Positions 1 through 64,000 of a stretch of DNA of 64,000 nt are shown one piece after another. The stretch is from Escherichia coli (GTDB lineage Bacteria > Pseudomonadota > Gammaproteobacteria > Enterobacterales > Enterobacteriaceae), in NCBI RefSeq assembly GCF_041886205.1, contig NZ_CP169029.1; one strand, given 5' to 3'. Position numbers and translations under genes: made by a program. Positions within the stretch are counted from its first letter, which is position 1. Every line of letters starts with the position of its first letter. The notes beneath the pieces are model-generated. The model searched no databases and was not told where the DNA came from. It saw nothing but the letters and a program-made list of their open reading frames with translations.

Positions 1-238
<238 letters not shown>

Positions 239-480
239 CTAGATTGAGTTAATCTCCATGTAGCGTTACAAGTATTACACAAAGTTTTTTATGTTGAGAA
301 TATTTTTTTGATGGGAAGGCACTTATTTTTGATCGTTCGCTCAAAGAAGCATCGAACGCTGGGTTTTAGATAAAAAAATTGAGAGAAAACAGGATGCTTC
401 CATCGGATTCATCTTAGATAAAGTGAGATTATATAGTGAAATCCGATTTGATTTTTTATTGCTTCTGGTTATCGATTAAA

Positions 481-507
481 TAAAAAAAGCGCCCATCAGG
501 GCGCTTC
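481..507 (-). terminator. Rho-independent terminator downstream of pykF
   Basis: GC hairpin agcgccc-atca-gggcgct adjacent to A7 run on + strand (U-run on minus-strand transcript), 30 bp after pykF stop. Confidence 0.6.
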
Positions 508-536
508 GATATACAAATTAATTCACAAAAGCAATA

Positions 537-1949
537 TTACAGGACGTGAACAGATGCGGTGTTAGTAGTGCCGCTCGGTACCAGTGCACCAGAAACCATA
601 ACTACAACGTCACCTTTGTGTGCCAGACCGCTCTGCAGAGCCAGTTCTTTACCCAGACGGTAGAAATCATCAGTAGAAGTGATCTCTTTAACCAGCTGCG
701 GCACAACGCCTTTGCTCAGTACCAACTGATGAGCCGTTTTTTCGTTGGTGGTCAGTGCCAGGATGGTGGCATCCGGGAAGTATTTACGTACTGCGCGAGC
801 AGATTTACCGCCCTGAGTAGCAACCACGATCAGCGGAGCATCCAGTTTTTCAGCAGTTTCAACGGCACCACGGCATACCGCTTCGGTAATGCGCAGTTTA
901 CGGTTGTCATTGTTGAACTCGAGACGGCTGTTCATCACGCGGTCGGTACGTTCGCAGATGGTCGCCATGATAGAAACCGCTTCCAGCGGGTATTTACCTT
1001 TTGCGGATTCACCAGACAGCATCACTGCGTCAGTACCGTCGAGGATGGCGTTTGCAACGTCACCGGCTTCTGCGCGAGTCGGGCGTGGGTTTTTGATCAT
1101 GGAATCCAGCATCTGGGTCGCAGTGATAACGACTTTACGTGCACGGATACATTTTTCGATCATCATCTTCTGGGCGAAGATAACTTCTTCTACCGGGATT
1201 TCTACACCCAGGTCGCCACGCGCAACCATGATGCCGTCAGAGGCTTCGAGGATTTCGTCGAAGTTGTTGAGGCCTTCCTGGTTTTCGATTTTGGAGATGA
1301 TGTGGATGTTTTCGCCGCCGTGCGCTTTCAGGTGCTCACGGATTTCGATAACGTCAGAACGCTTACGAATAAAGGAAGCAGCAACAAAGTCTACGCCTTG
1401 TTCGCAACCAAAGATCAGGTCCTGTTTGTCTTTTTCAGCCAGTGCTGGCAGAGCAATGGAAACGCCAGGCAGGTTCACACCTTTGTTTTCGCCCAGGTCA
1501 CCGTTGTTCAGCACTTTACAGATAACTTTGTTACCTTCAATGGCGGTAACTTCCATACCGATCAGACCATCGTCAACCAGTACGGTGTTGCCAACAGACA
1601 GGTCAGTAGTGAAACCTTCATACGTTACCGCAACCATTTCGCTGTTGCCGATAACAGATTTATCAGTGGTGAAAGTAAAGGTCTGACCAGCTTTCAGAGA
1701 AACGTCGTTACCGCCTTCCAGTTTCATGGTGCGGATTTCCGGACCTTTGGTATCAAGCAGGATAGCGGCGGTTTTACCAGTTTTGCTCATCACGTTGCGC
1801 AGATTCTGAATGCGCTGACCGTGTTCTGCATAGTCACCATGAGAGAAGTTCAGACGCATAACGTTCATGCCAGCGTCCAGCATTTTAGCTAACATCTCTT
1901 CAGATTCGGTTTTCGGTCCGATGGTGCAAACAATTTTGGTCTTTTTCAT
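537..1949 (-). CDS. pykF: Pyruvate kinase I (470 aa)
   Basis: ORF-track protein contains [44 protein letters not shown]...; recalled PykF begins at internal Met 73 of the 542-aa track ORF; length 470 aa. Confidence 0.95.
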
Positions 1950-2505
1950 GACAGTCTTAGTCTTTAAGTTGAGAAGGATGGGAGAAACTTGCTTTCTGGG
2001 CGCACTGCCGGAAAGCGAATCCGGTATTACGAAAGTGGTGGTGCCTCGCTCTAAGGATAGGTGACATCGAAAAAGCGTGCAGAGGAATGTGTGCTTGTGT
2101 CTCAGCCCAACGTGAGTGCCTGTTTTTGAGTCGTTGAGTTCTACAGTCCAAAGTGCTGAAACCATTCAAGAGTCAATTGGCGCGCATTATACGCTGAAAT
2201 TAATCCAAAAGGAAAACAAAAACAGCGTTTCAAAAAATATACAACTTGTTAGACAATAAATTGTTATCAAAGATTTAACGTTCCAGGGAAAAGGTTACGC
2301 AAAAACTTCACTGTTTGCGCAACGTCTGGTGCCGAAGTTGTCAGTGTGAGGATAAGTGAAAGTTCATCCGGTGTATAAATATATCATCGCTCAATTGCTA
2401 CAGTTAAAATAATTTATCGCGTTATTTGTCTGATTTTGTTTGATTTTTGTTTAATTGGTTAGATTGATATATGCTGATAGTTGGCATGATAAATAGGTAT
2501 AAAGA

Positions 2506-2715
2506 ATGGGAAATCGGACAAAAGAGGATGAACTGTACCGAGAAATGTGCAGAGTTGTCGGTAAAGTTGTGCTGGAAATGCGCGATCTGGGGCAGGAACC
2601 AAAGCATATTGTTATCGCAGGCGTATTACGTACAGCATTAGCCAATAAACGCATTCAGCGCAGTGAGCTGGAAAAGCAGGCGATGGAAACCGTCATTAAC
2701 GCACTGGTAAAATGA
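2506..2715 (+). CDS. ydhZ: Small protein YdhZ (FumD, 69 aa)
   Basis: 69-aa ORF MGNRTKEDELYREMCRVVGK... divergent from pykF, as in the K-12 arrangement from memory. Confidence 0.75.
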   Translation: MGNRTKEDELYREMCRVVGKVVLEMRDLGQEPKHIVIAGVLRTALANKRIQRSELEKQAMETVINALVK

Positions 2716-2955
2716 CCATTCAGGATGAGGCGGTAAGCTTCATCCTGATATTCTTGCTTCAGTTGCGGTCCAGTTAATCATTCTAAATAACAACTGCTGA
2801 AATTATACGAATTGCGGTATGTATTTTAATTTATAACGATAATATTATTTTTATTTTCTGCAATGAACGTCACAAATAATTGTCGCTTAAGTTAAATTTA
2901 TTTTAAATGATAATAAATATCAGTTCACTTATAATTTCTTGCTTTGTAATTTTAA

Positions 2956-2969
2956 TTGATAACGATCAA
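2956..2969. promoter_or_regulatory. Candidate FNR binding site (TTGAT-N4-ATCAA) upstream of ydhY
   Basis: Perfect match ttgat aacg atcaa about 200 bp upstream of ydhY start in an AT-rich intergenic region. Confidence 0.5.
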
Positions 2970-3170
2970 TGTTAAGGGTTCAGAATAATTACATTATTTT
3001 TTCTCCTAACCATAAAGGATTAGTTTATCGGCGTTAAATCTTTTCTCATACACTATCGGGTTAGGGAAAATATCTGGTGTTGGGGACAGAGTCAGCAGCG
3101 TATTAGTTGAATGCTTAATATCAGGCTGCTGAATTGTCAGCACTGTGTTTGCGAAGAGGATGCGAAATAA

Positions 3171-5920
<2,750 letters not shown>

Positions 5921-5923
5921 GGA

Positions 5924-6571
5924 ATGGGTAAGATGAACCATCAGGATGAATTGCCGTTAGCGAAAGTCAGCGAAGTTGACGAGGCGAAGCGGCAATGGTT
6001 GCAGGGGATGCGTCACCCCGTTGATACGGTAACCGAACCAGAACCTGCTGAAATCCTGGCTGAGTTCATTCGCCAGCATTCTGCGGCTGGGCAGCTGGTG
6101 GCGCGCGCCGTGTTTCTCTCGCCACCCTATTTGGTTGCAGAAGAGGAACTGTCAGTTTTGCTGGAAAGCATTAAGCAGAACGGAGACTACGCGGATATCG
6201 CTTGTTTGACGGGAAGCAAGGATGATTACTATTACTCAACGCAGGCCATGAGTGAAAACTACGCGGCGATGTCTTTGCAAGTTGTGGAGCAGGACATTTG
6301 TCGCGCCATTGCACACGCCGTTCGTTTTGAGTGCCAGACGTATCCTCGTCCTTACAAAGTCGCCATGCTGATGCAAGCGCCATATTACTTCCAGGAAGCG
6401 CAGATTGAAGCCGCGATCGCCGCGATGGATGTTGCACCTGAATATGCCGATATACGGCAGGTGGAGTCATCGACGGCGGTGTTGTACTTGTTTAGCGAGC
6501 GATTTATGACCTATGGCAAGGCTTATGGCTTATGCGAATGGTTCGAGGTAGAGCAGTTTCAGAACCCCTGA
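5924..6571 (+). CDS. ydhW: Uncharacterised protein YdhW (215 aa)
   Basis: 215-aa ORF immediately downstream of ydhV, same strand. Confidence 0.8.
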   Translation: MGKMNHQDELPLAKVSEVDEAKRQWLQGMRHPVDTVTEPEPAEILAEFIRQHSAAGQLVARAVFLSPPYLVAEEELSVLLESIKQNGDYADIACLTGSKDDYYYSTQAMSENYAAMSLQVVEQDICRAIAHAVRFECQTYPRPYKVAMLMQAPYYFQEAQIEAAIAAMDVAPEYADIRQVESSTAVLYLFSERFMTYGKAYGLCEWFEVEQFQNP

Positions 6572-6634
6572 AATTTCAGGGAGATGTCATGGATAGGGTG
6601 GACAGTTGCAGCCACTGCATTAGGGGATAATCAG

Positions 6635-7303
6635 ATGTCCTTCACTCGACGCAAATTTGTTCTGGGGATGGGAACAGTAATCTTTTTTACTGGTTCTGCG
6701 TCTTCTCTGTTAGCGAACACGAGGCAAGAAAAGGAAGTTCGGTATGCCATGATTCATGACGAGTCACGGTGCAATGGCTGTAATATTTGCGCCCGCGCAT
6801 GCCGTAAAACTAACCACGTCCCCGCTCAGGGAAGCCGTTTATCGATAGCACACATTCCAGTCACCGATAACGACAACGAAACGCAGTATCACTTTTTTCG
6901 CCAGTCATGTCAGCACTGCGAAGATGCTCCGTGCATCGACGTTTGCCCGACGGGGGCATCGTGGCGTGATGAGCAGGGGATCGTGCGGGTAGAAAAATCG
7001 CAGTGCATCGGCTGCAGTTATTGCATTGGCGCTTGTCCGTACCAGGTTCGCTACCTTAACCCTGTCACTAAAGTGGCAGATAAATGTGATTTCTGCGCTG
7101 AGTCCCGGCTGGCAAAAGGCTTTCCGCCCATTTGCGTCAGCGCTTGTCCGGAACACGCATTGATCTTTGGTCGCGAAGATAGCCCAGAAATTCAGGCGTG
7201 GTTGCAGGAAAATAAATACTATCAATATCAGCTACCTGGTGCCGGGAAACCGCATCTGTATCGCCGGTTCGGTCAACATTTGATTAAAAAGGAAAATGTA
7301 TGA
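6635..7303 (+). CDS. ydhX: Tat-signal 4Fe-4S ferredoxin-type protein YdhX (222 aa)
   Basis: MSFTRRKFVLGMG twin-arginine-like signal plus Cys clusters; start at internal Met of track ORF 6584..7303. Confidence 0.8.
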   Translation: MSFTRRKFVLGMGTVIFFTGSASSLLANTRQEKEVRYAMIHDESRCNGCNICARACRKTNHVPAQGSRLSIAHIPVTDNDNETQYHFFRQSCQHCEDAPCIDVCPTGASWRDEQGIVRVEKSQCIGCSYCIGACPYQVRYLNPVTKVADKCDFCAESRLAKGFPPICVSACPEHALIFGREDSPEIQAWLQENKYYQYQLPGAGKPHLYRRFGQHLIKKENV

Positions 7304-8085
7304 ACCCGTCGCAACATGCTGAACAGTTTCAGAGCCAGTTAGCGAACTATGTGCCACAGTTCACTCCCGAATTTTGGCCGGTGTGGTTGATCATTGCCGG
7401 AGTATTGCTGGTTGGGATGTGGTTGGTGCTGGGGCTGCACGCCTTGCTTCGTGCTCGTGGCGTGAAGAAATCAGCCACCGATCATGGTGAGAAGATTTAT
7501 CTTTACAGCAAAGCGGTCAGATTATGGCACTGGTCGAATGCGTTACTCTTTGTATTGTTGCTGGCAAGTGGGCTGATAAATCACTTTGCGCTGGTGGGCG
7601 CAACTGCGGTCAAAAGTCTGGTTGCGTTGCATGAAGTTTGCGGATTTTTGTTACTCGCATGCTGGCTCGGCTTTGTGCTGATCAATGCTGTTGGGGGTAA
7701 TGGTCACCACTATCGCATTCGTCGTCAGGGGTGGCTGGAACGAGCGGCAAAACAAACGCGATTTTATTTGTTTGGCATTATGCAGGGGGAAGAACATCCT
7801 TTCCCGGCAACAACCCAGTCTAAATTTAATCCCTTACAGCAGGTCGCCTATGTTGGTGTCATGTATGGATTGCTGCCGTTGTTACTATTGACGGGGCTGC
7901 TGTGTCTCTATCCGCAAGCCGTGGGAGATGTGTTTCCTGGCGTAAGATACTGGTTATTGCAGGCGCATTTTGCTCTGGCATTTATAAGCCTCTTTTTTAT
8001 CTTCGGTCATCTTTATCTTTGCACCACGGGGCGTACGCCACACGAAACCTTTAAAAGCATGGTCGATGGCTATCACCGGCACTAA
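7300..8085 (+). CDS. ydhU: Membrane b-type cytochrome-like subunit YdhU (261 aa)
   Basis: Hydrophobic multi-TM ORF overlapping ydhX stop by 4 nt (operon coupling). Confidence 0.85.
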   Translation: MNPSQHAEQFQSQLANYVPQFTPEFWPVWLIIAGVLLVGMWLVLGLHALLRARGVKKSATDHGEKIYLYSKAVRLWHWSNALLFVLLLASGLINHFALVGATAVKSLVALHEVCGFLLLACWLGFVLINAVGGNGHHYRIRRQGWLERAAKQTRFYLFGIMQGEEHPFPATTQSKFNPLQQVAYVGVMYGLLPLLLLTGLLCLYPQAVGDVFPGVRYWLLQAHFALAFISLFFIFGHLYLCTTGRTPHETFKSMVDGYHRH

Positions 8086-8088
8086 CGA

Positions 8089-8901
8089 ATGATCATTACA
8101 CGAGCAGACCTGCGAGAATGGCGTATCGGAGCGGTGATGTATCGCTGGTTCCTGCGCCATTTCCCACGCGGCGGTAGTTATGCCGATATTCATCATGCAC
8201 TGATTGAGGAAGGATATACGGACTGGGCGGAGAGTCTGGTTGAGTATGCGTGGAAAAAATGGCTGGCGGATGAAAACTTCGCGCATCAGGAAGTTTCCTC
8301 TATGCAAAAACTGGCCACAGACCCCGGAGAGATACCATTTTGCAGTCAGTTTGCCCGCAGCGACGATCATGCTCGCATCGGCTGTTGTGAGGATAACGCC
8401 CGAATCGCAACCGCTGGGTATGCCGCGCAAATTGCCAGTATGGGTTATAGCGTGCGGATTGGAAGTGTCGGCTTTAACAGTCACATTGGCAGCTCCGGTG
8501 AACGCGCACGGGTTGCTGTAACCGGTAATTCTTCGCGGATAAGCAGCGCTGGAGATAGTAGTCGGATTGCGAACACCGGAATGCGAGTACGCGTTTGTAC
8601 ATTGGGTGAACGGTGTCATGTCGCCAGTAATGGTGACCTGGCGCAAATCGCCAGCTTTGGCGCAAACGCCAGAATTGCCAACAGCGGCGACAATGTACAC
8701 ATCATTGCCAGCGGTGAAAATTCAACGGTTGTGAGCACGGGCGTGGTCGACTCAATTATTCTCGGGCCAGGGGGAAGCGCCGCACTGGCATATCATGACG
8801 GCGAAAGAGTTCGCTTCGCCGTCGCCATTGAAGGTGAAAACAATATTCGAGCCGGAGTCCGCTATCGTCTTAATGAACAGCATCAGTTTGTTGAGTGCTG
8901 A
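8089..8901 (+). CDS. ydhT: Uncharacterised protein YdhT (270 aa) with internal 9-residue tandem repeats
   Basis: 270-aa ORF; C-terminal half shows repeated I-x-S/T-x-G-x-x-x-R/H units. Confidence 0.8.
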   Translation: MIITRADLREWRIGAVMYRWFLRHFPRGGSYADIHHALIEEGYTDWAESLVEYAWKKWLADENFAHQEVSSMQKLATDPGEIPFCSQFARSDDHARIGCCEDNARIATAGYAAQIASMGYSVRIGSVGFNSHIGSSGERARVAVTGNSSRISSAGDSSRIANTGMRVRVCTLGERCHVASNGDLAQIASFGANARIANSGDNVHIIASGENSTVVSTGVVDSIILGPGGSAALAYHDGERVRFAVAIEGENNIRAGVRYRLNEQHQFVEC

Positions 8902-8912
8902 TAGCTTTACCT

Positions 8913-10517
8913 TTAATCAAACGAAAGACGCCGACGTGCACGGGATGCAGGTTTTACGACCGCCCGAGCCATCGCCTCACCAATTTCTGCACATGCCGTA
9001 AGTCCCTGAACGAAAGGCTGGTCGTGCATCAACCAGGGCAACGCGCCGAACGCTACGCGTCCACGAATATCTTCGGGTTGCTGTAACGTATAATCTTCGC
9101 CAACATCAGGGATTTCATCCCCTGTTTTCTGTAATTGCTCGCGTAGCCCAGGGAAAGGAATATCTTTCACTTTAAGCGGACGCTGTCCGCGGGCATCAAT
9201 AAAAACGTCAAACGAGTAGCTGTTGTCTTCCGTTTTCAGGACGGTGCGCGACTCATTAATTTCCATTTCGTAGTCTTCACCGAGGGCGAGAATATGAATG
9301 ATCCCCGCTTCACGTAAGGCCAGCAGCCGACGAATAGACTCTGAAGGGATTGCCGCATAATTATCGATAAAAACCCGGGTAAGGCCTTTACTGAACCGTT
9401 TATGGTCGTGTTCATTCAGATGTGGAACAATTTCCTGTACGGCTTCATGCAGGCGCAGAATGACATAACGCCAGGGAACAGTATGTTTTTCTCGTTTATT
9501 GCGTTCGACTTCCTGGAGATTTTTTTCTGCCCAGTCAAATGGGTCGCGTTGTTTGCGCTCGGCAAACCAGGCTTGAGCAAAGGAATCGACATTCAGGCTC
9601 TCTAAGGCTATGCGTTGGCTCCAGTCTGGATCAGCAAACTTGATTTCCTCTACTATCAATCTAAATACCCGATCCAAAAGGCCCTCTTCGCCTTTTTGAA
9701 TCTCAGCATTTAATGCCTGATCGGTGACAATGTGTAAGGACTCGTAGGGAATAGGGCAATAGAAATCGGCTTCGGGTAAAATACCCGTGCGCGACATCAA
9801 CGTGATATTTAGCTTTTCACTTGCGTTATCGCGGTGAAAAACGACGTGTTGTTTATCATCTTCAATGAACGAACCATGCTGAATAGCCACTGCCATTGCC
9901 GCATCCAGTCCGCTCAAGGATGTTCCCATAATACCCACGTTACACGCATCGACCTTTGCTTCCATCAGGCCTGACCACGGGCTGGGAAAATACGTTCGGG
10001 TTGCTTCTTCTTCATCAGGCCAGACGTGACCCGTGGCAATCACCGCTAAATCAAACGTCTCGCTGGGTAAACCCTGATTTGTAGCGAGCATGACGCCAGC
10101 ATTTGTAATTTGCAGATCGGTAACCTGGCATGATTCATAAACAGCCACTGCAAATTTTTGCTTTCGTGCCTGGTCTACTAATCGTAAAAATTGATCGCGG
10201 AAATATTCGCCCAGCAGAATTCGCGGTAAAAACTGACGATCGTGCAAGGTTTCTTTTTTAACGCCATAACGCTGGAGATGGCTGGCTTCTTGCTTTTGTA
10301 GCCATTCGAGATACGTACAATTAATCGGCGGTATTTCAATACTGGCAATATTTGCCAGCATCATTTTTGAGTTTTCCTCATCACTGTATGGCATCCCGAC
10401 ACCGGCCTCGTCAGCCTGCTCGAAGATAGAAATAGAAAGTGGAGTTTGTTGCTGTAGAAGCGAGAATAAGGTGTAGATCCCCGTAGGCCCGGCACCCACA
10501 ATAGCAATTTTTTTCAT
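8913..10517 (-). CDS. ydhS: FAD/NAD(P)-binding protein YdhS (534 aa)
   Basis: N-terminal MKKIAIVGAGPTGIYTL Rossmann dinucleotide-binding motif; length as recalled for ydhS. Confidence 0.9.
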   Translation of the reverse strand: MKKIAIVGAGPTGIYTLFSLLQQQTPLSISIFEQADEAGVGMPYSDEENSKMMLANIASIEIPPINCTYLEWLQKQEASHLQRYGVKKETLHDRQFLPRILLGEYFRDQFLRLVDQARKQKFAVAVYESCQVTDLQITNAGVMLATNQGLPSETFDLAVIATGHVWPDEEEATRTYFPSPWSGLMEAKVDACNVGIMGTSLSGLDAAMAVAIQHGSFIEDDKQHVVFHRDNASEKLNITLMSRTGILPEADFYCPIPYESLHIVTDQALNAEIQKGEEGLLDRVFRLIVEEIKFADPDWSQRIALESLNVDSFAQAWFAERKQRDPFDWAEKNLQEVERNKREKHTVPWRYVILRLHEAVQEIVPHLNEHDHKRFSKGLTRVFIDNYAAIPSESIRRLLALREAGIIHILALGEDYEMEINESRTVLKTEDNSYSFDVFIDARGQRPLKVKDIPFPGLREQLQKTGDEIPDVGEDYTLQQPEDIRGRVAFGALPWLMHDQPFVQGLTACAEIGEAMARAVVKPASRARRRLSFD

Positions 10518-10600
10518 TGTTACTTACCTGTACGCATTCTTTCGAATTTAGTGTTATCAGATAAGTTTGGTTGAGATTTTTAGAATTTGAGAAATTTCAG

Positions 10601-10628
10601 ACAGGGATGAAAAGGGCGCTAACCGCCC
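10601..10628 (-). terminator. Probable terminator downstream of ydhR
   Basis: Hairpin gggcg-ctaac-cgccc followed on minus strand by U-rich tract, just after ydhR stop. Confidence 0.4.
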
Positions 10629-10903
10629 TTGATTAAATTCTGTCAGGCGAGTTTTGCCTGATTGATTTGACTCAGTGGCTCATTGACATCGAAAACTTTG
10701 GCGACAACTTCCTCAACGCCGAGATTTTTAAGTCGGGCAGTATGTTTTTCCAGATAGGCAAGGGCGCTTTTTTCATCAGTAAAAAGATAGATCCCACCGG
10801 CTTCGTGGTTCTTTTCACTTTCTGTCCATACCTTCCACAGAAAACCAGGTTCCTGATTAATTGAACCGCCCCGGGTTTCCTGGAGAGTGTTTTATCTGTG
10901 AAC

Positions 10904-11794
10904 TCAGGCTGCCAGATCATCGTTTCCGATGGAAGCATAATAAGCTTTTTCTGCTTCTGCCGGAGGAGTATGGCCCAGCCTTTCCAGCAATCGTCGATTG
11001 TTATACCAGTCCACCCACGTGAGTGTGGCCAGTTCCACTTCTGCACGGTTTTTCCAGCTCTTACGGTGTATTACCTCCGCTTTGTAAAGACCATTGATGC
11101 TCTCCGCCATCGCGTTGTCATACGAGTCGCCTGTACTTCCTGTTGATGCCAGTAATCCGGCTTCCTTAAGCCGCTGTGTGTAGGCCAGCGATACATACTG
11201 AGAACCTTTATCACTGTGATGGACCGTGCCGGACGGTCGACGGGCCCATAACGCCTGCTCCAGTGCATCCAGCACGAATGTCGTTTCCATGGACGATGAG
11301 ACCCGCCACCCCACGATGTATCCGGCAAACACATCAATGATGAACGCCACATAGACGAAGCCCCGCCATGTGCTGACGTAAGTAAAATCAGCCACCCACA
11401 GCTGGTCAGGTCGTTCTGCCACGAACTGACGGTTTACGCGGTCGCCTGCGGCAACGGCTTTCCGGCTGATGGTCGTACGGACCTTTTTACCCCGGAGAAC
11501 ACCGGCAAGTCCCATAACCGCCATGAGACGTGCCACAGTGCATCTGGCCACTCTGATACCTTCCCGTAACAACTGACGCCAGACTTTACGCACACCGTAT
11601 ACCTTGTGATTTTCATCGTATACGCGCTGTATCTCTTTCTTCAGCCAGTCATCGCGCTGCGCACGGGCACTGCGTTTATCCGGATGATGTCGCTGTTGCT
11701 GACAGTGGTAATACGTTGACGGGGCAATATGCAGTTCGCTGCATAGCGGTCCGACCCCGTACTGCTCACGCAGCTTATCCAGCAGTGGCATCAT
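10904..11794 (-). CDS. IS629 transposase OrfB (296 aa, DDE integrase-like)
   Basis: [20 protein letters not shown]...; overlaps orfA consistent with IS3-family programmed frameshift. Confidence 0.9.
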
Positions 11795-12117
11795 TTTTTC
11801 CAGAGGCGGTCGAACTCCGCCTTCGCAAAATAAGCGGAAGCCTGGCGAAGGATATCGTTACTGCGGCGCAGTTCACGATTTTCACGTTCCAGCTCTTTCA
11901 GACGCTGACGTTCAGCGGTGGTGAGCCCTCCATCACCGCCCCCGGTATCCCGCTCATGCTGGCGAACCCAGACACGCAGAGTCTCCGGCGTACAGCCAAT
12001 CTTTGGAGCAATGGAACAAATTGTCGCCCATTGTGAGTCATATTCGCTCTGACTTTCCAGAACCATACGGACTGCCCGTTGACGGACTTCGGGGGAAAAA
12101 CGAGTATTTTTAGTCAT
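11791..12117 (-). CDS. IS629 OrfA (108 aa, HTH)
   Basis: [57 protein letters not shown]... recalled as IS629 OrfA. Confidence 0.9.
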
Positions 12118-12368
12118 CCTGTTTACCTCTTTCTCAGGAAGTTTAGTCTCCAGGATTCCCGGGGCGGTTCAAATCGACTCAGCAAGCGGTTTAAGCTGCT
12201 CAGCCATTGCGTCGCCAAATGGGCCATTAAAAGCAAAATGAAGTTGTAACAAAGTTGCCATAGCGATTCTCCTTCTGATAACGCATACGAAGACAGTGTA
12301 AATCTTTTAACGTATTGGATACAGAGAAGAAACAGAGGGAAAAAGGAGAAGACCAGATTAAGAAAATC

Positions 12369-12445
12369 TGGTGCGTCCGAGTGGACTCGAACCACCGACC
12401 CCCACCATGTCAAGGTGGTGCTCTAACCAACTGAGCTACGGACGC
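12369..12445 (-). tRNA. valW: tRNA-Val (anticodon GAC)
   Basis: Reverse complement GCGTCCGTAGCTCAGTTGGTTAGAGCACCACCTTGACATGGTGGGGGTCGGTGGTTCGAGTCCACTCGGACGCACCA; 77 nt with CCA end. valV/valW name assigned by position only. Confidence 0.9.
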
Positions 12446-12449
12446 AGGA

Positions 12450-12526
12450 TGGTGCGTTCAATTGGACTCGAACCAACGACCCCCACCATGTCAAGGTGGT
12501 GCTCTAACCAACTGAGCTATGAACGC
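12450..12526 (-). tRNA. valV: tRNA-Val (anticodon GAC), second copy
   Basis: Reverse complement GCGTTCATAGCTCAGTTGGTTAGAGCACCACCTTGACATGGTGGGGGTCGTTGGTTCGAGTCCAATTGAACGCACCA; tandem with the first copy, 4-nt spacer. Confidence 0.9.
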
Positions 12527-12833
12527 AACGTTGTAGGTGACAACGGGGACGAATATTAGCGGCAGAGTGGGAAGGTGGCAAGAGGCAAAACGTAATTTTC
12601 TGCGCTATTTCGACCGTTTGCAGAGCTTTTAAGCAAATTGGCTATATTTTGTTGATTTGCAAGGGCGATTTTTATTCAGGATCGCATTTACATCTGATAC
12701 AACCCAATAATTCGTGTATCAGAGTTTAAACAGAGTTGTTTGCCACCATCTCAAATCTGTCGTGGATAAATCCTCCGTAGCCTTTACACTTAGGTAGCAA
12801 TAAAGGCACACAGATGCAGCAAAGGAATAAATC

Positions 12834-14090
12834 ATGGGATCTGATGCGAAAAACTTGATGAGCGACGGGAATGTGCAAATTGTTAAGACCGGCGAGGTCA
12901 TTGGCGCGACGCAACTTACTGAAGGCGAGTTGATTGTTGAAGCTGGCGGAAGAGCCGAAAATACCGTGGTCACGGGGGCTGGCTGGTTGAAAGTGGCAAC
13001 CGGTGGGATCGCCAAATGTACACAGTACGGTAACAATGGCACGCTATCGGTCAGCGACGGTGCCATTGCCACAGATATTGTTCAGTCCGAGGGAGGCGCA
13101 ATTAGTCTCTCTACGCTCGCTACGGTTAATGGCCGCCATCCCGAAGGTGAATTCAGCGTTGATCAGGGTTATGCCTGCGGTTTGTTGCTGGAAAATGGCG
13201 GTAACCTGCGTGTACTGGAAGGACATCGCGCGGAAAAAATCATTCTCGATCAAGAGGGCGGCCTGTTGGTTAATGGGACAACCTCAGCGGTCGTGGTAGA
13301 TGAAGGTGGTGAATTGTTGGTGTATCCAAGTGGGGAAGCCAGCAATTGTGAGATTAATCAGGGCGGCGTTTTTATGCTGGCCGGGAAAGCCAGTGATACG
13401 TTGCTTGCTGGTGGCACCATGAATAATCTCGGTGGTGAAGACTCTGACACTATTGTTGAGAATGGATCCATTTATCGTCTGGGGACGGATGGCCTTCAGC
13501 TCTACAGTTCCGGTAAGACGCAAAACCTGTCCGTGAATGTGGGTGGTCGGGCTGAAGTGCATGCCGGTACGCTGGAAAATGCGGTAATACAAGGTGGGAC
13601 AGTGATCCTGTTGTCACCCACCAGCGCGGACGAAAATTTTGTCGTAGAGGAAGATCGCGCACCGGTTGAACTGACCGGGAGTGTTGCATTACTGGACGGC
13701 GCTTCAATGATTATTGGCTATGGCGCAGATCTGCAACAATCAACGATTACTGTACAGCAGGGCGGTGTATTGATTCTCGACGGCAGTACGGTAAAAGGTG
13801 ACAGTGTCACTTTAAATGTTGGTAACATCAATCTAAATGGCGGAAAACTGTGGCTAATCACTGGTGCGGCAACGCATGTGCAACTGAAAGTGAAACGCCT
13901 GCGCGGAGAGGGAGCGATTTGCCTGCAAACCAGTGCGAAAGAAATTTCACCTGACTTCATCAATGTGAAAGGGGAAGTTACCGGTGATATACACGTTGAG
14001 ATAACAGATGCCAGTCGGCAAACTCTGTGTAACGCACTGAAACTACAGCCAGACGAAGACGGGATTGGCGCAACGCTCCAGCCTGCGTAA
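12834..14090 (+). CDS. ydhQ: Autotransporter/adhesin-like protein YdhQ (418 aa)
   Basis: Gly/Thr/Val-rich repetitive beta-helix-like sequence; length as recalled for ydhQ. Confidence 0.8.
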   Translation: MGSDAKNLMSDGNVQIVKTGEVIGATQLTEGELIVEAGGRAENTVVTGAGWLKVATGGIAKCTQYGNNGTLSVSDGAIATDIVQSEGGAISLSTLATVNGRHPEGEFSVDQGYACGLLLENGGNLRVLEGHRAEKIILDQEGGLLVNGTTSAVVVDEGGELLVYPSGEASNCEINQGGVFMLAGKASDTLLAGGTMNNLGGEDSDTIVENGSIYRLGTDGLQLYSSGKTQNLSVNVGGRAEVHAGTLENAVIQGGTVILLSPTSADENFVVEEDRAPVELTGSVALLDGASMIIGYGADLQQSTITVQQGGVLILDGSTVKGDSVTLNVGNINLNGGKLWLITGAATHVQLKVKRLRGEGAICLQTSAKEISPDFINVKGEVTGDIHVEITDASRQTLCNALKLQPDEDGIGATLQPA

Positions 14091-14130
14091 AAACACAGGC
14101 GCAACCCGTGAAGGTTGCGCCTTGTCTTTA

Positions 14131-15525
<1,395 letters not shown>

Positions 15526-15718
15526 TTATATGAGAGACTAAAAAGCCGCCTGAATGGGCAGCAAAAAGAAGAAGCAGGGGAAATTCAGTCTATTGTAGCG
15601 AGGATTTATTAATTCTCCAGTGAAAAAATAGTCATTCTTACCCCTTCACTGGTAAGGGCGTTTGCCACCTGCTATTGTGCTGAACAGAATGTCTTAACTG
15701 ATTTCAGGAGTTGTAAGT

Positions 15719-16360
15719 ATGTTTACGGGGATTGTACAGGGCACCGCAAAACTGGTGTCGATTGACGAGAAACCAAATTTTCGCACACATGTGGTGGAGT
15801 TACCCGACCACATGCTGGACGGTCTGGAAACCGGTGCTTCCGTGGCGCATAACGGTTGCTGCCTGACCGTGACGGAAATTAACGGCAACCATGTCAGTTT
15901 TGACCTGATGAAAGAAACGTTGCGCATTACCAATCTTGGCGATTTAAAAGTGGGGGATTGGGTAAACGTTGAGCGTGCGGCGAAATTCAGTGATGAAATT
16001 GGCGGACACTTAATGTCAGGTCATATTATGACTACCGCTGAAGTAGCGAAAATATTAACCTCGGAAAATAATCGCCAGATCTGGTTTAAAGTCCAGGATA
16101 GTCAGTTGATGAAATATATTCTGTACAAAGGATTTATTGGCATCGACGGTATTAGCCTGACCGTCGGCGAAGTCACGCCAACGCGTTTTTGCGTCCATTT
16201 AATTCCGGAAACACTGGAACGCACGACTCTTGGGAAGAAAAAACTTGGCGCACGCGTCAACATTGAAATCGATCCACAAACTCAGGCAGTGGTAGATACG
16301 GTAGAACGTGTGCTGGCGGCACGAGAAAATGCCATGAATCAACCAGGTACAGAAGCCTGA
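15719..16360 (+). CDS. ribC: Riboflavin synthase (213 aa)
   Basis: [21 protein letters not shown]... conserved riboflavin synthase N-terminus. Confidence 0.9.
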
Positions 16361-16399
16361 TCTGAAATCGCCCCCGGAGAGGGGGCGATAGAATAGCCT

Positions 16400-17548
16400 T
16401 TAGCGAGCCACTCGAAGGCCGTTTTCAACACCGCGTGAGAACACGACCTGCCAGAGCTGAATATCACGGGCGCGGAAAGCACCTGCACAGGCATTCAGAT
16501 AATAGGTAAACATTCGTTTAAAGCGTTCACTGTAGTTATCCGCAATTTCTGGCCATGCGGCGAGGAATCGTTCATACCACGCCATCAACGTAGTATCGTA
16601 ATCAGCACCGAAGTTATGCCAGTCTTCCATCACAAAGTGGGGTTCGCTGGATTGAGCAATCTGGCGTACAGAGGGCAGGCAACCGTTCGGAAAAATATAT
16701 TTATTAATCCAGGGATCAACATTCAGATCGGTTTTTTTCGAACCGATAGTATGGAGCAGGAATATACCTTCCGGTTTCAAATTACGATCCACCACCGCAA
16801 AATAGGTATCGTAATTTTTCGGTCCGACGTGCTCGAACATCCCCACAGAAACAATACGATCAAACTGGTCGTTCAGGTCACGATAATCTTGCAGCAAAAT
16901 GGTGACATCCAGGCCTTCACAGCGTTCCTGAGCCATTTTTTGCTGTTCGGCAGAAATGGTGACGCCGACCACGCTTACGTCATAGTTAGATGCCATGTAG
17001 TGCGCCAGTCCGCCCCAGCCGCAGCCAATATCCAGTACGCGCATCCCTGGTTTTAACTGCAATTTTTCACAAATCATTTTGAGCTTCGCCTGCTGGGCAG
17101 ATTCCAGATTATCGGCATCTTTCCAGTAAGCGCAGGAATATTGCATGAAGGGATCAAGCATGCGGCTGAACAAGTCATTACCCAAATCGTAATGCTCCTT
17201 GCCGACTATCCAGGCACGTTTTTTACTCTGCAGATTGAAGAGACGAGCGCCGGCAATACGCAGCGTGTCTTTGAAATGATGGGGGAGTTGGTTCTCGAGA
17301 CCTGCGCGTAAGACTTTGCTAAAAAACATATCCAGTCGGTCACATTCCCACCAGCCATCCATATAACTTTCGCCTAACCCCAAAGAGCCTTCTTGCAGAA
17401 CGCGTTTAAAAAAATCGGGGTTTTTCACACGAATATCCGCCGGGGCAGAACCGTTAATGGCTATACCGGCACGGCTAAGTAATTCGTTGGCGATACGGTA
17501 CCAGTTGTCATCCGGTACACTGACTTCTTCTATACACGATGAACTCAT
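16400..17548 (-). CDS. cfa: Cyclopropane-fatty-acyl-phospholipid synthase (382 aa)
   Basis: SAM-methyltransferase motif VLDIGCGWGG; length matches Cfa. Confidence 0.95.
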   Translation of the reverse strand: MSSSCIEEVSVPDDNWYRIANELLSRAGIAINGSAPADIRVKNPDFFKRVLQEGSLGLGESYMDGWWECDRLDMFFSKVLRAGLENQLPHHFKDTLRIAGARLFNLQSKKRAWIVGKEHYDLGNDLFSRMLDPFMQYSCAYWKDADNLESAQQAKLKMICEKLQLKPGMRVLDIGCGWGGLAHYMASNYDVSVVGVTISAEQQKMAQERCEGLDVTILLQDYRDLNDQFDRIVSVGMFEHVGPKNYDTYFAVVDRNLKPEGIFLLHTIGSKKTDLNVDPWINKYIFPNGCLPSVRQIAQSSEPHFVMEDWHNFGADYDTTLMAWYERFLAAWPEIADNYSERFKRMFTYYLNACAGAFRARDIQLWQVVFSRGVENGLRVAR

Positions 17549-17838
17549 AGTTTCTCCATCACTGGTCGGTGATCAGAACCTTAAAACAGCGTAGACGCTT
17601 TTTGGGCTTTGTGAGAAATCTCGCAGAAAAAACCGCGAGTCTATAATCCGACGTAGAACAGAGGGAAAGGAGGAACCCTTGCCGAAATGACCATCCATAG
17701 TGAGTCGGGAACGATCCTGTCCCCGTAAAAACATAATATTTATCGTAGCTTTAACAACTCGAAATTAGTATAGGCCGCTAATTTCAATCATACAACAAAA
17801 TTTTGTTAGCAGCCTAAGTATAAGTATATCGATATAGA

Positions 17839-19050
17839 TCAGTGTGATTCGCTATGAGCGACTTCGGCATTGCCATGATTCTGGCAGCCAACTTCTTCAC
17901 AACGTTGCATCATGTAACCCAGCGCGACCAGCACTACTGTTGATAACATCACGCTGGTGGTGGTGAGCAATGGCGTGCTGATACTGATCAGCCAGGAAAC
18001 TACCAGACTTGCGAGGAAGCACAGACCCAGTTGTAGAGTGTTCTGCAACGCTGCGGCGCGACCAGTTGCGTGTGGGAAGGGACGCAGCGCCTGGGCGACA
18101 ACAATAGGGTAGATCGCGCCATTGGCAATCGCCATCACACAGAATGGGATCAGAATTTCGACCAGCGACACATGGCTAATGAAGCCCGCAGCCCAGGTCG
18201 CAATGACGCTGACAGCAAACAGCACCAGCAACCACGGTAATAACTGCTTGCCTTGCCATTTCTGCAGCGCGGCGCGACAGCCATAACCACCAATCAGAAA
18301 CGCGATAGTTTGCGGGACATAACTTAAACCAATAACTGCCGGGCTGTAGCCCATTTCACTAAGGATGAACGGTGAACCGGTCAGCCATGCAAAAAAACTG
18401 GCTGAACAGGCCGCGTATATCAGCACGTTGCCGCGATAGGTTTTAGAACGTAGCAGGTCGGTAAAGGTCAGACCATCCTGACTATTGTTACGGGCCTTCG
18501 TCGTGGGTTTGAGCCAGAAAATAGGCAGAATCAGCACCACGGTAATGGCAAACAGGGTGGCGAAAATCGCTTGCCAGGAAAAATGGACCAGCAGCCAGCT
18601 TCCTAACAGAGGAGCCAGGGCCGGAGATAGACCCACCAGCGGCATGATGGTCGCAAAAATTCGGTTAACTTTCTGTGAAGGATAATAATCCGTCACTAAC
18701 GCTTGCCAGATAACCGCCGCGGCGCAGACACCCACAGCCTGTACAAAACGCAATACCAGCAGCGTAGCGGCGTTTTCTACCCACAGCATCCCCAGACTAC
18801 CTAACGCAAAAATTGTCAGGCCGATTAATAATACCGGTTTACGACCATAACGGTCGGAGAGCGGCCCCCACAGAAGCTGGGCTGCGGCAAAACCGGCAAG
18901 GAACAGACTAAGGCTGGCACTGACAGCAGACGCAGGCGTTTGCAGGTCGGCCTGTATGGCGGCGAAAGCAGGCAGATACATATCGGTTGCCAGAAAACCG
19001 AGTACGCTCAAACCCGCCAGCCAGACTAAAAATCTTTTCCCAGGTTGCAT
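17839..19050 (-). CDS. punC: MFS transporter YdhC/PunC (403 aa)
   Basis: 12-TM MFS ORF divergent from the LysR regulator gene, as in the ydhB-ydhC pair. Confidence 0.85.
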
Positions 19051-19162
19051 GTATATTCTCTAAATCTCTCAATTAAACACCGCCGCAAAGTGTAGGGAGT
19101 GAAATTAGTGTTGTGAAACGGTAATATTTGATGACTGGTTTCAAAAATTTTGCAGGCAGACT

Positions 19163-20095
19163 ATGTGGTCAGAATATTCACTCGAAGTTGTTGATGCGGT
19201 AGCGCGTAATGGTAGTTTTAGCGCTGCGGCACAGGAGCTGCATCGCGTTCCTTCTGCGGTCAGCTATACCGTGCGTCAGCTGGAAGAGTGGCTGGCGGTG
19301 CCGCTCTTTGAAAGACGGCACCGTGATGTGGAACTGACCGCTGCCGGGGCGTGGTTTCTCAAAGAAGGGCGCTCTGTTGTCAAAAAAATGCAGATCACCC
19401 GCCAGCAATGTCAGCAGATAGCGAACGGCTGGCGCGGTCAGTTAGCTATCGCAGTGGATAATATTGTCAGGCCAGAACGTACACGGCAGATGATCGTTGA
19501 TTTTTATCGCCATTTTGACGACGTCGAACTTCTGGTCTTTCAGGAAGTGTTTAACGGTGTCTGGGATGCGCTTTCCGATGGGCGCGTGGAACTGGCGATT
19601 GGCGCAACACGCGCGATTCCGGTAGGCGGTCGTTATGCCTTCCGGGATATGGGGATGCTAAGCTGGAGTTGCGTTGTTGCCAGCCACCACCCGCTGGCGT
19701 TGATGGATGGCCCGTTCAGCGATGATACGTTGCGCAACTGGCCGTCGTTGGTGCGCGAAGACACCTCGCGAACGCTACCTAAACGTATTACCTGGTTGCT
19801 GGATAACCAAAAAAGAGTTGTCGTGCCTGACTGGGAATCATCGGCAACCTGTATCTCGGCAGGATTATGCATAGGGATGGTGCCAACACATTTCGCCAAA
19901 CCGTGGCTTAATGAGGGGAAGTGGGTAGCACTTGAATTGGAGAACCCCTTCCCGGATTCGGCATGTTGTCTGACATGGCAGCAAAATGATATGTCGCCTG
20001 CGTTAACCTGGCTGCTTGAGTATCTCGGCGATAGTGAGACGCTGAATAAGGAGTGGCTGCGGGAGCCGGAAGAGACTCCCGCAACGGGTGATTAA
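19163..20095 (+). CDS. punR: LysR-type transcriptional regulator YdhB/PunR (310 aa)
   Basis: N-terminal [35 protein letters not shown] typical of the LysR family. Confidence 0.85.
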
Positions 20096-21117
20096 CGACG
20101 ATAGTCGCGGAACGGGCCGTCAGCCACGGAGCGGCGTTCAATCAAACGCGGATGCACTTCAATGGACTGCGGTTCTTCACGTTTGTTGACGATACGATCC
20201 AACAGCATGTTGAACGCTGTTTCACCCAGCGAATCTTTTGGCTGATGGATCGTGGTCAGCGCCGGCGTAAAATAGCGCGCGTTGCGCACGTTATCATAAC
20301 CGATCAGCGAAACATCCTGCGGGACGCGCAGGCCCATTTCATCAGCAGCACAAAGTGCGCCCATTGCCATGATATCGCCACCACAGAAGACGGCAGTAGG
20401 GCGATGCGGCTGCGACAGGATTTGCTGCATGGCGCGATAACCAGATTCGGGTTCAAAGTCACCCTGCACAATCCAGCTTTCCGGCACCTTTATCATCGCT
20501 TCTTCCATCGCCTTCATAAAACCGGCAAGGCGGCCTGCGCCGGTGTTACGTTCCAGCGGGCCGGGGATGACGCCGATTTCGCGGTGGCCGCGTTCAATCA
20601 GATAACGCCCGGCCATGTAGCCGCCTTCGAACGCGTTATCAATGACCGCATCGGTGAAGTCAGCTTTTGCTTCACCCCAGTCCATGACCACCATTGGGAT
20701 ATGGCGATACTCTTCCAGCATCGCCAGCAACGGCTCTGGGTACTCAGAACACATCACCAGCAGACCATCGACGCGTTTTTGCGCCATCATCGACAGATAA
20801 GCCCGCTGTTTCTCAAGATTGTTCCACGCATTACCCAGAATCAGGGTGTAACCTTTCTGGAAGCAATTTTTTTCAACCGCTTCAATGATCTCGGCAAAAT
20901 AGGCCGCTTCGCTGCTGGTCGCCAGCAAACCGATAGACTTGGTGTGGTTAACCTTCAGGCTACGCGCCACCGCGCTAGGGGAGTAGTGTAATTCTTTAAT
21001 CGCTGCCCACACGGCGTTGCGCGTTTCTTCAGCGACGAAACGTGTTTTGTTGATCACGTGTGACACAGTTGTAGTGGAAACGTTTGCTCGTTTCGCTACA
21101 TCTTTTATTGTTGCCAT
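20092..21117 (-). CDS. purR: Purine repressor PurR (341 aa)
   Basis: [56 protein letters not shown]... LacI-family. Confidence 0.95.
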
Positions 21118-21160
21118 TCCATTTCACTCCAGACCCTAACTTCAGCTCCTGCAAAATCGC

Positions 21161-21178
21161 AAGGTAAACGTTTGCCTT
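21161..21178. promoter_or_regulatory. Candidate PurR operator (autoregulation) in purR leader
   Basis: aaggtaaacgtttgcctt is a near-palindrome resembling the PurR box ACGCAAACGTTTGCGT, about 45 bp upstream of purR start. Confidence 0.5.
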
Positions 21179-21415
21179 TACACACCTTACGCACAACAAA
21201 AGTGTTGCGGTACGCCGGAAAAACGACACGGAGCGTCAGGAAGGGGTCAATGGCCAGTACGCAAATAGTGTAAGCGTGGAATTTTGGCCGATCTTGACGA
21301 AAAGGGGAAGTGGTAAAAACACTTATCATTATAAATGACGGGAGATTTTTTCATCACAGTGTGTAAAAATGCGTAATATCACTTTTTGTGTGGTAATAAA
21401 AAAGGAGAAAACTTG

Positions 21416-21505
21416 ATGAGCACCGACCTTAAATTTTCACTGGTAACAACGATTATCGTCCTCGGTTTGATCGTGGCCGTGGGTTTGACTGCCGCGCTGC
21501 ACTGA
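21416..21505 (+). CDS. ynhF: Small membrane protein YnhF (29 aa)
   Basis: ATG..TGA encoding MSTDLKFSLVTTIIVLGLIVAVGLTAALH preceded by aaggag SD; recalled as a known small protein. Confidence 0.65.
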   Translation: MSTDLKFSLVTTIIVLGLIVAVGLTAALH

Positions 21506-21670
21506 TTTCCTCTCGAGGGAGCGCGTTCTCCCTCGCATCTCCTTCCTGTTTGTTAGCAAAATGGCAAAAGTGTTTTCTCTTTTTGTTATTTTCATTTTTT
21601 TGTGATTGCTGTCATGCTTTCGCCACTTTAATGAATATCGCGTAATGACGCGAAGAGGTGGAGATAAGGC

Positions 21671-22840
21671 ATGAAAATTAACTATCCGTTGCTGGCGCTG
21701 GCGATTGGCGCGTTTGGTATCGGGACAACGGAGTTCTCGCCAATGGGCTTATTGCCCGTCATTGCGCGCGGTGTGGATGTCTCGATTCCCGCTGCCGGAA
21801 TGTTAATCAGTGCCTATGCAGTTGGCGTAATGGTGGGCGCGCCGCTGATGACGCTTCTACTTTCTCATCGTGCCCGCCGCAGTGCGTTGATTTTCCTGAT
21901 GGCGATTTTCACGCTCGGCAACGTACTTTCCGCCATCGCGCCGGATTATATGACTCTCATGCTTTCACGCATTTTGACCAGCCTGAATCACGGAGCATTT
22001 TTTGGTTTGGGTTCAGTTGTGGCCGCAAGCGTGGTGCCAAAACATAAACAGGCCAGCGCAGTTGCCACTATGTTTATGGGGTTAACCCTGGCAAATATCG
22101 GTGGCGTGCCGGCGGCGACCTGGTTGGGTGAAACCATCGGCTGGCGGATGTCATTTCTGGCAACGGCGGGGCTGGGCGTGATTTCAATGGTAAGTCTGTT
22201 CTTCTCATTACCTAAAGGTGGTGCAGGGGCACGACCTGAAGTGAAAAAAGAGCTGGCGGTATTAATGCGTCCGCAGGTGCTGTCTGCATTGCTGACGACG
22301 GTACTGGGAGCTGGTGCAATGTTTACCCTCTACACCTATATCTCTCCGGTACTGCAAAGTATTGCCCACGCAACACCGGTGTTCGTCACGGCAATGCTGG
22401 TGCTGATTGGTGTCGGATTCTCTATCGGTAACTATCTCGGCGGCAAACTGGCAGATCGTTCAGTTAACGGCACGTTGAAAGGCTTTTTGTTGTTGTTGAT
22501 GGTGATTATGCTGGCAATCCCGTTCCTGGCCCGCAATGAGTTCGGCGCAGCTATTAGCATGGTGGTGTGGGGCGCAGCAACCTTTGCGGTCGTACCGCCG
22601 TTACAGATGCGCGTGATGCGTGTCGCCAGTGAAGCGCCAGGTCTGTCTTCATCAGTCAATATTGGTGCCTTTAATCTTGGAAATGCGCTGGGAGCAGCGG
22701 CTGGTGGTGCGGTAATTTCCGCTGGGCTGGGATACAGCTTTGTGCCGGTGATGGGGGCGATTGTCGCGGGACTGGCATTATTGCTGGTGTTTATGTCAGC
22801 CAGAAAACAACCTGAAACAGTTTGCGTTGCTAACAGCTAA
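21671..22840 (+). CDS. ydhP: MFS transporter YdhP (389 aa)
   Basis: 12-TM MFS ORF, correct length and position next to sodB. Confidence 0.85.
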   Translation: MKINYPLLALAIGAFGIGTTEFSPMGLLPVIARGVDVSIPAAGMLISAYAVGVMVGAPLMTLLLSHRARRSALIFLMAIFTLGNVLSAIAPDYMTLMLSRILTSLNHGAFFGLGSVVAASVVPKHKQASAVATMFMGLTLANIGGVPAATWLGETIGWRMSFLATAGLGVISMVSLFFSLPKGGAGARPEVKKELAVLMRPQVLSALLTTVLGAGAMFTLYTYISPVLQSIAHATPVFVTAMLVLIGVGFSIGNYLGGKLADRSVNGTLKGFLLLLMVIMLAIPFLARNEFGAAISMVVWGAATFAVVPPLQMRVMRVASEAPGLSSSVNIGAFNLGNALGAAAGGAVISAGLGYSFVPVMGAIVAGLALLLVFMSARKQPETVCVANS

Positions 22841-22985
22841 TTAAACAAAAACGCAGAAGGATAACCTTCTGCGTTACAGTTGCTGACAACGTGCGATTTA
22901 TCTTGCCGAATGCGCTGTTAACGCCTCATCCGCGTTGGCATGGTAAGCGAAGCGCATTAGGCAATACTGCATTTGCCATCAGTTA

Positions 22986-23567
22986 TTATGCAGCGAGATT
23001 TTTCGCTACGAATTCCCAGTTCACCAGCGCCCAGAAGTGCTCCAGATAGCCAGGACGTGCATTGCGATAGTCGATGTAATAAGCGTGTTCCCAGACATCA
23101 ACGGTCAGCAGCGGAGTCGCATCGGTGGTCAGCGGAGTACCCGCGTTAGAGGTTGAAACGATAGCCAGTTTGCCATCGCTGTTTTTCACCAGCCAGGTCC
23201 AGCCAGAACCAAAGTTTTTGATCGCTGCATCAGTAAACTGCGCTTTGAAATCGGCAAAGCTGCCAAAAGATACGGCGATAGCTTCAGCGACTTTTCCAGT
23301 CGGTTCGCCACCGGCGTTCGGTGCCAGGCAGTTCCAGTAGAAAGTATGGTTCCAGACCTGAGCTGCGTTGTTGAATACGCCACCTTCAGAGCTGCGAATA
23401 ATCTCTTCCAGTGATTTACCTTCAAACGCGGTACCTTTAATCAGGTTGTTCAGGTTAGTGACATAAGTCTGATGGTGCTTGCCGTAGTGATACTCGATGG
23501 TTTCCGCAGAAATGTGCGGTGCCAGAGCATCTTTAGCATATGGTAGTGCAGGTAATTCGAATGACAT
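22986..23567 (-). CDS. sodB: Iron superoxide dismutase (193 aa)
   Basis: [40 protein letters not shown]... canonical Fe-SOD. Confidence 0.95.
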
Positions 23568-23694
23568 TGCTACTCTCCTTTATTATTAATTTGCATACGT
23601 ACAATAGCCTTATTGTGCGTATGGATAGGGTAGCAAATTAAAAGGTGAGACAAAAGATGAACTTACCCTGTTGCCGTAACAACAGGGTAAAGTT

Positions 23695-24510
23695 TTAGCG
23701 AAGTGTTTTTGGGGTCATTACCCGACGAGCGCCAACATAGTGGCGCTGCCAGTAGTCTTCACTGAGAGAAGTGATTTGAATTTCCTGACCTGTGCGCGGT
23801 GACTGAATAAATTTGCCGTTGCCGACATACACGCCGACATGATCGGCTGTGCCGCGTCCCTGAGTACGGAAAAAGACCAGGTCGCCGTTTTTCAGTTCAC
23901 TACGTTCGATTGGCGCTGCATCACGCAGGTGATACATTTCATTCGCCGTACGCGGAATACGAATTTTCACCAAATCTTTATAAGCGTAATAAACCAGGCC
24001 GCTGCAATCAAAACCGGTACGCGGTGAGCTGCCACCCCAACGATATGGCTTACCAATTTGCTGCATCAGTTTATTCATTGCCACTTTCGTAGCTTTTTGC
24101 ACCTTCGCTTTGTGCGCGTCGGCAAGAGTTCCTGACGCGGCATTTTTGACTTTCACACAATGCGATTTATAGCCCTTACGTTTGGTACACTTTTCGGTAA
24201 AGCTGGCTGAGGCCGTTTTATTGACGGCGTGTTTGCTGCGAGTTTTGGCGTTTTTAGAAGCGGTAATGGAAGATTTTTTAACGGAAGAAGCGGTTTTGCT
24301 TTTGGTCGTACTTTTACTGGCGGCTTTTTTCGCTGTTTTCTGGGTCTTTTTGGTGGTTGCCGTGCTTTTCTTTTTATCTGCTTTTTTGGTGATATGAGTG
24401 GTAGCAGAACTCTCCCTGGCTTGCTTTGAAGCATGGGCCATAGGCGTTAAAGGCAGGGTGGTAAAAAGTAAAGCACAGAGCGTGATCGAAATACGGTTTA
24501 TCCGCGCCAC
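23695..24510 (-). CDS. mepH: NlpC/P60 peptidoglycan endopeptidase MepH (YdhO, 271 aa)
   Basis: Signal peptide, Lys/Ser/Thr/Ala-rich linker, C-terminal NlpC/P60 domain (FDCSGLVYYAY...). Confidence 0.9.
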   Translation of the reverse strand: MARINRISITLCALLFTTLPLTPMAHASKQARESSATTHITKKADKKKSTATTKKTQKTAKKAASKSTTKSKTASSVKKSSITASKNAKTRSKHAVNKTASASFTEKCTKRKGYKSHCVKVKNAASGTLADAHKAKVQKATKVAMNKLMQQIGKPYRWGGSSPRTGFDCSGLVYYAYKDLVKIRIPRTANEMYHLRDAAPIERSELKNGDLVFFRTQGRGTADHVGVYVGNGKFIQSPRTGQEIQITSLSEDYWQRHYVGARRVMTPKTLR

Positions 24511-24843
24511 TGAGCGTCCCTCTGTTAAGGCAGGTCTATCATGCCTGCGTCTGATTTACAAAACTTGATGATTCTAATGCATAGAAGAAGAGAAAGTTAA
24601 TAGCTTTTATTGTTAAAAAATACGTTTCGTTGGCGAGCGCAAAAAAATGCAGCAGTGAAAGCTAAAAATGGTTATAAATACGCCAGTTTGCCGGCATCAG
24701 AGAAGAAACGAATATTTGAAATGCAACAAATAGAGCAAAGGGATAAAATAGCAAAAGCGTGATGAAAATGTTATTTTCCGATGCCGCACTGACCCGCTAC
24801 AATGTCAGATTACTGCCGTAAAGAAGTTTGAGGAAGCAAGACA

Positions 24844-25191
24844 ATGAGCACCACTATCGAAAAAATCCAACGCCAGATTGCTGAAAACCCGATCCTGCTG
24901 TACATGAAAGGTTCACCGAAACTGCCGAGCTGCGGTTTCTCTGCCCAGGCAGTCCAGGCGCTTGCCGCATGTGGCGAACGTTTTGCCTATGTTGATATTC
25001 TGCAGAATCCGGACATTCGTGCGGAACTGCCGAAATATGCTAACTGGCCGACCTTCCCGCAACTGTGGGTTGACGGCGAGCTGGTAGGCGGTTGTGATAT
25101 CGTGATCGAAATGTATCAGCGTGGCGAATTGCAGCAGCTGATCAAAGAAACTGCCGCTAAATACAAGTCTGAAGAGCCGGACGCGGAATAA
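24844..25191 (+). CDS. grxD: Monothiol glutaredoxin Grx4 (115 aa)
   Basis: CGFS active site (PKLPSCGFSAQAVQAL). Confidence 0.9.
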   Translation: MSTTIEKIQRQIAENPILLYMKGSPKLPSCGFSAQAVQALAACGERFAYVDILQNPDIRAELPKYANWPTFPQLWVDGELVGGCDIVIEMYQRGELQQLIKETAAKYKSEEPDAE

Positions 25192-25205
25192 TCCGTCTCG
25201 CAATA

Positions 25206-25233
25206 CTGACGGATGCGAACGGGCATCCGTCAG
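25206..25233. terminator. Possible bidirectional terminator hairpin between convergent grxD and lhr
   Basis: Inverted repeat tgacggatgc-gaac-gggcatccgtca; weak U-tract. Confidence 0.35.
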
Positions 25234-25241
25234 TCCTTTCT

Positions 25242-37019: not shown

Positions 37020-37130
37020 AACCAATTTAGCATTTGTTGGCTAGATGGTTTCGCAATGAACTGTTAATAAACAAATTTTTCTTTGTATGTGATCTTTCGT
37101 GTGGGTCACCACTGCAAATAAGGATATAAA
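37020..37130 (+). promoter_or_regulatory. thrS 5' leader (translational operator region), approximate
   Basis: Untranslated region immediately upstream of thrS; known from the literature to bind ThrRS. Boundaries not resolved here. Confidence 0.35.
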
Positions 37131-39059
37131 ATGCCTGTTATAACTCTTCCTGATGGCAGCCAACGCCATTACGACCACGCTGTAAGCCCCATGGATGTTG
37201 CGCTGGACATTGGTCCAGGTCTGGCGAAAGCCTGTATCGCAGGGCGCGTTAATGGCGAACTGGTTGATGCTTGCGATCTGATTGAAAACGACGCACAACT
37301 GTCCATCATTACCGCCAAAGACGAAGACGGTCTGGAGATCATTCGTCACTCCTGTGCGCACCTGTTAGGGCACGCGATTAAACAACTTTGGCCGCATACC
37401 AAAATGGCAATCGGCCCGGTTATTGACAACGGTTTTTATTACGACGTTGATCTTGACCGCACGTTAACCCAGGAAGATGTCGAAGCACTCGAGAAGCGGA
37501 TGCATGAGCTTGCTGAGAAAAACTACGACGTCATTAAGAAGAAAGTCAGCTGGCACGAAGCGCGTGAAACTTTCGCCAACCGTGGGGAGAGCTACAAAGT
37601 CTCCATTCTTGACGAAAACATCGCCCATGATGACAAGCCAGGTCTGTACTTCCATGAAGAATATGTCGATATGTGCCGCGGTCCGCACGTACCGAACATG
37701 CGTTTCTGCCATCATTTCAAACTAATGAAAACGGCAGGGGCTTACTGGCGTGGCGACAGCAACAACAAAATGTTGCAACGTATTTACGGTACGGCGTGGG
37801 CAGACAAAAAAGCACTTAACGCTTACCTGCAGCGCCTGGAAGAAGCCGCGAAACGCGACCACCGTAAAATCGGTAAACAGCTCGACCTGTACCATATGCA
37901 GGAAGAAGCGCCGGGTATGGTATTCTGGCACAACGACGGCTGGACCATCTTCCGTGAACTGGAAGTGTTTGTTCGTTCTAAACTGAAAGAGTACCAGTAT
38001 CAGGAAGTTAAAGGTCCGTTCATGATGGACCGTGTCCTGTGGGAAAAAACCGGTCACTGGGACAACTACAAAGATGCAATGTTCACCACGTCTTCTGAGA
38101 ACCGTGAATACTGCATTAAGCCGATGAACTGCCCGGGTCACGTACAAATTTTCAACCAGGGGCTGAAGTCTTATCGCGATCTGCCGCTGCGTATGGCCGA
38201 GTTTGGTAGCTGCCACCGTAACGAGCCGTCAGGTTCGCTGCATGGCCTGATGCGCGTGCGTGGATTTACCCAGGATGACGCGCATATCTTCTGTACTGAA
38301 GAGCAAATTCGCGATGAAGTTAACGGATGTATCCGTTTAGTCTATGATATGTACAGCACTTTTGGCTTCGAGAAGATCGTCGTCAAACTCTCCACTCGTC
38401 CTGAAAAACGTATTGGCAGCGACGAAATGTGGGATCGTGCTGAGGCGGACCTGGCGGTTGCGCTGGAAGAAAACAACATCCCGTTTGAATATCAACTGGG
38501 TGAAGGCGCTTTCTACGGTCCGAAAATTGAATTTACCCTGTATGACTGCCTCGATCGTGCATGGCAGTGCGGTACAGTACAGCTGGACTTCTCCTTGCCG
38601 TCTCGTCTGAGCGCCTCCTATGTGGGCGAAGACAACGAGCGTAAGGTACCGGTAATGATTCACCGCGCAATTCTGGGGTCGATGGAACGTTTCATCGGTA
38701 TCCTGACCGAAGAATTCGCTGGTTTCTTCCCGACCTGGCTTGCGCCGGTTCAGGTTGTTATCATGAATATTACCGATTCACAGTCTGATTACGTTAACGA
38801 ATTGACGCAAAAACTATCAAATGCGGGCATTCGTGTTAAAGCAGACTTGAGAAATGAGAAGATTGGCTTTAAAATCCGCGAGCACACTTTGCGTCGCGTC
38901 CCATATATGCTGGTCTGTGGTGATAAAGAGGTGGAATCTGGCAAAGTTGCCGTTCGCACCCGCCGTGGTAAAGACCTGGGAAGCATGGACGTAAATGAAG
39001 TGATCGAGAAGCTGCAACAAGAGATTCGCAGCCGCAGTCTTAAACAATTGGAGGAATAA
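37131..39059 (+). CDS. thrS: Threonyl-tRNA synthetase (642 aa)
   Basis: [49 protein letters not shown]... Confidence 0.95.
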
Positions 39060-39605
<546 letters not shown>

Positions 39606-39677
39606 GGCCTTCAAGTAGCACTGTCTGTGGAGCCTTCGGGCTTCACAGGCTTTGTTCGCCTTTGTTTCGTTTATTAA

Positions 39678-39899
<222 letters not shown>

Positions 39900-39924
39900 G
39901 CCGTTAACGTTTTTAACTTTTTAA

Positions 39925-40308
<384 letters not shown>

Positions 40309-40316
40309 GCCAGTTG

Positions 40317-40345
40317 AAAGAGGGAGCTAGTCTCCCTCTTTTCGT
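40317..40345 (+). terminator. Rho-independent terminator after rplT
   Basis: agagggagc-tag-tctccctc hairpin followed by ttttcgttt. Confidence 0.55.
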
Positions 40346-40430
40346 TTCAACGCCATCAAAACATTGACTTTTATCGCCGTAGCCTTTTCAATAAAGGTCT
40401 TTTGAAGAGTACCAAAAGGTAACGCAAGCA

Positions 40431-40475
40431 ATGAATGCTGCTATTTTCCGCTTCTTTTTTTACTTTAGCACCTGA
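40431..40475 (+). CDS. pheM: pheST leader peptide PheM (14 aa, Phe-rich)
   Basis: atg aat gct gct att ttc cgc ttc ttt ttt tac ttt agc acc tga = [14 protein letters not shown]. Confidence 0.85.
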
Positions 40476-40521
40476 ATCCAGGAGGCTAGCGCGTGAGAAG
40501 AGAAACGGAAAACAGCGCCTG

Positions 40522-40547
40522 AAAGCCTCCCAGTGGAGGCTTTTTTT
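40522..40547 (+). terminator. pheST attenuator terminator
   Basis: aaagcctcc-cagt-ggaggcttttttt hairpin plus U7 downstream of pheM. Confidence 0.7.
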
Positions 40548-40715
40548 GTATGCGCGTTTTGAAAAATAAAAAGCCAGTCTATCAGGCGTAATTGTCGCAG
40601 CCAGTCTGGACACGGCCAGTGCGGAGAAACCGGAGCGTACTTAAGTACGTGAGGATTTCGAGCACTGCCCGGGACCAAAATGGCAAGTAAAATAGCCTGA
40701 TGGGATAGGCTCTAA

Positions 40716-41741
<1,026 letters not shown>

Positions 41742-41752
41742 GGCAGGAATAG

Positions 41753-44143
<2,391 letters not shown>

Positions 44144-44147
44144 ACCT

Positions 44148-44447
44148 ATGGCGCTTACAAAAGCTGAAATGTCAGAATATCTGTTTGATAAGCTTGGGCT
44201 TAGCAAGCGGGATGCCAAAGAACTGGTTGAACTGTTTTTCGAAGAGATCCGTCGCGCTCTGGAAAACGGCGAACAGGTGAAACTCTCTGGTTTTGGTAAC
44301 TTCGATCTGCGTGATAAGAATCAACGCCCGGGACGTAACCCGAAAACGGGCGAGGATATTCCCATTACAGCACGGCGCGTGGTGACCTTCAGACCCGGGC
44401 AGAAGTTAAAAAGCCGGGTCGAAAACGCTTCGCCCAAAGACGAGTAA
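44148..44447 (+). CDS. ihfA: Integration host factor alpha subunit (99 aa)
   Basis: [88 protein letters not shown]... Confidence 0.95.
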
Positions 44448-44460
44448 TCTGATCTAACTA

Positions 44461-44488
44461 AAAAGGCCGCTCTGCGGCCTTTTTTCTT
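44461..44488 (+). terminator. Rho-independent terminator after ihfA
   Basis: aaggccgc-tctg-cggcctt then T-run. Confidence 0.6.
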
Positions 44489-44547
44489 TTCACTGTCGAA
44501 GAGTCACCGTAAAATCAACGCCATGACACTTCAGCAGAACGGATACC

Positions 44548-45528
44548 ATGCTGACACTTGCCCGCCAACAACAGCGACAAAATATTCGCTGGTTATTATG
44601 CCTGTCAGTTTTGATGCTGCTGGCGCTTCTCTTAAGCCTTTGCGCCGGTGAACAATGGATTTCGCCAGGTGACTGGTTTTCTCCTCGTGGCGAACTGTTC
44701 GTCTGGCAAATTCGCCTGCCACGTACGCTGGCTGTATTGCTGGTTGGTGCGGCGCTGGCTATATCCGGCGCTGTAATGCAGGCGTTGTTTGAAAATCCTC
44801 TGGCAGAACCTGGACTACTTGGCGTCTCTAACGGCGCAGGCGTGGGGCTTATCGCCGCGGTATTGCTTGGGCAAGGGCAACTCCCCAACTGGGCGCTAGG
44901 GCTGTGTGCGATTGCTGGCGCGCTTATCATCACTTTAATACTCTTACGTTTCGCCCGTCGTCATCTTTCGACCAGTCGGTTATTGCTGGCTGGCGTTGCA
45001 TTAGGGATTATCTGTAGCGCACTAATGACGTGGGCTATCTACTTTTCCACCTCTGTTGATTTACGTCAGCTGATGTACTGGATGATGGGCGGTTTTGGCG
45101 GCGTAGACTGGCGGCAAAGCTGGCTGATGCTGGCATTGATCCCCGTGTTGTTGTGGATCTGTTGTCAGTCCAGGCCGATGAATATGTTAGCACTTGGCGA
45201 GATCTCGGCGCGGCAACTGGGTTTACCCCTGTGGTTCTGGCGCAATGTGCTGGTGGCAGCGACCGGCTGGATGGTTGGCGTCAGTGTGGCGCTGGCGGGT
45301 GCTATCGGCTTTATTGGTCTGGTGATCCCACATATTCTCCGGTTGTGTGGTTTAACCGATCATCGCGCATTACTTCCCGGCTGCGCGCTGGCAGGGGCGA
45401 GCGCATTGCTGCTGGCCGATATTGTAGCGCGCCTGGCATTAGCTGCCGCAGAGCTGCCTATTGGCGTGGTCACCGCAACGTTGGGTGCGCCGGTGTTTAT
45501 CTGGTTATTGTTAAAAGCAGGACGTTAG
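44548..45528 (+). CDS. btuC: Vitamin B12 ABC transporter permease (326 aa)
   Basis: [31 protein letters not shown]... FecCD-family permease. Confidence 0.9.
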
Positions 45529-45590
45529 CCGCAAAAAGACGGTCTATGATTAAAAGCTAAGATTTTTACTGACCACACCCAGGAGAAACG

Positions 45591-46142
45591 ATGCAAGATT
45601 CCATTCTGACGACCGTAGTGAAAGATATCGACGGTGAAGTGACCACGCTGGAGAAGTTCGCCGGTAATGTGCTGTTGATTGTCAATGTCGCCTCAAAGTG
45701 TGGCTTAACGCCGCAGTATGAGCAGTTGGAGAATATTCAGAAAGCCTGGGCCGATCGAGGTTTTGTGGTGCTGGGATTCCCGTGCAACCAGTTTCTGGAA
45801 CAAGAACCGGGCAGCGATGAAGAGATTAAAACTTACTGTACCACCACATGGGGGGTGACGTTCCCGATGTTCAGTAAGATTGAAGTTAATGGCGAAGGAC
45901 GCCATCCGCTGTATCAAAAATTGATTGCCGCAGCGCCGACCGCAGTCGCGCCGGAAGAGAGCGGATTCTATGCCCGTATGGTCAGCAAAGGTCGAGCACC
46001 GCTGTACCCTGATGATATTTTATGGAATTTTGAGAAATTTTTAGTTGGCAGGGACGGATTGGTCATCCAGCGTTTTTCCCCGGATATGACGCCGGAAGAT
46101 CCCATTGTGATGGAAAGCATTAAACTGGCGTTGGCAAAATAA
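45591..46142 (+). CDS. btuE: Glutathione peroxidase-like BtuE (183 aa)
   Basis: GPx motif region [21 protein letters not shown]...; stop overlaps btuD start by 1 nt. Confidence 0.9.
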
Positions 46143-46891
46143 TGTCTATTGTGATGCAGTTACAGGATGTTGCGGAATCTACCCGCCTGGGGCCGCTTTC
46201 TGGCGAGGTTCGGGCTGGGGAGATCCTGCACCTGGTGGGGCCGAACGGCGCGGGTAAGAGCACCTTACTGGCGCGAATGGCCGGAATGACCAGCGGTAAG
46301 GGAAGCATTCAGTTCGCGGGGCAACCACTGGAAGCATGGTCCGCAACAAAACTCGCGCTGCATCGCGCCTATCTTTCACAACAGCAGACGCCGCCGTTTG
46401 CAATGCCGGTCTGGCACTACCTGACACTGCATCAGCACGATAAAACGCGTACCGAACTACTGAATGATGTCGCAGGGGCGCTGGCTCTTGATGACAAACT
46501 CGGACGGAGCACCAATCAACTTTCCGGCGGTGAATGGCAACGCGTACGTCTTGCTGCGGTGGTGCTGCAAATCACACCACAAGCCAATCCCGCAGGCCAA
46601 TTGCTGCTTCTTGATGAGCCGATGAACAGTCTTGATGTTGCGCAACAAAGTGCGTTAGACAAAATTCTGAGCGCGCTGTGTCAGCAAGGACTGGCGATTG
46701 TGATGAGCAGTCATGATCTCAACCACACGTTGCGTCATGCGCATCGGGCGTGGTTGCTAAAAGGTGGAAAAATGCTGGCCAGTGGACGCAGAGAAGAGGT
46801 GCTCACGCCGCCAAATCTGGCGCAGGCCTATGGGATGAATTTTCGCCGTCTGGATATCGAAGGTCACAGAATGCTGATTTCGACCATCTGA
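46142..46891 (+). CDS. btuD: Vitamin B12 ABC transporter ATPase (249 aa)
   Basis: Walker [10 protein letters not shown] and ABC signature LSGGEWQR. Confidence 0.9.
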
Positions 46892-46968
46892 TTTCATCAG
46901 TATCTTGAAAATCGGGTAATTACGACGCTAAATTAATGCAAGAATAAAAAACAGAGGAACCGTACGGA

Positions 46969-47433
46969 ATGCGTTTCTGCCTTATTTTGATCACAGCACT
47001 GTTTCTGGCCGGGTGTAGCCACCATAAAGCACCGCCGCCAAATGCCAGACTTTCTGATTCGATTACCGTTATTGCCGGTTTGAACGACCAGCTACAAAGC
47101 TGGCATGGCACGCCGTATCGTTATGGTGGCATGACGCGGCGCGGTGTGGACTGTTCGGGATTTGTGGTTGTGACGATGCGCGATCGTTTCGATTTGCAGC
47201 TGCCCCGTGAAACCAAACAACAAGCCTCTATTGGCACGCAAATTGATAAAGACGAGTTGCTGCCAGGTGACCTGGTCTTTTTCAAAACGGGCTCCGGACA
47301 AAATGGTTTGCATGTAGGTATTTATGATACCAACAACCAATTTATCCACGCCTCTACCAGCAAGGGAGTGATGCGTTCCTCACTTGATAATGTCTATTGG
47401 CAGAAAAATTTCTGGCAGGCGAGACGAATCTAG
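46969..47433 (+). CDS. nlpC: NlpC/P60-family lipoprotein NlpC (154 aa)
   Basis: Lipobox LFLAGCSHH then P60 domain (VDCSGFVVVTMRD...). Confidence 0.85.
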   Translation: MRFCLILITALFLAGCSHHKAPPPNARLSDSITVIAGLNDQLQSWHGTPYRYGGMTRRGVDCSGFVVVTMRDRFDLQLPRETKQQASIGTQIDKDELLPGDLVFFKTGSGQNGLHVGIYDTNNQFIHASTSKGVMRSSLDNVYWQKNFWQARRI

Positions 47434-47444
47434 TATGTCGAAAA

Positions 47445-47474
47445 ATGGACGGCGAAGATACATCGCCGTCCATT
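47445..47474 (+). terminator. Possible terminator hairpin after nlpC
   Basis: aatggacggcg-aagataca-tcgccgtccatt; weak U-tract. Confidence 0.35.
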
Positions 47475-47679
47475 TACTCCTGAATACAGTAGTATTTTGC
47501 AGACAAAAATTCCGTAAATGGATTATTCGTTTATAATCAGGATAATCTAAAAAAAGGACCCCTGAAAAAGTGGTTAACATGGAACAAATGAAAGTTACTC
47601 CTTCTGTAATTGTTATGTCTTATGGCCTCATCCCTTTTAGCCGGATACTGAAAAACATCCTTCGAGGGGGACGGTTACC

Positions 47680-47737
47680 ATGAAGATTTTTTTGGAGAAT
47701 GTTTATCATTCTGATTGCTATTTCCTGCCGATAAGAG
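47680..47737 (+). pseudogene. ydiV: 5' remnant of ydiV (first 19 codons) truncated by IS1
   Basis: atgaagatttttttggagaatgtttatcattctgattgctatttcctgccgataagag = MKIFLENVYHSDCYFLPIR, abutting the IS1 left end at 47738. Confidence 0.7.
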
Positions 47738-47792
47738 GGTGATGCTGCCAACTTACTGATTTAGTGTATGATGGTGTTTTTGAGGTGCTCCA

Positions 47793-48068
47793 GTGGCTTC
47801 TGTTTCTATCAGCTGTCCCTCCTGTTCAGCTACTGACGGGGTGGTGCGTAACGGCAAAAGCACCGCCGGACATCAGCGCTATCTCTGCTCTCACTGCCGT
47901 AAAACATGGCAACTGCAGTTCACTTACACCGCTTCTCAACCCGGTACGCACCAGAAAATCATTGATATGGCCATGAATGGCGTTGGATGCCGGGCAACCG
48001 CCCGCATTATGGGCGTTGGCCTCAACACGATTTTCCGCCATTTAAAAAACTCAGGCCGCAGTCGGTAA
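47793..48068 (+). CDS. insA: IS1 InsA (91 aa)
   Basis: Identical protein to the other IS1 copy. Confidence 0.95.
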
Positions 48069-48490
48069 CCTCGCGCATACAGCCGGGCAGTGACGTCATC
48101 GTCTGCGCGGAAATGGACGAACAGTGGGGCTATGTCGGGGCTAAATCGCGCCAGCGCTGGCTGTTTTACGCGTATGACAGGCTCCGGAAGACGGTTGTTG
48201 CGCACGTATTCGGTGAACGCACTATGGCGACGCTGGGGCGTCTTATGAGCCTGCTGTCACCCTTTGACGTGGTGATATGGATGACGGATGGCTGGCCGCT
48301 GTATGAATCCCGCCTGAAGGGAAAGCTGCACGTAATCAGCAAGCGATATACGCAGCGAATTGAGCGGCATAACCTGAATCTGAGACAGCACCTGGCACGG
48401 CTGGGACGGAAGTCGCTGTCGTTCTCAAAATCGGTGGAGCTGCATGACAAAGTCATCGGGCATTATCTGAACATAAAACACTATCAATAA
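47987..48490 (+). CDS. insB: IS1 InsB reading frame
   Basis: Identical 167-aa ORF; slippery ttaaaaaactc upstream overlap with insA. Confidence 0.9.
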
Positions 48491-48505
48491 GTTGGAGTCA
48501 TTACC

Positions 48506-48561
48506 CCGCTTCCTGTGCCGACAGGACCGGCACTCGTCCATTAATACGAGGTGGTTTTACA
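48506..48561 (-). pseudogene. ydiF: 5' remnant of ydiF (about 18 codons) truncated by IS1
   Basis: Reverse complement atgaaacctgtaaaaccacctcgtattaatggacgagtgccggtcctgtcggcacaggaagcgg = MKPVKPPRINGRVPVLSAQEA, ending at the IS1 right end. Confidence 0.7.
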
Positions 48562-48714
48562 GGTTTCATTGTTAATTCCTGATTCAGGTGTGATTTTCCC
48601 TACGCCAGATGGAGAATTAGCGCACAGAGACTCACGAAATATTTTTATTAAATACGGTTAACTATATTTTTTTTAGTTCGGCGGGGGAGGGTATTCCCGC
48701 CGAAATATTATTGC

Positions 48715-49473
48715 TTATGCCTGATGTAAAATAGTTAATACAGTGCGCAAATCATTTACCGAGATTTGCCCTGGTGCAGAGGCTTTTTTTACCGCACCAA
48801 AAGTTGCCGCCGAGCCAAATACTTCACCAGCCAGACGAGAAATTACGCCAGTTTTTGCCATCGACATCGTGATGATTGGACGATCGGCATACTGCTCCTG
48901 CATCTCCAGGGTCGCGGCAAGCAACGTCAGCACATCGCTGGTACTTTGCGGCATCAGCGCAATCTTAGGAATATCGGCGTCGAAGGACTGCATTTTGCGC
49001 AGACGGGCAATGATTTCTTCGGCTTCCGGCGTTTTATGGAAGTCATGGTTGGACATGACAACTTTCACATCATGCGCGTGGGCGTAGGCGACGGTTTCTT
49101 TAACCTGATCATCGCCGGTAAATAACTCCAGATCGATCATATCAACCAGGCCGCTGTCGATGGCTGCACGATTGAGAGCAATATAAGCCTCGGTGGAAAT
49201 CGCCTGCTCGCCGCCTTCTTTGGCACTGCGGAAGGTAAACAGCAGCGGTTTTTCTGGCATGGTTTCACGGAGAATTTTTGCCGCCGCCATGACAGACTCC
49301 ACATTGGAGAGGTCGGCAAAGTGGTCCACACGCCATTCCAGAATATCAAAGTCCGCTTCACGATAGGCGAGAGCTTCGGATTTCACGCGGGCGATATCTT
49401 TCGCCATCAGCGAGACGATGATTTTAGGTGCGCCCGTACCAATGACGAGATCTTTTACAGTTACGGTTTTCAT
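48715..49473 (-). CDS. aroD: 3-dehydroquinate dehydratase type I (252 aa)
   Basis: [52 protein letters not shown]... Confidence 0.95.
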
Positions 49474-49503
49474 TTTTTACCCTTTCTGCACGCGGTCAGC
49501 CTG

Positions 49504-50370
49504 TCAGGCACCGAACCCCATGACCTGTTTAACATATTCCAGAGGGAAATCTTTGCCAGTCCATAACGTGAACTGTTCAGCCCCTTGCCACAACAACATG
49601 CCGTATCCATCAATCGTTTTGCAACCAGCTTGTTGCGCCTGCTGCAATAACTTCGTCATATGCGGGTTATACACGCATTCAGTGACCAGAAGTCCCGGAT
49701 GTAACAGACTGATATCATTAACTAATGATTCATTCTCAAGGGGTTTCATACCCACTTTTGTGCCATTGGTTAAAATGTCGGCGGAAGCCAGGGCTTCAGC
49801 AAAGGCTTGCTGATCGGCGAGATCGGTAACCGTGACGACACAATCGGTGTTTTCGTTAACCCGCTGCGCGAAGGCGAGGGCTTTATCGAAGAACTCATCC
49901 CGACGGTTAAAGAGTTTAATTTCTTTTAAACCTTCAATTGCCCCCTGCGCGCCAATCGCCGTTGAGGCACCTCCGGCCCCTAACAGCACCATTGTTTTGC
50001 CTTTGATATCAAAACCGCTCTCTTTAATGGCGCGAATATGGCCCGTGCCATCGGTGTTATAGCCGCGCAGGTAGCCATCATCATTAACGATGGTGTTGAT
50101 GGCACCCACCAGTTTGGCTGCCGGCGTTAATTCATCAACATATTCACACGCCAGTTGTTTGTTCGGCATTGATACACCAGTTCCGCGCATTTTTAGAGCT
50201 TTTAATCCTTCAATTGCTCCGGGAAAGCTATCGTTATCCACTTCGAAGGCCATATAGGTAAATGGCAATCCCGCTTTTTCTAAGGCTTTATTCTGCATTT
50301 CAGGCGATAAACTGTGGCGGATAGGATAAGCCATCAACCCAATCAATTCGTATTTTGCGGTAACATCCAT
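49504..50370 (-). CDS. ydiB: Quinate/shikimate dehydrogenase (288 aa)
   Basis: [35 protein letters not shown]... AroE-family. Confidence 0.9.
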
Positions 50371-50381
50371 AATTAACTCCT

Positions 50382-51653
50382 TTAACCTCTATGCTTAATT
50401 GTGTTTAACCGGGTGCTAAATTTGCGCTCGCCAAACCGCACATCATTCTCAGGAATAATAAAAACGCGGTAATAGCGGATAAAAACAATAATTGCGGTAA
50501 TCAGGGCCAGCAGCGCGAAAGTAAAATCGAGAACAATGATATATTGCAGGCCGATGTTCGACAGATAACCGGTAATCAGCGGAATAACAAAGTTAGCCAG
50601 TCCACCCATCATCATATAAATACTGGTGACTTTGGCTTTGCTTTTTGGGAAAAACTCTGACATGACCGAAACACCGAGCTGTAAAATGCCGCCAGCTGCT
50701 GAGAAACCGATAACAAAGGCGCCGGCATTACACACCAGTGGAGAAGGGTACAGGTAGATAATGGCTGCTGTTATTGTTGCCAGTGCAGAGTTAAATACAT
50801 TAGCCCAGATGGGCCGGACCATTTTTTTCAGTAGTGCGGCAAAAATAAAGACACAGACCAACGAGCCCATACTGTAATAAGAGATGGTTTTTAATGCCTC
50901 AGCTTCTGACATACCAGCAAAAGCCATCGCATATTTGGGCATCCACACCACAATCACATAAAAGGTCGAGAATGCGGCTACACCGAACAGTACCGATGAA
51001 ACACCTTCCAGCCAGACTAACGGTTTGCTGTTCATTTGCGGTAATTCATTAGCTACGCTGGCGTCCACCAACTGGCTGGGGAATTTGCTTTTCAACAGCA
51101 TCAGCGTGATCAGTACAAACAGAATACCCGGAATAATCAGCCCATAGCCGTACCAGATATTATTGAGCAACATATAGCTCACCAGCATTGGGTAGAACAT
51201 TTGCCCGAATGACACCATCGCTTTAACCAGTATGACCGCCGAACCAGAGGCTTTCGGAAAGCATTCCATGAGCGCGGGGTAGCCACCCGTATCCAGCGCT
51301 GAGTTAGCGATACCTACGCACACTGCCAGACCGTAGGCGAGAGTTAAATTCGGGCAAGCGGGAATACCAAAGAAGAATAGCAGATACATTATTACTGCCA
51401 TTAATATCACCGCCCGACGACCAAACTTATCGGAGATCACACCGAAGAATAAAATACTGATCAATCGCCCCAAACCGATACCGGAAATTAAGTAGGCAAT
51501 GCCCGCGTTGTCAGTGGAAAACTTTTCCGCCAGAGATGACATATTTTGGGCAAGCGTAATAACACTAATGCCGTGCAGGAAGTAGCTGAAGTAAATACAA
51601 AGAACAGCCAGGATAAATGGTGTGCTGAAAGCCTTATTTTGAGACATTTTCAC
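50382..51653 (-). CDS. ydiN: MFS transporter YdiN
   Basis: 12-TM MFS ORF; true start may be 2 codons downstream of the track start. Confidence 0.85.
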
Positions 51654-51873
51654 AGCTCCTTGCTGAAAGATTATTTCGTTACCGTACGTATTGTTCTCCG
51701 ACGGTTTACATAATTACTATACTGAAGATGATTATCCCTGGGTATATGGCATAAAGTTTATGTTTCCAGGAATATTGCATGTCATAGTTTGTTTTTGATC
51801 GCGATTTTCCTTAGTTAGCGCAGAAAGAGTTATTTATCCGTAAGATCTTGCATGACATGAAAAGAATATTGCA

Positions 51874-53088
51874 TTACCCACCCGAAGCGACATTTTCCTT
51901 TAGCGAGTGATGCCGCGTTTTTTTGCGGCTGCGTAAGCCGATAAACAGTGCCAGTAAAAAACCGATGGCAGCGATGGCGGTATCGAACCACATAATATCG
52001 GCAATACTTCTTTGGGACAGATGAGCCGTAATCAACGGAATAGTAAAGGTCGCAATACTGCCCGCACTGTAATAGATCCCTGTAGCTTTACCTTTAGCGT
52101 AAGGGAAACGTTCAGCCATTAACGTCAAGCCAATTTGCACAACACCTCCAGCAGAGGTAAAACCAATGACAAAAGCAAATATTATCACCACATAAAATGT
52201 GGGATGCAGGCAGACGGTAAACAGACCAATAAATGAGATAAAGGTGTACAGCATCAGTAATGTTGTTGGGCGAACGGTATTACGAATGAGTGGAGCGGTA
52301 ATAAATACACAAAGCAGCGAACCCACGGTGTAGATACTGAGTAGTTTGATCGACATAGTGTATGACATGCCTGTAACAAATTGTCCGTACTGTGCCAGCC
52401 ACTGGCTAACCAGATAAAACGTTGCCATTGAGATATAGCCATATAAGGTATAACTGGCTAAATCGATAATTGAACAGCGATGTTCCGTAGAGCTGGTGGT
52501 TTTCTTTATGACAGGTAAGCGACGACCCGGATGGGGTGGGAACGTACAACGGTATAAAAACAGAGCGTTAATAAACATAATGCCTGCAGCAATCATAAAA
52601 GACCAACCGAACCACAGTTCAGCCCACACTAACAGGCTAATGATTAGCGGTAATAAAAATTGTCCGCTGGAAACAAATGCTTTAATTAAAATATTGGCTG
52701 TCCCAGGTGAGCGTGGAAAAGCTTCCATCAAACTGGGATAAGTGCCTGCATCGAGAAAACTGTTTGCCATTCCCGCCAGAAAGCCAAAAACATAAGCGAT
52801 AATGATGTTATTGGTCTGCAGGATGCCAAAAAAGAAGGCCATATAGCAGCACATCCCGAGCATGATAAAAGGGCGGCGACCAAAGCGATCGGATAATAAT
52901 CCTGCAAAAAGCAAGACACTTAATCGACCAATGCCCAGCGATGAGATAACTATCGAGACGCCCGCGGCATTAGTCTGCCAAAGTGTCTCCAGCGAGGCCA
53001 TATTCAGGCTCATCAAAATGACGCCCATACCATGCACCAGGTAATTAAAATACAACCCAAGTGCGGTAGGGTAATAGGGATTTTTCAT
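51874..53088 (-). CDS. ydiM: MFS transporter YdiM (404 aa)
   Basis: 12-TM MFS ORF. Confidence 0.85.
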   Translation of the reverse strand: MKNPYYPTALGLYFNYLVHGMGVILMSLNMASLETLWQTNAAGVSIVISSLGIGRLSVLLFAGLLSDRFGRRPFIMLGMCCYMAFFFGILQTNNIIIAYVFGFLAGMANSFLDAGTYPSLMEAFPRSPGTANILIKAFVSSGQFLLPLIISLLVWAELWFGWSFMIAAGIMFINALFLYRCTFPPHPGRRLPVIKKTTSSTEHRCSIIDLASYTLYGYISMATFYLVSQWLAQYGQFVTGMSYTMSIKLLSIYTVGSLLCVFITAPLIRNTVRPTTLLMLYTFISFIGLFTVCLHPTFYVVIIFAFVIGFTSAGGVVQIGLTLMAERFPYAKGKATGIYYSAGSIATFTIPLITAHLSQRSIADIMWFDTAIAAIGFLLALFIGLRSRKKTRHHSLKENVASGG

Positions 53089-53187
53089 AGGTTCTACTTA
53101 GCAAAGGTGCTTTAAAAAGTGTAGCGATGTTGTGTCAGTATCCATTCATTATTGTTGTAACAACGACAATTCCTTTCTGTGGAAAAA

Positions 53188-53544
53188 TTAACAAAGCCGC
53201 TCCAGATCGTGTGCATATAATTCAGCGGCTACCGATTGATAGATCTTCCAGTCAATAAAATTGCCATCAGGGTAGACTCGTTGAAATGCGGTTAAGTCGG
53301 GGAAAAAACGCATGGTGTTGTTGCCGATGCGGTTATTTATTTTCTCTATGATGGCATGAAGATGTTTTTTTCTTTGCTGACGCATAGCCAACAGTTGCTC
53401 GACTACACGATCAGGAATGGCACACTTGCCATTTTCCCATTGACGCCAGCTTTCACTGTCACCGGTCTGGGCAATCCAGGTCGCGCATTCATCAATAGTC
53501 ATGGCAAAAATATGGCGGAGTGCCTGGAGTTCATAAGCGTTCAT
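53188..53544 (-). CDS. ydiL: Uncharacterised protein YdiL (118 aa)
   Basis: MNAYELQALRHIFAMTIDECATWIAQ...; internal Met of track ORF chosen to match recalled length. Confidence 0.7.
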   Translation of the reverse strand: MNAYELQALRHIFAMTIDECATWIAQTGDSESWRQWENGKCAIPDRVVEQLLAMRQQRKKHLHAIIEKINNRIGNNTMRFFPDLTAFQRVYPDGNFIDWKIYQSVAAELYAHDLERLC

Positions 53545-53681
53545 CGTGTAATGGCTGCATGAAATAAACAATAAAATATAAATAACATTATCAGCCTGCT
53601 GACGGCTTGAAGAGAGTCACAGTATCTTGTGCAACATTATTGGAAAGAGTGAGGGGCGAGGTAGCGAAGTGGAAAAATGTT

Positions 53682-64000: not shown

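Follow-up and report, generated by a model that had tools for sequence, protein, structure and literature searches.

The window analysed here, by which we mean the whole 64-kb stretch of E. coli DNA, carries the ydhR gene in two pieces with an insertion sequence (IS) between them. What kind of element is it, did it arrive recently or does it mark an old lineage, and is there something about this locus that draws such elements? In our reading, to which we give a probability of about 0.93, a copy of an active IS629-type IS of the IS3 family transposed, apparently recently, into ydhR and produced a null allele. As a single insertion this is an ordinary event of a known kind; the hot spot that came to light around the same gene is a by-product of modest interest, of which we found no earlier report.

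The element and the interrupted gene

The IS is complete and lies at 10862..12171 on the minus strand, with its direction of transcription the same as that of ydhR. Exactly 1,310 bp, the length of IS629, lie between its two ends, as read directly and checked with a script. Both ends begin with TGAACCGCCCCGGG, inverted relative to each other, and this 14-mer occurs twice in the 64-kb window, at the element ends only, with 0.01 occurrences expected by chance. The terminal inverted repeats are 25 bp long, match at 23 of 25 bases and begin with TGAACC, giving the element 5'-TG...CA-3' ends. The right repeat (IRR), on the orfB side, occupies 10862..10886 (TGAACCGCCCCGGGTTTCCTGGAGA) and the left repeat (IRL), on the orfA side, 12147..12171, the first three bases of the latter on the gene strand being TGA. 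Directly outside each end stands a perfect 3-bp target-site duplication, AAT on the plus strand, with the left copy at 10859..10861 and the right copy at 12172..12174; on the gene strand the left copy reads ATT, the Ile30 codon of ydhR. An initial annotation of the same DNA had described a complete 1310-bp IS629 with intact orfA and orfB, flanked by AAT repeats; the length and both reading frames were as described, and on exact alignment of the flanking triplets, where it had seen a possible refutation, AAT proved to be duplicated. Imperfect inverted repeats with 5'-TG...CA-3' termini and a short duplication of 3-4 bp are the ends of an IS3-family element, and the duplication reported for IS629 in the literature is likewise 3-4 bp.

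What is left of ydhR can be read on both sides. The 5' fragment, codons 1-30, lies at 12172..12261 on the minus strand and runs in frame into the TGA of the IS end. Since TGA forms the first three gene-strand bases of that end, YdhR stops directly after residue 30, and the resulting open reading frame (12169..12261) encodes a truncated N-terminal protein of 30 aa (MATLLQ...AESI). The 3' fragment, at 10644..10861 on the minus strand, holds codons 31-101 and the stop codon together with the left copy of the duplication, as seen from the restored reading frame, and has no start codon of its own. When the element and one AAT are removed, an uninterrupted 101-aa YdhR reading frame is recovered that matches Pfam PF08803 over residues 4-98. 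The break had been placed between Ile28 and Asn29 in the initial annotation; it falls between Ile30 and Asn31, because the N-terminal fragment has 30 residues. The 3-bp duplication and the exact restoration of the gene bear out its view of a simple transposition. About 70% of the single YdhR domain is separated from the start of the gene in this way, and the insertion would thus give a ydhR null allele. To our knowledge, no phenotype has been attached to the loss of ydhR.

The neighbourhood of the gene is compact. Upstream of ydhR two tandem tRNA-Val(GAC) genes, valVW, were called by ARAGORN and by the Rfam tRNA model at 12369-12445 and 12450-12526 on the minus strand; 197 bp lie between the IS end and the nearer of them, in agreement with the earlier estimate of some 200 bp. 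The terminator scan marked a terminator-like hairpin after valV (12372..12352, minus strand). A putative ydhR terminator, the hairpin GGGCG-GTTAG-CGCCC followed by TTTT at 10610..10628 on the minus strand, begins 15 nt after the ydhR stop codon; it was read directly, and a simple terminator scan did not flag it. As ydhR stands between the apparent valVW terminator and a terminator of its own, the effects of the insertion on neighbouring genes would be small, with little polarity expected on ydhS.

Other parts of the window are rearranged as well. The lhr gene is cut at 29508 and its first 160 codons are gone. The cut gene is followed by 124 bp of foreign DNA, within which 29513-29560 is 100% identical to the last 48 bp of the right end of phage Mu, while the remaining 72 bp had no match in complete E. 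coli genomes; the sequence resumes upstream of yniB at 29633. Complete E. coli genomes lack this lhr'/Mu-end/yniB junction altogether, and a search for the truncated Lhr reading frame gave no record. Compared with the normal arrangement, the genes of the window are circularly permuted, which suggests the junction of a tandem duplication or a translocation. Two copies of IS1 are also present. At 35749-36516 IS1 has simply inserted and left a 9-bp duplication; the copy at 47738-48505 lacks a duplication and stands in place of 16.3 kb of the K-12 sequence (ydiF' to 'rflP).

Transposase genes and the name of the element

Two intact genes fill the element. The first, orfA (12117..11791, minus strand), encodes the DNA-binding part of the transposase, a protein of 108 aa with the Pfam domain HTH_Tnp_1; the second, orfB (11794..10904, minus strand), encodes the catalytic part, 296 aa with the Pfam domains HTH_21, rve (the DDE integrase core, 97 bits) and rve_3. 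A DDE transposase with an rve domain and an N-terminal helix-turn-helix is what is expected of an IS3-family member, and so is the layout of the reading frames, in which orfA is followed by orfB in the -1 frame with a predicted frameshift signal in the overlap. The stop codon of orfA and the start codon of orfB overlap as ATGA (11794..11791), directly after an A6 run at 11794-11799. An ALIL pseudoknot (Rfam RF01497) at 11720..11836 on the minus strand spans both the run and the overlap; cmscan matched the model at full length (1-117) with 120.2 bits against a gathering score of 50. Copies in RefSeq with an identical sequence are annotated with a 404-aa IS3-family transposase marked 'programmed frameshift' and with the same pseudoknot. 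According to the literature, the ALIL stimulator of -1 frameshifting is known from IS3411 and no fewer than 27 further ISs, and -1 frameshifting and a circular intermediate have been described for the family of IS629.

How would such an element have entered ydhR? We suppose that ribosomes shift to the -1 frame on the A6 run that ends orfA, with the ALIL pseudoknot as the stimulator, and so produce an OrfAB transposase. If the ribosome slipped on the last Lys codon before UGA, OrfA residues 1-108 would be joined to MMPLLDK..., and we favour this codon because the product fits the length of 404 aa; the run that precedes the orfA stop is G_AAA_AAA rather than the canonical A_AAA_AAA heptamer, so that the exact site of the shift is a reading of the sequence. 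The OrfAB transposase would then excise a double-stranded circular copy of the element, the circle would integrate at cuts staggered by 3 bp, and repair of the stagger would leave the duplicated ATT/AAT at the Ile30 codon of ydhR. This copy-out-paste-in pathway is carried over from the family, where IS911, IS3, IS2 and IS150 are its source. These elements share with the window element the OrfA/OrfAB layout, the DDE (rve) core, the 5'-TG...CA-3' ends and the 3-bp duplication; they differ in having distinct sequences and in being the elements on which the mechanism was worked out. Judging by its intact coding and frameshift signals, the copy in the window is apparently active.

Is the element IS629? 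Its 1,310 bp are 100% identical to many plasmid copies from E. coli and some from Salmonella, and the same identity was found with an IS within the integrase (int) gene of phage 21 in strain EC38; copies in strains 582 and 23AR0151 are of exactly the window sequence type (100%). With copies on Stx phages, which their depositors annotated as 'insertion sequence: IS3 family IS629', the identity is 99.5%. The window OrfB is an exact match to AAN78635 of CFT073 and to its duplicates, and the NCBI label 'IS3-like element IS629 family transposase' stands on P0024, which is identical to the window OrfB over their overlap. By these annotated copies and the NCBI family label we take the element to be IS629 in the sense in which annotators usually employ the name, and the name given in the initial annotation can stand on the same basis. 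The IS629 of E. coli genomes and Stx phages has the same 1,310 bp, 25-bp inverted repeats and 3-bp duplication, with orfA in frame 0 and orfB in frame -1. A 'Shigella boydii' OrfA led to assemblies with six full copies, and these depart from the window element at 33-34 positions (97.4-97.5% identity). A copy from Shigella sonnei Moseley, of which 400 bp are available at a contig end, has 3 differences from the window type (99.25%), against 15-18 from most other sequence types over the same 400 bp, which makes the window type the closest among all the types compared. IS629 itself, with X51586 as its reference sequence, is reportedly a Shigella sonnei element, described by Matsutani and Ohtsubo in 1990.

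The element could instead belong under another named member of the IS3 family, IS1203 or IS3411, and there are reasons to consider this. A matrix of 20 copies, all of 1,310 bp, showed a swarm of variants with up to 78 differing positions, in which every pair was at least 94% identical. NCBI calls the type found in O157 and O111 strains 'IS1203 family', and the window type is the common type of E. coli plasmids; IS3411, for its part, is said to have been originally described from an E. coli transposon. In ISfinder, an element counts as an isoform when its nucleotide identity to the reference element is at least about 95%. The IS1203 type (IS1203 or IS1203v of E. coli O111:H- and O157:H7, 'sub-type I' of Rump et al. 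2011) has the length, architecture and ends of the window element and is also inserted in the ydhR patch, in strains F3398, MA11, ERL05-1306, RIMD 0509939 and F8798. However, it carries a separate NCBI label and differs from the window element at 49-51 positions (96.1-96.3% identity), and the 96.3% compares with 99.5% for the copies annotated as IS629. The IS629-family label on an identical OrfB and the proximity of the S. sonnei copy over 400 bp point the same way, and we consider a filing under IS1203 or IS3411 rather than IS629 unlikely. IS3411, the model for ALIL-stimulated frameshifting, is an IS629 isoform of E. coli whose likeness to the window element, with its full-length ALIL, is one of description rather than of sequence alignment; it could be the closest ISfinder entry, and the formal ISfinder name might then be the isoform IS3411. 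Rump et al. (2011) distinguished three IS629 sub-types 4-5% apart and counted IS1203 and IS3411 among its isoforms; the choice between these names is therefore a matter of nomenclature and does not change the kind of element.

Recurrent insertion, recency and lineage

Is the insertion in ydhR an isolated case? We searched 5,426 complete E. coli genomes with a query of 1,781 bp consisting of flank, IS and flank, and counted matches of at least 80% coverage. It was found in 18 genomes, in all 18 of them with the IS oriented as in the window. This uniformity is an artefact, since the search joins only pieces from the same strand: when the IS was inverted in a synthetic query, 22 more genomes appeared, with the opposite orientation, and an orientation bias of the insertions near ydhR was therefore rejected. 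Altogether, in 40 of the 5,426 genomes a full copy of the IS629 family lies no more than about 1.4 kb from ydhR, whereas control queries built to the same geometry, one placed in ydhP (window 22200) and one in ydiJ (window 57000), found none at either place in the same 5,426 genomes. In the 471-bp core patch an IS629-family copy was present in 19 genomes, compared with about 2 expected if the 22,972 chromosomal places were evenly distributed. A search with the intact patch (468 bp) gave it in one piece in 5,406 genomes and split in 29, and ydhR is intact in more than 99% of genomes. The 19 core-patch genomes among the 29 splits mean that relatives of IS629 account for about two thirds of them; about 10 of the 29 were unexplained by mapped IS629-family insertions and could carry other elements.

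The 18 loci that were mapped fall into at least 14 distinct sites, which extend from the ydhS-ydhR spacer to the valV-ydhR spacer. Duplications at these loci are of 3 bp in most cases and of 4 bp in two, and one mapped copy has no duplication and adjoins a 47-bp deletion. Many of the mapped insertions lie within ydhR or just upstream of its start codon; others are in the intergenic regions on either side, in ydhS or past the tRNA genes, and both orientations occur. Several IS sequence types are represented near ydhR, and the insertions are hence independent events. In strain 2013C-4974 an IS that is 95.0% identical sits at exactly the same AAT triplet in the opposite orientation. The 30-aa truncated YdhR appears in 62 blocks of the public collection, and the ten of these places that were read comprised at least four flank lineages and three different variants of the IS end; in the flank lineages other than that of the window, the IS is opposite to the window wherever the orientation could be read. 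The same AAT trinucleotide has thus been hit independently at least three times. The combination of site, orientation and IS type seen in the window occurred in 0 of the 5,426 complete E. coli genomes, and the junction 30-mer was missing from the species-representative genomes of GTDB. In the draft assembly GCA_036252295.1 a flank 100% identical over 4,090 bp is cut off by the end of a contig exactly at the junction, and the length of this contig, 97 kb, implies that the strain probably does not have the IS1 and the rearrangement which lie 17-24 kb away in the window.

That the insertion was recent had been suggested before, and we agree that it probably was: the IS is identical to many copies elsewhere, the reconstructed empty site of 468 bp is 100.0% identical to intact ydhR alleles of many genomes, and the exact YdhS protein of the window, present in 893 collection blocks, had an intact ydhR beside it in 6 of the 6 places that were read. 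In the flank, 16.9 kb of the window (12600-29508) are 100.0% identical to ordinary faecal and animal E. coli such as 6EVA, in which ydhR is intact. The association of the element with Shigella and O157-type lineages rather than K-12 was not supported. The literature does describe K-12 as being without IS629, but near-full copies (at least 80% covered) are present in 3,042 of the 5,426 complete E. coli genomes (56%), and any match to the element in 4,263 of them, and the O157 type is only about 96% identical. The type in the window is that of uropathogenic CFT073, of ordinary faecal and animal isolates and of plasmids, and not the O157 type. The element is not restricted to Shigella and O157-type lineages, and neither is the insertion site unique. 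Use of the insertion as a lineage marker, as the initial annotation proposed, was not borne out: the element is widespread, at least 14 distinct sites are in use and the same AAT is used again, and with ydhR recurrently hit down to the same trinucleotide, 'ydhR::IS629' is homoplasic. A lineage could be marked only by the combination of insertion site, orientation and IS sequence type.

Two further accounts of the insertion have to be weighed against a recent transposition. Could it be an old marker, inherited vertically within a Shigella or O157-type lineage? One might think so from the high, Shigella-like IS load of the window (one IS629 and two IS1 per 64 kb), from rearrangements which are also Shigella-like and occur in 0 of 5,426 complete E. 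coli genomes, and from the absence of the exact insertion allele from those same genomes. Nevertheless, an old marker of this kind is very unlikely when the 16.9-kb flank is 100.0% identical to that of ordinary isolates such as 6EVA with their intact ydhR, when the IS is 100% identical to many copies and 96% and 97.4-97.5% identical to the O157 type and the presumed Shigella boydii type, respectively, when 56% of complete E. coli genomes have IS629-family copies, and when other lineages have independent insertions at the same site. Nor is it at all probable that the junctions were created in assembly by a repeat collapsed or misplaced into ydhR. Copies of ISs are classic sources of misassembly, but here the 3-bp duplication is perfect and the gene is restored exactly, a contig of the independent draft GCA_036252295.1 ends at exactly the same junction, and equivalent insertions are present in many closed genomes. 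We therefore keep to a recent transposition into ydhR. For typing this means that the presence of IS629, or even of 'ydhR::IS629', should not be read as a Shigella or O157 marker, as the family is found in more than half of complete genomes and the locus has been hit repeatedly and independently.

Possible causes of the hot spot

More questions come with the recurrence itself. Does the transposase prefer this place, or are such insertions kept by selection? The G+C content of the patch is 42%, compared with 50% in the window, and falls to a trough of 27% in the ydhS-ydhR spacer. Some IS3-family elements target sequences that resemble their own inverted repeats. This was rejected as the cause here: nowhere in the 848-bp patch do more than 15 of 25 bases agree with IRL or IRR, and random pieces of the window gave 13-17. 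The insertion site in the window lies within the palindrome GATTAATC, and two sites that were hit more than once share the motif CCTGATT(N)AT(N)GACTCAG, and the distance between GACTCAG and the duplication is equal at both. About 15 unrelated IS629 sites lack this motif, which rules it out as a general determinant of the target.

It is possible, if doubtful, that the insertions accumulate near ydhR through selection for loss of the gene or of a neighbouring transcript and owe nothing to a preference of the transposase. The many mapped insertions in ydhR or just upstream of its start codon would suit such selection, and so would the roughly 10 of 29 split patches that are unaccounted for and possibly carry other elements. 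On the other hand, about two thirds of the split patches belong to a single element family; moreover, ydhR is intact in more than 99% of genomes. The scatter of sites over both spacers, ydhS and the DNA past the tRNA genes, with either orientation, is also unlike the outcome of selection for one specific effect, and the use of the same trinucleotide at least three times points to target choice. A target preference fits the spread of the sites and the reuse of the triplet better than selection does. We put it at even odds that the ydhS-ydhR-valVW patch, and within it the ATT/AAT at codon 30 of ydhR, is a so far undescribed target for which IS629-family transposases have a preference. The literature searched, to which the main site survey (Ooka et al. 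2009) did not belong, held no mention of ydhR together with IS629.

Rump et al. (2011) wrote that the specificity of IS629 'remains unknown'; they saw no hot spot and regarded a regional preference as possible. As target choice is described in this way, a patch of roughly 0.5-3 kb with 40 insertions among 5,426 genomes and none in two matched controls may interest specialists as a case that is both concrete and testable. If the preference is real, the element would read some local feature of the target, perhaps the structure of the DNA, a protein bound there or the location directly after a tRNA operon with strong transcription, and the patch would be a ready natural substrate for studying how elements of the IS3 family choose their targets.

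Recurrent insertion of IS629-family elements at ydhR

The ydhR patch, which in the window runs from the ydhS–ydhR spacer to valV (10400–12560) and carries a 1,310-bp IS629-type element, was compared with the same region of other assemblies (loci L001–L003, L017–L031 and L034–L043). IS629-family elements have inserted here repeatedly. A full copy lies within about 1.4 kb of ydhR in 40 of the 5,426 complete E. coli genomes searched, with 18 of these genomes carrying it one way round and 22 the other, and at least 14 distinct insertion sites could be mapped in the patch. Two control patches of identical geometry, placed in ydhP and ydiJ, contained 0 and 0 copies in the same genomes. The very AAT triplet used in the window has been hit independently at least three times elsewhere, and wherever the orientation of these other copies can be read it is opposite to that of the window's element. 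In the literature searched we found no description of IS629-family recurrence at ydhR.

Reused sites and variant loci

Two sites in ydhR have been hit more than once: the window's own, at 10850–10875 / 12165–12185 on the two sides of the element, and a second at about 10660–10685, 195 bp further along the gene. Both share the sequence CCTGATT(N)AT(N)GACTCAG, and the offset of the target duplication from GACTCAG is the same at each. This sequence was not found at about 15 unrelated IS629 sites. The window's insertion site also lies in an 8-bp palindrome, GATTAATC.

In L034 (GCA_003015285.1, PVMF01000005.1) the AAT site of ydhR is occupied by one IS629-family copy, and a second, at a distance of 1 kb, lies in ydhS with a GGCC duplication. 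In L035 (CP027597.1) the element occupies the AAT site and the remainder of ydhR, up to its terminator, has been lost by an IS-adjacent deletion; strain F3113 (L031) likewise shows a 47-bp deletion adjoining its copy. The draft contig L043 (GCA_036252295.1, JAYLMH010000018.1) terminates exactly at the ydhR/IS junction, and its 4,090-bp flank is 100% identical to the window. As this contig is 97 kb long, the strain probably lacks the window's IS1 and lhr rearrangement.

Beside the element, Rfam RF02194 ('bacterial antisense RNA HPnc0260') matches over its full length at 12245–12407 (+ strand), with a score of 112 bits where the threshold is 59. The match begins 74 bp from the end of the element and runs antisense both to the 5' end of ydhR and to a portion of the nearer tRNA-Val gene.

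IS1 copies, the lhr junction and gene order

The window also holds two 100% identical IS1 copies in inverted relative orientation. The 768-bp copy between arpB and thrS (35749–36516) is a simple insertion, and its 9-bp target duplication, GCTCTGATG, is perfect. The second (47738–48505) has no target duplication, and its flanks map to K-12 positions 1,791,963 (rflP) and 1,775,650 (ydiF); this copy therefore stands in place of 16.3 kb that includes ppsA and aroH and extends from ydiF' to 'rflP, an arrangement that an IS1-mediated adjacent deletion could have produced.

At a further junction (29350–29700) lhr is cut at 29508, so that its first 160 codons are missing; 124 bp of foreign DNA follow, and the yniB upstream region begins at 29633. 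Within the foreign segment, 29513–29560 matches the final 48 bp of the phage Mu right end at 100% identity; the other 72 bp had no match in complete E. coli genomes, and the junction as a whole was found in 0 of 5,426. Across the window (1–64000) the order is [ydhV..ydhR..lhr'] + [yniB..arpB] IS1 [thrS..nlpC] IS1 [aroD..ydiJ..sufBCD], the normal E. coli order being yniB..thrS..nlpC..aroD..suf, then ydhV..ydhR..lhr. In the window the normal order is thus circularly permuted, as would be seen at the junction of a tandem duplication or after a translocation.

Follow-up and report, generated by a model that had tools for sequence, protein, structure and literature searches.

The stretch of Escherichia coli DNA analysed here (the window) is 64 kb long and carries two very small open reading frames (ORFs), ynhF (cydH) and yniD, which are listed with the other features of the window in Table 1. 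The first, ynhF, runs from an ATG at 21416 to a TGA at 21503-21505 and encodes the 29-residue product MSTDLKFSLVTTIIVLGLIVAVGLTAALH, and the second, yniD, runs on the minus strand from an ATG at 33758 to a TGA at 33653-33651 and encodes the 35-residue product MPTKRFDKKHWKMVVVLLAICGAMLLLRWAAMIWG; both were established by direct reading of the sequence and from the ORF lists. A previous sequence-only reading of this DNA had placed YnhF (29 aa) at 21416-21505 and YniD (35 aa) at 33651-33758 on the minus strand, and these coordinates proved exact to the base. It had also credited each gene with a start codon, a plausible ribosome-binding site and a single predicted transmembrane helix, all of which we found: each ATG has a Shine-Dalgarno core 7-8 nt upstream, and each product contains one strongly hydrophobic stretch. 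The top 19-residue Kyte-Doolittle window spans residues 10-28 of YnhF (2.53) and residues 15-33 of YniD (2.32), and the segment of YniD that is N-terminal of the helix has a net charge of +4, from which an N-in orientation is predicted. The Shine-Dalgarno region of ynhF (21400-21410) shows 93% identity over 81 genomes.

As had likewise been remarked, neither gene appears in the ORF track as an independent ORF, because a mechanical ORF finder begins the frames further upstream, at a TTG or a GTG; the first-start ORFs are instead 39 aa (from TTG 21386, ynhF) and 72 aa (from GTG 33869, yniD) in length. A minimum length of 60 aa, or a rule that takes the first start after a stop, makes an ORF track miss real small proteins or show them in the wrong form.

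Table 1. Coordinates of the two small genes and of associated and other features in the window.
Feature	Position	Strand	Remarks
cydH (ynhF) CDS	21416..21505	+	29 codons + TGA; bd-I single-helix subunit
ynhF Shine-Dalgarno AAGGAG	21402..21407	+	8-nt spacing to ATG
purR-ynhF spacer	21118..21415	+	298 nt; sequence and length highly conserved
PurR-box-like palindrome GGTAAACGTTTGCC	21163-21176		in purR-ynhF spacer; putative operator
Conserved invariant block TGTGTAAAAATG	21360-21371		in purR-ynhF spacer
GC-rich stem-loop CGAGGGAG-cgcgtt-CTCCCTCG	21514..21535	+	9 nt 3' of ynhF stop
yniD CDS	33651..33758	-	35 codons + TGA; small membrane protein YniD
yniD Shine-Dalgarno core AGGA	33766..33769	-	7-nt spacing to ATG
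GC-rich 11-bp hairpin	33607..33631		terminator-like scan site; between convergent ydiY (end 33598) and yniD (end 33651)
ALIL pseudoknot	11720-11836	-	frameshift element of IS3-family transposases
Two tRNA genes	12372-12526	-	near ALIL pseudoknot
Phe leader	40425-40549		Rfam
STnc540	44389-44547		Rfam
RprA	53680-53787	-	Rfam
rydB	59391-59451		Rfam

Both genes are already known: they are annotated in RefSeq and have curated family models, and cydH also has solved structures. By megablast, the 501-bp region around ynhF matches 5425 of the 5426 complete E. coli genomes and the corresponding 501-bp yniD region 5416 of them. RefSeq records among the matches listed name the genes cydH, 'cytochrome bd-I accessory subunit CydH', and yniD, 'small membrane protein YniD', and in the two records compared the annotated coding sequences correspond base for base to 21416-21505 and 33758-33651, respectively. 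CydH matches the NCBIfam equivalog NF033411 with 50.2 bits (cut-off 30), residues 1-29 aligning with all 29 positions of the profile, and YniD matches the equivalog NF041491 with 85.7 bits (cut-off 40), residues 2-35 aligning with positions 1-34 of 34. The exact peptides are the UniRef representatives YNHF_ECOLI and YNID_ECOLI, and each occurs on at least 1000 contigs. The resemblance to known E. coli small proteins that the sequence-only reading had pointed out is thus borne out by RefSeq, NCBIfam and UniProt alike.

YnhF is also identical over 29/29 residues to chain H of PDB entry 6RKO (E 4.5e-13), and the same sequence is present in 8 PDB entries in total. A search of the PDB with YniD returned no related solved structure, the only matches being to integrin transmembrane helices at chance level (E > 1). 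Neither peptide matched a family in a Pfam-A scan; PF28032 (YniD-like) is assigned to YniD orthologues in the precomputed annotations of a public collection, and the copy of Pfam-A that we scanned contains no YniD model, as it either predates PF28032 or misses it. The cydH of the window does not differ from the known gene (CydH/CydY/YnhF), with which it shares an identical 29-residue product and a position between purR and ydhP; only the wider neighbourhood is rearranged, about 8 kb away. The same is true of yniD, whose 35 residues are identical to those of the known protein and which lies between espL1/arpB-thrS and ydiY-pfkB as usual, with an IS1 element lying ~2 kb upstream, between espL1 and thrS.

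To assess conservation of ynhF we used a PurR-anchored set of 80 loci, one per species and from many Enterobacteriaceae genera, which together with the window gave 81 sequences comprising 78 distinct DNAs and 51 distinct proteins. In all 80 PurR loci a YnhF homologue of the full 29 aa is encoded divergently from purR and aligns without gaps, the lowest identity being 48%, and in every locus the arrangement of the window recurs, with an orphan ynhF of ~29 aa and one transmembrane helix between purR and ydhP. Each of the 81 sequences has an ATG start and a stop at codon 30 (63 TGA, 18 TAA), with zero indels. Column entropy at the three codon positions is 0.47, 0.29 and 1.27, pooled pN/pS is 0.22 and the Jukes-Cantor dN/dS is about 0.12; the ynhF frame is under purifying selection.

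A HMMER search of the complete set of 1.84 billion representative proteins found only 21 relatives of YniD. The six distinct 35-aa orthologues give a pN/pS of 0.19 and a dN/dS of about 0.09; 15, 4 and 25 of the 35 columns vary at the first, second and third codon positions, respectively, and the coding sequence is more conserved than both of its flanks. The comparison with E. albertii yields 16 synonymous changes and a single non-synonymous one. Frame-breaking indels were found neither among the 81 ynhF sequences nor among the 6 distinct yniD orthologues. Synteny of thrS-yniD-ydiY-pfkB is kept in the DNA of divergent orthologues, and at most yniD loci an ATG and an SD-like core (AAGGA, GGAG, AGGAAGGA) stand at the aligned Met with similar spacing despite diverged flanks, an E. 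albertii locus having just a weak GGAA in the SD position. The yniD frame is under purifying selection, with homology that begins at the annotated Met. The reading frame of both genes is thus kept in relatives, the point on which the sequence-only reading had staked its claim, and we conclude with high confidence that cydH and yniD are real small genes, each translated in its own right and both belonging to the Escherichia core genome.

The ynhF locus also coincides with an RNA family. Rfam RF02081, STnc550 ('Enterobacterial sRNA'), matches 21118-21508 (+) over its full length with 396.1 bits, against a gathering threshold of 48. The locus might on these grounds be mainly a non-coding or dual-function sRNA of ~388 nt that extends from beside the purR start codon as far as the stop of ynhF and in which the ORF would be incidental or of secondary importance, and such a reading also draws on the unusual conservation of the 298-nt spacer in sequence and length across genera and on the other STnc candidates that came from the same Salmonella screen. 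We consider it very unlikely. Although the covariance model matches at full length, the quarter at its 3' end consists of the cydH coding sequence: the last 93 nt of the consensus are the ynhF SD, ATG, 29 codons and TGA, which are unpaired in Rfam and whose variable letters sit at wobble positions. The ORF is under codon-level purifying selection, and the CydH protein is present in a cryo-EM structure and in intact-mass mass spectrometry (MS). Two other candidates of that screen, STnc250 and STnc570, were reclassified as small-ORF mRNAs by its own authors (Sittka 2008), and a search of paper texts found no mention of 'STnc550'.

The spacer itself points in the same direction. In an alignment of 79 Enterobacteriaceae sequences its length is near-constant (423-433 nt for the total extracted region), and it is more conserved than the wobble positions of ynhF. 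RNAalifold on 55 sequences gave -11.8 kcal/mol with a covariation term of -0.27 kcal/mol, and one of the leader's 14 predicted pairs had a single double change while 13 had none, so that RNA secondary structure with compensatory changes in the STnc550 leader is unsupported by this analysis. A structured leader RNA was rejected for this lack of covariation, which places the conservation of the spacer at the level of primary sequence. Such conservation would be expected where the control regions of two divergent genes, here purR and ynhF, overlap, and the purR control region, including the PurR-box-like palindrome, can account for it; the invariant TGTGTAAAAATG block (21360-21371) could be an extended -10 element. 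Because low-oxygen induction of ynhF has been reported, we searched for an FNR box upstream of the gene; matches to the consensus occur in the window at chance level, and none lies in the promoter region. Scans for sigma-70 promoters and terminators returned nothing on the ynhF strand. The stem-loop 3' of the ynhF stop escaped the terminator scan because it has no U-run; most of 55 genomes retain its stem while the loop varies, two loci from two genera having other GC palindromes instead, and it probably either serves as the 3' end or stabilises it, or terminates transcription weakly ahead of ydhP.

STnc550 at this locus is thus probably an mRNA plus shared regulatory DNA rather than a structured sRNA, and the Rfam sRNA family includes the cydH coding sequence. 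Matches to RNA families at the cydH locus should not be taken to mean that it is non-coding. It seems unlikely, in our estimation, that the leader of the ynhF transcript (the STnc550 RNA) is regulatory, for example by conveying purine or PurR status to the composition of cytochrome bd-I, or else that YniD belongs, unrecognised as CydH was until 2019, to a specific respiratory or transport complex as one of its subunits.

We also weighed whether the true products are the longer mechanical ORFs of 39 aa (TTG 21386) and 72 aa (GTG 33869). Both extensions are open in the window, and extended versions of YniD, of 50-99 aa, are frequent from public gene callers. For ynhF, however, an in-frame stop lies inside the 30 nt 5' of the ATG in 52 of the 81 sequences, so the 39-aa version is not conserved, and both the intact protein bearing formyl-Met (PMC12529367) and PDB chain H are 29 aa long. 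Many relatives of YniD bear N-terminal extensions or C-terminal read-throughs that derive from gene callers or from poor, low-coverage contigs, but these extensions are mutually unrelated, wholly different in sequence and length from one orthologue to the next, and homology always begins at M-P-T-K, with the SD directly before it. Two metagenome contigs (L094 and L095) have only 5-7 open codons upstream of yniD, and the NCBIfam profiles span 29 and 34 positions. That the longer ORFs are the true products is extremely unlikely, and the 29- and 35-residue proteins stand.

We screened the whole window mechanically for ATG ORFs of 20-50 aa with an SD-like core 4-10 nt upstream and recorded the best 18-residue hydropathy of each. 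There are 528 ATG ORFs of this size, 28 of which have an SD-like core, and among these 28 the highest hydropathy is that of YnhF (2.62), followed by YniD (2.33) and then by a next candidate at 1.18, a gap that leads to the same two ORFs being picked at any cut-off from 1.4 to 2.2. First-order Markov random sequences of the same composition yield 0.2 such ORFs per window at >= 2.2; YnhF and YniD are far outliers and exceed chance expectation. Plentiful as short ORFs are, the idea that these two are chance ORFs resembling membrane peptides is already refuted by the structure match and the conservation of the frames, with the annotation and proteomic evidence agreeing. This simple filter for an ATG, an SD and a hydrophobic helix recovered exactly both of the true small genes in the 64-kb window.

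For ynhF, the function of the product has been established by others. YnhF is CydH (also called CydY), the structurally resolved fourth subunit of cytochrome bd-I. The label of small membrane protein that the sequence-only reading had attached to YnhF is correct as far as it goes but outdated, as the protein is a cytochrome bd-I subunit (PDB 6RKO chain H; PMC6853902). MS identified YnhF as an unexpected fourth subunit of 3 kDa in the E. coli enzyme (PMC6853902), and the same work reported that its gene is separate from cydABX and lies between ydhP and purR, that the protein is made when oxygen is low and that its formyl-Met is not removed; the association of CydH with CydA was shown on enzyme derived from E. 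coli BL21 (PMC6853902). CydH sits in the cleft between CydA transmembrane helices 1 and 9, where it shields heme b595 from the membrane, and it closes the O2 entry of the Geobacillus type, O2 reaching heme d through a narrow channel from CydB (PMC6853902, PMC8951039, PMC12648545, PMC8585947). Neither bd-II nor the mycobacterial enzymes have a CydH-like subunit (PMC8951039, PMC8585947). Structures from 2025 continue to be described as a CydA-CydB-CydX-CydH heterotetramer (bioRxiv 10.1101/2025.10.10.681541), and top-down mass spectrometry has detected intact, formyl-Met-bearing CydH of 29 aa (PMC12529367).

As CydH of the window is 100% identical to the protein studied by cryo-EM and mass spectrometry, it would be expected to work in the present strain as in the bd-I structures. 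It would form a 29-residue single-pass helix in the inner membrane that keeps its formyl-Met and is encoded away from cydABX, which lies outside the 64-kb window. Docked in the cleft between helices 1 and 9 of CydA in bd-I, it would shield heme b595 and shut the wide membrane-side O2 entry used in the Geobacillus enzyme, so that O2 would enter via the narrow channel that starts in CydB. CydX is encoded within the cyd operon and required for assembly, whereas CydH is the product of an orphan gene and shields a haem. In size, possession of a single transmembrane helix and inner-membrane location CydH and, as predicted, YniD resemble CydX/AppX/CydS, AcrZ, MgtS and KdpF, which are accessory subunits with one helix in inner-membrane complexes, but neither CydH nor YniD has any sequence relationship to these proteins.

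YniD is a real protein, as attested by the purifying selection described above and by MS detection in the literature: its detection in minimal medium is credited to Treitz et al. as cited in PMC12529367. Genomic SELEX peaks for minor sigma factors in the thrS/yniD spacer provide weak evidence, and we found no functional study of YniD in the literature. The hairpin between the convergent ydiY and yniD genes (33607-33631) is likely a bidirectional terminator shared by the two. Conserved in YniD are the basic N-terminus, a helix with many small residues (AICGA) and the near-invariant C-terminal LLLRWAAM(I/F/L)WG. The protein would be a 35-residue, single-pass inner-membrane protein whose basic N-terminus is predicted to be cytoplasmic (N-in), and its conserved features and strong purifying selection are what one would expect of a helix packed against one particular partner. 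By analogy with CydH, CydX, AcrZ and MgtS, YniD may bind and tune or stabilise a larger inner-membrane protein, a proposal to which we give not quite an even chance. Two observations count against this analogy: the neighbouring ydiY (DUF481) encodes an outer-membrane-type protein, and adjacency to ydiY is lost in distant 34-aa relatives. As a strongly constrained protein, YniD is a reasonable target for partner-finding.

The distant 34-aa YniD-like protein, MAKVIGKKYGKMILVLVLICLGLLLLRWAAMIWG, is encoded in three loci (L086-L088, 3001-3105) in the order fliDST - yedD - DUF6388 - yniD-like - AraC-type regulator, a different context from which it follows that the link to ydiY is not universal. 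On metagenome contig L095 (2039-2395) a yncL-like gene of 30 aa (PF28073) lies directly upstream of the yniD-like gene, the two forming a tandem pair of small membrane-protein genes.

Since cydH and yniD are both annotated, finding them has little discovery value, and what is worth reporting is limited to the overlap of STnc550 with cydH and a rearrangement junction with a Mu end. The two genes are 12 kb apart in the window versus about 67 kb in the E. coli O157:H7 reference PV15-279, and the segment 17000-40000 of the window was not found in one piece in the complete E. coli genomes. The gene order is pykF..mdtK..purR-ynhF..lhr' followed by yniB..yniD..thrS..pheT..ppsA..sufB. Homology to lhr (minus strand, stop at 25242) ends at 29508, about 350 nt before its start, and homology to the region upstream of yniB resumes at ~29646, which places the junction at 29509-29645. 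The sequence TGAAAAGCGGCG... directly adjoins the truncated lhr, with 29513-29560 reproducing the final 48 bp of the Mu/SfMu right end at 100% identity. After this Mu-type end come about 80 bp of filler that include an R2-like repeat and end in ...TGTCA; searches of E. coli genomes, phages, plasmids and metagenome contigs left these 67-80 bp unmatched. Two blocks that normally lie side by side thus come together either in exchanged order or as in a tandem duplication, and a Mu-type end marks the place where they meet. It is the lhr'/yniB join that leaves cydH and yniD 12 kb apart, and it occurs in no other complete E. coli genome. The rearrangement and the IS1 element leave both small genes and their immediate flanks intact.

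The interrupted lhr (25242-29508, -) is a pseudogene that lacks ~350 nt of its 5' end, and its frame enters the Mu-type end, where it meets an in-frame stop; because of this stop the mechanical ORF starts at 29378 and is 1378 aa long, compared with 1538 aa for intact lhr. A 50-bp Mu R1-R2 end also occurs ~130 bp from the terminus of the record for Proteus phage vB_PmiA_PM1 (PQ065999.1, Autographiviridae), and the sequence after it is partly similar to the junction filler of the window (GGTTAAACACCC...ATAACnGAACGA). The end in the phage record could be a related Mu-like end or an artefact of a MuA-transposase library.

Several other features of the window are of minor interest. The IS1 element lies at ~35700-36500, between espL1 (a 546-aa ORF, 34040-35680) and thrS, an arrangement that is common to only 20 E. 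coli genomes; it carries a 167-aa ORF of InsB size (35764-36267) and is the source of many multi-copy matches to chromosomes and plasmids. The counterpart of the segment 40000-64000 in E. coli XJ5.2 is 99.8% identical but split into 3 pieces over ~40 kb, against 24 kb here, which indicates that some 16 kb are missing between pheT and sufB relative to XJ5.2. In addition to the Rfam features in Table 1, an antisense match to 'HPnc0260' overlaps the tRNA genes at 12372-12526.

Follow-up and report, generated by a model that had tools for sequence, protein, structure and literature searches.

In a stretch of Escherichia coli DNA of 64,000 nucleotides (the window), the lysine-rich, low-complexity segment encoded within mepH represents the N-terminal tail of an exported endopeptidase, and its role is probably the electrostatic retention of the enzyme on peptidoglycan; we hold these two statements jointly with moderate confidence. 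In the proposed scheme, MepH, a soluble periplasmic NlpC/P60 DD-endopeptidase, would be exported by the Sec pathway and then cleaved at A27|S28, so that about 77 Lys-rich, hydrophobic-poor and, according to structure modeling, disordered residues with a net charge of +20 would precede a disulfide-type hairpin and the catalytic domain. Selection would act on the bulk properties of this tail, that is a length of ~70-90 aa, a charge of ~+0.25 per residue and a scarcity of acidic and hydrophobic residues, and additionally on a short N-terminal motif. Through the tail, soluble MepH would be retained or concentrated at the anionic peptidoglycan or envelope, the polycation substituting for the lipid anchor of the paralogue MepS. 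The low-complexity DNA of the tail, rich in A and poor in T, would offer many short direct repeats, between which in-frame deletions, by replication slippage or microhomology, would create length alleles; the mepH gene of the window would be one of them, a derived short (K-12-type) allele that has lost 12 nt (QKAS).

E. coli has a set of three 'space-maker' endopeptidases that are redundantly essential; MepH belongs to this set, and its abundance is under tight control. The mepH (ydhO) coding sequence occupies 23695..24510 on the minus strand and consists of a GTG start, 271 codons in total and a stop, as indicated by the open reading frame (ORF), a PF00877 match and the RefSeq annotation. The gene identity given in the original prediction was right, and the peptide quoted there is the exact translation of this ORF: residues 153-263 of MepH matched the NlpC/P60 family (PF00877) with 125.8 bits at a cutoff of 23, and many complete RefSeq E. 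coli genomes contain a gene annotated as 'peptidoglycan DD-endopeptidase MepH' that matches the coding sequence at 100% identity. The gene was found at a coverage of at least 80% in 5,423 out of 5,426 E. coli genomes. It lies at its orthologous position, in the order sodB (22986..23567, minus strand), mepH, grxD (24844..25191, plus strand) and then lhr. A promoter-like site for mepH is located at 24571..24600 on the minus strand (TTAACT, 18 nt, TAGAAT), with both hexamers falling within blocks conserved across genera, and a terminator-like hairpin directly follows the stop codon on the 3' side (23662..23691, minus strand). Compared with E. coli K-12 MepH (YdhO; C40), we observed no difference: length (271 aa), gene order (sodB-mepH-grxD-lhr) and mature start (residue 28) are shared, and the window carries the short K-12-type tail rather than that of the 275-aa allele present in about one-third of strains. 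The DD-endopeptidase activity of MepH on 4-3 cross-links is taken from the literature (bioRxiv 10.1101/2021.02.12.430937; PMC8996183). The gene and its biased N-terminal region are already known, and the low-complexity region is otherwise routine; what is added here is modest and comprises the exact limits of the tail, a Cys hairpin that is conserved, the finding that charge and length are maintained, and a common 271/275-aa dimorphism together with its mechanism and polarity.

Using an alignment of 121 sequences and a subset of 41, we divided the N-terminal half of MepH into four parts. Codons 1-27 (24430..24510, minus strand; MARINRISITLCALLFTTLPLTPMAHA) encode a signal peptide with a basic n-region, a hydrophobic h-region and an AxA c-region, in which A-H-A precedes the cleavage site; its length is 27 aa in 109 of 112 homologues, and it is conserved unusually well. 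Voedts et al. purified residues 28-271 as mature MepH (bioRxiv 10.1101/2021.02.12.430937), and this protein, in the form that includes the tail, was active. Codons 28-104 (24199..24429, minus strand) encode the polycationic, low-complexity tail of the mature protein, which is predicted to be disordered; its delineation draws on composition and entropy, on pLDDT, and on the conserved length and charge. The N-terminal end of the tail, codons 28-48 (24367..24429, minus strand), carries a conserved motif (S-x-Q-A-R...H39..K42....K47-K48): among 41 diverse MepH homologues, S28 is invariant, and Q30, H39, K42, K47 and K48 are each conserved in at least 90%. This motif is a possible candidate for a short linear docking motif. 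Codons 105-122 (24145..24198, minus strand; TEKCTKRKGYKSHCVKVK), in turn, form a Cys-x9-Cys beta-hairpin that is conserved and not of low complexity, with C108 and C118 of the TEKC-x9-C segment invariant in the same 41 homologues. The NlpC/P60 catalytic domain, identified by its Pfam match (aa 153-263; 23722..24054, minus strand), is preceded by a helix (129-150). C169 (DCSG), H224 (HVG) and Q236 are likewise invariant in the 41 homologues, and we take them to be the catalytic residues by analogy with MepS C68/H119/H131.

These boundaries modify the picture from which we started. The biased segment had been placed at residues of about 25-120 (24150-24440, corresponding to MepH residues 24-121) as a linker running from the signal peptide to the NlpC/P60 domain. 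It does sit between these two elements; however, 'linker' is a misnomer, since nothing remains on its N-terminal side once the signal peptide has been removed at A27|S28, leaving a free N-terminal tail. Moreover, the last part of the signal peptide falls within the proposed range, as does the Cys hairpin (aa 105-122), which is conserved and structured. The disorder prediction suggested as a check pointed to a disordered tail: AlphaFold2, supplied with the 41-sequence alignment, returned pLDDT values <50 and no DSSP elements for residues 24-102, in a model of low overall confidence (mean pLDDT 56.6) in which low pLDDT serves as a proxy for disorder. The structured part of the model (104-265) comprises strands at 104-109 and 117-122, the helix at 129-150 and then an alpha+beta domain. 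No solved structure covers MepH or its tail; PDB relatives align only from about residue 120 onward, apart from weak low-complexity matches.

The compositional bias of the tail is pronounced. K, S, T and A account for 80.5% of residues 28-104 (26% Lys, 19.5% Ser, 18% Thr and 17% Ala); there are 22 K+R against 2 D+E, resulting in a net charge of +20, only 5 of the 77 residues are hydrophobic, and Pro and Gly are absent. The Shannon entropy is 2.91 bits, compared with 4.14 bits for residues 123-271. Low complexity, few hydrophobic residues and a high net charge are sequence hallmarks of intrinsic disorder, and the MepH tail displays all of them. The window contains 52 ORFs with a length of 150 aa or more; of these, mepH shows both the lowest entropy and, by a wide margin, the highest K/S/T/A fraction in any 77-aa stretch (0.82; runner-up, 0.47). 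Hence, the basic low-complexity segment is real and far exceeds the local background, but it ends near residue 104, not 120. The sense strand of the tail DNA contains 42% A and 14% T, with AAA used 17 times and AAG 3 times as the Lys codon.

Comparison across homologues indicated that these bulk properties are maintained while the underlying sequence drifts. In 91 full-length MepH homologues, the tail measures 78.3 ± 5.9 aa (range 60-96) and carries a net charge of +19.6 ± 1.6 (range 15-23), corresponding to 0.25 ± 0.02 per residue. Each tail contains 1-4 acidic residues. The catalytic part has a fixed length of 119 aa in 108 of 112 homologues, and identity to the window, evaluated in 79 non-Escherichia homologues, is 91% in the NlpC/P60 domain versus 35% in the tail. 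Relative to E. albertii, dN/dS is 0.13-0.20 for the tail and 0.01-0.02 for the domain; within E. coli, the tail has 9 polymorphic codons with amino-acid-changing variation and 3 with synonymous variation only, as compared to 1 and 18, respectively, in the domain. Searching 1.84 billion representatives further returned more distant relatives with a single domain, 43-68% identical, whose tails span 90-180 aa and carry net charges of +18 to +33. Polycationic-tailed proteins from Dickeya zeae and Affinibrenneria salicis are among them, as is P0222, the tail of which consists of AAKK(P/S/T) repeats. The substitution patterns point to weak purifying selection on the composition, charge and length of the tail, not on its sequence, and such a combination of conserved bulk and drifting sequence, as functional disordered regions usually show it, suggests that the tail is one of them.

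The fast sequence turnover (35% tail identity), the 9 to 3 ratio of amino-acid-changing to synonymous-only tail codons and the occurrence of common as well as rare length alleles would also be expected of a neutral spacer, whose composition is kept by mutational and codon bias and whose length drifts freely. We regard this explanation as decidedly unlikely, given that the charge of the tails deviates by an SD of just 1.6 from +19.6 and their length by an SD of 5.9, although the sequences are largely unalignable across genera, and that the tail dN/dS of 0.13-0.20 is well under 1. Comparable tails in other Enterobacterales families argue in the same direction, the tail has no N-terminal partner from which it could space the enzyme, and exporting about 20 positive charges against the membrane potential is, as is well established, costly.

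What, then, might the charge be for? Peptidoglycan is polyanionic, and strongly basic wall hydrolases are numerous. As MepH is exported, any polyanionic partner of its tail would have to be peptidoglycan or envelope lipids. Electrostatic retention is the most economical explanation, because both the wall and the envelope are polyanions, and MepH lacks a lipid anchor, as found in MepS, as well as a LysM domain, as found in MepM. A counterpoint to a targeting role of the tail is that the rest of MepH is basic as well (+17 for residues 105-271), so the tail is not the unique source of charge. The tail is not discussed in the literature that we found on MepH, MepS, NlpI and Prc, a search for lysine-rich periplasmic disordered regions returned nothing relevant, and how soluble MepH reaches its substrate or protease is not described in the literature searched.

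The literature on MepH turnover motivates a second, rather unlikely explanation, drawn by analogy with MepS, in which the tail would act as a regulatory handle, that is an NlpI docking site or a Prc entry site, with residues 28-48 (S-x-Q-A-R...H..K...KKK) as the contact motif. Prc degrades MepH in a partly NlpI-dependent manner (PMC8996183; PMC11789061). MepS (Spr) is a paralogous NlpC/P60 endopeptidase and a Prc/NlpI substrate that, similar to MepH, has a disordered segment N-terminal to its helix alpha-1 (PMC11211486); this disordered N-terminus binds NlpI and folds upon binding (PMC11211486), and the conserved motif at the N-terminal end of the MepH tail would offer a possible counterpart. 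The resemblance is limited, however. The MepS segment is ~36 aa long, lipid-anchored, not polycationic and binds through hydrophobic contacts (PMC11211486), whereas the MepH tail has 77 residues, a charge of +20, almost no hydrophobic residues and no lipid anchor. The contacts between MepS and NlpI are made by hydrophobic residues in an extension of helix alpha-1 (PMC11211486), a helix that, going by the sequences, seems equivalent to the MepH helix at 129-150 rather than to the tail, in which hydrophobic residues are almost absent. In addition, proteolysis of MepH is to a considerable extent NlpI-independent (PMC11789061), and docking would leave the conserved charge of about +20 unexplained. 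The two explanations are not mutually exclusive, as a regulatory contact would be compatible with electrostatic retention, which we continue to favor.

Complementarily, we examined the length of the tail across strains, for which variation by slippage had been raised as a possibility. Full-gene mepH matches in E. coli measure either 816 or 828 nt, encoding 271 or 275 aa. Counting both alleles by megablast with junction-specific queries, which were scored by a 28-nt exact word retained in one allele only, revealed the long allele in 1,848 and the short allele of the window in 3,546 of ~5,425 complete E. coli genomes, with ~30 of the 5,425 captured by neither query. The proposed comparison across strains thus uncovered a clear length polymorphism, which matters to anyone comparing MepH among strains. 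The deletion junction (GAC|CCAGAAAAC) lies at 24335..24346 on the minus strand; the long allele carries here, after codon 56, an additional 12 nt, CCAGAAAGCCAG, encoding QKAS and adjoining CCAGAAAACAG, so that a 7-nt direct repeat, CCAGAAA, recurs at a distance of 12 nt. In strain 042, the repeat flanking the indel extends to 9 nt (CCAGAAAAC). In E. albertii, mepH is of the long form but lacks the repeat (AGCAATAAAGCCAG|CCAGAAAAC); Citrobacter MepH agrees with the long form, at the protein level, in its length at the QKAS point. Since E. albertii possesses the long form and Citrobacter the same length at this position, the sequence comparison indicates that the long allele is ancestral and that the K-12-type allele of the window is a derived deletion between repeats; by the same comparison, the flanking repeat arose within E. 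coli by substitution.

In a set of 14 E. coli alleles, at least three haplotypes, separated from one another by 10-15 SNPs, carry the short form, and the window allele differs by 0 SNPs from the long allele of UTAK-22 and by 1 SNP from the long allele of MS 69-1. When tested against the 12-nt indel, 14 of 24 informative SNPs failed the four-gamete test. This distribution fits recurrent deletion, but it could also be due to intragenic recombination, because incompatibility is common between the SNPs themselves (81 of 276 pairs). Rarer alleles also exist. P0008 carries a 30-nt (10-aa) deletion exactly between the two copies of a 9-nt direct repeat, ACCGCTTCT, which are located 30 nt apart in the window (24286-24294 and 24256-24264, minus strand). 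Rare E. coli entries show in-frame deletions of 9-32 residues in the tail, indicating either that the full tail length is not strictly required or that these entries are errors.

Repeat searches showed what kind of variation this is. Neither TRF at a score of 30 nor a search for direct-repeat families found any repeats in the window allele, and at a TRF score of 24 both the short and the long allele remained without tandem repeats. The longest exact direct repeat in the tail of the window is 9 nt, a length reached by 747 of 1,000 codon shuffles. We had considered mepH as a tandem-repeat contingency locus and rejected this, as the window allele contains no head-to-tail nucleotide repeats. Tandem arrays do occur in tails elsewhere: Leclercia has a 15-nt unit in 4.3 copies, Salmonella has units of 9-12 nt, and the longest variant, P0060 (290 aa), has 27-nt and 9-nt tandem units in its tail. 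The length changes arise through microhomology-mediated deletion within low-complexity DNA and not through growth and shrinkage of a repeat array. The slippage originally proposed is borne out in essence, as both the 12-nt indel and the 30-nt deletion are repeat-flanked, but the window allele contains no array. Of the two findings that together had been named as refuting it, identical length in all relatives does not apply, and only the lack of tandem repeats holds for this allele.

A variable segment of this kind is known from Listeria p60 (Iap), an invasion-associated NlpC/P60 endopeptidase, in which a Thr-Asn region resembles the MepH tail in being of low complexity, N-terminal to the NlpC/P60 domain and variable in length between strains. 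The Listeria p60 region is a true dinucleotide-codon tandem array situated between folded domains. In contrast, the mepH allele of the window lacks a tandem array, and its segment is a terminal tail; the NCBIfam model for p60 (Iap) aligned over MepH residues 22-264, albeit far below its cutoff. The KKxAA tails of histone-H1-like and AlgP-like proteins are similar in their K/A/S/T composition and high positive charge, a likeness also seen in the AAKK(P/S/T) repeats of P0222. These proteins are, however, cytoplasmic and bind DNA, whereas MepH is exported to the periplasm.

Three additional ORFs overlap the tail. Two are antisense, at 24182-24397 (71 aa) and 24229-24429 (66 aa) on the plus strand, and the third is a K/R/P-rich ORF of 93 aa in the +1 frame of the same strand (24153..24434, minus strand). 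Their number and size (66-93 aa) could hint at a hidden second gene, expressed from an antisense ORF or from the same-strand +1 ORF, and so could the tail dS relative to E. albertii, which is 0.23 as compared to 0.77-0.91 in the domain. We consider such a gene extremely improbable. None of the three ORFs matched Pfam, and different genera have different frames open, over different lengths: in seven taxa, the alternative open frames vary from 36 to 236 codons, so that no conserved frame was found. That the in-register antisense frame stays open follows simply from the absence of Leu codons from the tail and from the position of its only two TCA Ser codons (S28 and S101) at the ends; the frame spans exactly the 72 codons between these two. 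The dS gradient, moreover, begins in the signal peptide, outside the overlapping ORFs. Similarly, A-rich, T-poor tail DNA is found in E. albertii, Citrobacter koseri, Salmonella, Kosakonia, Leclercia and the 290-aa variant.

The +1 frame, which is open through the whole tail and basic, is partly read in the database proteins P0013, P0022, P0061 and P0010, which may seem to support expression. These +1 readers are singletons with paired homopolymer frameshifts, as checked in the DNA for P0013, where a -1 shift in an A6 run is followed by a +1 shift in an A4 run 176 nt downstream. The source of P0013 is an NCTC assembly, presumably PacBio-based, and a sequencing error is the likelier cause of its paired frameshift. 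All three ORFs are by-products of composition. The long antisense ORFs had been called artefacts from the outset, and artefacts they are, with no Pfam match and with frames that shift among genera, except that one of the three is not antisense but the same-strand +1-frame ORF.

Separately, we noted that synonymous sites at the 5' end of mepH are invariant across five genera and that dS, which is 0 in the signal peptide, climbs to 0.8-0.9 in the domain. An explanation of these invariant sites by RNA structure was considered and proved unsupported: RNAalifold paired the Shine-Dalgarno (SD)/start region with codons 8-13, but all pairs are invariant and there is no covariation. The single-sequence fold of this region was no better than that of shuffles (z = +0.38), and Rfam gave no match there. 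The small RNA RybB shows complementarity, through its first 16 nt, to the conserved SD/GUG region of mepH, with -16.4 to -17.3 kcal/mol in seven out of seven taxa; of the other translation-initiation regions in the window, 1 out of 52 pairs as strongly, and so do 9 of 1,000 shuffles. No report of RybB-mepH pairing was found in the literature searched, and we treat repression of mepH translation by this sigma-E small RNA via the SD/GUG region as a lead only, suggested by complementarity. A more far-reaching joint reading would have the tail be a charge-tuned tether docking MepH on peptidoglycan or NlpI-Prc, the recurrent QKAS deletion (~65% of E. coli) be adaptive or phenotypically relevant by altering retention or turnover, and RybB repress mepH via SD/GUG; that all of this should hold together seems doubtful to us.

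Finally, the lhr ORF of the window is 5'-truncated: lhr homology ends at 29508, and a match to yniB starts at 29628. In the K-12 gene order, the two genes are ~78 kb apart. The junction was spanned in no complete E. coli genome searched, and a 44-mer across it was absent, by exact match, from 100,044 species-representative genomes. Beyond the junction follow yniA, pfkB, a DUF481 gene, an intact ShET2/ankyrin ORF, IS1, a thrS-sized ORF and the Phe leader, and further on pheS- and pheT-sized ORFs, STnc540, btuCED-sized ORFs, RprA and rydB; those without a Pfam or Rfam match carry presumptive names, assigned from ORF size and the K-12 gene order. The window contains two IS1 copies in inverted orientation.

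The 5' UTR and first codons of mepH (window 24441-24580, minus strand; above all 24469-24488 and, at 24508-24510, the GTG start codon) were unchanged across Escherichia, Citrobacter, Salmonella, Kosakonia and Leclercia, even at wobble positions, with invariant blocks covering codons 8-14 (TCGATCACGCTCTGTGCTTT) and the start (CAGTGGCGCG). RNAalifold paired the Shine-Dalgarno (SD)/start region with codons 8-13, a pairing in which covariation was absent, and a small upstream hairpin (GCAGG...CCTGC) showed one compensatory change. Folding the 5' region as a single sequence gave z = +0.38, and a search of Rfam with this region returned no matches.

Synonymous divergence increased along the gene (23695-24510, minus strand). 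Measured against E. albertii, dS was 0 in the signal peptide and 0.23 in the tail; it reached about 0.45 in the hairpin and helix, then 0.77-0.91 in the catalytic domain. The same gradient was found in synonymous polymorphism within E. coli. Candidate explanations are RNA-level constraint at the 5' end, codon or composition bias, and recombination history.

RybB is a sigma-E-dependent small RNA, and its 5' 16 nt are complementary to the SD and GUG start of mepH (24497-24524, minus strand). For each of the seven taxa compared, the predicted duplex energy lay between -16.4 and -17.3 kcal/mol; of 52 further translation-initiation regions in the window, one did as well, and so did 9 of 1,000 shuffles. 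No report of mepH as a RybB target was found in the literature searched; a published list of NsrR targets includes the gene (PMC12249550).

Within the coding region, some MepH entries in the databases (P0013, P0022, P0061 and P0010) have part of the tail read in the same-strand +1 frame. For P0013, the change of frame results from paired -1/+1 changes in A-runs (L016, GCA_900448615.1; window equivalent 24251-24387). Because the +1 frame of the tail is open and likewise basic, a compensated frameshift would still leave MepH with a tail that is polycationic. These entries are more likely to stem from sequencing error. Residues 105-122 (24145-24198, minus strand; TEKCTKRKGYKSHCVKVK) form a conserved Cys-x9-Cys segment with a predicted beta-hairpin, in which C108 and C118 are invariant; variant forms are present in more distant homologues. 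We found no mention of this segment in the literature searched on MepH. It probably makes a disulfide loop in the periplasm, placed between the tail and the catalytic domain.

The gene is near-universal yet dispensable, at least in two E. coli strains, since TUM2805 (NZ_CP128950.1, 4.09 Mb; hit H40) retains only its last 116 nt, adjoining grxD, and one further complete E. coli genome has no mepH match at all.

Elsewhere in the window, lhr is 5'-truncated, with an ORF of 1378 aa (1538 aa in K-12), and adjoins the yniB-yniA-pfkB region, from which it is separated by about 78 kb in the K-12 gene order. The join lies within 29378-29700, with a breakpoint near 29508/29509 and yniB homology starting at 29628; the 119 nt separating the two homologies had no megablast match and contain a hairpin (GCGCCGC-TGAAAA-GCGGCGC). 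None of 5,426 complete E. coli genomes spanned the junction, and a 44-mer crossing it had 0 occurrences in 100,044 species-representative genomes. The geometry, in which the start of a segment is joined to the end of that same segment, is compatible with the junction of a tandem duplication, with a translocation or with a mis-join.

The insertion sequence load and the rearrangement, taken together, look Shigella- or EIEC-like. Two inverted IS1 copies (35748-36524 and 47731-48506; 99.7% identity) lie about 11 kb apart and flank a stretch running from a thrS-sized ORF to btuCED-sized ORFs, names that we assigned from ORF size and the gene order of K-12. The window also contains an IS3-family transposase ORF (10904-11794) with an ALIL frameshift pseudoknot (11720-11836). 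Immediately adjoining IS1 is an intact 546-aa ORF (34040-35680, minus strand) that combines an N-terminal ShET2-enterotoxin domain with ankyrin repeats; the matching K-12 position presumably holds only the arpB pseudogene.
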